Below, in pieces: positions 1 to 64,000 of a stretch of DNA of 64,000 nt. The DNA comes from Candidatus Undinarchaeota archaeon. Its GTDB lineage: Archaea > SpSt-1190 > JASMDC01. Numbering within the stretch: position 1 is the first letter of the stretch; each line of letters opens with the position of its first letter. The stretch lies in assembly GCA_964519305.1 (NCBI GenBank), contig CAZFHY010000004.1, forward strand, positions 1 through 64,000, written 5' to 3'. The notes beneath the pieces were generated by a model. The model worked only from the letters and a program-made list of their open reading frames with translations, was not told where the DNA came from and did not search any database. The translations under genes were made by a program, and so were the position numbers.

Positions 1-66
1 CCCTAGAATTTTACAGGAACGCGTGACGGGGGACTACTCGGACAGGCTCTACACCAATTGCACTAT

Positions 67-960
67 ATGGACCTGGAGCCCTACACGGAAACGATAGGTA
101 CCTCCGTGTTACGTACGGGGAGCACTCGCGTACTGCCCACCGTCGCCGTGGTCCTCCCAGTCTTCCTCATCATCCTCCTATACATTTCCCTCCTCTTCTC
201 CGGAGGACCGTACTGGCTCCTGCCGGTGCTCGGTCTGGGCGGCGTGATGGTCGTCCATATCCCTCTGGTGCTCGCTCTTCGGAGCGAGGCGGTGCAGAAG
301 GCCAGCGAGGAGTATCGTGGCGATCCAGAGGTCTGGACAGGGATAATGGCCGTGCTCCTCCTACTGGTCCTGCGCCTGATCGTAAAGGCACTGGAACCAC
401 TCAGATCTGCGGATCTGGCAGCTTTCCTTGGTGTCCTTCCTCCGGCCGCGGAGATGGCTCAGGGCATGGCCCTCATCATGGCTGTGAACTTCGGCTTCGT
501 CGTATACGAGCAGTGGGCCCTCGCCGGTCGGGAGGAGAGCACAGGCCGAATGACCGCTGTGGTAGCAGGGATCCTATTCCTCGGTGCGGCGTTCACGTTC
601 GCCGGTTCCTCCGGAGGGGCGACGTTCTCGGTGACCCTCAGTGACATCCCTTCCAACGTAGCTCCCGGTGATCCACTGGTCGTTGAGGGCGTCGTTTCCA
701 CGCTTCGTGGCCTGCCCAAATCCGCTTTCACCGCCGGTATCGACCTCGAGTGGGACGGTAGTGCACCGTCCGGCTGGGTGCCGTGCCCGGTCGACGAACG
801 CTGCGGTATGTGCGCGTGCGCTGGTGTCCAGGCCGACGGGAGCTGGCGGGTCGGGATAGATGCTCCCCGTGAACCCGGATCGTTCATCCTCCGCGTGGTG
901 GTCCGGAACGACGAAACCGGGGAAGAGGTCGAGCACACAGCCCGTTTGAGCGTGCTCTGA
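67..960 (+). CDS. Multi-pass membrane protein with C-terminal Ig-like beta domain, function unknown
   Basis: About 5 hydrophobic segments, then a beta-rich domain with a CPVDERCGMCAC cluster. ATG at 67 preferred over TTG at 58. Confidence 0.7.
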   Translation: MDLEPYTETIGTSVLRTGSTRVLPTVAVVLPVFLIILLYISLLFSGGPYWLLPVLGLGGVMVVHIPLVLALRSEAVQKASEEYRGDPEVWTGIMAVLLLLVLRLIVKALEPLRSADLAAFLGVLPPAAEMAQGMALIMAVNFGFVVYEQWALAGREESTGRMTAVVAGILFLGAAFTFAGSSGGATFSVTLSDIPSNVAPGDPLVVEGVVSTLRGLPKSAFTAGIDLEWDGSAPSGWVPCPVDERCGMCACAGVQADGSWRVGIDAPREPGSFILRVVVRNDETGEEVEHTARLSVL

Positions 961-1002
961 GAAGCAAAGCTATTTCAACGACCGCCGACATTGGTCTCAC
1001 GG

Positions 1003-1245
1003 ATGGATGACGAGAAGAAGTCGTTGGTACGTTCTCGCCGGTTCGCCCTCCTCCGGGACATCAGAGCTGTCCGCAACAAGGTGGAGGAGCTCGACCGGTT
1101 CACCGGCCAGCTCCGGAGCTCTACGGGCTCCGGCAAGAACAAGCGTCAAGTGGGCTTTGACAAGGTGCTCAAGGAGCTCGAGGCTGCACGTGACGCGCTC
1201 ATGAACGAGATGGATTGGACGGAGACACGGAAGGACCGGATGTAG
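1003..1245 (+). CDS. Small basic coiled-coil hypothetical protein
   Basis: 80-aa helical ORF after an AT-rich promoter-like element (~970); fills the gap between two genes. Confidence 0.6.
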   Translation: MDDEKKSLVRSRRFALLRDIRAVRNKVEELDRFTGQLRSSTGSGKNKRQVGFDKVLKELEAARDALMNEMDWTETRKDRM

Positions 1246-1263
1246 AGATCCCCGCGGTCAGGC

Positions 1264-1752
1264 CTACTCCCGTAGGTCCGTGACCTCCAGGTCACCGTCG
1301 AAGCGCACCACTTCGACACCTACCTTGCGCATCATCTCCAGCCCGCGTGTCTCCGAGTAGTCCCTGCCGTACACCACACGGTCCAGCCGGGCATTGATTA
1401 TCATCTTGGAACAGTGGATGCATGGTTGATGCGTCGTGTAGAGCACACCGCCTGCGATCGATACACCATGTACGGCCGCCTGGATGATGGCGTTCTGCTC
1501 GGCGTGTACTGCGTTGCACAGTTCGGTCTGCTCGCCCGATGGTATACCTCGTTGCTCGCGAAGGCAGCCTATCTTCTCGCAGTGCGGGAACCCCCGCGGC
1601 GCACCGTTGTACCCTGTCGCGAGTATCTGACGGTCCTTGACGATTATGGCTCCCACATGATGGCGAAGGCATGTCGAACGGCGGGCCGCGTCCAGGGCGA
1701 TCCGCATGTAGTACTCGTCCCAGTTAGGCCGGCCGTTCGCCTGCGGTGCCAT
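1264..1752 (-). CDS. dCMP deaminase (ComEB-like cytidine/deoxycytidylate deaminase)
   Basis: RPxWDEYYM, RSTC, TGYNG, HAEQNA and PCxxC zinc motifs. Confidence 0.93.
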   Translation of the reverse strand: MAPQANGRPNWDEYYMRIALDAARRSTCLRHHVGAIIVKDRQILATGYNGAPRGFPHCEKIGCLREQRGIPSGEQTELCNAVHAEQNAIIQAAVHGVSIAGGVLYTTHQPCIHCSKMIINARLDRVVYGRDYSETRGLEMMRKVGVEVVRFDGDLEVTDLRE

Positions 1753-1840
1753 GTGCACCTATGGCTAGAGCTTGGTTTAAAACATTATTGGACATGCGCG
1801 GAGGGGCGTTCGCCCCCCCGCGCGTCCATCGTTTCCTCTA

Positions 1841-3925
1841 CTATCCGCAGCCGCCGGACGGTGCCGCTCCTCCGGTGGAGGCGAGCTTGGTGTCGCACGC
1901 GGCGGGCTTCTGACCCTCCTTGAATCCGCAGCAGAGGGAGCTCTTGAAGCTCTCAGGATCACGGTTGCCCTGGTAGGCCACCTCGTTGATCACCATTGTC
2001 GGTGAACCACGAGCGCCGTACTTCTCGTTGAGCGCTACTTCCTCTGCGAGCAGGGTCAAGGCGTCGTCATCGTAGCACTTCTTCACAGCGTCGACATCGA
2101 TGCCCACGGCCTTGGCATGGTCCTCCCAGCAGGTGTCCACGTTGTTAGAGGTGCACTTCTTGCTGACGAGCTCGTAGTAGTCCCACCACTTGCCGCGCTG
2201 GTCGCGGTAGATGCAGAGCTGGCGCACGCCCTCGTTGAGCTCCTGGATCCCGTGCATGGAACAGTACTTGCCGTCGTCCAGGCAGTAGTCGGGACCTCCG
2301 CCATTGTAGTTCGCGTAGATGACGTAGTGCGGTTCCACAGCGATCTTGTCCCCGAGAAGCTCTACTGCAGGCTTGATACCGTCCAGCGCCTGTGTACCGA
2401 ACGGACAGTAGGTCATCACGAACAACTTCATGGTGGGCACATCTGCCTTGGGGATCTGGGCGCACGCGGCCTCTTCGGCCGCTACCTTCGCATCGTCGCT
2501 CGTGTAGCAGGAAGCACCGGTCGCGTCGTCGGTCAGCATATAGACGTCGTCCTTCTTCTCGAACACGGTGCGGATGCCCACGTTCGTGGCCCAGGTGTTG
2601 GTGTTCTCGAGGTTATCGTCGAGTATGTACTTGGGCACGATGAGGATGTCGTACTTCTCGATGAGGGCCTTTCCTTCGGCTGAAGCAACGTCAACGTCCT
2701 TCATATCGGCGCCGGGGAAGAGGCGCGTGAGCGCGGCCTTGATCTGCGACGAGTCGCAGGCAGGATCGCCCTTCTTGTTGAGCACGGTCACCGAGACCGC
2801 CACCGGATCTACGAACTCGCAGGCCGCGTCGTCGGTGTTGGGATTGACGCACTTGCCGATCTTGCCGGTCTTGGTGCAGTCGGCGTCCTGGCCGCAGGCG
2901 GGCAGGCTCTCGCACTCGGACGGCTTGGGATCGAGCTCGTTACAGATGGCCCGCGTGTAGCTCAGAGCGTCACGTCCGCCGCTGTAGGGGGCTCCGTTGA
3001 TGAACATGCTCGGCGATCCGCGGACACCCAGAGCGTCGCCTTCTTTCTTGTCGGCACGCATGAGGGCAACACCCTCGTCCTTCTGGCAGGTGCTGATCTT
3101 GTCGACGTCCACGCCTGTGTCCTTGGCGATACCCTTCCAGCAGGTCTCGATGTCACCCAGGGTGCACTGGGCATTGATTATCTTGGTGTACTCGACCCAC
3201 TTGTCCATGTCGTAGTACTTCATGATGCACGCCTGGCGGATACCCTCGTTGAGCTCCGCGATGCCGTGCATGGAGCAGATCTCGCCGCCATCGATGCAGT
3301 AGTCGTCGCCTCCGCCCTGGTATTGGCTGTAGATGACGAAGCGGACATCGAGATCGACGTACTTGCCCATCCTGTCCCAGGCCTCGATCATACCGTCCTC
3401 GGCCTGAGTACCGAAGGGACAGTAGGTCATGACGAACATCTGGAAGTCGACCTTCTGGCCAGAGCCGCTAGGCTTAGGTGTGGCCTCGGTCGGTTCTTCA
3501 GTAGGAGTGACAGGCTTCGCCGTAGGCGCCGCCGTCGGATCGGCACTGGTTGAGGTCACCTTGTACCGGACCTTGTCGACTTCCGTCTTCTCGATACCGC
3601 CGCGCATGAGGATCGTATCGATCTCCTCTGCCGGCAGGCCCTTTTCGAGCATGAGGCCGTACATCCCCTCAACGTTGAGGTCGGACGCGGCCCCGGTGCC
3701 CGTAGCAGGGAGACCGGTCGCGTTCACCCGGATGGACCCGTTCGCGAATCCCACGGACGCGATGATAATGGCGAGGGCAAGCACTCCCGTGGCGAGCATC
3801 CATGGGGTGGATCCTCCCTCAAGGGACTCGGTCCTGTACTCGAGCTGCCCGATATTACGGTTGAGCGCATCAATGCGCTTGAGAAGCGAATCATAATCGC
3901 TCTTCTTCTCGCTCTTGATAACCAT
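1841..3925 (-). CDS. Membrane-anchored protein with two thioredoxin-fold (DsbA/GILT-like) domains
   Basis: N-terminal coiled coil and TM, then a duplicated FVMTYCPFG...CSMHGxxELNEGxRQxC...RGSP domain; Cys-rich. Confidence 0.8.
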   Translation of the reverse strand: MVIKSEKKSDYDSLLKRIDALNRNIGQLEYRTESLEGGSTPWMLATGVLALAIIIASVGFANGSIRVNATGLPATGTGAASDLNVEGMYGLMLEKGLPAEEIDTILMRGGIEKTEVDKVRYKVTSTSADPTAAPTAKPVTPTEEPTEATPKPSGSGQKVDFQMFVMTYCPFGTQAEDGMIEAWDRMGKYVDLDVRFVIYSQYQGGGDDYCIDGGEICSMHGIAELNEGIRQACIMKYYDMDKWVEYTKIINAQCTLGDIETCWKGIAKDTGVDVDKISTCQKDEGVALMRADKKEGDALGVRGSPSMFINGAPYSGGRDALSYTRAICNELDPKPSECESLPACGQDADCTKTGKIGKCVNPNTDDAACEFVDPVAVSVTVLNKKGDPACDSSQIKAALTRLFPGADMKDVDVASAEGKALIEKYDILIVPKYILDDNLENTNTWATNVGIRTVFEKKDDVYMLTDDATGASCYTSDDAKVAAEEAACAQIPKADVPTMKLFVMTYCPFGTQALDGIKPAVELLGDKIAVEPHYVIYANYNGGGPDYCLDDGKYCSMHGIQELNEGVRQLCIYRDQRGKWWDYYELVSKKCTSNNVDTCWEDHAKAVGIDVDAVKKCYDDDALTLLAEEVALNEKYGARGSPTMVINEVAYQGNRDPESFKSSLCCGFKEGQKPAACDTKLASTGGAAPSGGCG

Positions 3926-3978
3926 GGCCCCAGTTTGGGGACGTTATGCTTATAAGTAAACCGGTCAGGCTTTGCCCG

Positions 3979-4137
3979 TTAATCCGTCTTCCCCAATAGC
4001 CCCTTGAGTTCCGCAAGGCACGAGGCGCACAGGACCAGGTCCTTGCGGTATAATCCAATATCGACGATGCGGATGTGCGCGCGCTCCTTGTGGCAATTGT
4101 CACAGAGCAGGTCACGCTCCACTCGCTCGACATCCAT
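3979..4137 (-). CDS. Small zinc-finger protein (52 aa)
   Basis: MDVERVERDLLCDNC...LCASC with two CxxC pairs; divergent from the next gene across a TATA-like element at ~4161. Confidence 0.6.
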   Translation of the reverse strand: MDVERVERDLLCDNCHKERAHIRIVDIGLYRKDLVLCASCLAELKGLLGKTD

Positions 4138-4189
4138 GGACACGTGGTGGCGGCTCAGGGTTTTATGTGTTGTCCCCCCTATGGTGAGC

Positions 4190-4795
4190 ATGACACTCCT
4201 CTTCGACATCGAGAGCACGGGAGCAGACACCTTCGTCAACCAGGCCACGGCCGTCGGTATCAAATCATTGGGCGGTGAGCCCACACTGTGGGTCCGACGC
4301 TGTGACGATGTCGGTGACGGCACGCTCGTCATGGAATCGGAGCGGACTTTCCTGGAACGGTGCCTCCCCCCCCTTCTCGAGATGATGGAGGCGCACCGTG
4401 GTGAACCCATCGTTACCTGGAACGGTGCATTCGACTTCAACTTCCTGGCCGCGAAATGTCTCCAGCACGGGATCCCTCACGGAGACCGTGTATCGATCGC
4501 ACGGAAGCGACACTTCGACCTGAAACGTCTATTCATCGAGACGATGGTCAATCCTGGCCAGGGTGCATCGGACTCCAACGTGCTAGAGCATCTACTAGTG
4601 GGGCGGGATCAGCAGGGAAAGGAGAACCTTCTGTGCATCCTGTGGTTCATGGAGGGACGGACCGACGACATCGCACGACATCTGACCGCGGACCTTGTGG
4701 GTCTTGAGGACCTGCTCGGGCGTTTGGCCAAGGTGTTCCCACGCACTGTCGCCTCGCTCGTTGGCAGAGATGGTGATGTACCTCGCAGGGCCTGA
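4190..4795 (+). CDS. RNase H-like / DEDD 3'-5' exonuclease (YprB / PolB-exo-like)
   Basis: LFDIEST, IVTWNGxFDFxFL, HFDL and final DL acidic motifs. Start is 4181 or 4190. Confidence 0.8.
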   Translation: MTLLFDIESTGADTFVNQATAVGIKSLGGEPTLWVRRCDDVGDGTLVMESERTFLERCLPPLLEMMEAHRGEPIVTWNGAFDFNFLAAKCLQHGIPHGDRVSIARKRHFDLKRLFIETMVNPGQGASDSNVLEHLLVGRDQQGKENLLCILWFMEGRTDDIARHLTADLVGLEDLLGRLAKVFPRTVASLVGRDGDVPRRA

Positions 4796-4854
4796 CCGAA
4801 ACCTTTATTGAATTGAACCTACCTAATAATTGAGGGGATACGGGGGCATAATTT

Positions 4855-5268
4855 ATGGACAAGGTATTCGTGTACGGATCGTTGATGAACACCGGATTTC
4901 TCGACCTGTGCTTCTCGGTCGTGCCGAAGAAGATCGAGGATGCGTTCATCCCGGGTATGCTCTTCGACATCGACACATTCCCTGTTCTCATAGAGCCGGA
5001 GAATCCTGGTAAAGATGACATCGTCCATGGTCTGCTCATGACGCTTCCTGAGCTCGTCGATAAACCTGACATCTTCGACAGTTATATGGACGTTAACAAG
5101 AAGACGCCGCCCTTCACCCGCGAGGTCTACACGGTCACGCGGAATGACGGAAGGAGGTTCAAGGCCTGGGTCTTCGTCGGTAATCCGAAGCATGCCTCCA
5201 TCCGCAAAGGTATCTCCGAAGAGAACCGTGTGACCGACGGCGTGTGGATCGAGCCCGTTTCCGAGTGA
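4855..5268 (+). CDS. Gamma-glutamylcyclotransferase (AIG2/YtfP-like) family protein
   Basis: VFVYGSLM N-terminal motif, VHG, AWVF. Confidence 0.85.
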   Translation: MDKVFVYGSLMNTGFLDLCFSVVPKKIEDAFIPGMLFDIDTFPVLIEPENPGKDDIVHGLLMTLPELVDKPDIFDSYMDVNKKTPPFTREVYTVTRNDGRRFKAWVFVGNPKHASIRKGISEENRVTDGVWIEPVSE

Positions 5269-5271
5269 GGT

Positions 5272-5799
5272 TCATGGCCGGCGGAACAGCGGCCGGTCCT
5301 CTTCCCCATCATCCTCGTCCGAGTGGCTGGCAGACACTAGAAGTTCAGGGAACAGAGTCCATGCGAGCTGCCAGCGACCTGTTTCATCGTTGCGCTCGAG
5401 CTTCACCACACCAGCGTTCTGGAATTTTATGACCTCCCGTTCAGGGTCCCCCGAGAGGAGAGCGCTGGCGAGCCGGGAAAGGAAGGGGAGGTGACCTACT
5501 ATGGCCACGGCCTTGCGACTTGAACCCAGTTCTTCCATCATTGGACCTATATCGTCGTTGGGGCCTAGCCCCTGACGCTCTATGCACCCCCGCCATGAAG
5601 GGATGACCTTGGCGTACTCCTCCGCGGTCTGGCGCGACCGGAGCTTCGTGCTATGATAGATTATATGCGCCCGCAGCCCGAGACGCTCGAGGTGGGTGGA
5701 TACGCTGTTGATGGTCTTCCGACCTTTTGGATTCAAGCTCCGTACATGGTCCTCATCCTTTGAATGTGCCTGTGCATGCTGGATGAGGTAGAGTTCCAT
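5272..5799 (-). CDS. sixA: Phosphohistidine phosphatase SixA
   Basis: LYLIQHA, RxLxxxG, HSxKLRxxQTA and VGHLPFL motifs. Confidence 0.88.
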   Translation of the reverse strand: MELYLIQHAQAHSKDEDHVRSLNPKGRKTINSVSTHLERLGLRAHIIYHSTKLRSRQTAEEYAKVIPSWRGCIERQGLGPNDDIGPMMEELGSSRKAVAIVGHLPFLSRLASALLSGDPEREVIKFQNAGVVKLERNDETGRWQLAWTLFPELLVSASHSDEDDGEEDRPLFRRP

Positions 5800-5856
5800 G
5801 GGTGATGGTTCTCGGACAAGGAATAAATAGGTTGTCCTCAGGCAAGGGAGGTCGCG

Positions 5857-6864
5857 TCAGAGATAACGTCCTTCTGCGTTCTGTCGGTCGATCGCCTGGA
5901 GGAACCGTTCGATGAGCTGTGCCTTGATCTCGCGCCGCGCCTCCTCGTCCTCTGGAAGAGGCATCGCCCCGGCCGCGGACCGGTCGTGACCACCGCCCGA
6001 GCCCATACCCTGTAGCAGCTTTGCTGCCACGGGGCCTGCAATGCTCCCATGGAGCAATGCCCGGAGGGAGAAGTGGAGCGTTCCCTCGCACTCCCCAAGG
6101 CACATGGTCCACAGGATGCCCTTCAATCTGAGGAAGTCATCGGCCATCTCGGCGATCATGTCAGGGGAGTCGACCGTTCCCAGGTCGCTCACCAGCACAT
6201 CATCGTATACCTGGACATTACCGATCGCTTCCCGGAGCGCAAGGAAGTGGGCTGCAGGGATGCGCGGGCGCTCGATGCGTGTGAGCAGATTGTGTGATAG
6301 GGAGGGGAATAGCATCCGCATGGCCAGGTGGTCGGCACGCGTACTGTCCCGTGAGAGGTCACCTATGTCCGATTTGATGCCGTAGAATAGGGCCGTGGCC
6401 AGGTTCTCGTCCCATTCGACGCTCGCCATATGGAGGTACCCCGTGATGATGGTGCTCGTGGCGCCATATTCCTCACGAACGTCGAGCACTTTCACATCGG
6501 GCATCCCCTCCCGCAGGGGATGATGGTCGATGACTATATCGATACGACCGTTCTCGCCGAGAGGGGTGTTCCCGCCCGAAGGCTGTGCGTCAACGACAGC
6601 GACCACATCATGCTCTTGAGGGTCTAGCATGTCAATGGGGAACATCTTGATGCGCAGCTGCTTGACCATGGCGCGGTTCTCCGCCCTGCCGATAATACCC
6701 CCGTACCCGATGACGGCCCGTGGACCGAACGCCTCAACGAGCGCTTTGAGGCCGAACGCGGCCGCTATTGCATCGGGGTCCGGATTGTTATGGGTCAGGA
6801 TGAGCACACGCGAGGTGCCGGTGACCAGGTCCTTGATGGCCCTGACGGCGCGGGCGGTCTCCAT
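5857..6864 (-). CDS. DHH family phosphoesterase (NrnA-like)
   Basis: HNNPDPDA, VVD, IDHH, GIKSD and GGGH motifs. Confidence 0.92.
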   Translation of the reverse strand: METARAVRAIKDLVTGTSRVLILTHNNPDPDAIAAAFGLKALVEAFGPRAVIGYGGIIGRAENRAMVKQLRIKMFPIDMLDPQEHDVVAVVDAQPSGGNTPLGENGRIDIVIDHHPLREGMPDVKVLDVREEYGATSTIITGYLHMASVEWDENLATALFYGIKSDIGDLSRDSTRADHLAMRMLFPSLSHNLLTRIERPRIPAAHFLALREAIGNVQVYDDVLVSDLGTVDSPDMIAEMADDFLRLKGILWTMCLGECEGTLHFSLRALLHGSIAGPVAAKLLQGMGSGGGHDRSAAGAMPLPEDEEARREIKAQLIERFLQAIDRQNAEGRYL

Positions 6865-6865
6865 C

Positions 6866-7417
6866 CTAATCCCAGAACTTGAGATGGATGGGGATCATCG
6901 ACAGATATGCTGTCTTGATGAGGGTCACGACCACGATGAGGGCCGAGATGGCATGGAGGAACCTGTCAACGAACGGATCCCCGTAGGTCCACTTGTAGGT
7001 CAGGACGATGATGAGGAAGAACAGTGCGAACCCAAGAGCACGGGTGAACACCTCGTTCTTGCGTATCATGAGATTGGTCTCATCGAGCATCAGGTGCCGG
7101 TGATCGTCCCACTTCAGAATCCCCCTGTGGAGAAGGTCTGCGATTATTGCCTTCTTGCTCGTGAATCCCTTAGGGCCTAGTCGGTATACCTCGCTGATCA
7201 ACATCGGCTCATCGAGCTTCTCGAACACCGCCTCAACGAAATCGAAGGCGTCGGTACGGCGGGCGATCCGCTCACGGTCAGATAGAAATGCGGCAATGAG
7301 GAGCACTGCAAAGACCACGATCGAGGCGGCGTCCCGAAAGACGATGGCCCCGATCAGCGCTCCAAGGAACACTGTGATCCAAAACGAGTTCAGTGCCACA
7401 AGGAGGTTACGCGGCAT
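6866..7417 (-). CDS. Hypothetical 4-TM membrane protein with a central small helical domain
   Basis: Two TM pairs flank a soluble loop; 1 bp upstream of the DHH gene. Confidence 0.65.
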   Translation of the reverse strand: MPRNLLVALNSFWITVFLGALIGAIVFRDAASIVVFAVLLIAAFLSDRERIARRTDAFDFVEAVFEKLDEPMLISEVYRLGPKGFTSKKAIIADLLHRGILKWDDHRHLMLDETNLMIRKNEVFTRALGFALFFLIIVLTYKWTYGDPFVDRFLHAISALIVVVTLIKTAYLSMIPIHLKFWD

Positions 7418-7449
7418 AGCGGGGATGTCGTGGATGAAGTTTTATATGC

Positions 7450-8217
7450 TTACTTCCGGATCAGGCCCGCCAGCGTCGCGGCGACATCGGGATCGATGGC
7501 CTTCACATGCTTGATACGCTTGTTCACCTGGTCCTTTATGCCCTTGTCCCCGTTCCGCCAGGCCTGGAGCATGTACTCGGCCGCCTTCACGGGATCCCCG
7601 TCCTCGAGGAACACGTCGCTGGCCGAGAGCATAACCTTGGGCCGATCCTTCCCCGCTTCGTCAAGCTCGCACTCATAGTAACGGCACTTGACGTTCAAGG
7701 CCACGTCGTACAGGGACATGTACGCATAGGACACTCCCCATGAGAACAGGAGATCATCCTTGCGCTCGAAGTCCGGCATCGCGTTGATCCCGTCAAAGAA
7801 CTCAAGGCACGAGGACACGAATGATTGAAGGGTGTCCGCCCAGGCCACGACAGGAGGGCGGCGGGAGAGCGAGTCCTTGAGCCAGATGAACCTCTCTGCC
7901 TGCTGCTCGCAGTCCTCTTTGAAAGGGTAGCCCTGGCCGTTCCAGAAGTTGATGGTGAACTTCCTTGCGAGGGCGATCGAGAACAGATAGGCATCCCTGA
8001 CGTCCTTGTCGGTGATGGATGACACCATCGTCTCGGAGAGCTCGGGCATGATCGAAGGGTGGAGCCCCAGCTCTTCCAGAGTGGGCGGATGTAACTCCCC
8101 GGCTTTTGCTGACTCCTTGACCTCTTCGAGGATATTGAGTATACGCTCCTGTGATTTGTTCCAAGCAGCATACTCGGTCTCGAACCCTTGGGGTGATGTG
8201 TCGGCCATCTCCTTCAC
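7450..8217 (-). CDS. Hypothetical alpha-helical protein (TPR-like C-terminus)
   Basis: 255-aa ORF with typical codon usage; no recognised motif. Confidence 0.65.
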   Translation of the reverse strand: MKEMADTSPQGFETEYAAWNKSQERILNILEEVKESAKAGELHPPTLEELGLHPSIMPELSETMVSSITDKDVRDAYLFSIALARKFTINFWNGQGYPFKEDCEQQAERFIWLKDSLSRRPPVVAWADTLQSFVSSCLEFFDGINAMPDFERKDDLLFSWGVSYAYMSLYDVALNVKCRYYECELDEAGKDRPKVMLSASDVFLEDGDPVKAAEYMLQAWRNGDKGIKDQVNKRIKHVKAIDPDVAATLAGLIRK

Positions 8218-8378
8218 GTGAGATTATGGTCGTTCAAAATGTTTTTAAGGAGTGCGAAAGACCTCTTTTATGTTTTGCTGCGATGTTCTGAACACGTCCA
8301 TATGAGAGCTGTTCAGAACTCCGGCCGACCGCTCCGATACATTCAAATGGGTTACCCTTCAGGGTGGGCTGGTAGACT

Positions 8379-9338
8379 ATGACGGATATCGCTGTTGTGG
8401 GGAACGTCTCCATGGACCGGGTTGGCTCCAGCGGTAACCTCGTGGACGCACAGGGGGGCGCCGCGGTGTACACCGCGATATCATCATCGCTCCTCAAGGG
8501 CGACACATGCCTCGTCGGCCGCATCGGCCGGGACTTCCGTCTCGACTATCTTCGGACTCTCAGGCGGGTCGGCATCGATCTGTCCGGTCTCAGGATCATC
8601 CCTGGAGGCCGCTCGACAAGGTTCACCATCGAGCACGACGCCTTCAAGGCGACCTACTGCGACTACGAGATCAACGTGGGCAACTCCCTCTGTCTCGATG
8701 ACATCCCTGCCCATGGACGGAACTCCCGCATCATCCACCTATGCCCCAACAGCCCCCGGCTCCAGGAGCGCTTCATCGAGGAGCTGGCGACGGGGAGCGC
8801 GGCGGTATCGCTCGACTCCATCTCCGCAGAGATATTCCGCGAACACTACGTGTTCACCAACAGGGTGTTCGCAAAAGCGGACTTCTACTTCCCCAACCGC
8901 GAAGAGGCGGTCATGCTCTACCGCTACCTCAAGGACGGCAAGCTCATGAGCGTGACGGAGGCAAAGGAAGCAGCAGGTGCGCTCACATCGCGCAAGCTCG
9001 TGCGCATCGCCGACCACCTCCAGCGGTTCTTCAAGGGGGTGCTCTGCCTCAAGTGCGACGAGCGGGGCGTGGTCGTCGCGGACGACGAGGTGATCTGGGA
9101 GATTCCTTCCTATGAGGTCACCAACGTCACAGATCCAACCGGTGCGGGCGACACATTCGCCGGCGCCTTCCTTGCCACGTATGCCCAGGAACAGGACGTG
9201 TACTACGCTGCGGTAAACGGATGCGCGGCAGCGTCCTTCGTTATCCAGGGCAACGGTATCGAGAACATGCTCACTACCTCCCACGAGGAAATCATGGAGG
9301 TCGCAGAGACCATCGGAGAGGGACGTAAATGGACCTGA
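8379..9338 (+). CDS. PfkB family carbohydrate/nucleoside kinase
   Basis: GG motif, PNxxE, DPTGAGDTFAGAF signature. Confidence 0.92.
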   Translation: MTDIAVVGNVSMDRVGSSGNLVDAQGGAAVYTAISSSLLKGDTCLVGRIGRDFRLDYLRTLRRVGIDLSGLRIIPGGRSTRFTIEHDAFKATYCDYEINVGNSLCLDDIPAHGRNSRIIHLCPNSPRLQERFIEELATGSAAVSLDSISAEIFREHYVFTNRVFAKADFYFPNREEAVMLYRYLKDGKLMSVTEAKEAAGALTSRKLVRIADHLQRFFKGVLCLKCDERGVVVADDEVIWEIPSYEVTNVTDPTGAGDTFAGAFLATYAQEQDVYYAAVNGCAAASFVIQGNGIENMLTTSHEEIMEVAETIGEGRKWT

Positions 9339-10231
9339 TTACAATCGGACACGCGGTCATCGACCGTATCATCTACCCCGACGGACGCGAGAAAGTACTG
9401 CCTGGAGGCTCGGCTCCTGCCGTGGCCACCTCGGCCGTCCAGCTAGGTCTGGAGACGGGGCTAGTCTCAGCCGTTGGCCCGGACTTCCCGAAGAACTGGA
9501 TCACCGACCTCGAGTACTACGGTATCGATACATCCGGGATCGCCAAGATCGAGGGCGAGTCCACGCGCATCGATTACTATTACAACGACAAAGGGGACGC
9601 GACATCGATCGAACTGGAAGAGGGTGTCTCCAAGAAGCTGGGGCCTTCCCTGGTGCCCGACTCTTACAAGGGAGCGTTCTTTGCGCACGTCTGCCCCATG
9701 CCCCCTGCACTCCAGTCGAAGTTCATCGGAGCGATGGACGGGGTCGCGAGTCTCGTGAGCCTCGACTTCAACCAGACCTATTCGAAGGTCTACGAGAAGA
9801 ATGGGATCAAGGGATTCCCCCGCCTCGGTTCGGTCGACCTGGCATTCCCTAACGAGTTCGAGGCCAGGGCCCTCGTCGGTAAGGACGATCTTGAAGCGTG
9901 CGCAGAGGCGTTCCACACCCAAGGTGTGGGCTGCGTGGTCATCACGATCGGAACAGGTGGCTGCATCGTCTACGATGGTATGAACCTACACACCATCCCC
10001 AGTCTCGACCTCCCCATCACCGATCCCACTGGATGCGGTGACGCGTTCATCGGAGGTTTCCTTGCACGGTACGCATCGAACGCGGACCCACTTTCCTCAG
10101 CGTTCGCCGGTTCGGCATTAGCTTCATTCGCCGTTGAGTCGCCCGGTTCCTGGTGTCCGCGTGTGGAGCCCAGGAAAGTGGAACAACGCGAGGCGCAGGT
10201 CAAGGAACTGTTCGAGAAGTCAAAGGAATGA
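9329..10231 (+). CDS. PfkB family carbohydrate/nucleoside kinase (second paralog)
   Basis: PGG, PNEFE, DPTGCGDAFIGGF; overlaps the previous gene by 10 bp. Confidence 0.92.
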   Translation: MDLITIGHAVIDRIIYPDGREKVLPGGSAPAVATSAVQLGLETGLVSAVGPDFPKNWITDLEYYGIDTSGIAKIEGESTRIDYYYNDKGDATSIELEEGVSKKLGPSLVPDSYKGAFFAHVCPMPPALQSKFIGAMDGVASLVSLDFNQTYSKVYEKNGIKGFPRLGSVDLAFPNEFEARALVGKDDLEACAEAFHTQGVGCVVITIGTGGCIVYDGMNLHTIPSLDLPITDPTGCGDAFIGGFLARYASNADPLSSAFAGSALASFAVESPGSWCPRVEPRKVEQREAQVKELFEKSKE

Positions 10232-10255
10232 GATCATTCCCGTACGGGATTCGGC

Positions 10256-10762
10256 CTATTCCTGGCTAACGATCCTGGTCACCCAGTCCTCTCCACTGAG
10301 GACCTCGATGTCCCTCCCCGGGACCGCGGCGAGCACGATGGATGCATTGGACTTACTTCCGATATACTTGGCACCTTTCGCATTGAAGTAGCCCTGGATG
10401 TCATCGGGCGCACCCTCGCTCACGTACACACCGACCACGTAGCTGGAATCAGGATCGCTGCTGACCTTTTCCGCCAAGGTAGGATCGATCTTAGGCTCAC
10501 CCATAGTGAGGAGGAAGGCCGCGGCGATGAGGGCCACCGCGACGACGGCCGCAACAGCTACCTGCTTTTTCTTGTCCTGCTTCGAGCCTGATGTGGATGT
10601 CGTCGCATGGGCGGGCTTGTCCCCGCTAACGACGCCCTCCTGGTACTGCCGGGTGTTCGCATAGGTCTTGTAGGTGTAGTAAGCGGGATAGTATTGTTGG
10701 TACTGGGAACGATCGTAGGTCCCCTGGCCATACCCGGACTGTCCGTACCCTCCCTGTTGCAT
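10256..10762 (-). CDS. Single-pass membrane protein: Tyr/Gln/Gly-rich N-terminus, small C-terminal domain resembling a subtilase propeptide
   Basis: MQQGGYGQSGYGQGTY..., KKKQ plus TM, then a ~65-aa alpha/beta domain. Start reassigned to ATG 10762. Confidence 0.6.
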   Translation of the reverse strand: MQQGGYGQSGYGQGTYDRSQYQQYYPAYYTYKTYANTRQYQEGVVSGDKPAHATTSTSGSKQDKKKQVAVAAVVAVALIAAAFLLTMGEPKIDPTLAEKVSSDPDSSYVVGVYVSEGAPDDIQGYFNAKGAKYIGSKSNASIVLAAVPGRDIEVLSGEDWVTRIVSQE

Positions 10763-10827
10763 GGTCTGCTCGATACACTGGATTCCATCAAGGAATTTAT
10801 AGCTTCGCATCCTTCGTGTGACCCGGG

Positions 10828-11910
10828 ATGACACGCAAAGGGGCTAGAGTTCCGTACGTGGTGAAGGTCGGTGGGTCCGTGCTCGCCACGCCGCGGGACA
10901 TCTGTCATGCGATCGAGAGCATTAACGATTCGCTCGGTCTTCCAGCCGTCATCGTCGTCTCGGCGATGAAGGGAGAGACGGACCGGCTCTTCTCGACCGC
11001 CTTGGGTGCCGGCATCACATCCCCCGATGCTGTGGACTCCATCGTCGCCCAGGGAGAGGTCACCACCTGTCGGATCCTGGGTGCAGCACTAGAGCACAGG
11101 GGCATCGATACAATAGTGCTCACTCCCTGCAACGGGGAATGGCCCATCATTACCGACGACCGCTTCGGTGACGCAACTCCGATCCTCGACAGAACGGACG
11201 CTGCTCTCGACATGGTCCGTGAGGCCCTCGACAAGGGTACCACTGTGGTCATGGCAGGCTTCCTCGGTATGACCGCGAACGGACGCATTACTACCCTCGG
11301 CCGCGGGGGGAGCGATCTGTCTGCCATACTGGTCGGGCGTCTCCTCGGGCTGCGCGTCGTTCTGGCAAAGGACGTGGACGGCTGCTATCCTGACGATCCC
11401 AAGGGAAAGGGAAGGAACGCCCGGTTCTCCACCATGAGCACAGAGGACCTCCTCGCTCTGGCAAAGGACGGCGCACCCATCGTCCAACGGAAAGCGCTGG
11501 ATTTCATCGACGAGGGCATGCAAGTATCGGTGACATGCCTCGACGACCTGCGGGGAGGTACGGTCGTTGAGACCAAGGCCTGCACTACGCTCGACGAGGT
11601 CCCGCCCTCGGGTCAGAGCGAGCTCGCTAGGCTCCGCGAGCGCCTCCGTGGCGTCGACCTCGCCATGGCTTCCCTCCTCGGGGAGCGCTTCCATGTGGCT
11701 CGGGATATCTACGAGATCAAGCAACGGTACGGGCTCTCCCTGCGTGTCCCGGACCAAGAGATCAAGAACACCGAGAACTTCACCGAGGCATGCGCACGCC
11801 TCGGACTCCCCCGGGAGCTTGGTACCTCCCTCATCCGGACGATCATCGACGAGTCGTTGCGGATCCAGCGTGTCCTCCAGCTGCGTGGAAGAGAGGATCA
11901 GTCGAACTGA
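10828..11910 (+). CDS. Aspartate kinase catalytic domain fused to an AroQ-type chorismate mutase domain
   Basis: VVKVGGS, VVSAM, TTLGRGGSD, KDVDG; C-terminal LRERL..VD....LL.ER....I..IK...E...ES..IQ. Confidence 0.85.
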   Translation: MTRKGARVPYVVKVGGSVLATPRDICHAIESINDSLGLPAVIVVSAMKGETDRLFSTALGAGITSPDAVDSIVAQGEVTTCRILGAALEHRGIDTIVLTPCNGEWPIITDDRFGDATPILDRTDAALDMVREALDKGTTVVMAGFLGMTANGRITTLGRGGSDLSAILVGRLLGLRVVLAKDVDGCYPDDPKGKGRNARFSTMSTEDLLALAKDGAPIVQRKALDFIDEGMQVSVTCLDDLRGGTVVETKACTTLDEVPPSGQSELARLRERLRGVDLAMASLLGERFHVARDIYEIKQRYGLSLRVPDQEIKNTENFTEACARLGLPRELGTSLIRTIIDESLRIQRVLQLRGREDQSN

Positions 11911-11978
11911 CCCGGATAGACCGCCGCTCGAAATAAGCTTTATATAAGCCTAGGGACTGAGTATTCATTGGAGTTCCG

Positions 11979-12920
11979 ATGTCTGCGGAGTGGGTGTACT
12001 ACACTTGTGCGGGTTGCGGCCACAGTGGTCGGTACAGCATGGACAATCCGACCCTTGCCTGCCCGAAGTGCGGCACTCCGACGACTGGGACGGGGGGCGC
12101 CACGCTCACCGATGAGATGCTCGGAGCCATGCCCGAGGTCCAGGACGACTCCGGCTGGGGAGACTACAGCGGCTCGAAGTGGACACCTGGAACAGCTACA
12201 TCACAAGCGTACCTACCGGAGGGACAGGGCCCCCCGCTCGCCCTCGAGGGGAGCCTGTTCTCGCAGGAGGCCAGCCTGGGGGGGGCCAAGATGGACGGCC
12301 TGGACCCGGGGGCCGAGAACGAGCTGGCAAAGATCTTCGCGGACGAGGACTCTGGCTCCGGCATGATGTCAGCGGTCATCATCTGCGCTTTCATCATGGT
12401 CCTCGGTCTGGCTATCGCCTACCAGTTCGCGTTCATCACCACCGTCAAGAAGCTCACCGCCGAGAAGGTGGCAGAGGGCATGGCGGGCGGCGACTGGGTG
12501 TTCGAGATGCAGTGCAAGAAGGCGCGTTACTGCAGCGGTCCGGTGGGACGATGCAAGGGTAAGCCAGAGGAACGGCTGTGCTTCATCATCGAGAACACCG
12601 GTAAGGCGCCCATCCCACCATCGGTGATCCAACATATGGCCATGGACTTCCATAAGGTAAAGGAGGGGATCAACGAGGTCGAGATCATCCCCTTCACCGA
12701 TATCTGGTTCCTGGAAGAGGAGGAATGTCACCGCCTCCCTGAATGCGACGGGTGCAAGAGCATCGGTACGAAGAAGACCTTCACGATCATGGTACCGACA
12801 GACTTCGTCGCCAACGACCTGGGCGAAATGTTCTATGAGCTCGAGACGGCCAAGGTCAAACCACGGGCAGAGATGACGAACACGGGCGTACCATGTACCG
12901 TCCGGTTCGAGTATCTGTGA
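11979..12920 (+). CDS. Zinc-ribbon + TM + Cys-rich extracellular domain protein
   Basis: CAGC...CPKC, acidic linker, one TM, IENTG beta-motif; TATA box at ~11939. Confidence 0.7.
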   Translation: MSAEWVYYTCAGCGHSGRYSMDNPTLACPKCGTPTTGTGGATLTDEMLGAMPEVQDDSGWGDYSGSKWTPGTATSQAYLPEGQGPPLALEGSLFSQEASLGGAKMDGLDPGAENELAKIFADEDSGSGMMSAVIICAFIMVLGLAIAYQFAFITTVKKLTAEKVAEGMAGGDWVFEMQCKKARYCSGPVGRCKGKPEERLCFIIENTGKAPIPPSVIQHMAMDFHKVKEGINEVEIIPFTDIWFLEEEECHRLPECDGCKSIGTKKTFTIMVPTDFVANDLGEMFYELETAKVKPRAEMTNTGVPCTVRFEYL

Positions 12921-12932
12921 GCTGGACGGACG

Positions 12933-14297
12933 TTATCCTTTCGTTATGATCCGCGGTCTCACTTGTGGGAGCAGGCCTGGAATGATCACACGGACCACGG
13001 GCATACCGATCTTGGGATGGGTGAGGTTGACGGCGATGACGTCGTACCCTCGAGACTCCAGCTCTCCCAGGAGCAGCTTCAGGTCATCGCACACGTCCGT
13101 GGTGGACCTGTCCAAGAATCTGTCAAGAGGAACGGAGCGTTTCGGCTTCTTGTTGGGCACCACGAGCTCGCACCCGGGCGTGCTAAGGGGAAGCTCCGCG
13201 ACGACTCGCTCCCCTGCGAGGTGGCTCTGGAACACACCTGCGGTCTGTACGAACTCCGTGACGGCGCGAAGGAGAGCATACTCGGGATCCAGATGGGTAC
13301 CGCCGGACACGACCACGTCGTACATGTCACCGATACGGTAGAAGAGAAGGGAAGAGAAGGTCGCTAGGTCGATTCCTGCGCTGTTCTCGTGAGTAAGTGT
13401 CATGGACCGCGCTCCGACCTCGCCCTTGCAGAGGTCGTTGAGGTAAGGATTGCGAGCTTCATCGACAGTGACCCCGGTGTGCCCCGTGAAGCTGCGCAGG
13501 TCAAGGGTGCGCATGTCGTTGAACTGGGCATCCCGTTCCAGCACCTCGGTGACGCCCATGAACACCGCCTCCTCCATGGTGTTCCCCGAGGCCAGCCCGT
13601 TTGAGCTACCGCCACCGAAGAGCTTGCGTCCGTCATCGTCCTCGATGTTCCATTCGAGGAGAACGAAGCAGGCAGGGACGAGCACCGGTTCGTCCTTGAT
13701 GAGGTTGTGGCCCGGGACCCAAAGGCTCAGGAGACTGTCCCTGACCATACCCCACTGTTCGGAGTCGAACGAGGCAGTGCGACCCTTGATCCCGTCCGAG
13801 AGCGTGCTCCCGCTCCCGGCGGCCCCCCGCCCGCCGGTCCGTGAGAACAGGTCCACCATGGCACGGTCGAAGTTACCGACACAATCCCATTGTGTAGGCC
13901 GGAGCGGTGGGACGAGCTCCGCCGGATGTATGGCGCGGTCCTCCACATCGTCCCATTTGGCGACCGTGATGAGGTCCTTCCGACGGTACATCTGTGACGA
14001 GTAACGTTCGATGAACTCCATGAGCCCGCTCGCCTTGGCCTGGACCATGGTGGGACCCTTCCCGAGGGTGCGCATGTACCGGCCCTCGCGCATCGACATC
14101 ACGTACACCGGGTAGCCGAACGAATATCGCTCATCGATCTTCTTGACCTCGAGCTTCCCCAGTCCCTCGATAACCCGCTCCGCCCGTGCCACCGTCTCCT
14201 CGGGATGGCAGACGCGGTGGGCGACGTCCGTGCAGACCTTGGGCGCCATCTTGAAATCGAATGCTGTGTCTTGTACGATGATACTTCCCCTTTCCAT
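12933..14297 (-). CDS. YcaO-family ATP-dependent peptide-backbone modifying enzyme
   Basis: PEET, GKG..QAKASGLMEFIERYS, SNGLASGN..EEA...EVLERDA, RAVTE, PVVRVIIPGL. Confidence 0.92.
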   Translation of the reverse strand: MERGSIIVQDTAFDFKMAPKVCTDVAHRVCHPEETVARAERVIEGLGKLEVKKIDERYSFGYPVYVMSMREGRYMRTLGKGPTMVQAKASGLMEFIERYSSQMYRRKDLITVAKWDDVEDRAIHPAELVPPLRPTQWDCVGNFDRAMVDLFSRTGGRGAAGSGSTLSDGIKGRTASFDSEQWGMVRDSLLSLWVPGHNLIKDEPVLVPACFVLLEWNIEDDDGRKLFGGGSSNGLASGNTMEEAVFMGVTEVLERDAQFNDMRTLDLRSFTGHTGVTVDEARNPYLNDLCKGEVGARSMTLTHENSAGIDLATFSSLLFYRIGDMYDVVVSGGTHLDPEYALLRAVTEFVQTAGVFQSHLAGERVVAELPLSTPGCELVVPNKKPKRSVPLDRFLDRSTTDVCDDLKLLLGELESRGYDVIAVNLTHPKIGMPVVRVIIPGLLPQVRPRIITKG

Positions 14298-14420
14298 AGG
14301 AAAGATAACAAGCGTTTATCCTTTTCGATTAACGGATTCCATACTGGACCGTCCGGAGGCATCGTGGTTTTGTCCAACAGACCTGAGCCGGAAAGCTTTT
14401 CAAGGGCCATACCACTGTAG

Positions 14421-15116
14421 ATGACCATGCGCCTCGATGCAGCACTCGTGGAGCGGGGACTGCTCCCGTCACGGACCAGGGCCAAGGGTGCCGTCATCGC
14501 AGGCCTGGTCTCTGTCGACGGCGAGGTCATGACCAAACCGTCCACGAAGGTGGACCCTACCAGCCGGCTAGAGGTAGCGCCCGAGGGCATCCTCCCCCGT
14601 GGCTATCGCAAGCTAGCGACCATCGATGGAGCGTGGGGTATCGTCCAGAAGGAGGACGTCGTGCTGGACCTGGGTTCGAGTGCAGGCGGTTTCATCCTCT
14701 ACTGCGCACCACGGTGTGCTCAGGTGTACGGTATCGAAGTGACCGATGAGTTCCGCCCCACACTTGATGGTGTGACGGGCCGGTCCGCGAACGTCTCGGT
14801 GACCTTCGCCGACGCTTTTACCGTGGACCCCGCCATCGTCACCGAAAGAGAGCCCGTGACGCTCGTCCTCAACGACCTCACCGTGGACCCGATCGCATCC
14901 TTAGGCGTCACTGCACGGTTCCTCCCTTTACTGGTCCCGGGGGGACGTGTCCTCCAGGTGCTCAAGCTGGGAGCAGGGGACGAGAAAGAGCTAGAGGAAC
15001 TCGGACGGGCAGCGCTCAGGAAGATGGGCGTTACCGTCGAGCGGGCCATGCGGGGCGAGGGGAAGGAGCTGTACCTCCTGGGACGACGAGCTTTCGACAC
15101 CCAGGGCGCGGAGTAG
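14421..15116 (+). CDS. tlyA: TlyA-like rRNA methyltransferase (S4 + FtsJ domains)
   Basis: MRLD..LV.RGL..SR..A S4 domain, RG.RKL, LDLGSSAGGF SAM motif. Confidence 0.82.
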   Translation: MTMRLDAALVERGLLPSRTRAKGAVIAGLVSVDGEVMTKPSTKVDPTSRLEVAPEGILPRGYRKLATIDGAWGIVQKEDVVLDLGSSAGGFILYCAPRCAQVYGIEVTDEFRPTLDGVTGRSANVSVTFADAFTVDPAIVTEREPVTLVLNDLTVDPIASLGVTARFLPLLVPGGRVLQVLKLGAGDEKELEELGRAALRKMGVTVERAMRGEGKELYLLGRRAFDTQGAE

Positions 15117-15124
15117 GGCAGCGC

Positions 15125-15409
15125 TCAGCCAGCGTACTCTCGGACGATCTCTTCCATGGTGTCCCACCAGGCGGCCCGGGCCTTGCGACGCAGGCGCTCG
15201 TAATCGATGTCGACGTTCTTGTCGAACTTGTCGATCCATCCGGCGACCTCGAGCCCGATATCATCGTCCTGTGCCCCGAGCACCTTGAGCCATGTGTGGA
15301 GGGATTTCAGTGCCTCATAGATGCGTTCTCGCCACTCGGGAGCCGAGCGCTCCGAGATGAAGCTCAGGTTGTAGCCGATGATCAGAAATGCCATGTGCGC
15401 CTCGGCCAT
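15125..15409 (-). CDS. Hypothetical protein
   Basis: ~94-aa ORF divergent from the next gene. Confidence 0.5.
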
Positions 15410-15462
15410 GGTCATCGGTCAGTTGCCAAAGTTTTTATTTCTACGACCGTTGTCCCCGAACC

Positions 15463-17997
15463 ATGAAAGCAGTCGTCATGGCCGGAGGGAAGGGCACCCG
15501 GCTCCTCCCCGTAACCTGCGGCATCCCCAAACCGCTCGCCCACATCGTCAACAAGCCCATGCTCGTTCACATCATCGAGCTCCTGAAAAAGCACGGTATC
15601 ACTGACGTTATCCTCACTACACGATATCTCGCCGACCAGATCCAGGAGTTCTTCGGCGACGGCTCGGAGTACGGCGTGAACATCTCCTACTCCGTGGAGG
15701 AGAAAGCGTTGGGAACGGCCGGCGGTGTGAAGCTCGTCCACGACCAGCTGGACGACACGTTCCTCGTGCTCTCGGGCGACGTGCTCACCGACTTCGACCT
15801 CACCAAGCTCCTCGATTTCCACAAGAAGAACAAGGCCGCCGTGACCATCGGCCTCACGCGGGTGGAGAACCCGTTGGAGTACGGTATCGTGATCACCGAC
15901 CAGAACGGCCGCATCTCCCGGTTCCTGGAAAAGCCTGGTTGGAGCGAGGTGTTCAGCGACACAATCAACACCGGCACCTATGTCATCGAACCTCGAGTGT
16001 TCGAACGGCTTCCCGAGGGCAAGGTGCGCGATTTCTCAAAGGACCTCTTCCCCGAGCTTCTGAGCGACGGGGAGCCCATGTACGGCTACGTAGACGACTG
16101 CTACTGGCACGACGTTGGCAATCCCGAGAAATTCATCGTGGGCGCTCACGACGTCCTCACCGGCAAGGTGAAGGCAGAAGTGCCCGGAAAGGCCAAGGAG
16201 ATGGGCGGAGAATCCGTCTGGATCGGCAAGGACGCCATCATCGAGGAGGGCGCCATCATCCGAGGCCCATCGGTCATCGGTGACAACGTCATAATCTGCA
16301 AGGGCGCCGAGGTCGGTCCACTGGCGTCCATCGGCAACAACGTGACCATCGGGCCTGATGCACAGGTCTCCCGCTCAGTAGTGCTTGGCAACGCCCGCAT
16401 ACTCGAGGGTGCCGTGCTCCAGCGCTGCTGCGTATGCCCCGGCGTCAATGTCGGGTCCGGCGCCATCATCGAGCACGATGCGGTGGTCGGTGAGAACACG
16501 GTCGTCGGCCGCAAGAGCCACATCCATTCCGGCATCAAGCTCTGGCCAGGCAAGGTCGTCGAGCCCGGTGCTGTGGTGAACATGGACGTCAAGGTGGGCG
16601 TCACCTGGCTTCAGCACCTCTTCGGCGCCTCAGGCGTCACCGGTTCGGTGAACATAGAGATCACACCTGAGTTCGCCACCAGGCTCGGCGCCTCCATCGG
16701 CACGTTCCTGGGATCGGGCACACAGGTCATCATCGGACGCGACACACGCCTGTCCACCCGCATGATCAAGAGGGCCCTAGTGGCAGGGCTCTCCTCCGTC
16801 GGTGTGACGGCCATGAACGTCACCGTGGCACCCACACCGGTCATCCAGTACCTGGTCAACGCTTACGCTGCCAAGGGCGGTATCGCTGTCACCGGCGGCC
16901 ACAAGATGGGACAAGTGACCATCAAGGTGTTCGGCGACAACGGCAGGGACATCGACGAGGCCGAGAAGCGCAAGATAGAGGACATCTTCTTCAAGAGCGA
17001 CCTCAAGCGGGCGGAGCCCATGAACGTGGGCGACGTGGAGTTCCCGGCACGCTACCTCGACCGCTACCGGCGCAACATCAAGAAGCATCTGGACATCGAG
17101 TCGATCACCAAGCGCAGACCCCGGATCGTCGTGGACTGCGCAATGGGCGCGGGCTCAGTTATCGCCCCGCTCATCCTACAGGAGATCGGGTGCGAGGTGC
17201 TCTCGCTCAACGCCCAGGTGGGCACGGTTACCCAAGAGAGCCGACCGACACCCGAGGCACTCTCCCACCTCTCGAAGACGGTGAAGGCCCTCGGGGCGGA
17301 CTTCGGGGTCGCCTACGACCTTGACGCCGACAAGCTCATGTGCGTCACCGACGACGGACAGATCGTGATGGGGGACGTGCTTCTCGCGCTCATGGCCATG
17401 TGCCTGCTCAAGAAGGGCGAGAAGATGGTCGTGCCCGTCACCGCGTCGCTGGTCGTCGAGGAAGCAGCCCAGAAGGCCGGTGCCGAGATCATCCGTGCCA
17501 AGATGAGCCCGGCCGTGCTCGAGAGGACCATCATCGAGAGCGGTGCCGTGCTCGGCGGGGACGAACTGGGGGCATGCATCTTCCCGCAGTTCCAGCTCTC
17601 TAGGGACGGCATCCTGCTGGCGGCAAAGCTGGCCGAGATCGTGTCCGGCTACGACGAACCGCTCTCCAAGCTCGTGGAGAAGGTGCCCGTCACCAACGTG
17701 CTCCGCGACACGGTGGAGTGCCCGTGGGAGTACCGGGGACGCATCATGCGGACCATCATGGAGATGGCCGAGGGTAAGGAGATCGAGACGCTGGACGGTC
17801 TGAAGGTGTGGTTCGACGACGGATGGGTGCTCATCAGACCCGACGGATCGCGGCCCGTGTTCCACGTGATCTCCGAGTCAAAGGACAAGGACACCGCCAA
17901 GGAGTACCTCAACCGGTACAAGTCCTTCATCGAGGACGCCAAGTACGATCTCGATGTGGAGGAAGGCCGCGCCGAAGAGGACGAGGGCTCCTCATAG
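15463..17997 (+). CDS. Sugar-1-phosphate (mannose-1-P) nucleotidyltransferase fused to a phosphomannomutase-like domain
   Basis: [24 protein letters not shown], hexapeptide repeats, LFG..GV.G, GRDTR, WVLIRP. Confidence 0.92.
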
Positions 17998-18317
17998 ACG
18001 GCTAACAGAAGGAAGCGAGGCGTCTCCTACCCTAGGTCATGTCATCGCCCGGTTAGGCTCGAACATCGATGTGCGGTCATCCGCCTCGTTAACAGAGTAG
18101 TCGGTGTGAAGGTATAAGGGTTTCGGAGCGGACGCGAGGTCGTTATGTGACATTGCCCCCACTCTCGCCCCCCCACCACAGGTCCACCACTTCATAACCG
18201 TGGGAGGACATCATCCGCTGGATGTTTGCGGGTGAGTGTGTCCTCAAACCCTCCCCCGGGGCAGACTGCGGCGGTTCATAAACTTATAATCCCTCGTATT
18301 CATTGTGCATCGTGTCA

Positions 18318-19157
18318 GTGGACAAGATACCGATCAGCAGGTTCTCGCTGATGACCCGCCTCTCACAGAAGGCGCTGCGCCTGTACGACAGGAAAGGCCT
18401 CTTGGAGGCGGCGGCAAAGAACCCTTTCACAGGGTACCGGTATTACACCATCCCTCAGATCGAACGGGGGATCAGGATCAAGAACCTCGCACGACTGGGA
18501 TTCGGCCTGGACGAGATCGCGACGTTCCTCGACGCAGAGGAGCGGAGTGAGCGGGACGTGCTCGAGGCGCTGCGCCACCAGAAGCGCACGGAACTCGGTG
18601 CGGAGCTCGAACGGCTAGAGAATGTCAAGGAGGCACTGTCGTCCACTGACCGGATGCTGGATGTGTTGAACATGAAGGTACCGGAACCAGCAATCAAGGA
18701 CATACCAGAAACACGGATCGTGAGCAAGCGCGAGAAGGGGAGCTACGAGACAACCGTCGGGAAGCTCGCCGGGGAGCTGATGGACGTGGTCTTCAATCCC
18801 GACAACCAGCGTAACAACGTGCGGATAACGGGCCCCATCATGATGCTCTGTCATGACGAGGAGTACAGGGAGACCGATGCGGACATCGGTGTGGCCGTGC
18901 CCATCTCCGGGAGGATCACCGTCGACGAACCCTCCATCGAGATCAAGACGCTGCCGGGGGTAAGGGCCATATCGGTCGTCCACAAGGGACCCTACCGGAA
19001 CATCGACAAGGCGTACGCCGCCGTCCTGCAGTTCGCTGCCGAGAAGGGCCTTGCGCTCGCGCTCCCCTACCGCGAGCTGTATCTCAACGATCCCAACGAG
19101 GTCCCCGAGGAGGAGCTCATGACGGAGATCCAGTTCCCGGTAGTGGAGACGGGATAG
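18318..19157 (+). CDS. MerR family transcriptional regulator with GyrI-like effector domain (BmrR-like)
   Basis: KALRLYD..GLL...TGYRYY; HKGPY, RELYLNDP, TEIQFP. Start uncertain (18303-18318). Confidence 0.92.
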   Translation: MDKIPISRFSLMTRLSQKALRLYDRKGLLEAAAKNPFTGYRYYTIPQIERGIRIKNLARLGFGLDEIATFLDAEERSERDVLEALRHQKRTELGAELERLENVKEALSSTDRMLDVLNMKVPEPAIKDIPETRIVSKREKGSYETTVGKLAGELMDVVFNPDNQRNNVRITGPIMMLCHDEEYRETDADIGVAVPISGRITVDEPSIEIKTLPGVRAISVVHKGPYRNIDKAYAAVLQFAAEKGLALALPYRELYLNDPNEVPEEELMTEIQFPVVETG

Positions 19158-19481
19158 TCCGAAGCACAACGTATCATCGGAAGGCTTCCATCAGGCCGAC
19201 CTCATCTTCACCACCGCTGAGGTTGTTGAATGAACAGGTAATGGGCAACGTCACATATCAGCAGGTTATCCGACGTCATTTCGGGCGTCTGGATTGTTGA
19301 TGAATCCATAATGATAGAGTAATCAGTTAACAGGCCCTAACTGCTTACCTTATCATTATGAATCACATGCCTGTATCCAGTGAACTCGTCATAACCCCGT
19401 CCTGTTCGAAGCATCATCTACCCTGGCGCCGCCCCCCCGCAGTCGTAACCTATATCAAACTGTACCGTCCCCTAGCCCCCC

Positions 19482-20246
19482 ATGGCCGACACCTATCACA
19501 TCGGGCTGAACAAGGGGGACGCCCCCAAGATCATGCTCCTTCCCGGCGATCCCGCCCGGGCCGAGTACATCTCCAAGTTCTTCGACAATCCGCGCAAGCT
19601 CGCACAGAACCGCGAGTTCACCACCTACGTTGGCACCTACAAGGGCATACCGGTCGGCGTCACGTCAACGGGCATAGGTGGGCCGTCGGCCGCCATCGCC
19701 GTGGAAGAGCTCATCCAGGTGGGCGCCAGTATATTCATCCGTGTTGGCACCGCCGGTTCGCTCCAGCCGCATGTCAAGCTCAACGACCTTGTCGTCGTCA
19801 GCGGTGCCGTGCGCGAGGACGGGACCAGCCGCCAGTACGTGCCCATCTCGTTCCCCGCCGTGGCCGATATCGATGTCATGGACGCCCTGCGGCTCTCCGC
19901 CCGGGACAAGGGCTATCCGTACCACATCGGCCTTGCCCACGTGAAGGACGCTTTCTACATCGAGGAACCGGACGACATCCCCATCGGCGTCGACCTGGAG
20001 AAGAAGTGGAGCTTCTGGAAGAAGGCCGGCGTGCTGGCCACGTCCATGGAGTCGGCATCGATCTTCGTGGTAGCCCAGATCCGCGGATGCAAGGCAGGCA
20101 CCGTGCTCGTGGCCGTGGGCGAGACCGCCGAGGGCGAACCGTTCTCGGACATCGACACCACCTCGGGCACGAACAACGCCATCACCTGTGCTCTCGAGGC
20201 CGCCGTCCGCCTGTACGAGGCGGGTGACGAGGGCGTGCTCAAGTGA
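19482..20246 (+). CDS. udp: Uridine phosphorylase
   Basis: YHIGL, LPGDPARA, NREF, STGIGGPS.AIAVEEL, IRVGTAG, SMES. Confidence 0.9.
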   Translation: MADTYHIGLNKGDAPKIMLLPGDPARAEYISKFFDNPRKLAQNREFTTYVGTYKGIPVGVTSTGIGGPSAAIAVEELIQVGASIFIRVGTAGSLQPHVKLNDLVVVSGAVREDGTSRQYVPISFPAVADIDVMDALRLSARDKGYPYHIGLAHVKDAFYIEEPDDIPIGVDLEKKWSFWKKAGVLATSMESASIFVVAQIRGCKAGTVLVAVGETAEGEPFSDIDTTSGTNNAITCALEAAVRLYEAGDEGVLK

Positions 20247-21136
20247 GGATCGTCGCGCACACCGACTTCGACGGCCTGGCCTCGGCCGCACTGGTATCGA
20301 TGGCCACGGGCGTGGACGACGTGGTGTTCACGCGGCCCGATACAGTGGACGAGGTCGCAGAAGAGGGCGATATCGTGGTCGACCTCCCCTACACATCCAA
20401 GGCATCGGTGTGGCTCGATCATCACGCGTCCCAGACCAAGCGCGTGCAGGGTATCACCTATGAGGGTGAGCTGGATCCTGAAGCACCCTGTGCGGCCGTG
20501 GTGGTCGCTCGATACTACGACCTCTCCGGACCCCGAGTGGATCGTATCCTGGAGCTCGCCCGCGCCACTGACCAGTTCCGGATGGAGCTGCCCGACGTGC
20601 GCAGGCTCACCTTCGCCCTCGAGTACCGTCAGGACAGCAGGTTCCTACTCCACATCCTGCGGCTGGCCCGGGACGATGGGATGGACGCGGTGTTCGCCGA
20701 CGCCACTTTCCTCAAGCGCCTGCGCCGGTTCACCGAGGAGAGGGAGGCGCCCACCATGAAACTGCTGGAGCGAGGTGACCGGGTCACTGTCTGCGACGGA
20801 CGGATCGCGATCGTCGACGTGCCCGACCGGAAGCGGTACTCGTCCAAGGTGGCCGAGCTGGCCCTCTACGAGCAGGGAATCGAGCTAGTGATCACCGTTA
20901 CGACGCATTCGGACGGCCGGGGTCGTCTCTCTTTTGGGACCAATCCGGACCGTGACGTGCCTTTCGACTGCAGTCGGGTGGCCTCGGCCCTTGGCGGTGG
21001 CGGTCATCCGTACGCTGCAGGTGCGTCGTTCGATCCCGAGCTCAGGGAAGGGACCGTGGAGCGGTTAAAAAAGCTCATCATGGAGGAGTGCGCCCGTCAG
21101 GGTATGCCGCTTCCCGCTGGATGCTTCGACGCCTAA
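20243..21136 (+). CDS. DHH/DHHA1 phosphoesterase (nanoRNase-like)
   Basis: HTDFDG, VVDL, LDHH, GGGGH..AAG; GTGA overlap with udp. Confidence 0.88.
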   Translation: MRIVAHTDFDGLASAALVSMATGVDDVVFTRPDTVDEVAEEGDIVVDLPYTSKASVWLDHHASQTKRVQGITYEGELDPEAPCAAVVVARYYDLSGPRVDRILELARATDQFRMELPDVRRLTFALEYRQDSRFLLHILRLARDDGMDAVFADATFLKRLRRFTEEREAPTMKLLERGDRVTVCDGRIAIVDVPDRKRYSSKVAELALYEQGIELVITVTTHSDGRGRLSFGTNPDRDVPFDCSRVASALGGGGHPYAAGASFDPELREGTVERLKKLIMEECARQGMPLPAGCFDA

Positions 21137-22635
21137 TCCTTCGTCAGGAACACGGGGATGATGCCCCCGCCACCCTGGACATTGGAGGGGAAACCAGCGC
21201 GTGTGAGCACCTCTACGACCTTTGCCGTGACCTTCCCATTACGCCACTCCCATTGCACGTAGGGATCGAAGTCCAGCAGGTCCGAGGTGATGAAGAGCTT
21301 GCCCTTCCGCCGAGCGTCCTTCTGCGGGCTCACCGTGTCGGTCGGCATGGTACTGGGGAATATCTTCTCTTGGGCGATGAGAGCGTCGGCCTCGTCCGGG
21401 GGCATACTGGGGAACTCCTCCAGCGACTCTAGCACCTCTGCGCGTGTCAGACGAAGGCTCCTGCCTCCGTGCACCGCGTTCGACTTCAGTATGAAGTCGT
21501 CCGCCCGGGTGCGCACCGTGTCCACGTGGCCTCGAAGTGGCGTTGTCACGGGCATGGCGGCGCGGACGAGCTCCGCGTCCTCCGAGCTGGATGTGAGGCT
21601 GTCAGCATGCTCGAGAGCGAGACCTATGGCCTCGCGGGCCTCGAAGAGCGCGGTCCACGGCGGTTCCTGGACGACTATGTCGCCCTTGACCGAGGCGCGG
21701 AGGATGCGATCGATGACCGGGTGTTTCCAGGTGCTGGCGTCCGGTTGGTTGCGCAGGTAGAAGACGTCGACTGTCGTTGAGCCCTCGTCGGTGCGCATGG
21801 ACACCTCGCTACCCGTGAATGTGAGGATTGATTCGAGCTCGCCCTCTTTGACGGTGTGTGCGTCGACGCCGAATCCTCGCATGGTACCGGCCCAGTTGGC
21901 GTGCTCCTTTGGATTGTAGCTCTCGTCGGACACGGTCATGATGACCGTAGGCCGTTCTTGGCCACTCTCGCTCTGGAACACCTCCGCCTGCGCCTTGAGA
22001 GCACCGAAGGAGAGGTTGCGGACCTTGCCCTCGAGACCGAACGTCTCGCAAGAGACACGTTCGAGCTGACCGACCAGCCACTGCCCCGCAGCGCCCCACC
22101 AGTTGAGTTCGTAGGTCTTGGCGGGAGTGCTGTAGAGAGGGCCCGGTGCGGACACGACGGCCTTGTCGATGCGCAGCACGCTGCTCTCCGTGGCAGTCGC
22201 GCTTATCGCGTCCATGAGACCCAGCGCGTCCAGCGCCTTGTACTCGGGCAGGTTGGATATCTTCCTGAGGATCTCTGGTGTGTGCACCAGATTGATGAAC
22301 GCCTCGATGATTGCCCGGATGCACCGCTGCTCGCTCTCGACATAAGAGCTGGGCACGATGCGGGGGATGAAGCTCGAGTTGATGACCGTCTCCTCGAGAC
22401 CGATGGACGCGTCGCCGAAGATTACGTCACTGGCGACCAGCGAACGCACGTACTCCTCGCGCTTGGCCTCGTACTTTCGCGGGCCCCAGGCCGAGATCGT
22501 ATCGATGAGGGGAGCGTACACGGGATTGTCCAGTCCAGCCAGACGACTTACGAAGTCATCGGGTTTCAGGAGCTTTGTGATCGGTGCCCCCAGCAGCATC
22601 TCATCGTAGTGCCGGTCCCAGTCGACGGTTCTCAC
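21133..22635 (-). CDS. Circularly permuted ATP-grasp ligase (glutathione synthetase / CP-ATPgrasp-like)
   Basis: RID...YELN...AG, VDVFYLR, FILKS...GGR, IAQE, SNVQGGGG. GTG at 22635 follows a TATA box at ~22660. Confidence 0.72.
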   Translation of the reverse strand: MRTVDWDRHYDEMLLGAPITKLLKPDDFVSRLAGLDNPVYAPLIDTISAWGPRKYEAKREEYVRSLVASDVIFGDASIGLEETVINSSFIPRIVPSSYVESEQRCIRAIIEAFINLVHTPEILRKISNLPEYKALDALGLMDAISATATESSVLRIDKAVVSAPGPLYSTPAKTYELNWWGAAGQWLVGQLERVSCETFGLEGKVRNLSFGALKAQAEVFQSESGQERPTVIMTVSDESYNPKEHANWAGTMRGFGVDAHTVKEGELESILTFTGSEVSMRTDEGSTTVDVFYLRNQPDASTWKHPVIDRILRASVKGDIVVQEPPWTALFEAREAIGLALEHADSLTSSSEDAELVRAAMPVTTPLRGHVDTVRTRADDFILKSNAVHGGRSLRLTRAEVLESLEEFPSMPPDEADALIAQEKIFPSTMPTDTVSPQKDARRKGKLFITSDLLDFDPYVQWEWRNGKVTAKVVEVLTRAGFPSNVQGGGGIIPVFLTKD

Positions 22636-22688
22636 GTACCCGCCCCGAGGGCTAAACACTATAAATCCTTGCCCAACCGGCGGGCACA

Positions 22689-25600
22689 TCACTCAGGTCC
22701 GGACCGGGCCACCCTGTCGAGGAGGGGTCCGAGCTTGTCGCCGAGACCGGTGCGCTTGAGGTAGACCTCGATGCGTTCCTGTTCGTCCAGGTCGAGGATG
22801 TAGCGTCCTGTCACCCCGAGCTTTTCGACGTGGCCCGTACCCATCAGCTTTTCGAGGTATGATGATGCCTTGCCGGCGTCGGGCGACCACAGCGCGCGGT
22901 CGAGGTCATCTGAGGTGATAGGTCCTCGGGAGAGCACCATCAGCACCTGGCCGAACTCTGAGAGCCGACGTGCCGCCAGTGGATCGTCGGTGCGGTTCAG
23001 GTCATCGAGCGTCCGGGCCAGTATACCGTCGCCCCGGATATCATCGGGATCGCGCATGTGGATGGCCTCTACTAGCTCCGTGTCCAGGATATCGCTCAGT
23101 CCCTGGTCGGCCGCAGGTCCGCTTGTTGTTGCCCTGGACACCGCATCCGGAGTGGATCGCGGCCGCACTTTCGCAAGCAGGGTGTCGAGGACCGGCGCCA
23201 GGTCGTCCCCGAGACCCGTACGGTCCAGGTAGTTCTCCATCCGTTCATGCTCCCCATGGGATAGGAGGTAGCGATCCGTCAGCCCGAGATGCTCCACGTA
23301 CCCGCCCTCCTCCAGGGCTCCGAGGTAGGTGCTCGCCCTGCCGGCCCCCTCGGACCAGAGCACGCGGTCGAGGTCCTCGGCCGTGATCGGGCCCCGGGAG
23401 AGCACGAGCAGCACCTGGTTGAGCTCGATGAGCTTACCCTCCGACTCGGGCCCTCTCGCCTGTCTGTGGTCCACGAGCATCCGGGCCAGGAGGCAGTTCC
23501 CAGCAAGGTTCTTTGTTGAGCGGTCGAAGAGCACTGCCTTGAGGACCGCCTCGAGTGCACCGGGACCCGGCCGTGGTGCCGGGGGCGGCGCCACCTTTTG
23601 AGGCGTGACCGGTCCCTCGGGCGGTCTTGGGAGCTTGCGTGACCTGAGCGCTTCGAGAGTGGCGGGTGGCTTGGGCGGTTTAGCCCAGGATAGGAACCGC
23701 TGCGCAAGGGCACGGATCTGACCGGTCCCTGGCTCGGACGGCGCACACTGCTCAGGTGGTGTCGGCTGCGGTTCCAGAAGACGGGGGCGCGGGGGTTTCG
23801 GAGGAGCGACCTTCTCCACCTTGGGAGGAGCAGGTGGGCGCTCCAGAAGACGGGGGCGCGGGGGCGTCGGAGGAGCGACCTTCTCCACCTTGGGAGGAGA
23901 GGGCGGGCGCTCCAGAAGACGGGGACGCGCCTTCGGGGGGACGATCTTATCGACCTTGGGAGGAGTAGGCGGGCGCTCCAGAAGACGGGGACGCGCCTTC
24001 GGGGGGACGATCTTATCGACCTTGGGAGGAGTAGGCGGGCGCTCCAGAAGACGGGGACGCGCCTTCGGGGGGACGACCTTATCGACCTTGGGAGGAGCAG
24101 GCGGACGTTCGAGCAGACGGGGGCGCGGGGGCTTTTGTGTAGCGACCTTCTTCGGCTTCGGCGGAACGGTATCGGTGCGCACCTTCTCGGGGCGGGGGAC
24201 CACAGGTGCGGGCTTCATCCCGGCGTGACCGAGCATCATGTCGATGACGGGTACGAGCCGCATATCGAGACCGATGCGTCCGAGGAAGGAGCCGACCGAC
24301 TCCCGTTCATCAGGCACCAGGGTATAGCGGCCGTCCTCGTCCCGGTCGGCGTAGCCCTTCATCTTCAGTGCTTCTAGATAGTACACACCCTTCCCGGCAC
24401 CTTCGCCCCAGAGGACACGGTCGAGCTGGTCCGCCGTGACAGGGGTCCGATATATCACAAGGTGAACACGGTACACCTCTGCCAGCTTGCGCATTGCCTC
24501 GACGTCGGTCGTCCGGACCCGTTCCCGGAACAGTTTGGAAAGGAGGCATTCACCCTTCAGTGCTTTGCCCGGGAGCTTGGCCAATGCCCGGTTCAGTTCG
24601 CGCTCGATTATGTTGGCGTATGTGTTGGTCGCCACCGCGGGGACTACTTTCTTCTCCTCCTTCACAATCTCCCGAGGCGGTGCTTCGATCTTCGGTCGCG
24701 GCCGCTCACTTACGCGCTTGACCATCTCGTCGAGCACCGGGTCGACTACCTTCCGGAGGCCGGTCCGGTCGAGGAACTTCCCCGTCGAGCGCCTCTGATG
24801 CACCGCAAGGACGTACCGACCCGTTCTTCCCATCCGCTCTACATGTCCGGCCTCCGTCAATGCTGCAAGGACCATGGTCGCCCTACCGTTCTCTTCCCAG
24901 ACCGCGTGGTCGACGTCGTCCTCGGCGATGGGCCCGCGGTCGAGCAGGAGCAGCACCTGCACCAGCTCGGACAGCGTTGTCTTGAGCCCTTCATTGGTAA
25001 CCTTGGCGCCGTCGGTGAGCACCATCGCTACCAACGACTTATCGCTGAGCGCATCACTCGGGAGCCGGGGTACGGCTTCTGAGAGCCTGTCGTCGAGGTC
25101 GAGCGAGAGTCGGGTCCTTGAACGTATGGCCCGGCCCGGGGCGACCGGTCCGACAGGTGAAGGTTCTTCCGAGATCATCCGACCCTTCGGCGGCTTGAAC
25201 CTGTCAGTAGTCGGACGCTTGGGTGGCTTGAATCGGGAGGGTGGGGAGGGTACGCTCTCGGGAATGATCGGTGTCGACGGCGTCGGCACGGTCGACGGAG
25301 GGGGCAGAGTCGGAACCGTCGGCGGGATGGGCGGAGTCGGCACGGTAGGCGGAGCGGGCGGTGTCGGTACGGTAGGCGGAGTGGGCGGTGTCGGCACGGT
25401 AGGCGGGATGGGCGGAGTCGGAACGGCAGTAGGTTCGATCACCTCGACAGAAGCAGGTGCCTCCGAGATAGTCCGGGCTTTCCGTGGCTTGAACCTGTCC
25501 GAATCTTCCGAGCCTTTCGGTGGCTTGAACCTGTCTAATCCTGTTCGCTTGGGCGGCTTGAAGCGGGATGGTTGGAGCGGTACCTCCTCAATAACAGTTT

Positions 25601-28600
25601 GTGTCGGCACCGCAAGTTCGCCCGTCGGTGTCGAAGGGATCGGAGACCGCGGGAGCTCCTTGACCATTTCCTCGACGATCTGGACGGGAAGCTGCCTCAC
25701 ACCAGCGTGCCTGAGCATCATGTCGAGCACAGGATCGAGACGCGCCTCGAGGGCGGTGCGCTGGAGGTAGGCCGTTGTCTTCCTCCGTTCATCCGGCACC
25801 AGGAAGGCACGCGCAGGCTCGCCACGACGCTCCAGATAACCCTTCGCCACGAGTGCGTCCATATAGGAGGCGCCCTTCCCCTTTCCCTCGTCCCACAGGA
25901 CACGGTCCAGTTCCGCTGCTGTGGCGGGCGTCCGGTAGAGCACGAGAAGGACCCTGTAGACCTCGCTGTACTTCTTGAGCTCCTCCGGACTCGTCGTCCG
26001 AGACCGGTCCGTGAACAATCTTGCCAGGAGGCACTTGTCCTCGATGCTCTCTGGTGAGAGTCTGGCGAGCCCACGGTTGATCTCGCGCTCGAGGACGTTG
26101 GCGAAGCTGCGGTGGGCCTCCCGGTATGCGGGACCTGTTGGAGCAACGGCCGGTTCGGCCTCGGCGGTCGTCTTCTCGGTCACACCGAGTATCATGTCGA
26201 GGACAGGATCGATGATCGAAAGGAGGTCCGTTCTGATAAGGTAGGCCGTGTTGTGCTCCTTCTCGTCGGGGCTGAGGAAGAAGCGTCCAGTAGCGGCCTC
26301 CTTGTCCAGATAGCCGCGGTCCAGTAGACCGTTGAGCAATGCTTCGCTACTCCCGACACCTTCCTCCCAGAGTAGCCAGTCGGCCTCCCCGGCCAGGAGC
26401 GGACCCCGCTGGAGTAGGAGCAGGAGCTGGTAGGTGGATACTATCTCGTCCGCAAGAGATGGATCCTCGACCTGGATACGTTGCAGGAAGAGGCGCGAGA
26501 GCAGGCAGTCGCCCATCAGTGCCTCCGGCGGCCGCTGGGAGAGCGTTCCCAATAGCTCCTGATCGAGCAGAATGGACAACCTGTTCCTGTGCGGGCGGCC
26601 TACTGCGACCTCCGCTCCTTCTGTCTCGCGTGTCGGACCTGTCTCTTCCAGACCACCGAGCATCATATCGATGACCGGCTCGACAACTGTCCCGAGTCCG
26701 GAAGCGGCCAGGAACGCAGAGACGCGCATACCCTCATCAGCGTTGAGACGGTACGAGCCCGTGAACCCGAGGCGTTCCACGTAGCCTTTCGCGGCCAGCG
26801 CCCGGATGAAGTGCATGGACCTGCCCTTACCAGTACGCCAGATCAGCGCGTTCATCTGCTTCGTCGACCGCGGGCCGCGGTGGAGCACTAATATCACTAT
26901 CGTGGCGTTGGCGAGCTCTCTGAGCATCTCCGGATCCTCGGAGGTGTAGCGTTCGCTGAGCATGTGCCCGAGCGATCCCGCTCCGTCCAGGTCCTTAGGC
27001 TCGCGGAACGATAATGCCTTTGCGAGCTCCTCGTCGAGCACGTGAGCAAGACGCCGCATGTCCGGATCTACCACCGGTTCGATCGGCTCTGCCCGCACCT
27101 CCTCCAGCACCTCGAAGTAGGTGGGCGCGACGATGGCGGGCCCCTCTTCGTCCTCCTCCACTCCTTTATGTCGGACCTTTACGTCGATGGCGTGCTTGAG
27201 CGTCGCCATGGTACCGATACCGATATCGCCTGTCAGCCCGTCCACCATGACGTTGATCTCGTCCTGCATGTCCTCCGCTTGGAGCCATCGCTTGAGTTTC
27301 GAGTGCTCCTCGGGTGTTAGTGAGTAGATACCGGTCGGCTCGTCCTTGAGCACGATGCCCAGCGGCATGATGAGCTCGGCGATAATAGGTCCGGCAAGGT
27401 CGGTGTCACTGCCCCATATGCCCTTGGAGAGCTCCGGTGAGGTCATGGGCGTGCGGTAGACCATCAGCACGATCTGGTGGGCCACCTCGTACGTCGCTGC
27501 GAGCTGTTCATCGCCCGAGTCCTTCATCCGGTGGGCCTGGGCCAGGAGCGCGGAGCAGCCGCACTGCATCTCGAGATACTTGATTCCCTTATCGAGCACC
27601 TTGTCCTTGAACTTGTCACCGACCTGGTCCATGGCCAGGGAGTATGCCTTCTTCCGGGCCAGCGTCTGGATGGCCTGGCCCCCCAGCGTCTGGAACGAGG
27701 TCGCAGCAGCTGATGCCGAGCCCGTCGATGCAGCCACCGAGGCCGCCGTGCTAGCTGCAGCTGTCCCTGCTGCAGTGACGGCCGCGGTACCTGCCGCGCC
27801 TGACGCCATAGTGGCCCCCGCTGCGGTCGCTGTAGTTATGCTCGCTGTCGTAGCGCCTGCTGCTGCTGCTGCGCTCGCAGCACCGGCCGCGGCACTGGCG
27901 CCAGCAGCGGCGCTCGCACCGGCAGCAGCTGCGCTCACGGCCTGCACGGCACCAACGCCCACAGCAACGGCGGCCGCTCCTGCAGCGGCGCTCTTCACAG
28001 GCTCCTTCCTCACCGTCTCCACGGCCTTGTCCACTGTCTCGTCGACCGTCTCCACGACGCTCCCGGCGGTCGATGCGGAGACGTTGGCAGCGTCACCCGC
28101 TTTCTTCCTAGCATAGGACACCCAGCCGCCAGCGGCCTCAGCCACCTTCTTGATTGGATCCGGGATGATGCTGTCCTCTTCCTCCTCCTCTTCGTCACGC
28201 TCCTTGAAGAAACCCGCGCTCCCGTCGGGCTGGAACTTCCAGTCGAAGGTCACCGAGCCCATCTTCCGGATCCCTACGACAGCATAGCACCCGGTATCGG
28301 TCCTGACCGCGTACACCTTCCCAGGCACTGCTGCCACGGGTGATCGCTTGTAGCCCGAGTCAGGGGCGAAGTTGACGTCCCTGAACGATACGTTGGTCAG
28401 TTCTATGAACCCGTCGAGCCCACCGGGCATGATGTGGGTGCCGTTGTAGGCGATGGCGCAGGACACCGTATCGAGCGGGATCCCGGACGCGTTGAACATC
28501 CCGCCCTTGGCGAGGACGAACACATCACCGCTCTTTTGGTGGTTGTGTATGGTCGCTTCACCGAAGCCCAGCTTCTCGATGAGCGGTGCCGCTGCGAGGA

Positions 28601-28760
28601 TCTCTCGATGGAGCACGGCCATCGGTGCGCAGGTTTGGTTAGCAAGGCAGCCCTCGCCCCGGGCACAGTCGGCGCTGGTGCAACACAAATCGTCAGCAAG
28701 GCATGTGTCACCGCACTTCCTGAAGCCGCCATCGCACTCGCGCGATCCCGTCTCCGGCCC
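22689..28760 (-). CDS. Giant surface/membrane protein, C-terminal part (Cys-rich module, QPDGS domain, Ala-rich segment, 8 winged-helix-like repeats, Pro-rich linkers)
   Basis: 1999-aa ORF from TTG 28688. The frame is open back to 28760 and there encodes ECDGGFRKCGDTCLADDLCC, homologous to the intact paralog, so it is probably not an independent gene. Confidence 0.85.
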   Translation of the reverse strand, partial: GPETGSRECDGGFRKCGDTCLADDLCCTSADCARGEGCLANQTCAPMAVLHREILAAAPLIEKLGFGEATIHNHQKSGDVFVLAKGGMFNASGIPLDTVSCAIAYNGTHIMPGGLDGFIELTNVSFRDVNFAPDSGYKRSPVAAVPGKVYAVRTDTGCYAVVGIRKMGSVTFDWKFQPDGSAGFFKERDEEEEEEDSIIPDPIKKVAEAAGGWVSYARKKAGDAANVSASTAGSVVETVDETVDKAVETVRKEPVKSAAAGAAAVAVGVGAVQAVSAAAAGASAAAGASAAAGAASAAAAAGATTASITTATAAGATMASGAAGTAAVTAAGTAAASTAASVAASTGSASAAATSFQTLGGQAIQTLARKKAYSLAMDQVGDKFKDKVLDKGIKYLEMQCGCSALLAQAHRMKDSGDEQLAATYEVAHQIVLMVYRTPMTSPELSKGIWGSDTDLAGPIIAELIMPLGIVLKDEPTGIYSLTPEEHSKLKRWLQAEDMQDEINVMVDGLTGDIGIGTMATLKHAIDVKVRHKGVEEDEEGPAIVAPTYFEVLEEVRAEPIEPVVDPDMRRLAHVLDEELAKALSFREPKDLDGAGSLGHMLSERYTSEDPEMLRELANATIVILVLHRGPRSTKQMNALIWRTGKGRSMHFIRALAAKGYVERLGFTGSYRLNADEGMRVSAFLAASGLGTVVEPVIDMMLGGLEETGPTRETEGAEVAVGRPHRNRLSILLDQELLGTLSQRPPEALMGDCLLSRLFLQRIQVEDPSLADEIVSTYQLLLLLQRGPLLAGEADWLLWEEGVGSSEALLNGLLDRGYLDKEAATGRFFLSPDEKEHNTAYLIRTDLLSIIDPVLDMILGVTEKTTAEAEPAVAPTGPAYREAHRSFANVLEREINRGLARLSPESIEDKCLLARLFTDRSRTTSPEELKKYSEVYRVLLVLYRTPATAAELDRVLWDEGKGKGASYMDALVAKGYLERRGEPARAFLVPDERRKTTAYLQRTALEARLDPVLDMMLRHAGVRQLPVQIVEEMVKELPRSPIPSTPTGELAVPTQTVIEEVPLQPSRFKPPKRTGLDRFKPPKGSEDSDRFKPRKARTISEAPASVEVIEPTAVPTPPIPPTVPTPPTPPTVPTPPAPPTVPTPPIPPTVPTLPPPSTVPTPSTPIIPESVPSPPSRFKPPKRPTTDRFKPPKGRMISEEPSPVGPVAPGRAIRSRTRLSLDLDDRLSEAVPRLPSDALSDKSLVAMVLTDGAKVTNEGLKTTLSELVQVLLLLDRGPIAEDDVDHAVWEENGRATMVLAALTEAGHVERMGRTGRYVLAVHQRRSTGKFLDRTGLRKVVDPVLDEMVKRVSERPRPKIEAPPREIVKEEKKVVPAVATNTYANIIERELNRALAKLPGKALKGECLLSKLFRERVRTTDVEAMRKLAEVYRVHLVIYRTPVTADQLDRVLWGEGAGKGVYYLEALKMKGYADRDEDGRYTLVPDERESVGSFLGRIGLDMRLVPVIDMMLGHAGMKPAPVVPRPEKVRTDTVPPKPKKVATQKPPRPRLLERPPAPPKVDKVVPPKARPRLLERPPTPPKVDKIVPPKARPRLLERPPTPPKVDKIVPPKARPRLLERPPSPPKVEKVAPPTPPRPRLLERPPAPPKVEKVAPPKPPRPRLLEPQPTPPEQCAPSEPGTGQIRALAQRFLSWAKPPKPPATLEALRSRKLPRPPEGPVTPQKVAPPPAPRPGPGALEAVLKAVLFDRSTKNLAGNCLLARMLVDHRQARGPESEGKLIELNQVLLVLSRGPITAEDLDRVLWSEGAGRASTYLGALEEGGYVEHLGLTDRYLLSHGEHERMENYLDRTGLGDDLAPVLDTLLAKVRPRSTPDAVSRATTSGPAADQGLSDILDTELVEAIHMRDPDDIRGDGILARTLDDLNRTDDPLAARRLSEFGQVLMVLSRGPITSDDLDRALWSPDAGKASSYLEKLMGTGHVEKLGVTGRYILDLDEQERIEVYLKRTGLGDKLGPLLDRVARSGPE
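23772..24132 (-). repeat. Coding tandem repeat, ~5.3 x 66-69 bp (PRLLERPPxPPKVxKxxPPxxR)
   Basis: Near-identical in-frame nucleotide units. Confidence 0.92.
25280..25430 (-). repeat. Coding tandem repeat, ~5 x 27 bp (PTPPxPPTV)
   Basis: In-frame Pro/Thr repeat, degenerate at synonymous positions. Confidence 0.85.
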
Positions 28761-31700
28761 TTACAACACTGATGACGTCCAGCTCGTCATAACCTGTGAC
28801 CACCCTCCCGGCTGTCACGGCAACGTCCGTGCCCACACCAAGGTTAAGCGTGAGCTCCGATACGACGGTGAGGTTGAAGCCGAACCATGCCGAGCCTCCG
28901 GGCGACACTGTCCTGGACACCTCGCCCCCGGGTTCCAGCCATGTGACACGGGCACTGGCCTCGTCCGCCGTCGTGAACGACCAGCGGCGGTCCAGGTGGA
29001 CGCGGTCGAACGGGTCTACGAGACCTCTGACGTGGAGTGTGACGTTCTCCCCGTACGGGAGCATCCCTTCGAGGTCGAGGAGGAGGATGCCGTCGGTATT
29101 AAACCGGTGGCCAATGGCGCTCGTCCGGCCACCAACGGTCACGGTCGCGGTGATGTCCTCGGGATCCACGTCCTTCCCCGTGAGCTCCCGGTAATCCTCG
29201 AGGAAGCCCTCTGCAAGGACGACACGGGCCTCGGACAGAGCGGGGTGGACGTCAAGTGCGTCGTTGACGGGATGGACGCCGGTCACGGATTCTCCAAGGT
29301 CGGGAGGGTCCACGAACCCGCGCGAACCGTCTGGCTGGTACGCCCAGTCGAACTCCACGGAGTGGAGCTCCCTCACCCCGATCAGCGCGTAGGTGCCCGT
29401 ATCGGTCAGGACAGCGTAGACCTTCCCCGGTGTGGCGGGGACCGGTGTGCGAGTGTAGCCGGTCTCGGGCACGATCTCGACCTCACCGAACGGCAGGTCC
29501 AGCTCGATGAAGCCCTTCATCCCCCCGGGGAGTATGTTCTTACCATCGTACGCGATGGCCCCCGAGAGCTCATCCAGGGGCACACCCGAGGCGTTGACCA
29601 CCGCGCCCCTCGAGAGCACGAACACCTCGCCCGTCTCCTGGAAGGTGTGGATTGTAGCGTCGCCCGTAGCCCGCTCCACGATGGCAGGCAACGCCTCGAT
29701 CACCTCTTGACGGACGCACCCTTCTCCCTTCAGGACGTAGAGATCGGCCAAGGAGGGGGTGCTGGAGCAGTCCTCGCGCACGGCCAAGGTGACCGGGCCC
29801 ATCGTGAGCATCTCCTCGAGACCGCCCGCACGAACGGCGGCGTATCCGGCAGCGAACTCCTCGATGTCCCCTTCCCTGCCCTGGACGAGGAAGCGTACGA
29901 CGTCACCGTCGTCCGTGACGTTTGTGAGCGTTATGTTGATACCACAGAAATCCCGTAGCTCTCCGAGGTTGAACCGTGCCTTCATCTCCCGGGACGAGAA
30001 GCTGCCCGGTAGGCATTCGCCAGTGCGGAGAACGACCGGGAGCGTCCTGCTCACGCTCTTCTGCTTTCCGTCGGCGATGAACGACGCCGTGATCTCGATC
30101 CCTGCTCTCGCCTCATAGCACATACCCTCGACTACCTTCGCGGTGAACGTCAGTGGGAGCGGCGTCAGTGCCTTCATGACGCCCCCGATGCCAAGGTCGA
30201 CCTCACCGCCCACCTGGGGCACCGTGCGCTCATCCTCCACTACCGTGAGCACTGCATGTGGTGAACTGGCCGTGACCTTGACGTCCCGGACGATGTCGCC
30301 CTGAGGGGTGAGCGAGCAGATGAACGGCAGTTCGCCGGGTGTGTCCAGGGCGATCTCCTCATCTATACAGGTGATGGTCAGCGTCGTCTCTACCGGGACG
30401 TCCCTCGATTCACAGCTGCAGTCCACCGGGCACAGGGTGCAGGATTCGCCTTTATCGGTCTCACAATCACCGTTACCGCACCTGAGAACGATGCTCACGA
30501 CGTTGTTGGCGTTGGCCAGGACCAAGCCGTCCGCCGTCACGGCCCGTGCGTAGCAGTAGACCGTGTCACCCTGATCGCAGCCATTGGTCGCACAGGAGAA
30601 CTCGTTGGACGACGACCAGTCCTTGAGCGTTCCCGAGTTAGTGTCGTTGAAAAGGTACTGGTAGGTGATCTCATCGTCGTCAGCATCGGTCGAGGTCGTG
30701 TCGAGGTTGCACTTGAACAGGCCATCGGTGTCGATCTGGGTGTCGTTGACCGAGATCCCGGGGATAGTGGGGAGCGAGTTGGCGATAGTGAGGAGTATCT
30801 TCACCGCTGATGAGTTGAGCAGTGGCGTCGTGGCCTTGGCCCAGCACATCAGCTCGTCGTTCTTGTCGCATCCAGCCTTACCACAATCATAGGAATAGGA
30901 GGTGCTCCAGTCCTGGAGCGTGGTGCCGCTCGTGTCGTTGAACTTGTAGTAGTAGGTGATCGGGTCGTTGCCGGGGTCGGTGGCCGCGCTGCTGATGGAG
31001 CAGTTCACCCAGTCATCGGTGCGCACCGTCGTCGCGTTGAACGCGGTGCTCGGGGAAGTGGGAGGGAGGTTCACCTCGAACGGGATGTCGAAGTTCACTC
31101 CGGCACCATCGTGGTCGTTCCCGCTCCCGTCCCGGCACGATACGTGGGCCTTGAGCCCGGCCTTGTCCATTAACGATGGCATCTGGCAGGTGTGGGAGGT
31201 CCCGTCGGCCGATGAGCAGGCGACATCGTCGGACAGGCCGTCGTACCCCTCGTCCTCCAGACCGACGCGACAGGATGATCCTTCGGTCGTGCCGATGACG
31301 ATGGCGGGCGTCGCATCCGTGGTGTACAGAGGTACCGTCGTGTCCCCGCCAAGAGAGGTCAGCGAGATCGCAGGCGAGACGACGTCCGCCGCCCACCAAG
31401 CGAGCTCCGTGGTCGCGGGGGACGATCCCAGGATGTCCTGCGTCCCGTCACCGTCCATGTCCCCGCTCTCGACGTGGAGCCCGGAGGGGCTCACGTACAG
31501 CCCGTCGACACGATGGCGTGTCCAGCCGCTGCCGGTGTTCTCGAGCCAGAGCACCCCGTCAAGAAGGCAGCCGACCAGCACGTCGAGGTCGCTGTCACCG
31601 TCCATATCGATAACCTTCAACGAGTAGACGGTGCTCAGCCCCGTGTCGATATCCTGACGGGCCCAGGACGTGCCGTTGGACGAGCCGGCCCACCACACTA

Positions 31701-33255
31701 CGCCGCCCCGGTAGCCCACGACATCTGTATCACCGTCGCCGTCCAGGTCGCCGGCACCGATGCCGCTGCCCGTCACACCGGTGTCGATTGCGTGCTCGGC
31801 CCACTCATTGTTGTCGAACCATGAGAGCTTGTCCCCATTGGTGTCCACCGCCACGACATCACGGTCGCCATCGCCGTCCACGTCGATGGGGGGCGCTATA
31901 CCGGGCTTGCCGAAGGGATCAGCAACGGTCCCGGGCGTCCAGCTGGAACCGTCACCGCTACCACCACCGTCGCCGTTGCGGTACCATAGGATCTTACCAC
32001 TGGCACGGCTGGCGGCCACCACGTCCAGGTCATCGTCACCGTCCATGTCGGCCGCATGGACCTCTACGTACCCCGTGGCACCGGTGCCTAGGTTGGTGTC
32101 GATGTCGGCCTTCGTCCATGCCGAGCCGTCGCCCGCCGTGTTCTTGTACCACGTCACCGTCCACTTCGACCCGATCGTCCAGTAGATGGACGCAAGGACA
32201 TCATTGTCGCCATCTCCGTCGAGGTTCGCGGACTCCACGGCGTATCCGGCAGCGGTCTCGGAATCCTCGATCGCGCGTTTCGTCCAGCTCCCTTCTTCCA
32301 ACTCGTACCATGATACGGTATCGCTGGCACCCGCGACAGCGACTAGGTCCATCACAGCGTCGCCGTTGACCTTCGCCGCGTCCAGGTCCGCCGTGGTGCC
32401 GATATCGGAGTTTATCGAGCTCTTGGTCCAGCTGGCACAGTACCCCTGTCCATTCTGCCCGTTCTGGTACAGCTCCTTCACCTCGTAGGCCTCCAGCGCC
32501 CGGTTGAACACGGCGACCTCGTCGATGGTCCCCTTGAAGGCGCCGATCGTGTCGCCTGTCTCGGAGACGCCGATGAGGAACGTGCCGGCCCCGGTATCGA
32601 GGTTGCCGGTGGCCTCGCCTATGATACGCTGCTGTCCATCGACGTACAGCGCCTTGTGGGTCCCGTTGTAGGTGGCGGCGAGATGGTACCACGTCCCGGT
32701 GCTGAGCGCCGAGTTCCATATCAGGTTGACATTGCTCGGACCGTTCGTGGTGCGGAAGACGGGTTTCATGAACGAATCGATATAGAGGGCATAGGCGTCC
32801 TGGTCCCCCGATGTCCTGCGGTTGAGGACCCAGAATGTCTGCTCGATGGGGGCGACAGGCATGAATATCCACGCGGCAACGGACACGGCCGAGGACAGGA
32901 CCAGCGAGCCGCCGGCGCCACAGTTGATGTACCGGTTCACACCGTTGAACGTCAGGGAGCCACCCACCTTGCCGCTGCCCGACCAGACGGGACCGTTCAC
33001 CAGCGTACCGTTGTTTGCCCCGACCGAGTCATACCCCTGTTTCCACTGGGTATCGAACGTCCAGTAGCTGACAATACCGCACGAAGCGGACGGTGCCGTG
33101 CCGAGATGCGCGATGAGGGCGAGGACGAGGAACAGTGTCAGGCGGAAGCTCGCGTGGTGTCGTGCAAGGGACACGTAGGTCGGTCCCGTGACGTCCTGCC
33201 CATCGCTCCTCCCTCTGTTGACCATACCCCTTCTCCTACCGGTATCCTGGCCCAT
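28708..33255 (-). CDS. Giant surface protein, N-terminal part (signal peptide, LamG, FG-GAP/VCBS repeats, Ig-like and Cys-rich modules, QPDGS domain)
   Basis: LamG WYHLAATY...LYVDG...F.G.IDEV; about 7 DxDGDGDxD repeats; CGNG.CE...ESC..CP.DC. Likely start 33225. Frameshifted at its 3' end. Confidence 0.88.
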   Translation of the reverse strand: MGQDTGRRRGMVNRGRSDGQDVTGPTYVSLARHHASFRLTLFLVLALIAHLGTAPSASCGIVSYWTFDTQWKQGYDSVGANNGTLVNGPVWSGSGKVGGSLTFNGVNRYINCGAGGSLVLSSAVSVAAWIFMPVAPIEQTFWVLNRRTSGDQDAYALYIDSFMKPVFRTTNGPSNVNLIWNSALSTGTWYHLAATYNGTHKALYVDGQQRIIGEATGNLDTGAGTFLIGVSETGDTIGAFKGTIDEVAVFNRALEAYEVKELYQNGQNGQGYCASWTKSSINSDIGTTADLDAAKVNGDAVMDLVAVAGASDTVSWYELEEGSWTKRAIEDSETAAGYAVESANLDGDGDNDVLASIYWTIGSKWTVTWYKNTAGDGSAWTKADIDTNLGTGATGYVEVHAADMDGDDDLDVVAASRASGKILWYRNGDGGGSGDGSSWTPGTVADPFGKPGIAPPIDVDGDGDRDVVAVDTNGDKLSWFDNNEWAEHAIDTGVTGSGIGAGDLDGDGDTDVVGYRGGVVWWAGSSNGTSWARQDIDTGLSTVYSLKVIDMDGDSDLDVLVGCLLDGVLWLENTGSGWTRHRVDGLYVSPSGLHVESGDMDGDGTQDILGSSPATTELAWWAADVVSPAISLTSLGGDTTVPLYTTDATPAIVIGTTEGSSCRVGLEDEGYDGLSDDVACSSADGTSHTCQMPSLMDKAGLKAHVSCRDGSGNDHDGAGVNFDIPFEVNLPPTSPSTAFNATTVRTDDWVNCSISSAATDPGNDPITYYYKFNDTSGTTLQDWSTSYSYDCGKAGCDKNDELMCWAKATTPLLNSSAVKILLTIANSLPTIPGISVNDTQIDTDGLFKCNLDTTSTDADDDEITYQYLFNDTNSGTLKDWSSSNEFSCATNGCDQGDTVYCYARAVTADGLVLANANNVVSIVLRCGNGDCETDKGESCTLCPVDCSCESRDVPVETTLTITCIDEEIALDTPGELPFICSLTPQGDIVRDVKVTASSPHAVLTVVEDERTVPQVGGEVDLGIGGVMKALTPLPLTFTAKVVEGMCYEARAGIEITASFIADGKQKSVSRTLPVVLRTGECLPGSFSSREMKARFNLGELRDFCGINITLTNVTDDGDVVRFLVQGREGDIEEFAAGYAAVRAGGLEEMLTMGPVTLAVREDCSSTPSLADLYVLKGEGCVRQEVIEALPAIVERATGDATIHTFQETGEVFVLSRGAVVNASGVPLDELSGAIAYDGKNILPGGMKGFIELDLPFGEVEIVPETGYTRTPVPATPGKVYAVLTDTGTYALIGVRELHSVEFDWAYQPDGSRGFVDPPDLGESVTGVHPVNDALDVHPALSEARVVLAEGFLEDYRELTGKDVDPEDITATVTVGGRTSAIGHRFNTDGILLLDLEGMLPYGENVTLHVRGLVDPFDRVHLDRRWSFTTADEASARVTWLEPGGEVSRTVSPGGSAWFGFNLTVVSELTLNLGVGTDVAVTAGRVVTGYDELDVISVVRAGDGIARVRWRLQEVR

Positions 33256-33314
33256 GTGGCCAGGAGCACCGGTCCATCGGCCGGTCGCCCACGTAGCTAA
33301 GTGGGGCTTCGTTC

Positions 33315-36300
33315 TTACGATTTCTTCTTCCCCTTTCCCTTCGTGTCCTTCTTGGCCTCGGCCTTTGACGCGTCCTCCTCTTCCTTCGTGAGGACCTCGT
33401 CAGTCTCCTTGGCACCGAGCATCATATCAAGGACGGGTTCCACGACGCCCTTGAGGCCGGTGAGGCGCAGGAAGGACTCGGTGGCCTTGAACTCGTCAGG
33501 GCTCAGCGAGTGGATACCAGTGATCTCGTCGACGACTATGTGACCCTTCTCCACGAATCCGGGCATGTACTCCCCCGCCTTGCCATGCCCTGCCTTCCAG
33601 ATGACCTTGTCGAGGTCAGCTGCGGTGAGAGGCTGCTTGTAGAGCGTCAGGACGAGCTGATACCCGTCGGACACCTGCTTGGCTATGTCGGCGTTGGACG
33701 CGCGGTAGCGGTCTGCGAACAGGCTACCGAGCATGCACTCTCCGGCGAGTTCCGAGAACTTGTGTCTCGACAGTTCGGTGGCCAGCTTCTCCTCGAGGAA
33801 GTTCGTGAGCCTGCGCTTGACGGGGTCCACCAGCGGCTGTACCGCTTCGGCCTTCTCCACGTCCTCCTCCTTGAAGTACGCCGGCGGTTCATCGAACATA
33901 ACTCCCGCTTCTTCCTCCTCACCTTCTGCGGGCTTGCGCCACTTCGTCTGGTAGGTTTCCTTGATGTTCTTGATCGTACCAAGACCGACATCGCCGGTGA
34001 GACCGTCCAGCACGATCGAGATCTCGTTCTGGAGGTCGGAGGCCCTGACCCATCGGTGCATGAGCTGGTACTCCTCGGGCGTTATCGCGTAGATACCCGT
34101 CTCGGGATCCTGGTCCAGCACGCCCAGCGGCTCGATGAGCATATCGATGATGGGTTTGGCGTAATCCGTCTCTCCACCCCACATCGCCTTGGAGAGCTCC
34201 ACGGACGTCTGTGGTGAGCGGTACAAGATAAGGAGGATCTGGTTCGCGATGCGGTAGGTCTCGGCGAGGTCCTGCTTGTCCTCGGCCTCCATCTGCTCCG
34301 CTTGTGACAGGAGGGCGGGTGCTGCGCACTGCTTTGCTAGGTGTGCGACACCCTTGTCCACCATCTTGTCCTTGATCTTGTCCTGGACCTTGTTCATGGC
34401 CATGCCGTAGGCCTTCTTCTTAGCCAGGAAGGCGATACCCTGTCCACCGATGGACTGTACCGCCGATGCTGCCGCCGTGGCCGAGCCTGTCGAGGCTGCA
34501 ACGGCCGACGCGGTCCCCGCACCTGCCGCTGCTGCACCTGTGGCCGCGCTGCCTGCTGCTGCAGCACCTGTGGTCGCTGCGCTACCCGCTGCGGCCGAAC
34601 CAGCTGCTGTGGTCGTGGCTGCGCCCGCGGCACCTCCCGAGACGCTCGCGCCTGTTGCCATGGCGCTGGTGATGCTGGCCGTTGTGGCGCTCGCGGCACC
34701 TGCTGCGCTCGCTGCGCCAGCGGCTCCGGCCGCACCTGCTGCTCCGGCGGCCCCTGCCGCTCCGGCCGCACCAGCGGCTGCTGTGGCCGCACCCGCGGCA
34801 GCTGTCGCAGCAGCTCCGCCGCCGAGAACCTGGACGGCACCTGCGGCGACCGCTACGACGGCCGCGCCTGCTGCCGCGCTCTGGACGGGCTTCTCCTTCA
34901 CGGTCGTCACGGCCCTCTCGACGATCGTCTGCGGTTCCGGTGTCGGCTGTGGTGCCACCGACCGCGAACCGTCGGGCTGGTGGGTCCACTCGATCTCCAC
35001 GGATGGATTGAGCTGAAGGGTCGTTATGATACCGATGGCATAGGTACCCTTCTGTGTCTTTACCGCGAGCACCATTCCCTTGCGCAGGGTGAGGTTCGGT
35101 TGGTAACCGGTCTCGGGCACTTCCTTGACGTCCTCCACGGAGGTCGCGTCTAGCTCGAGCAGACCGGACTTGTCCGACCGTGCCTTTAGCGTGCCCCCCG
35201 GGAGCAGTTCGATATCGCCCGCACCCGGTTGTGCGTCCTCACCGTTCATGACACCGAGGGGCGCCAGTGTCAGCACCTGGCCGATACCGATCTTCGTGGT
35301 GAAGTGCTCCAGCCCGTGCTCGTCCACGGCAGGCGTGGGCATGGGCGTGGGCTCGGGCGTCGGTTCAGGGGTAGGTGTAGCTGTTGCGTTGGCGGTGGCA
35401 TTGGCTAGGACCTCGGGCATAACGGCCGGACCCTCGCACGTGCGATTGTCAAGGCAAGCACCTTCGGGGCAGTCATCGTCCGTGCAGCAGAGGTCGTCGG
35501 CGATGCACGCCTCACCGCACTCCTTGAAGTCGCTCGCGCACTGACAGGCGTCATTGACGCACTCCGCGTTCGCAGGACAGGTCACTCCACCACAGGCCAC
35601 TGTAGTGTCGGCCCGCAGGGCGTAGCGGAAGAATCCCTTCCATGCAGGATTGGACGCTACATTGATACCATAGGCACCAGCTGCGAGCTCAAGCTCCTCC
35701 ACACGCTCCTTGTCCCCGCCGGAGTCCATCTCCTTGACGACGTTGCCCTCGTTGTCGACGATGGTGGCCTTTGTCCATTTCCAGCCGGTGCCATGGGCAT
35801 CGCTGGCGTGGAAGGACACGCTGATCTTCGAGTCGGAGATGAGGATGAGACCGTAGAGATCAGTGTCGCACACGTCGCTCAGGGAAGTGCATGCAACAAC
35901 GCCCGTCTCCTCCTTGCCGAGGGCCAGGCTGGCCGCCGTGTCGGGTGTGCTCCCCGCCTCGTCGGTTAGGCACTCGGGGCAGGCGTCCGACTCAGACACG
36001 GTGAGGCTCACGTCAGCGCTCTCGGTCGCTGTTGTGGCGAGCCGCACAAGGTAGGTCCCAGGGATGAGCACCGTAAGAGCCTCCTCCTCGGTCGCGGTCA
36101 CCTCGACGATCGCGTCGGGCGACGTCACGTCCAGCACGAGCGAGGCCACGGGACCGGACATTGCGGCATCGACGGCGATGCTCACCTCTGTCGGAACGGT
36201 TAGATTGAAACCGTACCACGACACCTTCCCGGGTCCGGCCGTCGTTGTGACAGCGGTCCCGAGCTCGAGCCATGTGAGCGTCACCTTCTCCTTCTCGGCC

Positions 36301-37856
36301 GTAGTGAACCCCCACTTGTAGTCCAACAGGGTGTTGTCCCACGGGTCCTGGAAGCCCGTGATGTGGAGTTCGACCTCCTGCTCGGGATCGAGCCTCTGCG
36401 TCAGGTCGACGATGATAGTGGCGTTCTCGAAGTCGATGTCGTGGAGCACCTGGACCTCGACACCGTCCTCGAGGATGGTCGCCGTGATGTTCATGAAATG
36501 ACGGGCCATGACGGTGTTGTTGCCCATGAGGCCCATGTACAGGTCGAAGAAGGTCTTGTTGAGGATGAGATCCGCCCTTGTAAGGGCGTACGAAACGTTC
36601 ACCGCACCGTCCTCGGGGTCCTGTCCGACGAGGATATCTTCGGTATCGGGAACATCGAAGAAGTACCCCGTGCCATCGGGCTGGTAGGCCCACTTGAAGG
36701 TCATCGATTCGTTCGAGACCTCCTTGACAACGAGCTTCGCGTACTTCTCGTCCGCGGTCTGGAATATGTACACGGCCCCCGCTGTCGTGGGGACGTTCTT
36801 CCACTGGTAACCCGACGGTGTGGCGACACCCACTGAGTCGAAGTCATCCTCCTGTGCGAGCACGCCATTGATGCCGCCGATGCGGATATGGGTGCCGTTG
36901 AAGTTGAAGTCAGCTGCCAACCCCTCTACCTCGGGGAACCACGACTCGTACACAACGCCCTTTCTGAATATGAAGGCCTCGCCGGTACCGGAACCCTCGT
37001 GGTGCTTGATGGTCGAGGTCCTGAATGTTAGCTCCGTAAGGTCGCTGTACTTCTCTGTGAGCTCGTCCTTCCTGCAGGCGCCCGACTGGTTCACGTAGAT
37101 GTCGACCGAGGAGGGGAAGTTCAGGCAGTCATTGCGTACGAGGATCGCGATCTCTCCGACCTCGAACCGGTCCTCGAGACCGGACGAGCGGACAGCGTCG
37201 TAGTCCGCCATGAACACATCGGTCTGGCCGTCAGCGTCGAGCACGGAGAACTCCACTCGCGCGGTCCCCGATGTCCCGACGAACGTGACGTTGACACCGC
37301 AGAAGGTCACAGGCTCGTCCTTGTTGATACGGACCTTCTCCTCCTTTGATGTGGCCTTGATCTCAAGGGCAGGCTCGGCCGTAGGCTCAGGCGTGGCTTC
37401 GGCCGTCGGCGTGGGCGTGGCTTCGGCCGTCGGCTCGGCGGTCGCCACCAGCGTCCTGCTCCCATCGTCCTGGAGGACGAACTCGACATCGAGCATGTAG
37501 ACCATGTCGGTCGTATGGATCAGGAACTTCACGTAATTGTTCTCTGCAGTGCGGACGACGTAAACATGACCGTCAGCGATGGTAGCGCTTGCGGTGTATC
37601 CCGTGTCAGGCGCTTCGGTCACCGAGTCCAGAGTGACCTCGCCCATGTCGATGATGGACGAGTTCGTGAAGGTGCCCATATAGTGGAAGTAGACGTCACC
37701 GGCCCCTTCGACGTTGGTGTTCTCCGAGAAATCGAAGAAGAAGTTCTCCTCCATCTGTGAGCTCGTGGTCGTGAGGGCGGCGATCCCTGTGTGCATCAAG
37801 AGCACGGAAAGGACGACGATCATTTGGATGACCGGGGATTTGGAAAGCTCTACCAT
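33315..37856 (-). CDS. Intact giant paralog (~1513 aa): signal peptide, 3 QPDGS domains, Ig/PPC-like and Cys-rich modules, Ala-rich segment, 2 winged-helix-like repeats
   Basis: Collinear similarity to both ORFs at 22689-33255; GGTGA RBS before ATG 37856. Confidence 0.88.
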   Translation of the reverse strand: MVELSKSPVIQMIVVLSVLLMHTGIAALTTTSSQMEENFFFDFSENTNVEGAGDVYFHYMGTFTNSSIIDMGEVTLDSVTEAPDTGYTASATIADGHVYVVRTAENNYVKFLIHTTDMVYMLDVEFVLQDDGSRTLVATAEPTAEATPTPTAEATPEPTAEPALEIKATSKEEKVRINKDEPVTFCGVNVTFVGTSGTARVEFSVLDADGQTDVFMADYDAVRSSGLEDRFEVGEIAILVRNDCLNFPSSVDIYVNQSGACRKDELTEKYSDLTELTFRTSTIKHHEGSGTGEAFIFRKGVVYESWFPEVEGLAADFNFNGTHIRIGGINGVLAQEDDFDSVGVATPSGYQWKNVPTTAGAVYIFQTADEKYAKLVVKEVSNESMTFKWAYQPDGTGYFFDVPDTEDILVGQDPEDGAVNVSYALTRADLILNKTFFDLYMGLMGNNTVMARHFMNITATILEDGVEVQVLHDIDFENATIIVDLTQRLDPEQEVELHITGFQDPWDNTLLDYKWGFTTAEKEKVTLTWLELGTAVTTTAGPGKVSWYGFNLTVPTEVSIAVDAAMSGPVASLVLDVTSPDAIVEVTATEEEALTVLIPGTYLVRLATTATESADVSLTVSESDACPECLTDEAGSTPDTAASLALGKEETGVVACTSLSDVCDTDLYGLILISDSKISVSFHASDAHGTGWKWTKATIVDNEGNVVKEMDSGGDKERVEELELAAGAYGINVASNPAWKGFFRYALRADTTVACGGVTCPANAECVNDACQCASDFKECGEACIADDLCCTDDDCPEGACLDNRTCEGPAVMPEVLANATANATATPTPEPTPEPTPMPTPAVDEHGLEHFTTKIGIGQVLTLAPLGVMNGEDAQPGAGDIELLPGGTLKARSDKSGLLELDATSVEDVKEVPETGYQPNLTLRKGMVLAVKTQKGTYAIGIITTLQLNPSVEIEWTHQPDGSRSVAPQPTPEPQTIVERAVTTVKEKPVQSAAAGAAVVAVAAGAVQVLGGGAAATAAAGAATAAAGAAGAAGAAGAAGAAGAAGAASAAGAASATTASITSAMATGASVSGGAAGAATTTAAGSAAAGSAATTGAAAAGSAATGAAAAGAGTASAVAASTGSATAAASAVQSIGGQGIAFLAKKKAYGMAMNKVQDKIKDKMVDKGVAHLAKQCAAPALLSQAEQMEAEDKQDLAETYRIANQILLILYRSPQTSVELSKAMWGGETDYAKPIIDMLIEPLGVLDQDPETGIYAITPEEYQLMHRWVRASDLQNEISIVLDGLTGDVGLGTIKNIKETYQTKWRKPAEGEEEEAGVMFDEPPAYFKEEDVEKAEAVQPLVDPVKRRLTNFLEEKLATELSRHKFSELAGECMLGSLFADRYRASNADIAKQVSDGYQLVLTLYKQPLTAADLDKVIWKAGHGKAGEYMPGFVEKGHIVVDEITGIHSLSPDEFKATESFLRLTGLKGVVEPVLDMMLGAKETDEVLTKEEEDASKAEAKKDTKGKGKKKS

Positions 37857-38081
37857 ATTACATTCACCTGACAGGCCTTCTTGGCCCATCGGGGACCATT
37901 TAAATTCCTTTCTTTCGGGTGCATGCGGGCCGGGTGTGTCTTAGCTCCGTGATCAGTCCACGAGATAGGTCGGGATATGTACAGGGCAAGTAGGAACGAG
38001 AAGCAGGTGGATTCATGCGTGTTGATACGGCCGCTGCGCGCCCCGTTCGCCCAGAACGGGCTAGAATTACTTTTTTCCTAC

Positions 38082-38102
38082 GATTAATAAGCGTTATTAA
38101 TC
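38082..38102. promoter_or_regulatory. Perfect inverted repeat GATTAATAA-gcg-TTATTAATC, candidate operator
   Basis: Lies in the divergent intergenic region, ~28 bp upstream of a TTTTAAAA TATA box. Confidence 0.5.
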
Positions 38103-38162
38103 CGAGCGGGCGAACGAACCTGTCCGAAAGGTTTTAAAATCCCTGTTATCAACAACCATGAT

Positions 38163-38459
38163 ATGTCAGAGCACTCTGTGCCGCCGGGGAAGGAGTTCTA
38201 CTTCAAGACCCATGACAACCGCATAGTCGCAATCGCTCGCAGTCTCGAGGAGTTCCGTGACCTCCTAAGGGAGCTCCAGACGGAGGCCGTGCTCTTCCAT
38301 CTTCGGGACAACCGCAATGACTTCGAGAGCTGGGTGCGCGGCGCGGTGAAGGACGAATCCCTTGCCGACCAAATCAAGGCTATCAAGGAGCTCGACGGCG
38401 ATCCTGAGATGATCAAGGCCAAGCTGTGCCAGGCCGTGGACGGGAAGCTCGAGGTCTGA
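38163..38459 (+). CDS. DUF5752-like small protein
   Basis: FYF......A.SLEEF...L.......FH....NDF..WV....D..LA pattern. Confidence 0.75.
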   Translation: MSEHSVPPGKEFYFKTHDNRIVAIARSLEEFRDLLRELQTEAVLFHLRDNRNDFESWVRGAVKDESLADQIKAIKELDGDPEMIKAKLCQAVDGKLEV

Positions 38460-38467
38460 CGGTCCCG

Positions 38468-38920
38468 ATGGTCGACTGCATCTCCCTCGCCCTCGTCATG
38501 AGGGTGTGTGCTCCTGTCACCGAGCGCGTCGCACATCTACGTGACGTTGAGCATGAGCGTTCTGACATCAACGTCCCCGTTATCCTCCGGCTCCATGCGA
38601 CTATGAAGGGGCTGGACGATGCCTGCTCGCTGTCCGTTGAGCTCGCCCGGCGTGGACAGCTACCCGAATCGCTCAAGGCACAATCACTTGCCGAGCAGCA
38701 CGCGGAATGGGTGCTCTCCATGCTCAAGGCCGACGAGGCGTTCTTCGCTTTCCTACTTGCCGATCTGGATTGGGAGCAGGTGGATACGACGCTCCGCGAC
38801 CTTCGCTGGTACATGGAGGAGGATTACCGGACCGTGGCCAGCGGGCACGGGAACGTGGATGCCTTCCGTGAGCTCATGACGCTCGTATGTCGCGAGATGG
38901 AGCGTCGCCTCTTCCGGTAG
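38468..38920 (+). CDS. Hypothetical helical protein
   Basis: 150-aa ORF 8 bp downstream of the previous gene. Confidence 0.55.
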   Translation: MVDCISLALVMRVCAPVTERVAHLRDVEHERSDINVPVILRLHATMKGLDDACSLSVELARRGQLPESLKAQSLAEQHAEWVLSMLKADEAFFAFLLADLDWEQVDTTLRDLRWYMEEDYRTVASGHGNVDAFRELMTLVCREMERRLFR

Positions 38921-38950
38921 CTTTTTATTCTATGATGCCGGACCACCGCT

Positions 38951-39024
38951 GCCTCGGTAGCTCAGCTGGTCAGAGCGGCTGACTTGTAATCAGCAGGTCG
39001 CGAGTTCGAATCTCGTCCGGGGCT
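38951..39024 (+). tRNA. tRNA-Thr(UGU), no intron, CCA not encoded
   Basis: Acceptor stem GCCTCGG/CCGGGGC, D arm, anticodon arm GCTGA-CTTGTAA-TCAGC, GTTCGAAT T loop; TATA-like element at ~38922 and T-tract at ~39032. Confidence 0.97.
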
Positions 39025-39203
39025 TGCTTCCTTTTTTCATATCCATTGAGACAGCCTTCCCCCAAGATTGTCGTATGGATCCGTGTCGTATTTCTATAGT
39101 TATGGTGCATCCTAGGTGCGCAGAATCACACTCGTCGGTATGCCCTTAAATACAGTCTACACCTGCGGCGCGAGGACATCGAAAGAACACCACAGGTGAT
39201 ACC

Positions 39204-39941
39204 ATGTATATGGAAAAGGACGGATGTATGCTCTGCAAGGCGGCTAAATATACAGCTGTCGGTCTGGCTATGCTGACCGCCGTTGGTACGGCCCTGCCCC
39301 CGACATACGTTGAGAACGAACCCGCCTACCAGCAGGTCGAGATGGTTGAGGTCATGGACAGGCCAGCGTATGAAGTGCAGATCCCCGGATCCAAGGCACC
39401 GAAAGAGGATGTCGAGCAGTCCAGTTCCCTGTACGACATGACTGCCGGCCTCTGGGGTGAGGTCGAGGATTACGCCCAGAGCGTGATGGACGGCGCCAAG
39501 GGCCTCATCATGGAACAGATGATAACCGAGTCGAGGAGCCGATACGACACCGTCGAGGAGACGGTTGAGGCGATCAAGGCGGGTGTGAACGCATACAATG
39601 CGAACCACGCCCATGAGAAGGACGAGGTCGGCACGTGGAAAGTCCTCAACACCATGGACATGAAGCAGAAGCTGTCGAAGCACTACCCAGACATGGACGA
39701 GACGACGCTCGTCAACCTCTGCAACCCGACCATGGCGCACAGGATGCTCGAGGACGAGGACCGGCGCCAGGTCTCGACCCTGATGCCGTGCGCCATCGGC
39801 GTGTACGAGAAGGCCGACGGTATCTACGTATCGGGATTCAACATGGACATGATGTCGAAGGTCATGCCAGGAGAGCTCGGTGATATCCTCGACACCGTGG
39901 CAGAGGCCGATCATGAGATCCTGCAGGACGTGATCGAGTAG
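39204..39941 (+). CDS. Exported/anchored DUF302 domain protein
   Basis: N-terminal hydrophobic segment; LCNP..A..ML.......LMPC.I.VYE motif. Confidence 0.82.
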   Translation: MYMEKDGCMLCKAAKYTAVGLAMLTAVGTALPPTYVENEPAYQQVEMVEVMDRPAYEVQIPGSKAPKEDVEQSSSLYDMTAGLWGEVEDYAQSVMDGAKGLIMEQMITESRSRYDTVEETVEAIKAGVNAYNANHAHEKDEVGTWKVLNTMDMKQKLSKHYPDMDETTLVNLCNPTMAHRMLEDEDRRQVSTLMPCAIGVYEKADGIYVSGFNMDMMSKVMPGELGDILDTVAEADHEILQDVIE

Positions 39942-40246
39942 GCTCCCACGTAAATTGACATAGGAGTGATTGGGCCTCGGGACGTGACCCGGGGCCTCAT
40001 TATTTCTTACAGAGAAGGGTTCGTGTCAATCGTTGGGCGAGTAATCAACACTTATCATGAGATTAGGATACCCCCTTTTCCCCGGGGGAAGTGGTGCGAA
40101 ATATTTATATTCAGAAAAAAGGATTCTTTGGTCCAAGCGAAAGGGCTGGCAGTATATCAGGGCGGTTCAGGGACGGACGGTCTTGGTGTCAGCTTACGAA
40201 CCTGGCTGTCGCCAGGGGGACGCTGAGGGTACGCGAGGAACAAGGA

Positions 40247-40702
40247 ATGGTGCAGTTCATATCCCCGTTCGATCCATCTGCTTCATCACTTGATCCTTTC
40301 GACGATACGCTCGAGTTCGATTCTTATTACAGTGGATCACGGGACCGCGATTCTGATGATGCTGTCAACTACGCGTTCTCCTATGGAGGCGCGTTCGACT
40401 CCTCCAGGACCTTCACATCCATGGACGGAGCGAGCGAAGGGGGCAGCTATACGGCGAACCGGTACTATTCCAGTAAGACAGGCGGTAATCCGTACTTCCG
40501 CTCGATGCTGGGGGGCATCCGGGACATGGTCAGTCTTGGTATCCTTCCTGATGACCTCAGTGAAGGGTATGTCACCGTCAGCGGTGTCACCACTCGAAAT
40601 CCGGGAGGCGGGAGGATGCTCGATTACATCAGCCATCTCCTGACGATCATGGACCTGACCGGGACCGCCGAACAGGTTGGCAATGGCTTCTATATCGAGT
40701 GA
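40247..40702 (+). CDS. Hypothetical Ser/Asp/Tyr-rich protein coupled to TrmB
   Basis: ATG 40247; GTGA overlap with the downstream gene. Confidence 0.5.
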   Translation: MVQFISPFDPSASSLDPFDDTLEFDSYYSGSRDRDSDDAVNYAFSYGGAFDSSRTFTSMDGASEGGSYTANRYYSSKTGGNPYFRSMLGGIRDMVSLGILPDDLSEGYVTVSGVTTRNPGGGRMLDYISHLLTIMDLTGTAEQVGNGFYIE

Positions 40703-41754
40703 CCGGGAGTAACCTTTTATCGTTACATGCTCTCACGTCCTCTGTGAAAGGCAGCCTCCGTCCGAGGGTAGTCGATCCGGCCCCTCTGGGTAATCTGCAG
40801 AAGTTCGGTTTCTCTTCCCAAGAGTGCCTGATGTACTATGTCCTACTGAGAGAAGGGGTCCCATTGACCGTCAAGGAGATCCTTGACTTCTCCTCCCGGG
40901 ACGACATCTCGTTCTCGACGAAGAAGGTCTACTCGGTCCTGAACTCGCTCGTCGAGAAAGGGGTCGCTTCAAAGACGGTCGACCATCCTACCCGGTACTT
41001 CGCCACGAACCCCTCCTCGCTCGCACCCATCCTCCACCAGGAGATCCAATCGCTCCAGCTGGAAGCGGAAGGTGTGGAGAAGCAGGTCCAGGACATCTAT
41101 CAGCTGAAGAGCTCCTTCACCAAATCGTTCGTGTACTCCATCAGGGAGGAGCACCAGATCTGGGACTTCCTAGCATCCGCGATCCGGGACGCTAAACCCT
41201 CACGTAGATCGAGGATCATCTCCATCTGTACGATCCCCGCCCTTTGCTCGGACCTCTCGAGGAGGTACCTCGAAGGGGATGAGATCGGCACGACCGGTTT
41301 CGCGAGCTATGTCAGGGCCATCATCGACACGCTCAGGGACAGGAAACTGTTCGTCCACTACATCGTCGACATCGACCGTATGGCACGGGAGCCGGAGCTC
41401 TTCGGCGGTCCGGAGAACATCGCAAGATATCTCGATAACCTCGAACATGCTATAGACCTGTTGAAGCCCCGCGTCAAGGTCGCGTTCGGCACCAAGGTGG
41501 CCGGACACGTTGCAGAGGTCCACCTCACGGACAAGATAGCCTCGTTCTTGTACACCGACCCATCAACGAACGAGATCCTATCTAAGGACTTCGGGCACAG
41601 GGCCGATCCGGAATCCGGAGCGAACATGCTGTTCGTCATCAGGAGCGAAAGGGTCGCCCAGTCCCTCCACGAGTACTATTTCGACACACTGTTCCTCAGT
41701 CTGGACAACGATATCAAGGAAGAGATCATAAGGGTGCGGGCCCTGCTGAAGTGA
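40699..41754 (+). CDS. TrmB family transcriptional regulator
   Basis: LQKFGFS..E...Y..LL, KVYSVLNSLVEKG, P.RY.A wHTH, coiled coil, C-terminal effector domain. Confidence 0.85.
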   Translation: MTGSNLLSLHALTSSVKGSLRPRVVDPAPLGNLQKFGFSSQECLMYYVLLREGVPLTVKEILDFSSRDDISFSTKKVYSVLNSLVEKGVASKTVDHPTRYFATNPSSLAPILHQEIQSLQLEAEGVEKQVQDIYQLKSSFTKSFVYSIREEHQIWDFLASAIRDAKPSRRSRIISICTIPALCSDLSRRYLEGDEIGTTGFASYVRAIIDTLRDRKLFVHYIVDIDRMAREPELFGGPENIARYLDNLEHAIDLLKPRVKVAFGTKVAGHVAEVHLTDKIASFLYTDPSTNEILSKDFGHRADPESGANMLFVIRSERVAQSLHEYYFDTLFLSLDNDIKEEIIRVRALLK

Positions 41755-41862
41755 CCTTTTCCTGTCGAGACGGCTCACACGCATATGCCATCAGGGAGGT
41801 GCGGGCACCCGCCCCTGAAACCTTTTTATTTCGATGGGTCTAGGGCTCAGTCGGCAAGCGTC

Positions 41863-42240
41863 ATGCTGGAGAAGGACGACCGACCGCAGATAGAGAAGGA
41901 CCGTGGTACGGGTGATTCGCCCTTGGACATGGACATCAACCAGCTCATCGAATGTCAGGCCCGGATGTCGACAATCCTCGATCTGGTCAACGCCTATACG
42001 TCCTTTATCCATCTGGCCCCGTGCAAGAAGCCCTATGAGGCCTTCCGCAAGCTGGGGCACGTTGACCTGACCGATACATCGGACCTCCGCGCGCCCGTTC
42101 CCGTCGACCACCTCGGACGGGTCGAGGAGGGCGACGTCATCATCGTGAGCGTGAAAGGGCACTTCCATACCCTGGCGTCCGTGGACCGTTTCGAGGCGGG
42201 TGATGCACTGCTATGTGCGCTCTCCCCCCTGCACAGGTGA
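41863..42240 (+). CDS. Hypothetical protein
   Basis: 125-aa ORF after a TATA-like element at ~41823. Confidence 0.5.
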   Translation: MLEKDDRPQIEKDRGTGDSPLDMDINQLIECQARMSTILDLVNAYTSFIHLAPCKKPYEAFRKLGHVDLTDTSDLRAPVPVDHLGRVEEGDVIIVSVKGHFHTLASVDRFEAGDALLCALSPLHR

Positions 42241-42328
42241 CGGCTCGCGCCCACCCAAGACATTTTTATATGAGTGCCGCAGTGGCACGGTCTGTAAATG
42301 CCCAAGGGGTATAATCTGGTGAGAACAA

Positions 42329-43651
42329 ATGATACGGGAGCTTGTCGATGTCGTAGAAGGACATGAACAGTGGCGGGGCGAGGAGACGATCAATCTCATC
42401 GCCAGTGAGGGCTGCCCCTCGCCGGCCGTCCACGAGATGTACGACCAAAGCCATGACCTCTGGCACAGGTACGCTGAGGGAATGAACGACCTTGATGGGT
42501 TCCCCACCATGCGGTTCTATCAGGGTCAGCGGTTCATAGGCCCGATCGAGCGCCTGGCCGCACAGGCCATGAAGGACGTCCTGGGCGCCAGCTTCATCGA
42601 TGTCCGCCCTATCTCGGGATGTATCGCGAACATGTGCGCCTTTCGTGGTCTGTCCCGTGTAACGGGCAACCTGCGAATGGTAGTGGCGCCCGTCAACTAC
42701 GGCGCGCACATCAGTCACGACCGCCACGGGCTCGCAGGTCATGTTCTCGGCCTGGAGACAGTGGACCACGCGTTCAACGTCGAGGAGATGAACATCGATC
42801 CCGACGAATCGGCGAAGATCATCCGGAAGGTCAAGCCGGGCATCGTAACCTTCGGAGGGAGCCTGTTCCAGTTCCCCCACCCCGTACGGGAGCTTGCGGA
42901 CGTGGTCCGAGAGGTCGGCGGGTTCGTTATGTACGATGCAGCACACGTGCTCGGCCTCATAGCGGGTGGCCAGTTCCAGGACCCGCTAAGAGAGGGCGCC
43001 GACTTCATGACAGCCTCCACGCACAAGACATTCCCCGGCCCCCAGGGCGCGGTCATCACGGCCAACGTTGATCCTGATGACGAGCGCATGCGTAAGGCGG
43101 CCAGGAAGGTCCAGCACAGCGTCTTCCCCCTCTCTGTCTCAAACCACCATATCAGGCGACTTCCCGCGCTCACCCTCGCGGCATTGGAGATGCGCGAGTT
43201 CGGCAAGGCATTCGCTGCCCAGACGGTGCGAAATGCACAGCGTGCAGGGGAGTACCTCTACGAGAACGGGATCAAGGTGCTCGGGGAGGCCAAGGGTTTC
43301 ACGCTCTCCCATCAGATCGCCGTCGACGTGCAGAAGTATGGTGGTGGGAAGGCCATGGCCGAGGCCATGGAACAGGCCAACATCATCCTCAATATGAACA
43401 TGCTCCCGTACGACGATCCGAAGGCGGTGTTCGATCCCTCAGGACTGCGCATTGGTTTCCAGGAGGTCACTAAGCGCGGCTTCAAGGAGGGGGATATCGA
43501 GGAACTGTGCGACCTCATCATGGACGTCCTCCTAGCTCGTAGAAAGCCTAAGGATATTGCATTGAGCGTCACCGCTCTCCGTGCCCGGTTCCCCGACATC
43601 CACTACGGATTCGGCTCGGTGGACGAGGCGTTGGAGCGTCTGGAACAGTAG
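42329..43651 (+). CDS. glyA: Serine hydroxymethyltransferase (archaeal type)
   Basis: NLIASE, RYAEG, GAHISH, YDAAHVLGLIAG, STHKTFPGPQG, SNHH, PSGLRIG. Confidence 0.96.
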   Translation: MIRELVDVVEGHEQWRGEETINLIASEGCPSPAVHEMYDQSHDLWHRYAEGMNDLDGFPTMRFYQGQRFIGPIERLAAQAMKDVLGASFIDVRPISGCIANMCAFRGLSRVTGNLRMVVAPVNYGAHISHDRHGLAGHVLGLETVDHAFNVEEMNIDPDESAKIIRKVKPGIVTFGGSLFQFPHPVRELADVVREVGGFVMYDAAHVLGLIAGGQFQDPLREGADFMTASTHKTFPGPQGAVITANVDPDDERMRKAARKVQHSVFPLSVSNHHIRRLPALTLAALEMREFGKAFAAQTVRNAQRAGEYLYENGIKVLGEAKGFTLSHQIAVDVQKYGGGKAMAEAMEQANIILNMNMLPYDDPKAVFDPSGLRIGFQEVTKRGFKEGDIEELCDLIMDVLLARRKPKDIALSVTALRARFPDIHYGFGSVDEALERLEQ

Positions 43652-43698
43652 CGGCGGCATCCGAAACCAATTTAACCTTTGGAAGTGGCCTGTGCGAT

Positions 43699-46461
43699 GT
43701 GGCGGTAAGCAGAGCTCTAGCGCTGGTTGTGCTCCTTCTCGTCTGTGCTACAGCCGATGTCGTCGAGGTCACCCAGGTCGTGGAGGATACCGATTTATCC
43801 TCGCTCACAGAAGCTCTGACGACCGTATCGGTCTCGCTCCCGTCCGATTATGTGAGCACGAAGGTGACCGATACCGATCTTGAGGCCATCTGTGAGACCC
43901 ACTTCCCGCAGGCAACAAGTTGCTCGGCGAAACGCACCGCGACAGGCTCCGAGTCAGGGGTCGTGACCTCCATCACCGAGCGACCCATCCTGCTCCTCGA
44001 CGGGTTCGAGCGGGATGGTATGTCCGCCCGCGTCACTCTGAACCTTGCATACGTGCCACGACAGTTCCCCATTACGGGGGGCTATGATGTCAAGGAACGG
44101 CTCGTGAACCTTCGCCTCCCGACACATCGCACCGTGCTCCGCGACGTTGACAACATGCGTTTCAACATCACGTTCTCCCTCACATGGCAGGGCGACGAGC
44201 TCGACCTGAGCTTCCCTGCCCCGGACATCACCGCTGGTGACCGCATCGCGATCCCGGCCCCTGGCGGGGGTCTGTGCGGCGCAGCGCTACTGGGCCCGGA
44301 CGGCGCCCTCCTCGCCAAGACACTCTCTTTCGGATGTGAGCGGTTCGGTATTGGGACCAGCGGTGACACTGCCGCGGGCACCCATGACCTTTATGTCGTC
44401 TCGATCACCGGTCGCACGGTCAAGCTTGCACGACGGTCCGTTAAGGTCAAGGCGTCCGCCCTCCCCTTCACAGCATCCTCCGACAGACAGGTCGTATATC
44501 TCGGTTCAGCCTTCACGGTCGGTACTTCCTCTGCCCAGGAGCTCGAGGCCTGTGATATCAGGATCAGGGACCCTCAAGGGGCCGTGGTCGAAGCCGTGCA
44601 CGTTGAATCGTGCAAGGACGTGGTCATCGGCACGGCCACGGCCTGGGCACCCGGTACGTACACCGTCGAAGTACGTGCCCAAGGGGACGACCAGACGGGA
44701 TCCTCAACATTCTCGGTGGAATTCCGCGGTGTGGGGTACACCGCGGCGGCGACCAAGACCGATAAGGACAGCTATACGGCAGGCGAGACCATCGCGGCCC
44801 ATACAGAGGCCGACGGTGACCTGTGCAAGCTCGAGCTCGTTGACAGCGAGCACGTTCGCGTTTCCGAGCAAGAGGTCCCGGGCTGTACGACCTGTCAACT
44901 CCCTATCGATGAGGGTGTCCCCTCTGGGGACTATGTGCTCAAGACCATGGTCTACAAGGGCGGTAAGCTCAAGGCCGTTGCTTCTACCGGCATCGAGATC
45001 AAGGAATGGCGTCCGGCCATCGCCACGGCCATGTCGGACCTGTGCCTTGGCGGTTCGTTCCCTGTGGGACGATATAAGCTGCCATGCATCCCCGTGGGCG
45101 CTTCGTGCCTCCCGTCATCTCATGCAGCTCCCCTATGCCTCTGTTTCTCAGAGGAGAAGGCCGTCGACGTATGCGCTTTCAACGCGCTGTGCACGTCGGA
45201 CGGATGTCGTGAGCCTGAGCTGGTCAGATCTCCCTTCATCATCGTGTATGAACGGGGCCAGTGCCTGGCGAAGCAGGGTATCCAGACCCTGTCCTGCATC
45301 GAGGTGAGCGAGATATGCAACGGTAATTGCGTATGTCTGGATGAGAACAGGAATGCAGTATCATCCTGTATCACCGGGGACGTATGCACGCCCGGAGGCT
45401 GCCAGCCCCTCGTTCTTGAGTTCGAGCTAGATGGGCTTTCCACCGAGCACGCCCGCAGTGATGCCATCGATCGCGGGACCGAGCTTGCCTGGACCGGTCA
45501 CCTCCGTTTCAAGGGGAAGATGCTCGACGGCTCGAAGACCAACCAAGTAAAAGTGAGCGGTAGGCTCGGTGGGCTTGCATCCACGGACGAACGGGTCCAG
45601 TACATCTCCCCCGCTCAAGGCTGGCGTATCTCCATGCGCTTCAGGGGTGAACTTGATCCGGGGCTCACCGACGCGTTCCTTCTGGTCGAGTTCGGCGGGG
45701 ACACCCATATCATCCGCAGACCGTTCGAGGTCTGGTTCCCCGAGGAACTTGCTGAGCTGGACATCTCGTTCAAGACCACGTCGCCGAACAAGGTCAGCCT
45801 GCAGCGTCTCGAGTTCGGCACCTCGGTCAAGACCGTGACCACCATCACGGACAAGAAGGGCACCGACATCACCTTCCTGCCCCGGGACGCCGTCAAGCTG
45901 GCAATAGGCAACCTCGACGCGATGGCCGTCACTCCCGCTTACGATCCGCTCACAGGCTGGTGGGACGTGGTCGGTACCTTCCGCTCGGCCACCAGGCCGA
46001 AGGGTAACTTCATCACCCTATCAGTGAACTATCTTGGTAGGAAGGGAAGCGCATGGGAGGGGTTCATGGTGCTCGACCAGACACCGCTCGCGGTGAAGGT
46101 CACCAAAGTGGAACCGGGAACGCTCGAAAATCCTCTCTTCGTGCTACTGGCAACGCTCGGATTCGACATGGACGTATACCTTCAGCTCGAGTCGCCCGTA
46201 CAGCTCGACAAGGGAAGCTTCAAGGTCAGCATAGGCTCCTATGATGTATCTCCGGACATCACCTATGTGACCACGACTGCCGCCGGCACCCGCATCCATC
46301 TCTCCGACATACGTCTCTGCCCGGACCCTCCGGCCCCAGGCTCCCGGCTCAGGGTCACCATCGGGGTGGAGGCGGGCGATGAGTACAGCGAGGACTCTAC
46401 GTTCATCCAGGTCCAGGGCAATCCAGGTAACTGGAAGAACACTCAGGAGGCGTCGTGCTGA
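43699..46461 (+). CDS. Large secreted protein with Ig-like and Cys-rich repeats
   Basis: Signal peptide, G.Y...V Ig-like strands, two ~60-aa Cys-rich modules. Confidence 0.8.
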   Translation: MAVSRALALVVLLLVCATADVVEVTQVVEDTDLSSLTEALTTVSVSLPSDYVSTKVTDTDLEAICETHFPQATSCSAKRTATGSESGVVTSITERPILLLDGFERDGMSARVTLNLAYVPRQFPITGGYDVKERLVNLRLPTHRTVLRDVDNMRFNITFSLTWQGDELDLSFPAPDITAGDRIAIPAPGGGLCGAALLGPDGALLAKTLSFGCERFGIGTSGDTAAGTHDLYVVSITGRTVKLARRSVKVKASALPFTASSDRQVVYLGSAFTVGTSSAQELEACDIRIRDPQGAVVEAVHVESCKDVVIGTATAWAPGTYTVEVRAQGDDQTGSSTFSVEFRGVGYTAAATKTDKDSYTAGETIAAHTEADGDLCKLELVDSEHVRVSEQEVPGCTTCQLPIDEGVPSGDYVLKTMVYKGGKLKAVASTGIEIKEWRPAIATAMSDLCLGGSFPVGRYKLPCIPVGASCLPSSHAAPLCLCFSEEKAVDVCAFNALCTSDGCREPELVRSPFIIVYERGQCLAKQGIQTLSCIEVSEICNGNCVCLDENRNAVSSCITGDVCTPGGCQPLVLEFELDGLSTEHARSDAIDRGTELAWTGHLRFKGKMLDGSKTNQVKVSGRLGGLASTDERVQYISPAQGWRISMRFRGELDPGLTDAFLLVEFGGDTHIIRRPFEVWFPEELAELDISFKTTSPNKVSLQRLEFGTSVKTVTTITDKKGTDITFLPRDAVKLAIGNLDAMAVTPAYDPLTGWWDVVGTFRSATRPKGNFITLSVNYLGRKGSAWEGFMVLDQTPLAVKVTKVEPGTLENPLFVLLATLGFDMDVYLQLESPVQLDKGSFKVSIGSYDVSPDITYVTTTAAGTRIHLSDIRLCPDPPAPGSRLRVTIGVEAGDEYSEDSTFIQVQGNPGNWKNTQEASC

Positions 46462-48263
46462 TGCGATGTCGTGTACTGACCACCGGAAGGGGCCAGATAT
46501 CGATGATCGGGCTCGTCGCCGTGGCCATCGCAATAATCGTCATTGTGTTCTCCATGCTCAAGGGACGAGAGGTCGAGCACCGGATCGCTATCAAGGAGAC
46601 CGATGCGATCTCTCTAAAAGAGACAATGGAGAACCTTCATACCGCTGTGGAGGCCCGACTTCGGACGTCGGTGTACGACGCGGTCTGGGACATGGCCACA
46701 CATGGCGGTTACTCGCCAGGGAACGTTCCTGCGCTGAACCATGTCTCTGTACCCTACTGGTTCTACCGGGGCCGCGTGGTCAACATCCCTACTGTCGAGG
46801 TCATGGAGGAGATGCTCGCCCGGGACATAGAGCGACGTATGCTCAACGCCCTGGAGAACCACCGTTCCAAGCCCGGTGTGGACATCGGGATGCCGCGCGC
46901 CACCGCAGACCTCACCGATAATGATGTCAAGGTCACCATGGCGCTCGCGGTGAAGGCCGTCGGGGCCGATGGGTCCGACGCAACGAGCGACGAGGAGTTC
47001 CAGATCGTGCTCCCCCTTCGCCTCAAGACGCTCCGCGACCAGGCCGAGGTATACGTGGAGGAGTACAAGGGGATACGGATGGTGGAGAAGGCATTGCTCA
47101 CTTCGCTCATCCAGGACTATCGCATCCCCACACCGCCCGGTGGCGAGGCCGCCAAGAACATCGATTGCGACAATCCTCCCTCAAAGCATAGGAACGAGCT
47201 CATCTACCCCTTCCGCGAGAACGCGAAGCTAGCTGTTGCTCGCGAGCTCCGCCGCGTCAGGGCCAAGAAGGCCGCGAACATCCACTGGAACGCAGCGCTC
47301 AACGACCGCGACGTGAACTTCACCCTCCTCGCCAACGAGGGGCGGGAGGAGTACGAGAGCACCAAGGAGGTGCGTTATATCCCGCGGCCCCTACTCCCGT
47401 TCTCAGTGGAGAAGAATACCTGCTCATCGTTCTATTTCGTGCGCTACAACGTCACCTTCCCCGTGCTGGTCTCGGTCACGGACCTCGCTCCCACATCCCA
47501 TGTGGTGAGCCAGGAGTCGCGACCTTTATCCTTCGGATTCCAGGTAGGGATATTCCTCGAGGGGGACGAGCCCACGGCCGAGCTCCCGGAGGCCGAGGTG
47601 GGTGCGCCGGCAAAGGTCGAAGGACTATGTCAGGGCTCGTGCTCTGTGGACCTTTCGATCAAGGGATCGAGCTCGGGATTGGTCTGCATCGGGTCCTGTT
47701 GCGAACAGTACGATGGGGGATCATTCTCCAAGGACCAGGTACAGTGCAAGGTCCATGACCTTGTGGTCACCCCTGACGAACCGGGTCTGGCACGATGGTC
47801 CGAGAAAGTGAACATCGGGCGCTCGTTCTCGAAGGACGTAGAGATTGTGATGTTCTCCTCCATCGAAGGTACTGTGTCCGAGCAGGACCGCGTGCTATGC
47901 GAGGGCTCTGAACGAGTGAAAGAAAGGGATCTTTTACCTCTTGGTTTCATTGACGGGAACCCGCCACGCTTCGTTGAGCTCTTCTTCGCCCCCCTGGACC
48001 GCAACCTGGGTGAGGTGCGACACGCCACCACCGACGAGCACGGTCGCTACGAGGTATCTGCTATCAATCCTGGTCGCTACGTCGTGCTTGCCGTCCCATC
48101 GGCCGACGCAGAGCATATCCCGGGATACAAGGTGGAGGCTAATGCCACCATCCTCGAGGTGAAGACAGGAAAGAACACCCACCCGGTCGTACTGGAGCCG
48201 CTCGGTGTCGAGAAGGTGGGCGAACGCTTCGTCAGGGTGTCCGGACGGGAGCCCTGCTCCTAA
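46461..48263 (+). CDS. Large type IV pilin-like protein (class III signal peptide)
   Basis: RGQ followed by hydrophobic ISMIGLVAVAIAIIVIVF; GGY...VPYWFY; C-terminal carboxypeptidase-regulatory-like strand pattern (TTDEHGRY). Confidence 0.7.
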   Translation: MRCRVLTTGRGQISMIGLVAVAIAIIVIVFSMLKGREVEHRIAIKETDAISLKETMENLHTAVEARLRTSVYDAVWDMATHGGYSPGNVPALNHVSVPYWFYRGRVVNIPTVEVMEEMLARDIERRMLNALENHRSKPGVDIGMPRATADLTDNDVKVTMALAVKAVGADGSDATSDEEFQIVLPLRLKTLRDQAEVYVEEYKGIRMVEKALLTSLIQDYRIPTPPGGEAAKNIDCDNPPSKHRNELIYPFRENAKLAVARELRRVRAKKAANIHWNAALNDRDVNFTLLANEGREEYESTKEVRYIPRPLLPFSVEKNTCSSFYFVRYNVTFPVLVSVTDLAPTSHVVSQESRPLSFGFQVGIFLEGDEPTAELPEAEVGAPAKVEGLCQGSCSVDLSIKGSSSGLVCIGSCCEQYDGGSFSKDQVQCKVHDLVVTPDEPGLARWSEKVNIGRSFSKDVEIVMFSSIEGTVSEQDRVLCEGSERVKERDLLPLGFIDGNPPRFVELFFAPLDRNLGEVRHATTDEHGRYEVSAINPGRYVVLAVPSADAEHIPGYKVEANATILEVKTGKNTHPVVLEPLGVEKVGERFVRVSGREPCS

Positions 48264-48266
48264 GTC

Positions 48267-50006
48267 TTACGCCGAGGGACGGATCCGGTAGACCGTCACT
48301 TTCTCGAGCCAGTGAGCTACACCCCGGGGGGTCGCAAGACCGCTCTGCACGGGCTCGAGCGTGAGGTCCGGATCTTCAAGGATGAGCCGACATTTCTCAT
48401 CAGTGCACGCCCTCGTCTCGTAGTAGTACATACACTCGCCCGCCATCACTCGGGGCTTCACTCTCTCCGCCCATTGCAGGTAGAGCACAGGCACGTTCCA
48501 AAGGTAGGTCACCGCGAATGGTCGCTCGGTCACCACCGTGCATTCACCTACGCGGTCGCTCATGAGCCTGGCCACCTCCCCCTCGAACGCTATGGCCTCG
48601 CGGACTTGTGCGTTGACGCCCACGGTTCTGATTCCGGCGATACCTGGTCGGGGGAGCATCACGGCAGCATACACGAGGACGACGATGGCAAGGGCCCGAA
48701 CCCACCGGTCGCTCGATAGGAATCCCAAGCCCGCCATTGCCAGGGGGATGAGGACAATATGGATGGTCCTGAGCGCTGTCCGGTACCCGTCGGCAATATC
48801 CTCCTGACCGAATCCGGGTGAGTAGGCATAGGGGATGTAGGCGAGGAGAGAGAGCACCAAGATCCCGGGAACGAGCCACCGTCGGTCAGGATCGAGACCG
48901 CGGGCGAGATGACGGGCCCCTAATACCGCGAGGACCACGAAGGGTACGGTCACGTTGATGGTGTATCGCGGATCGTAGGGGAACGAATGTAGGAGGTAGA
49001 TCGCCAGCCTGCCAGTGAACCATAGACCTATGGTCAGGGCCACCCTATGACGGGGAGCGACCAGCGCCAAGAGCACCAGTGCAGGGATCAGGAGAGGTAT
49101 GTACCAGGCGTTGATCCAGATGGCCAGGTAGCCTGCGTTCCCGGTGATGAAGCTGGGAGAGAAGTGGCGTGCCAATCCGCGCCCATCGGGGTACCACATC
49201 CCGCTCAACTCATAGGTTGTGAGATGTGATGGAAGGGCCGCGATGTGGGGGATCACGAGGGCGAGGCCCACGACCAAGGCCATCACAGGAATAGGCGGGC
49301 GGCGGCGGCGGGCGAGAACGAGGGCGGCCATGACGAGGATGATGACCGGGTTCTCGGGGCGCATCTGAACGTACACGGCGGTGGACGCGGCCCAGAGGAG
49401 AGCGGTCCACCGATCCCCGCGTCGCATCCAGGCCAGGCACGCCCAGAGGGCCAGAAGCTCCACTGCGACCGAGGGGACCTCGTTGCGCACCATGAGTGAG
49501 TATGTAACATTGAGGGGCATCAGCGCCACGAGCAGTGCAGCGAGCACCGCAGGTCCCTCGCGGCGGAGGAGAGCATGTACGAACAGGAACGCGAGGGGGA
49601 CAGAGGCCACGGACGTTGCCACGGTGACCGCAAGTGCTGCTGGATCCGATATACCAAAGAGGAAGAAGGACAGCGCGATGAGGAAGGGATATCCGGCGGT
49701 GTAGAATGGGAAGTTCTCGCGACATGAGCCCGGCATCCCGTCCAGGCAGTAGCCGGTCCTGTGGTCAAGAAGGATACCGCGCCCCTGCTCCATGTTCGTC
49801 CAACCCACCATCCAGGGGGGAGCTATGGCGGGCGCGAGCACACGGACCGCCAGAGCGAGGATGGTGAACACGATCACGGTGCGCCAGGCGCTCAGGGACA
49901 CATCGGAGTGGAGCCGACGCAGCCGGTGGCGTGCACCGGCGAGGGCAAGGCATACCAAACCCCATCCTAGCGAGAGTGCTACCGTCTGTGACCACAGGAT
50001 GTCCAT
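48267..50006 (-). CDS. GT-C membrane glycosyltransferase (ArnT/PMT family)
   Basis: More than 10 TM segments; GYP.L, A.LVA.MP...YS....E, RPE. Confidence 0.78.
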   Translation of the reverse strand: MDILWSQTVALSLGWGLVCLALAGARHRLRRLHSDVSLSAWRTVIVFTILALAVRVLAPAIAPPWMVGWTNMEQGRGILLDHRTGYCLDGMPGSCRENFPFYTAGYPFLIALSFFLFGISDPAALAVTVATSVASVPLAFLFVHALLRREGPAVLAALLVALMPLNVTYSLMVRNEVPSVAVELLALWACLAWMRRGDRWTALLWAASTAVYVQMRPENPVIILVMAALVLARRRRPPIPVMALVVGLALVIPHIAALPSHLTTYELSGMWYPDGRGLARHFSPSFITGNAGYLAIWINAWYIPLLIPALVLLALVAPRHRVALTIGLWFTGRLAIYLLHSFPYDPRYTINVTVPFVVLAVLGARHLARGLDPDRRWLVPGILVLSLLAYIPYAYSPGFGQEDIADGYRTALRTIHIVLIPLAMAGLGFLSSDRWVRALAIVVLVYAAVMLPRPGIAGIRTVGVNAQVREAIAFEGEVARLMSDRVGECTVVTERPFAVTYLWNVPVLYLQWAERVKPRVMAGECMYYYETRACTDEKCRLILEDPDLTLEPVQSGLATPRGVAHWLEKVTVYRIRPSA

Positions 50007-50072
50007 AACCAACTAAGCATAAGAGGACACGCGCAAGCTTAAATGGTTTGGCGGGAAGTGCAATAGGGTCCC

Positions 50073-51089
50073 ATGTCCACAATCTCCGTCGTCATCCCTG
50101 TCTACAACGGGGCCGCCACCCTCGGTGCCTGCCTCAAGGCACTGATCGGATCTGATATCGGCGACGACGTACTGGAGATTATCGTCGTGGACGACGGCTC
50201 GACCGATGGCTCGGCCGATCTGGCCGAAGGCCTTGGAGTACGTGTCGTACGACTGGATCGTAACAGTGGACCTGCGACCGCACGGAACCACGGCGCTATC
50301 GAGTCCTCGGGCGATGTTGTGGTGTTCGTGGACACCGACATGCAGGTCAAACAAGGGACCATCGCAGCCCTTGCCGAGCGCGTGAAGGATCAGTCCATCG
50401 GGGCAGTGTTCTGTCCGTACGATCCCATGACCGAGTACGACAGCCGGTTCGCCACCTTCGTCAACCTACTCTATTGCTACTGGTTCTCTAACCATCCTGT
50501 CGACTCGAACGTGCTCGTCGGATCGGTCATGGCCATGCGGCGGGAGGTGTTCGAGTCGAACCGTTTCGACGAGTGCTTCGATCGAGCCTCGGTCGAGGAC
50601 ATCGAGCTCGGATGGGCCCTTCTCTCCCGGGGATTACGGATCGTGCTCGCAAAGGATCTCCCCGTTAGCAATATCGATGAAGTGGCCCCTATGAAGTTCT
50701 GGCGGAGCCGGTACCATATCGACAGGTGCTGGATAAAGGCGTACCTCCGCCATCTTTCTGAGCAGGGAAACTCATTCCGGCCCTTCAATGCATTCTACCA
50801 CCCTGTGAACGTTGTGCTGCTCACGTGCTTCCTGCTCTTGATTGTCATCAGCGTTACAGGCGTCATCCCTACCCGGATCCTTGCTATCGTAGGCCCCGTC
50901 ATCGTCATCTGGAACCTCCCATTTCTCGCGTTCGCCTTACGTTATACAGAACCCCAAATCGCGGTACTGTCATTACTGCACGCGTTATCGTTCCCGCTCA
51001 TCCACGTCTCAGGCCTGACGGTCGGAATCCTACAATGGATCGCTGGTGACCGGATCCCCTGCGAACGGGATGCCGCTCCGGCAGAGTAG
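50073..51089 (+). CDS. GT2 glycosyltransferase with C-terminal TMs
   Basis: SVVIPVYN, VVDDGSTD, ARN.G, FVDTD, EDIELG. Confidence 0.92.
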   Translation: MSTISVVIPVYNGAATLGACLKALIGSDIGDDVLEIIVVDDGSTDGSADLAEGLGVRVVRLDRNSGPATARNHGAIESSGDVVVFVDTDMQVKQGTIAALAERVKDQSIGAVFCPYDPMTEYDSRFATFVNLLYCYWFSNHPVDSNVLVGSVMAMRREVFESNRFDECFDRASVEDIELGWALLSRGLRIVLAKDLPVSNIDEVAPMKFWRSRYHIDRCWIKAYLRHLSEQGNSFRPFNAFYHPVNVVLLTCFLLLIVISVTGVIPTRILAIVGPVIVIWNLPFLAFALRYTEPQIAVLSLLHALSFPLIHVSGLTVGILQWIAGDRIPCERDAAPAE

Positions 51090-51123
51090 TTTTTTAAGCT
51101 ATCCCCGACCGATGACATCTCCC

Positions 51124-52971
51124 ATGTGCGGCATCATCGGCTACATCGGACCACGTCAGGCCGTGCCCCTGGTGGTGGGGGGGCTCGACAAGCTCGCCTA
51201 TCGAGGGTACGACTCCGCGGGCGTGGCCGTCGTCGGTGAACGCGGACTGGCTCTTTGTCGGAGCGTGGGGAAGCTAGAGAACCTGAAGGAGAAGCTCAAG
51301 GACTGCCCCCTCCCTGGTACCGTGGCCATCGGCCACACGCGCTGGGCCACCCATGGCAAACCTTCCGAGATCAACGCCCACCCCCACACGGACTGCACGG
51401 GAGGTCTGGTCGTCGTACACAACGGTATCATCGAGAATTACATGAGCCTCCGCAACGAGCTCGTGGCCGAGGGGCATACCTTCGATTCCGAGACAGATAC
51501 CGAGATCATCGCCCACCTCATCGAGCGCTACCACGCCGACCATCCTCTGGACGAGGCCGTACGCTCAGCTCTTGCGCACGTAGAGGGAGCCTATGCCATC
51601 GCTGTCATCTCCTCCAAGGAGCCAGATCGCATCGTCTCTGCGCGATATGGTTCTGCAGGAGGTATCGTTGTAGGTCTCGGTAAGAACGAGGTATTCCTTG
51701 CCTCTGATGCAATCGGCATCCTCGAGCATACACGTCGCCTTATCTTCCTCGCCAACCGACAGATGGTAGTACTCTCGGCCGATGAGGTGGAGGTGACCGA
51801 CCTCCAGGGCGAACCGGTGGACGCTGATATCAAGACGGTCTCCTGGGATCCTCTAATGGCCGCCAAGGGAGAGTACAAGCATTTCATGCTCAAAGAGATC
51901 TTCGAACAACCAAGGGCCGTCATCGACACGATAGGTGGTCGCGTGGAGCACGAACCTCCCGGCGTGTATCTTGAGGACGTCACCCTCTCGGAGGACGAAG
52001 CGAAGGGGATCGAGCGAGTGCTCATCCTCGCCTGCGGTACCTCCTGGCATGCAGGTACTGTCGGGAAGTTCCTTATCGAGTCCCTGGTCCGAATCCCAGT
52101 TGAGGTCGACTACGCTTCGGAGTTCCGCTATCGTGACCATGTGGTGGACGATCGTACCCTGGTCATCGCCATCACCCAGTCAGGAGAGACTGCTGACACG
52201 CTCGCGGCGATGGACGCTGCAGCCGACGAGGGTGGGAAGATCGTCACCATCTGTAACGTCATCGGGAGCATGGCAACGCGAAAGTCGACCCATGGAGTGG
52301 TCTACACCCACGCGGGACCAGAGATCGGGGTCGCTTCCACCAAGGCGTTCACGTCCCAGATCGCCGCTCTCTATCTGCTCACGCTGTACTTGGGCGGTAC
52401 AAAGGGTACGCTCTCACAGGACAGGCTTGCCACGCTCATCAGGGAGCTGGAAGAGCTCCCCCGCCGCATTAGTGACGTGCTAGAGAGGACGGACATCTAC
52501 ACGATGCTCGCGCACCGGTACGAGGGTGTTGAGGATTTCCTCTACCTTGGACGTGGTATCAACTATCCTATCGCACTTGAAGGGGCGCTGAAGCTCAAGG
52601 AGATATCCTATATCCACGCCGAGGGATACCCTGCTGGTGAGATGAAGCACGGCCCGATCGCATTGATCACCGATGAGATGCCTGTTGTTGTTGTCGTCCC
52701 CCTCGAGCGGGATCCCCTCCGAGGTAAGGTCCTGAGCAATATGCAGGAGGTCCTGGCCCGTGAAGGTAAGGTCATTGCGGTGGTCCCTGGTGGATTGGAT
52801 GACCTTCCCGAGGGCGTGGACACCATCATCCCCGTGCCGTCGACATCCCCGCTCCTCTACCCCATCCTCGCGGTCATACCTCTGCAGCTACTATCCTATT
52901 ATATCGCAGTACGCAGAGGCTGCGATGTAGACCAGCCCAGGAACCTGGCCAAGAGCGTCACCGTGGAATAG
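51124..52971 (+). CDS. glmS: Glutamine-fructose-6-phosphate aminotransferase
   Basis: MCGIIG, YRGYDSAG, GHTRWATHG, QSGETADT, EGALKLKE, PRNLAKSVTVE. Confidence 0.98.
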   Translation: MCGIIGYIGPRQAVPLVVGGLDKLAYRGYDSAGVAVVGERGLALCRSVGKLENLKEKLKDCPLPGTVAIGHTRWATHGKPSEINAHPHTDCTGGLVVVHNGIIENYMSLRNELVAEGHTFDSETDTEIIAHLIERYHADHPLDEAVRSALAHVEGAYAIAVISSKEPDRIVSARYGSAGGIVVGLGKNEVFLASDAIGILEHTRRLIFLANRQMVVLSADEVEVTDLQGEPVDADIKTVSWDPLMAAKGEYKHFMLKEIFEQPRAVIDTIGGRVEHEPPGVYLEDVTLSEDEAKGIERVLILACGTSWHAGTVGKFLIESLVRIPVEVDYASEFRYRDHVVDDRTLVIAITQSGETADTLAAMDAAADEGGKIVTICNVIGSMATRKSTHGVVYTHAGPEIGVASTKAFTSQIAALYLLTLYLGGTKGTLSQDRLATLIRELEELPRRISDVLERTDIYTMLAHRYEGVEDFLYLGRGINYPIALEGALKLKEISYIHAEGYPAGEMKHGPIALITDEMPVVVVVPLERDPLRGKVLSNMQEVLAREGKVIAVVPGGLDDLPEGVDTIIPVPSTSPLLYPILAVIPLQLLSYYIAVRRGCDVDQPRNLAKSVTVE

Positions 52972-53062
52972 AGTGCTCACCTAATGAAAAAACCATATAA
53001 GGGCTCGATAAGTAGCTTTTTAAACCATTAACAACAATTATTCTTTCACACAGGTGGCATCC

Positions 53063-53401
53063 ATGGAAGACCGAATGCGTATGTCCAAGGTCTACAGTCT
53101 GGCCATTTCCGGAATCCTCCTATTGGCGTTCCTCATCGGGTCCGTTTACGTACCCATGGGCGCGTTCGAGCCGGCAGAATTCCTGGCTGTTCTGGAGACC
53201 AATGCCTTCATCACGGGGCTGATCTTCTATATCACGATCCTCGCCGCCGTGACGCTCGGGCTCGCGTCTATGATTTACGAGTTCGAGTTGACACAGGATA
53301 GGATCATCGATGCCCAGCATCGCATCCTGTCCAAACTCGACGAGATCGTGGAGAAGACAACTCCCCCGGCCAAGCCGGAGAAGAAGAAGGATAAGAAGTA
53401 A
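53063..53401 (+). CDS. Small 2-TM membrane protein, paralog 1
   Basis: FYITILAAVTLGLA motif shared with both neighbours; own TATA box. Confidence 0.8.
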   Translation: MEDRMRMSKVYSLAISGILLLAFLIGSVYVPMGAFEPAEFLAVLETNAFITGLIFYITILAAVTLGLASMIYEFELTQDRIIDAQHRILSKLDEIVEKTTPPAKPEKKKDKK

Positions 53402-53569
53402 GCGTTTACCTGCGGGGAACGCACAAAAAACATCAGGTCGTCGCCCACGGCGTTTGGCGTCGTGGGCGATGCCTACTCTTTCTATGGATCTCTCTAGATA
53501 CCACGTCTCTCTGCGGCCGGTGGTAGTTTTTTAAAACGTGATGGCTTATCCGGCCCCAAGTGAGTACCC

Positions 53570-53878
53570 ATGGATGAGAATACGAAGACATCGACGCTCT
53601 ATTGTCAAGCGGTCGCCGGTATAATCCTGGTGGTCCTGATCATCGGAGCGCTGATCCTACCCATTACGAGCTTCGACCCGCTCCAGTATATTGCGGTCCT
53701 TCAGACCAATGAGTTCATCGCAGCCCTGCTCTTCTACATCACGATCCTCGCAGCTGTGACCCTCGGGCTCGCTGCCGTGATCTATGAGCTTGAGCAGGCC
53801 GAAGAGAAGTTACTCTGCAAGTTCGACAAGATGGCCGAGATGCACAAGGCCCCCGTCGAGAAGAAGGAGAAGAAATAA
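53570..53878 (+). CDS. Small 2-TM membrane protein, paralog 2
   Basis: FYITILAAVTLGLA motif; own TATA box (TTTTTAAA ~53529). Confidence 0.8.
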   Translation: MDENTKTSTLYCQAVAGIILVVLIIGALILPITSFDPLQYIAVLQTNEFIAALLFYITILAAVTLGLAAVIYELEQAEEKLLCKFDKMAEMHKAPVEKKEKK

Positions 53879-53934
53879 CTTCTTTGGCGCAAGCGATATA
53901 AAGCTTAGATGTCGTCGCCCGTGACGTGATCGCC

Positions 53935-54258
53935 ATGGGCGACAAGATACTCATGTCCAAGTTGTACAGTATCGCCATCTCAGCGATACTTATAGTGTCC
54001 TTCGTGATAGGATCAGGTTTCATCGCACCTATGTCCGACGATTCGGGAAGCTTGGAGGCGAGCCTTCAGGTCAACTCCTTCGCCCTCTCTCTGGTGTTCT
54101 ACATAACGGTGCTCGCCGCGATCACCTTGGGAATCGCCTCGCACCTGTATATCTTCGAACAGGGCCAGGAGCGTATGCTCGATGAGCTGCATACTATCGT
54201 TCGTAACACCTCACAGCTCCGTCTCTATGAGAACACAAACCCCAAAGGGAAAGAGTAG
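53935..54258 (+). CDS. Small 2-TM membrane protein, paralog 3
   Basis: FYITVLAAITLGIA motif; TATA box (ATATAAA ~53896). Confidence 0.8.
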   Translation: MGDKILMSKLYSIAISAILIVSFVIGSGFIAPMSDDSGSLEASLQVNSFALSLVFYITVLAAITLGIASHLYIFEQGQERMLDELHTIVRNTSQLRLYENTNPKGKE

Positions 54259-55218
54259 ATGACCGACGACCTGCTCAGTGCTCTGGAATCTGATATCCTG
54301 GCGCAGCCCAAGCTACTGAGCGCTACTCTAGACCTATCGGGGTGGGATCCTGGTGAAGGCTATGACCGTATCCTCTTCACCGGATGCGGTGACTCATACC
54401 ATGCTGCCATAGCGGCAGCTCATGTGGCGGGTGGCCAGGCCGTAGAGCCGCACGACATCCTCTGCAATCCCGCTCCATTGGAGAATGGACGCGTGCTCCT
54501 TGTAGCGATCTCAAACTCGGGTAAGGTCCGCACGACGTTCCATGCGGCTGCTCTCGCACGTGAACGAGGGGCTCGGGTCGTCGCTGTCACGTCCCGCACG
54601 GACTCGCCCCTGGCACAAGCCTCCGACATGGTGGCACGACTCCCAAGACGCGCATCGGACCGACCGCTCCCAGGGATGTCTTCCTATCTCACGAGCATGC
54701 TCGCCGCCATGATGCCTTTCTTACGGGAGCGTGACCGTGAAAAGGCCCCCGATCTCGTCACCGCGTCCCTGGATACGACGGTACCGGACCTCGCTCCCGG
54801 CCCATGCTGTCTGGTCGGTGCGCTCCAGAACCGCGCAACGGCCCTTTATAGCGCAGCAAAGCTCGCGGAAGTGACAGGAGATGTCGCCCTTGCCTGTCAC
54901 ACGGAGGAGTTTTGCCATGTGGAACTCTTCCTCATGGACAGAACAAAGCCTATCGTTCTCTTCCCCTCTGCTTCTGACAACAAGGTCACGAAGCTGCATG
55001 CTGCCCTGCGACAACGGGGATTCACGTCCACCATGATCGGGTCAGGTCCTGAGTGCGATGTCCGCCTTCCGACCACACCAGATGAACTCCTACCCCTCGT
55101 GAACTGTGTCCCCGTGCAACGTGCCGTGCTTAAGCTCGCCAAGGAAAGAGGGATATCTTCATGGAACTTCTTCGAGGATGAAGAGCGCCTCGCCATCAGC
55201 GATGACCTCATATACTGA
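54259..55218 (+). CDS. SIS domain sugar-phosphate isomerase/deaminase (GlmS C-terminal-like)
   Basis: DI..QP, GCGDSY, AISNSG, VT....SPLA, KL.E, EEFCH. Confidence 0.85.
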   Translation: MTDDLLSALESDILAQPKLLSATLDLSGWDPGEGYDRILFTGCGDSYHAAIAAAHVAGGQAVEPHDILCNPAPLENGRVLLVAISNSGKVRTTFHAAALARERGARVVAVTSRTDSPLAQASDMVARLPRRASDRPLPGMSSYLTSMLAAMMPFLRERDREKAPDLVTASLDTTVPDLAPGPCCLVGALQNRATALYSAAKLAEVTGDVALACHTEEFCHVELFLMDRTKPIVLFPSASDNKVTKLHAALRQRGFTSTMIGSGPECDVRLPTTPDELLPLVNCVPVQRAVLKLAKERGISSWNFFEDEERLAISDDLIY

Positions 55219-55219
55219 G

Positions 55220-55990
55220 GTGGTTATTCTGGCTATCAGCTCCTTACGTGTAATGATATTGGATGATCATACGCCTAGTGAGCTGCTAGCAATGGATGAA
55301 GCGCTTGCCAACTCGATAGGTTCAGGCGCATCCCCACCAACGCTCAAGCTTGCGTCATTCCCACAACCCACGGTCTCGGCGGGAAGGTTCAAGGGATCAT
55401 CTGACATCGACCTTGACGCATGCACTGATCTGGGCATCCCGGTACTTCGCAGACCCTCTGGAGGTGGTTCTGTGCTCCACAATGGCGCGTGGGACCTCAC
55501 TTATTGCGTCACAATCCCCCTTTCGAACCAACTATCCATTTCAGTGGCCCAAGGATTCGAGCAATTGTGCGCTCCAATCATCTATGCTCTCGAGGATTTC
55601 AACATTGATACCACCATGAACGAGTTCGGCGACCTCATAGTAGGACAGCGCAAGATCGCAGGAGCTGCCCAGATCCGTCGAAGGAACGCAATAGTTGTCC
55701 ACGGCTATCTCATGGTCGACACTGACCTGGAAATGCTCTATCGGGTTCTTCGAAAACCGGATGAATCGATAGTGCGAAAGGGGCTCGAGCTCCCCTCATG
55801 GGCAACAACAATGCACGCTGAAGGCATCTCCGCCTCCGCTCTCGATGTGTGGCGCTCTTTGGTCCGTGCATTTGGGGATACGATGGATCTGGAGCTTACG
55901 CCCGGTGATCCGACACGCGCCGAGCGTAGCCACTGCAAGGAACTTTCTAAGAAGTACAACTCAGAGGAATGGTCGCTCCTTAGAGGTTGA
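55220..55990 (+). CDS. lplA: Lipoate-protein ligase A family protein
   Basis: AMDEAL, RRPSGGGSVLH, KIAGAAQ, HG. Start uncertain (55220 or 55253). Confidence 0.85.
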   Translation: MVILAISSLRVMILDDHTPSELLAMDEALANSIGSGASPPTLKLASFPQPTVSAGRFKGSSDIDLDACTDLGIPVLRRPSGGGSVLHNGAWDLTYCVTIPLSNQLSISVAQGFEQLCAPIIYALEDFNIDTTMNEFGDLIVGQRKIAGAAQIRRRNAIVVHGYLMVDTDLEMLYRVLRKPDESIVRKGLELPSWATTMHAEGISASALDVWRSLVRAFGDTMDLELTPGDPTRAERSHCKELSKKYNSEEWSLLRG

Positions 55991-56549
55991 ACTTACCCAT
56001 TTCGCTCGTGATGATACGCGAGTATTTCCGGAGAAAGTGGGGTGAGATGTTCAATTGTCTGATGATGCTCTCCTGGGTCATCAGTGCATCGTTGTACTTC
56101 GCCGACACGTAGACTAGAGAGGCCGAGTAGCAGTAGAATTCATGGATGTTATAGACGTCCCTTCTTGATAGGTTCTCGTGCAACTTCATCGCAAAACGTC
56201 GAACTTGGTTCGCCATGTCGAGCTTACTACAAATCCTCTCGATGGCCGAGACCACTTGTTTGTCCTTCACTTTCGGCTCATTCCGTCGTATACCGAGTCT
56301 ATCACGGACACGAATGATGAACTTCGCTTTCACCTGGCCCAGCCCCTCGCTCTTGAGCTCGGAAGCTGATATCGCGACCCCGTACTTGTCCTTCATCAGC
56401 ACGTATGTGACTGCGGGCAGATAATATGCATAGTTACTGTTCGTGGATATGTCTTGAGCGATGTTAAGAATCTCATCAGTGTGTTCTTCAATCTGCCGCT
56501 TCCCAAGGAACTTCATCAACCGTTCCCGTGTGCGGTCACTGTCTTTCAT
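55980..56549 (-). CDS. Truncated TFB/TFIIB-like cyclin-fold protein
   Basis: IERICSKL...A.......ASLVY..A......TQ..I...L.IS...LRK matches the TFIIB repeat; no Zn ribbon. Confidence 0.72.
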   Translation of the reverse strand: MKDSDRTRERLMKFLGKRQIEEHTDEILNIAQDISTNSNYAYYLPAVTYVLMKDKYGVAISASELKSEGLGQVKAKFIIRVRDRLGIRRNEPKVKDKQVVSAIERICSKLDMANQVRRFAMKLHENLSRRDVYNIHEFYCYSASLVYVSAKYNDALMTQESIIRQLNISPHFLRKYSRIITSEMGKFNL

Positions 56550-56590
56550 GCTAATAACTACTCTGTCGTGGTACCTATAAATATCTTTCT

Positions 56591-56676
56591 TGGAACATAA
56601 TGGAACATAAAACTCCGGTTTTAGATGCTTCGTCCTTAGGTCGTATACTAGTTCTATTACGTTCCTTTATGTTTCA
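56591..56676. promoter_or_regulatory. Inverted pair of tandem 10-bp boxes (TGGAACATAA x2 ... TTACGTTCCT TTATGTTTCA)
   Basis: Directly upstream of the TATA box (~56576-56582) of the TFB-like gene. Confidence 0.55.
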
Positions 56677-56806
56677 TGAGTATTCTTCTCCATAATTACT
56701 GTGTATTTCAGCCGGATTGTCTTTATTAGTAATATTTACGCAAATTTATTCCGTTAATTTGCATTTCACGGCACCAGATACAGCGGACCCAGAGAGTCGT
56801 CCAATC

Positions 56807-57397
56807 TTAACCCAAGGGCACCCCGAGCATCAGGTTCCCGATGAAGCCCGCGATCACAGGGATCGCGAGATTATCATCTATGCGCTCAACCAGGGTCTCG
56901 ACCACGGTCGCTGCGATCGCCATGGCAAAAACGACAGCAGCAGGAAGTGCAATTGCAGGGACATATTGTCCAACAAGGATCACTGCCACGATATCCATCA
57001 CCAGTTCAGCACCGGTCCCCGCGACGGTCTTATCTTTGTAAAGGCGAGGTCCGCGAACAGCCTTCCCCACCAGAGAAGCCACCATGTCACCCAGGCTCGT
57101 CATGAGGATTACCGCACAGGCGACGGCCTTGGTATAGGTGGCCACGGCCACCAACGCACCCAGGAGGAAGAACAGCTCCGCACCCACATGTTCCGCTTCC
57201 CGCTCCCGCGCAATTGTGTGGAAGAAGGGGATGCGGACACGCAGCTCGATGCGCACGAACTCGGCCATGAGGAATCCAACAATACAGTAGACCAAGAAGG
57301 CGAGAGTAGTCTCACGACCGTACATGAGGTACACTACCGGGATAGAGAGGGTCGACAGGTGGACCACCTTGCGGGCACCCTCCCTCACGAGCTCATG
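56807..57397 (-). CDS. CTP-dependent dolichol/phytol kinase-like membrane protein
   Basis: E..RK.VH, RERE, GD..ASLVG, KT..G, DDNL.IP. Confidence 0.85.
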   Translation of the reverse strand, partial: HELVREGARKVVHLSTLSIPVVYLMYGRETTLAFLVYCIVGFLMAEFVRIELRVRIPFFHTIAREREAEHVGAELFFLLGALVAVATYTKAVACAVILMTSLGDMVASLVGKAVRGPRLYKDKTVAGTGAELVMDIVAVILVGQYVPAIALPAAVVFAMAIAATVVETLVERIDDNLAIPVIAGFIGNLMLGVPLG

Positions 57398-57459
57398 CAT
57401 ACGACACGGCATGTGCGCCAAACATTAATGAATCTACCGTCAAGCGAAGCACGTTTCGT

Positions 57460-59103
57460 TCAGTCACCTAGGCCGGTCGCCTTATAGATAAAGTGACTGG
57501 GCACGCCATTCGAATACCGGACTTGTCCGACCTCGACGAGCCCATGCGCCAGAGGTTCGCAGCCGGGAGGGAGTTGAAATGGCAATCCCGGATCAAGGAA
57601 CGGCTCCATGGGAGCGATTATGAATACATCACGCGCAAGCTCATCCGAGGACGCTTCGAGGAAGGTGCATACGTTCGGCGATGTGACAATATGGTACGGA
57701 GGGGCCTCGAGATGCGGAGCAATGTCGTACTCATAGGCTTGGACGATATTCGATCCTATCATCGTGAAAGGTGCCACATGGACTTTCCCCGCAGGAGCCA
57801 CAACATCCCCCGCGATGCGGAGAGCTCTGCTGTGGCCCACCCTATACCGATATTGTGCGAGCACGTCTTCGGGATAGCGGACGAAATACGCGTCCAGGAA
57901 CACGACCATACTGATAAGTGATACCAACAGGATCACCGGCATGAAGAGCGGATACCGCCTCCCATCTATCTTGGTAAGAAGTGAGGTGATCCCGCGTGCA
58001 GCGGTCAGATGAAGAGCGGGTAGCAACACGAGTAACCGCCCAGCATGATGACCCCCCCATTGTGTGAACGCTGCAGGTAATGGGCCGATGAGGATCCAGA
58101 GCAGGAGAAGACGGTCCCGTCGGCGACGTTCAGTTATCAGCGAGACCAGTCCGGCAAGTATAAAGACCGCCTCCACTATGTGGAGCTGACCTATACCGCG
58201 AGGCGAGTGCCATAAGTTCGGGTCCCCGTTCAAGAACAGGAACCACGGAGAGAAGGAAGAAACATAGTTTGAAGCGATCGCCAGAGGAAGCCCGAGCGGG
58301 CGGGCCCACGCACCGAACGTCCCCTCGAGTCGTTCGGCCATCAATGCAGGTGCATCTGTCTTATGGATGCTCACCTGAGAGAACCGCGTTGTTGTCCGTG
58401 AAAACATCCCGGGAGAATATATCGGGAGCGCAAGGACCACGAGCACAGCGATACCGATCCCCAGATGACGCCTGTCCCGAAGGAGCATTTGGCGGGCGAT
58501 AATCCCAAATCCCAGAAGAAGGAGAGGGACGAAGAGACCAGCAGTAGGGTAGGAGTAGAGCGAAATGCCCATGACCCCGAACCCCGCCACGAGCCTTCGT
58601 GGGCGACCCCGCACCCCCGAAACCAACAGACACACCCCCATAGGTATGAGCGCCGTTAGCGGGATCGGATGGGTAAGAGCCATGCGCCCGAACTGCACAT
58701 CCCACGGCGATAGTGCTGTGAGAGCAGCTGCGAAGAGACCCTCGCGGGAGCCGAAGAGAGTCTGCCCCATACATCCTGCAGCCACGATCGCGATGATACC
58801 GAAGAGCGCGTAAGGTAACCGGGTCTGCATCTCACCGAATCCGAAGAGCATGGTCACCGGCACTGACATGTAGATGTGGAGCGGTGTCCGGTAATCGTCC
58901 AGCGCTCGAAAGAACAGAGGGTACCGCACCCCGTGCTGGTCCATACCGGTCAGGAGTATCGAGTATGCATCGTACCCATTAGAGTATTCATCGATATACA
59001 TCCCCCTTGGAACAGAACCCAACCAGGGAAGACGGAGGGCCGAACCCATGATTACGATGAGGACCAGCCATCTCCAGAAATCACGCGTTTCCATTCGCCC
59101 CAT
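57460..59103 (-). CDS. GT-C membrane glycosyltransferase (ArnT family)
   Basis: LRL..L...P.G...DE...GYDAYSIL.TG.D.HG...P motif; many TMs. Confidence 0.85.
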   Translation of the reverse strand: MGRMETRDFWRWLVLIVIMGSALRLPWLGSVPRGMYIDEYSNGYDAYSILLTGMDQHGVRYPLFFRALDDYRTPLHIYMSVPVTMLFGFGEMQTRLPYALFGIIAIVAAGCMGQTLFGSREGLFAAALTALSPWDVQFGRMALTHPIPLTALIPMGVCLLVSGVRGRPRRLVAGFGVMGISLYSYPTAGLFVPLLLLGFGIIARQMLLRDRRHLGIGIAVLVVLALPIYSPGMFSRTTTRFSQVSIHKTDAPALMAERLEGTFGAWARPLGLPLAIASNYVSSFSPWFLFLNGDPNLWHSPRGIGQLHIVEAVFILAGLVSLITERRRRDRLLLLWILIGPLPAAFTQWGGHHAGRLLVLLPALHLTAARGITSLLTKIDGRRYPLFMPVILLVSLISMVVFLDAYFVRYPEDVLAQYRYRVGHSRALRIAGDVVAPAGKVHVAPFTMIGSNIVQAYEYDIAPHLEAPPYHIVTSPNVCTFLEASSDELARDVFIIAPMEPFLDPGLPFQLPPGCEPLAHGLVEVGQVRYSNGVPSHFIYKATGLGD

Positions 59104-59560
59104 CAACATACACCTTGACACCCATCAGGTCGGGTGTCCGGGAACTGTCCGATTTTGAGGCGATAATCATTAAGAATATGCCCCCTACATCGGAATGGAC
59201 GATTACATGATTCTTACATGTGGACCCTAGGTTCTTTGGATGAAATCATACCATCCGTTCGATTTTCCGGCCTTTATAAATGCCCCTCGCTGTTTATATA
59301 CGCCGGAGCCACCCCGTCGTCCCTCGGGCCACCCATCGAAACATTGATTTTCCCACATAGGTCCAAGGAGGTTCTGTCGGACTTCCCCCGTCACTTTATA
59401 AATGGTGGCCGCGCACCCCCCATCTCACCATACAACCCTCGTTTTTAGGTATGAATCCGCCCCACACACTATAGTGTGACGTGAAAATCCCGTCACCCAC
59501 TATCCGCTCGTCCGAGGACCATTCGAAACCTACTTATACGTTGATGAAGGTGCTGCGACA

Positions 59561-60421
59561 ATGATCGGTATCGTCTCCTCTGTCCACGATACTGCGGGGA
59601 CGAACATCCACGACCGCATCCTTGAAGTTGTGGACCTGGAGCGGACAGGCACTTTCGAAGGGAATCCCGTCCATAGAGGAGAGGGATTCATCCTCGTCAG
59701 AACTGAGCGCGAGCTCCTGAATGCCGACCATCTGGACGAGCACTTCAAAGTCGACAGCTGGATCTTCGCATCCAAGCATAAAGCAAAATCCGGCACACCA
59801 TCCCTCACCACACACTCCCCCGGGAACTGGACACCCGAAGCCCTCTACGGCGGGAGTCCCGAACAGCTCTCGGTCGCCGAACCGCGCCTCATCAAGGCTG
59901 CGCTCCAGACATTGAAAGCGAGGCGTGATGCGACAGGCATCGAATACGAGGTCAGTCTCGAGGTAACCCACCACGGCCCCACGGCCATGGATTCACCCGT
60001 TGTCTTCGTGGAGATTGGTAGCGGCCCCGAGCAATGGTCAGATCCGTCAGCGGCCGACGTGACCGCACGGGCGATCCTCGACACCGTGGCGTTGAAATAC
60101 CCTGATAGTTGGGTCCCCTGTGTCGGTTTCGGGGGCGGCCATTATCCCCCTCGTTTCACAGAGATCATGCTCTCAACCCAATACGCGGTCGGCCACATCA
60201 TGCCGAAATACGTTACAGATAATATCAACCTTGCCCGCATGGTGCAGATCGCAAAGGAGCGTAACGGCCCCACGGAACTGGCCATCATAGACTGGAAAGG
60301 ACTAACGAGCCCCGTTCGAGGTGCTGTGCTCGAGGCCATCGACGGTCTTGGATTGGGATTCATTAAGGCACGGGAGGCGGTGCGCGGTGCTAACGAGCCT
60401 GGGTCTGGCCCCAAGTGCTGA
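59561..60421 (+). CDS. dtdA: D-aminoacyl-tRNA deacylase (archaeal DTD2)
   Basis: FASKH, LTTH.PGN, EVTHHGP, FVEIGS, GFGGGHY, GHIMPKY. Confidence 0.95.
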   Translation: MIGIVSSVHDTAGTNIHDRILEVVDLERTGTFEGNPVHRGEGFILVRTERELLNADHLDEHFKVDSWIFASKHKAKSGTPSLTTHSPGNWTPEALYGGSPEQLSVAEPRLIKAALQTLKARRDATGIEYEVSLEVTHHGPTAMDSPVVFVEIGSGPEQWSDPSAADVTARAILDTVALKYPDSWVPCVGFGGGHYPPRFTEIMLSTQYAVGHIMPKYVTDNINLARMVQIAKERNGPTELAIIDWKGLTSPVRGAVLEAIDGLGLGFIKAREAVRGANEPGSGPKC

Positions 60422-60473
60422 TGGCAAGATCGCCTGGTACCGGTTCACAGGATGCAAATCATATCGGTCAGGC

Positions 60474-61394
60474 ATGTCCCGAAGAGATGAAGTAGCCGCA
60501 TACATGCACGAGGGTGCCACCATCGTATGCTGTGAGCAGGACCTTTCCGACGTGCTGCTGGAATCAACCAGCAGGTCACGTGTAATCGTATGTGATCCAA
60601 ACCAAGTACAGGCGCGGCTAGGTGTAGATCGCCCATCAGACCTCGGCGTTCGACTGGCGCCCGAGAACGATGCTTCTCGTCGTGCGTTCTACTGTGCCTA
60701 CTTGGGCCATCTGGTACTCAATAACGCTGGAACGGAGCGGAACGGTCTATCGGAACCCGCGTTCTCTGTGGCAGACCTGCTCAAGGACCAGGAACGAATA
60801 TCGCATAAGGTCTCACTCTCTTGGGACGGGCGGCCAGTGCAGCGAATCGGTGGTGTTGACCAGGCCTTCACCGAGGGATCGATGATCTCAGCTATAGTAG
60901 TAGTGGACCCCAATAGCATGGAAACAGTGGAAACAGTGACTGCCACGGTACCCATCTCTTTCCCCTATATCCCCGGGCTGCTCTCATATAGAGAGGCGCC
61001 AGGGATCTCCGCCAGTCTACGTGAGCTCGATATGCGACCTGATGTCCTGCTCGTCAATGGCTGCGGGATCAACCATTTCCAGGGCGTCGGGCTGGCATCC
61101 CACGTGGGTGTGACGGAGGACATACCCACCATCGGAGTTACCCGCAGGCTCCTCTGTGGCCGTTTTTCCAGTGAAGGAGAATGCGGCCCATGGCCCATTC
61201 ACTACAAGAGTGGTATCGTAGGGAATGCCGTTGCCTCGCGCAAGGGATCGCGCCCCGTCTTCGTTGCACCAGGGCACCTGATGGACCTGAAACGTTCACT
61301 GGAATTGACCCTCCCGCTGTTCACAGGCTCACGCCTCCCGCTTCCATTAGCAGAAGCGCATCGCGTATGTACGCTCAAAAAGAAATCGCTGTAG
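60474..61394 (+). CDS. nfi: Endonuclease V with N-terminal extension
   Basis: GGVD, FPYIPGLLSYRE, GLASHVG, PTIGV, PVFV.PGH, RLP.PL..AH. Confidence 0.88.
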   Translation: MSRRDEVAAYMHEGATIVCCEQDLSDVLLESTSRSRVIVCDPNQVQARLGVDRPSDLGVRLAPENDASRRAFYCAYLGHLVLNNAGTERNGLSEPAFSVADLLKDQERISHKVSLSWDGRPVQRIGGVDQAFTEGSMISAIVVVDPNSMETVETVTATVPISFPYIPGLLSYREAPGISASLRELDMRPDVLLVNGCGINHFQGVGLASHVGVTEDIPTIGVTRRLLCGRFSSEGECGPWPIHYKSGIVGNAVASRKGSRPVFVAPGHLMDLKRSLELTLPLFTGSRLPLPLAEAHRVCTLKKKSL

Positions 61395-61397
61395 ACT

Positions 61398-61581
61398 ATA
61401 ACTTATCGCTTTTTTTCAGGCCCCCGACCACGCGATATCAGGTAAGAACAACGACCATAAGGTATCGCTGTTTCTAATGATCCGGACCCATCTGACCTGC
61501 TGGTCAAGCCCCCAGCACCCGCAGCACGTTCAGTTCAGGTCGTCCCTTGTGTTATCGCTTTCAATCATAAGTTATCGCTTT
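61398..61581 (+). repeat. Four direct repeats of ATAAGTTATCGCTTT (core TATCGCT)
   Basis: Copies at ~61398, 61457, 61547 and 61567, upstream of TATTATAAA (61598). Confidence 0.65.
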
Positions 61582-61684
61582 CTATTTCGGACCACAGTAT
61601 TATAAACGATCAGCGACCTTGTCTCCATTACCACCCCTTAGGCGGATCATCGCCTCAAATCGAGGTATCCGTCGGGGTATCGAG

Positions 61685-62230
61685 GTGAAAAAAGTGTTCA
61701 AGAGTCTCCTGGGCATCGATCGCGTTATTGACCTTCTCGTTGAGTACAAAGCCGTGCTGGAGGATCTACGCGGCCACAATGAACTGCTCCAGCAGCAACA
61801 GTACAAGCTCCAGCAGCAGCACGTCTCCCTGCACCTGCAGCACGATACAATACTCCAAAATACGGGTGAGCTGGACGCTCTCAGGGAGATTCTTCTCGAA
61901 ATGGAGAAAAAGTCGGAAGATGGTTCCTGTTTAAAGAGTGAACTAGAGAATGCGAAGGATATAGTATTCGGACTCGTTTCTGAGACCGATATGAAGTATC
62001 TTGAGGCCATCAGGAACCTCAAGAACGTAACTGCCAACGATCTCGCCCGCATTCTTGGCGTTAAGCGCGGTACGACCTCTGCAAAGCTCTCCGAGCTATA
62101 TCAGCGCGGTCTCGTCACAAAAGTCCAGCGGGGCAGGGAGGTCTTCTACTCTATCGCTGAAGAAGAAGAAGAGACCGAGGAGCTCGAGATCAAGGAAGAG
62201 GAGAAGCCCAAGAAGCGCAAGCGTAAGTAG
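61685..62230 (+). CDS. Coiled-coil + winged helix-turn-helix DNA-binding protein
   Basis: TANDLARILGVKRGTTSAKLSELYQRGLV...GREVFY; acidic then basic tail. GTG start inferred. Confidence 0.85.
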   Translation: MKKVFKSLLGIDRVIDLLVEYKAVLEDLRGHNELLQQQQYKLQQQHVSLHLQHDTILQNTGELDALREILLEMEKKSEDGSCLKSELENAKDIVFGLVSETDMKYLEAIRNLKNVTANDLARILGVKRGTTSAKLSELYQRGLVTKVQRGREVFYSIAEEEEETEELEIKEEEKPKKRKRK

Positions 62231-62382
62231 GGCAGCACGTCCCCCTCATTTGAGCCTCCAATAACCACGATTTCCGTCCCGTTCCACCTGGAAACGGTGC
62301 ATTATCGACGATTTCTACCTTTCCTTCCAGAATCTCGCTTGTCGACCTACTTGCAGGGTTTTAACGCGCATTTAACTCTGAC

Positions 62383-62460
62383 GTGCTGGTGATGCTGCTG
62401 TTCGCTAGCAGCAGCAGCACATCAGCAGCAGCAGCAGCACCAGCAGCAGGCCTGCAGCAG
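62383..62460. repeat. CTG/CAG trinucleotide-rich inverted repeat
   Basis: GTGCTGGTGATGCTGCTG followed by (CAG)n runs in a long intergenic region. Confidence 0.8.
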
Positions 62461-63212
62461 GTTATTCTGTACCATATTGTTTATTTATTTACCAATATGC
62501 ACTGATAACTAACAATTACTAATCATAATTCACTATGCAACAATAGCAAATTTCTTCGAACCCGCCTGAAAATGAGGATTACACCACTACTACCCGGTAA
62601 AACCCCGTTATTGCGCTGAAAACGCCATAATTAGGGCGAAAATGCGTAATTATAAGCTTTTACACTGATTTATACGGTTATTTACGGCCTAAAGAGACAT
62701 GAGAATGAGGGTTAGTTTACAACTTCCAAGGTACGAATCGTCAGAAAATACGAAAAACCGTAAATATTAAGATTATTATCAAAAATACTAGACATATGCC
62801 GCAATAACTGTCTGAAACCGAGTCCAAGGTGCGGAAAAACAAGGGATATAGCCCAGATCAGATAAGATGACGGCCCGGATGAGGACAGTACAGGCCAGAA
62901 GGGAGCGATCCCGGTCTGAACGTAATCGGATAGGAACGGATTCATGATTATGAGGCAAAAACGCAGGACAGGAGCCGGATTATTAACGATCCGGCGACGT
63001 TAGAAAAAGAGAGTTACAGGACCCCCTCCCGGTGACACAACGTCCACGTCATGCTGTGGTCCAGGGAGAACGCTAGACGTGAGCCCACTCAGCAGAGAGG
63101 GGAGGGCGTACCACGTAGAGAGCACCTTTATATTTCGATAGAGAGATGATGATATAGGGGCCGACGAAGCATCGTTTGAATATAAGGGCACCAACAAAAG
63201 GCAGGATCGACT

Positions 63213-63920
63213 ATGTTCATCTCCACGGTCATCCCAGCATATGACGAGTGTGAGAACCTTGAGGTGCTTACACCACGACTAGTAAAAGCACTCAGAGAGC
63301 TCGATGTCGATCACGAGATAATCTACGTTATCCAGGGGAATGATGGGTCCACGGAGCTCATCGAGAGGATGAAGAACGACATCCCCGAACTGCGGTACAT
63401 CGCACACCCTTCACCCTTAGGCGTGGGAAGAGCGTTCAGGACGGGATTCGCCGAAGTGGACCCGCGGGCAGACTATGTCCTGACAATGGACGCGGACCTC
63501 AACCATCGACCCGAGGAGCTGGAGAGGTTCGTACGTGCGGTGAGGGCAAATGATCCTGACATAGTCGTAGGTTCACGCCGAGCGCTCGGAGGTGTGATCG
63601 TGGATATGCCCCCGTTCAAGCGTATTGTCAGCGACCTGACGACAAAGGCCCTGAACGTAACGCTTGGCAGGAACGCTGTGACCGACATGACCTCAGGGTA
63701 TCGCCTCTATAGACGTTCGGTGCTCGATGAGATATTCCCCTGCACCCGGTCCAAGGATTTCGAGTTCTACCCGGAGATACTCATGCTAGCAATCGAGCAA
63801 GAGCGTACGATCACTGAGGTCCCCATCACCTTCACAATGAGGATCCACGGTCTGAGCAAGCTGAACTGGTATGCTTCGGCAAAGGGATATGCGAGACTCC
63901 TGAGCAAGCGTGTGTTCTAG
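63213..63920 (+). CDS. Polyprenol-phosphate glycosyltransferase (Dpm1-like GT2)
   Basis: VIPAY.E, MDADL.H.P, VVGSR, D.TSGYRLY, EVPI.F..R..G.SK. Confidence 0.9.
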   Translation: MFISTVIPAYDECENLEVLTPRLVKALRELDVDHEIIYVIQGNDGSTELIERMKNDIPELRYIAHPSPLGVGRAFRTGFAEVDPRADYVLTMDADLNHRPEELERFVRAVRANDPDIVVGSRRALGGVIVDMPPFKRIVSDLTTKALNVTLGRNAVTDMTSGYRLYRRSVLDEIFPCTRSKDFEFYPEILMLAIEQERTITEVPITFTMRIHGLSKLNWYASAKGYARLLSKRVF

Positions 63921-64000
63921 ATCGATGTGAGAGCGAGCGATCCCCCCACGCATCAGAAAGAGATAAAAACCCCCGGGCCGTTCTCCCCAGCCATGATGAC

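Follow-up and report, generated by a model that had tools for sequence, protein, structure and literature searches.

What is a chorismate mutase doing at the end of an aspartate kinase? The gene that raises this question lies in a 64,000-nucleotide stretch of the genome of a Candidatus Undinarchaeota archaeon (contig CAZFHY010000004.1, positions 1 to 64,000; hereafter, the window). A preliminary description, made from the letters of the DNA, had reported a single open reading frame with a complete aspartate kinase (AK) catalytic domain, no ACT repeats, and a C-terminal chorismate mutase (CM) domain of the AroQ type. That reading of the gene holds (Table 1). The Pfam amino-acid-kinase family (AA_kinase, PF00696) matches the N-terminal part with an E value of 1.7e-29 and 103.7 bits against a cut-off of 24.9, over profile positions 4-233 of 234, and CM_2 (PF01817) matches the C-terminal part with an E value of 5.6e-12 and 46.1 bits against a cut-off of 27, over profile positions 1-80 of 80; no ACT family from Pfam is found in the protein at E ≤ 1. 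Alignment to the two other aspartate kinases of the genome (AK-1 and AK-2) and to P0002 shows that the motif G-G-T-V-V-E, residues 243-248, marks the point at which canonical aspartate kinases enter their ACT region; in the fusion a linker of some 15 residues (about 249-263) stands there, and helix 1 of the CM domain comes next. Since the kinase is intact to its usual last motif and then passes through a linker into CM helix 1, the ACT region has been swapped for a CM domain cleanly, at the domain boundary. An orthologue in a genus-mate assembly (G001) and two other members of the same protein cluster (P0236 and P0238, both of which show the two domains) have an identical start and architecture, and the linker differs from that of the G001 orthologue by one non-synonymous and seven synonymous changes. 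At 360 aa the protein is small, and it looks soluble.

Table 1. Coordinates of the fusion gene, its parts, its upstream element, and the two other aspartate kinases of the genome
Feature	Position	Strand	Basis and remarks
AK-CM fusion gene (whole)	10828..11910	+	ORF list; ATG start, 360 aa plus stop codon
Amino-acid-kinase (aspartate kinase catalytic) domain, residues 11-236	10858..11535	+	Pfam, PDB alignments, residue conservation
Kinase-domain end and linker in place of ACT entry	11536..11631	+	Alignment to AK-1, AK-2, P0002
AroQ (CM_2) chorismate mutase domain, residues 269-348	11632..11871	+	Pfam, genome scan, profile alignment to 1ecm
TTTATA element	10796..10801	+	Sequence; ~30 nt upstream of the fusion ATG
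AK-1	C4:85281-86540		ACT_9/ACT_7; over NF005159 cut-off
AK-2	on C15		ACT_9/ACT_7/ACT; over TIGR00657 cut-off

The surroundings of the gene say little about its role. The TTTATA element ahead of the ATG sits between divergent genes, in a 65-bp intergenic region that hardly varies between this genome (G000) and G001 when the two are aligned; it is likely an archaeal TATA box, and we would assign it a promoter role. The gene 3′ of the fusion carries a TATA-like element of its own. Two PfkB kinases, one YcaO protein, and two proteins without a family over the Pfam cut-off are the neighbors of the fusion, and no aromatic or aspartate-family gene was found adjoining it, so the neighborhood lends no functional support.

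Aspartate kinase and chorismate mutase do meet in one pathway if aromatic biosynthesis begins from aspartate semialdehyde (ASA), as the preliminary description had supposed, and that route is present here. The assembly (3.63 Mb in 42 contigs, 99.83% complete, with 4.29% contamination) encodes ADH synthase (340.4 bits against a cut-off of 299.45), with DHQ synthase II and EPSP synthase immediately after it, as well as chorismate synthase and prephenate dehydratase; the contig of the window also carries ASA dehydrogenase. For DAHP synthase there is no match to either class (PF00793, PF01474) in this 99.83%-complete genome. ADH synthase is encoded in G001 too. A published account (PMC8305020), which has White 2004 in its reference list, names ASA as the precursor of aromatics in such archaea. 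The genome also encodes the archaeal, GHMP-type shikimate kinase (216.3 bits against a cut-off of 126.85), and an AroK-type SKI was not found in it; with the archaeal enzyme present, the idea that the fusion kinase replaces a missing shikimate kinase is ruled out. Seven AA_kinase genes occur in the genome, three of them aspartate-kinase-like, namely AK-1, AK-2, and the fusion, and G001 carries the same three. As the other two bear ACT domains, the fusion stands as a third isozyme. Homoserine dehydrogenase and DHDPS are present for the classical aspartate branches.

The preliminary description had also invoked the DAHP synthases that carry a CM domain as a sensor, and these are indeed a documented precedent, in PMC8408635 and in PDB entries. 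Because ASA feeds the aromatic pathway in this organism, because the genome has the three-isozyme pattern, and because the DAH7PS-CM precedent exists, we lean toward the view that the fusion is a third AK isozyme, belonging to the aromatic branch, which senses chorismate or prephenate through its CM domain and probably is CM-active as well. The kinase domain would phosphorylate aspartate and thereby supply ASA to ADH synthase, with which the ASA-dependent aromatic pathway begins, while the AroQ domain would take over the role of the ACT region and dimerize the enzyme. The CM domain would bind chorismate or prephenate in a largely intact site, probably still converting the one to the other, and occupancy of that site would be passed to the kinase, such that the supply of ASA would be throttled when the aromatic branch point fills. 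AroQ domains are obligate, intertwined dimers of three-helix protomers. Since AK dimers form through their ACT domains, as passages of PMC4142519 describe, a CM domain put in the place of ACT would restore dimerization. We infer here the AK activity, the CM activity, dimerization through the CM domain and, above all, allosteric coupling between the two halves. A more specific form of the proposal, in which a CM-sensed and still catalytic dimer sets the kinase activity, possibly with reciprocal activation of the CM by aspartate and ATP, is attractive, and in our estimate it falls a little short of an even chance.

Whether the CM domain could play such a part depends in the first place on its active site. 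The profile of the CM part aligns gaplessly to 1ecm (the E. coli CM, EcCM) over positions 1-97, so EcCM residue numbers can be applied directly; the alignment also lends indirect support to a three-helix, dimeric AroQ fold for the domain. We take the EcCM active site to comprise R11′, R28, K39, D48, R51, E52, S84, and Q88. Six of these eight positions are kept in the fusion, with R270, R287, K298, E311, S343, and Q347 corresponding to R11, R28, K39, E52, S84, and Q88, and all six residues are invariant among the six members of the cluster. The remark in the preliminary description that one Arg appears as Gln, in a PDQE motif, is borne out by Gln310 at the position of Arg51, and a further departure absent from that description, Asp48 to Val307, brings the changed positions to two of eight, with the loss of two polar residues. 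V307 and Q310 are common to all six members, except for V307A in one. Among 19 aligned database CMs, the R51 column holds V, T, or Q in 5 and the D48 column is not Asp in 10, so neither residue seems to be strictly required. The solved structures nearest to the C-terminal part are chorismate mutases. No NCBIfam CM cut-off is reached by the fused domain, the best match being TIGR01791 (CM_archaeal) at 36.5 against 66.95. Judged by its residues, the site looks able to bind chorismate or prephenate, and the domain is probably CM-active also.

An active mutase need not be a sensor. Both domains might simply be catalytic, without allosteric coupling, and the fusion might provide only co-expression and a fixed stoichiometry; the fused domain may then be the main chorismate mutase of the cell. 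This is the alternative that we take most seriously, and we consider it unlikely, though far from negligible. Much turns on a stand-alone CM of 94 aa encoded two genes upstream of TrpE-TrpG. That protein keeps R11, R28, K39, and R51 and departs at D48Q, E52M, S84A, and Q88E, whereas the fused domain keeps K39, E52, S84, and Q88; with four departures in the stand-alone protein, the fused domain may be the main mutase, which would favor two uncoupled activities. The same is suggested by the best NCBIfam matches, an archaeal CM model for the fused domain and a 'CM-like' subfamily for the stand-alone protein (65.7 against a cut-off of 73.35), both below cut-off; by the genome, in which neither an AroH mutase nor a CM fused to prephenate dehydratase was found; and by the purifying selection on both domains, described below. 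Yet the stand-alone protein has the higher CM_2 score (86.3 bits, as against 49.6 bits for the fused domain in the genome-wide scan), and this score, together with its position just upstream of TrpE/TrpG, makes a separate housekeeping CM plausible. Moreover, loss of the ACT region with no substitute control would leave an unregulated isozyme. Nor does mutase activity count against sensing, for the fused CM of the DAH7PS-CM from Prevotella acts both as a catalyst and as an allosteric element (PMC8408635).

The proposal of an aromatic-branch sensor also requires a kinase that still acts on aspartate. Equivalents of K8, E119, R198, and D202 of E. coli AKIII are present in the fusion as K13, E77, R159, and D163, and all four are kept in 6/6 cluster members; in AKIII, passages of PMC4142519 give K8 and D202 roles in catalysis and have E119 and R198 bind the α-amino and α-carboxylate groups of aspartate. 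The full T-T-L-G-R-G-G-S-D motif is present in the kinase domain, the solved structures nearest to the N-terminal part are aspartokinases (5yei, 3aaw, 3ab4, 3c1m, and 2hmf), and the best NCBIfam matches of the fusion all are aspartate kinase models. None of the NCBIfam AK cut-offs is reached (best NF005159, 173.7 against 379; TIGR00657, 150 against 208.7), in large part because the models extend over the ACT region that the fusion lacks. Of the 47 columns in which at least 90% of 50 canonical AKs agree, the fusion keeps 37. Four of the 10 missed columns are ACT positions aligned against the CM domain, two come from a misalignment at G244-T245, and four are real changes: T to L164, A to L175, E to R176, and K to P217. 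Pro217 is found in all six members, at a column where at least 90% of the 50 AKs have Lys. This lysine belongs to the G-[AS]-K-[VI]-L motif, is present in all five aligned solved AKs, and corresponds to AKIII Lys257, which passages of PMC3282753 count among active-site target residues.

A quick tree gives the fusion kinase a very long branch, of 2.11 changes per column, within a clade of 20 rows (support 99) that also includes AK-2 of the same genome (branch 1.53). The tree has 56 rows, made up of the six fusion members, AK-1, AK-2, and 48 database AKs hand-picked from the best 120 of 1,595 whole-protein matches, and it uses the columns of query residues 1-245. Because two long branches make a sister relation between the fusion and AK-2 unsafe, we claim neither a donor nor a duplication.

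Could the kinase have shifted from aspartate to some other carboxylate, such as an intermediate of aromatic or secondary metabolism, with the CM domain marking the pathway concerned? The very long branch, the four changes at conserved AK columns, including Lys to Pro217, and the failure to reach any NCBIfam AK cut-off are what such a shift might produce. We nevertheless find it improbable, given that the residues with transfer and aspartate-binding roles in AKIII (PMC4142519, in the passages cited above) persist in every member, that the full motif is retained and the best NCBIfam matches all are AK models, and that the obvious candidate for a missing kinase is excluded by the archaeal shikimate kinase.

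Comparison of the two genus-mates bears on the importance of each domain. Between G000 and G001, 13.6% of the nucleotides of the fusion gene have changed, with dS about 0.55, and the differences are mostly synonymous. With a Nei-Gojobori script applied to this pair, omega is 0.095 for kinase residues 1-245 (bootstrap 0.059-0.15) and 0.056 for CM residues 264-350 (bootstrap 0.008-0.141, an interval that overlaps that of the kinase part). Both domains are under strong purifying selection. Among the six cluster members, 41 of 245 kinase columns and 10 of 87 CM columns are variable.

These figures are relevant to the suggestion that the CM domain is a structural stand-in for ACT, a dimerization handle with no role for a ligand. 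The suggestion is consistent with the usual formation of AK dimers through ACT (PMC4142519, in the same passages) and with the obligate dimers of AroQ domains noted earlier. A mere handle would have no need of active-site residues, however, and six of these are invariant in 6/6 members; omega for the CM domain is no higher than for the kinase, with overlapping bootstrap intervals. We think a purely structural role at least as improbable as a change of substrate, and rate both as less likely than a bifunctional enzyme without coupling.

The preliminary description had allowed that the fusion might be a sequence artefact. It is genuine. The full-length orthologue in G001 is 91% identical over residues 1-358, in a gene order that resembles that of the window. 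At 90% clustering the protein has six members on 37 contigs (13, 15, 1, 4, 3, and 1), which public records name automatically as either 'chorismate mutase' or 'aspartate kinase.' The stretch is present in eight DNA runs from two studies, with no RNA run listed among them, which speaks neither for nor against expression, and in all four runs checked, drawn from both studies, one contig each covers positions 10600-12100 with 0 differences and no joints, although these runs may include the source DNA. A joining of two genes by assembly or gene calling, for which we found no support beyond the fact that the data are metagenome-assembled genomes, is thus exceedingly improbable in the face of one uninterrupted frame, a G001 fusion that differs mostly at synonymous sites, six members on many contigs, and contigs from two studies that bridge the gene.

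How widespread is the architecture? A word-based search of 5.8 billion clusters with the whole protein gave 1,595 matches; among the best 120, which were listed, none outside the protein's own cluster combined PF00696 with PF01817, and the next match listed beyond that cluster had 42% identity, in the kinase part only. With residues 240-360 as query, the word-based search of the same 5.8 billion clusters weighed 821 candidates and kept 1 protein. When residues 246-360 were run by phmmer against 1.84 billion representatives, 116 proteins scored E ≤ 1e-3, and at E ≤ 1e-10 nothing but the protein's own cluster remained; no AA_kinase domain was found in eight of the 116 that were scanned for being longer or unusually laid out. 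Among the CM matches only P0227 likewise places its CM at the C-terminus in a comparable position, and it has no AA_kinase match; its CM lies at 256-334 of 356 aa, and its N-terminal part gives DAHP_synth_1 with an E value of 5.1e-4 and 19.5 bits, below the cut-off of 25.5. When one genome per GTDB species was scanned with a pattern (185,579 species), the fusion of G001 alone, of the 80 loci kept, matched over its full length, and a search of 40 related genomes gave no match spanning both domains in any genome except G001. A candidate second fusion in a deltaproteobacterium (L095), which matches query residues 11-338, is an ordinary AK with ACT, ACT_7, and ACT_9. In a sample of 17 genomes of the phylum, aspartate-kinase matches occur only in the two genomes of the fusion's genus. 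The genomes of this genus in the sample measure 3.6-3.8 Mb and the others 0.6-1.2 Mb.

In the searches run, the AK-CM architecture has so far turned up only in a single genus of uncultured marine archaea; an independent fusion whose CM is distant from this one (E > 1e-3), or which ranks below the best 120 of 1,595 matches, would escape these searches. The preliminary description had looked to a search for AA_kinase with CM_2 and had spoken of an archaeal analogue of the CM-regulated DAHP synthases. The pathway premises and the precedent for such an analogue are upheld, but not its breadth, the sequence searches having found the architecture in this genus only, and we regard that interpretation as partly supported.

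We did not find an AK-CM fusion described in a literature search, and in a literature search on the ASA-dependent route we did not find control of flux into the route addressed. What is new is a combination of known domains, and of a known regulatory idea on a new partner fold, that our literature search did not find described. If the CM domain does regulate the kinase, the fusion would reveal what governs flux into the ASA-dependent aromatic route, and would represent a second, convergent or independent recruitment of a catalytic CM as an allosteric module, on an unrelated fold. AK would effectively be the first controllable aromatic step in ASA-using archaea, with a dedicated feedback loop created by the exchange of ACT for CM, and this would be the first regulatory link from the aromatic branch point to the aspartate pathway. 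Such a natural exchange of the regulatory module of AK would also be of interest for feedback-resistant or re-wired amino-acid producers; regulatory-domain exchange reportedly has been tried already in the laboratory, to go by one reference title.

Among known systems, the ACT-regulated aspartate kinases (E. coli AKI, AKII, and AKIII, Corynebacterium LysC, and the Methanocaldococcus AK) share with the fusion the catalytic domain and the catalytic and substrate residues. They too occur as several isozymes per cell, each answering a different branch, and two ACT-bearing AKs are found beside the fusion here. The fusion differs in having an all-helical AroQ domain instead of ACT and Pro in place of the G-A-K-V lysine, and in falling below every NCBIfam equivalog cut-off. 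The Ask_Ect enzyme of ectoine clusters is a pathway-dedicated AK with an ACT-type tail, clustered with the genes of its pathway. Like the fusion as we propose it, Ask_Ect is an extra AK isozyme for one ASA-consuming pathway; unlike it, the fusion has a CM tail and is unclustered. The P-protein (CM-prephenate dehydratase), the T-protein (CM-prephenate dehydrogenase), and exported CM-cyclohexadienyl dehydratases also join an AroQ domain to an enzyme of the same pathway, and T-protein-like sequences (P0124, P0127, and P0139) are among the nearest CM relatives in the phmmer matches. All of these, however, join consecutive steps after chorismate, whereas the fusion studied here links the branch point with a step that precedes entry into the pathway. 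Rare CM fusions are still being described (PMC10520331).

The nearest parallel is with DAH7PS-CM, in which, as here, an AroQ domain is carried by an enzyme that feeds the beginning of the aromatic pathway. CM domains throttle DAHP synthase in Bacillus, Geobacillus, Porphyromonas, and Prevotella. In type Iβ DAH7PS the domain is C-terminal in Prevotella nigrescens and Porphyromonas gingivalis and N-terminal in Geobacillus, Listeria, and Bacillus subtilis AroA. In B. subtilis a separate CM gene exists and the fused CM is mainly a sensor; the genome studied here likewise has a separate CM gene. In the Prevotella enzyme, prephenate bound to the fused CM inhibits DAH7PS and the substrates of the partner reciprocally activate the CM (PMC8408635). 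DAH7PS-CM entries in the PDB (3nvt/3tfc, 5j6f, 2d8d, and 5gmu) matched the CM profile of the fusion, and P0227, one of the 116 CM matches, resembles this class in its C-terminal CM and its weak, sub-threshold DAHP_synth_1 match. The partner of the fused CM, however, is an AK of the amino-acid-kinase fold rather than a TIM-barrel DAHP synthase, in a genome without DAHP synthase. Two steps before ADH synthase, the committed enzyme of the aromatic route, the kinase also supplies a precursor pool that is shared; as it is not itself the committed step, its likeness to DAHP synthase is imperfect. The fusion is an analogue of DAH7PS-CM, not a member of that class.

At residue 217 the fusion protein (AA_kinase joined to an AroQ chorismate mutase domain) has proline instead of the G-A-K-V motif lysine. 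That lysine is shared by at least 90% of a set of 50 aspartate kinases and by each of the five solved aspartate kinases aligned, whereas the proline is present in every one of the six near-identical database proteins that make up its cluster. Neither of the genes that flank the fusion encodes a protein with a Pfam family over cut-off; the sole match of the upstream, divergently transcribed one is faint, archaeal-flagellin-like and under cut-off (E 0.0063). ORFs of similar size occupy the positions of both flanking genes in G001, the genus-mate assembly.

The order and lengths of the tandem PfkB-family genes, which overlap by 10 nt, are likewise found among the ORFs of G001, and neither kinase reaches an NCBIfam equivalog cut-off. 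Farther downstream, the 869-aa protein joins an NTP_transferase domain and hexapeptide repeats to a complete phosphoglucomutase/phosphomannomutase (domains I-III).

Features in the window (C4:1-64000 of genome G000) and the stand-alone chorismate mutase elsewhere in that genome (L107, the locus of that gene)
Feature	Position	Strand	Remark
PfkB-family sugar kinase, first of tandem pair	window 8379-9338	+	
PfkB-family sugar kinase, second of tandem pair	window 9329-10231	+	
Upstream divergent flanking gene	window 10256-10762	-	Gln/Tyr/Gly-rich protein
Codon 217 of the fusion	window 11476-11478		Pro in place of G-A-K-V motif Lys
Downstream flanking gene	window 11979-12920	+	313-aa protein
YcaO-family protein	window 12933-14297	-	191.9 bits
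Sugar-nucleotidyltransferase/phosphomutase fusion	window 15388-17997	+	869 aa
ORF	window 22689-28688	-	1,999 aa
Stand-alone AroQ chorismate mutase	G000:C11:82987-83271 (= L107:6988-7272)		

The genome that carries the fusion is 3.63 Mb in size and 99.8% complete. No aspartate-kinase match was found in the 15 phylum-sample genomes from outside the genus, which range from 0.6 to 1.2 Mb. Taxonomic labels differ among the records, the genus-mate being entered as Candidatus Undinarchaeales and one member of the fusion cluster as "Methanopyri archaeon." Either the lineage, which is known for genome reduction, has a large-genome outlier here, or the placement of this organism is unsettled.

TrpE and TrpG are encoded two genes downstream of the stand-alone AroQ gene. 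Its product may be a mutase or may have an isochorismate-lyase-like activity; its top NCBIfam match, under cut-off, is the "CM-like" subfamily, and at the positions of the E. coli chorismate mutase it carries Gln for D48, Met for E52, Ala for S84 and Glu for Q88.
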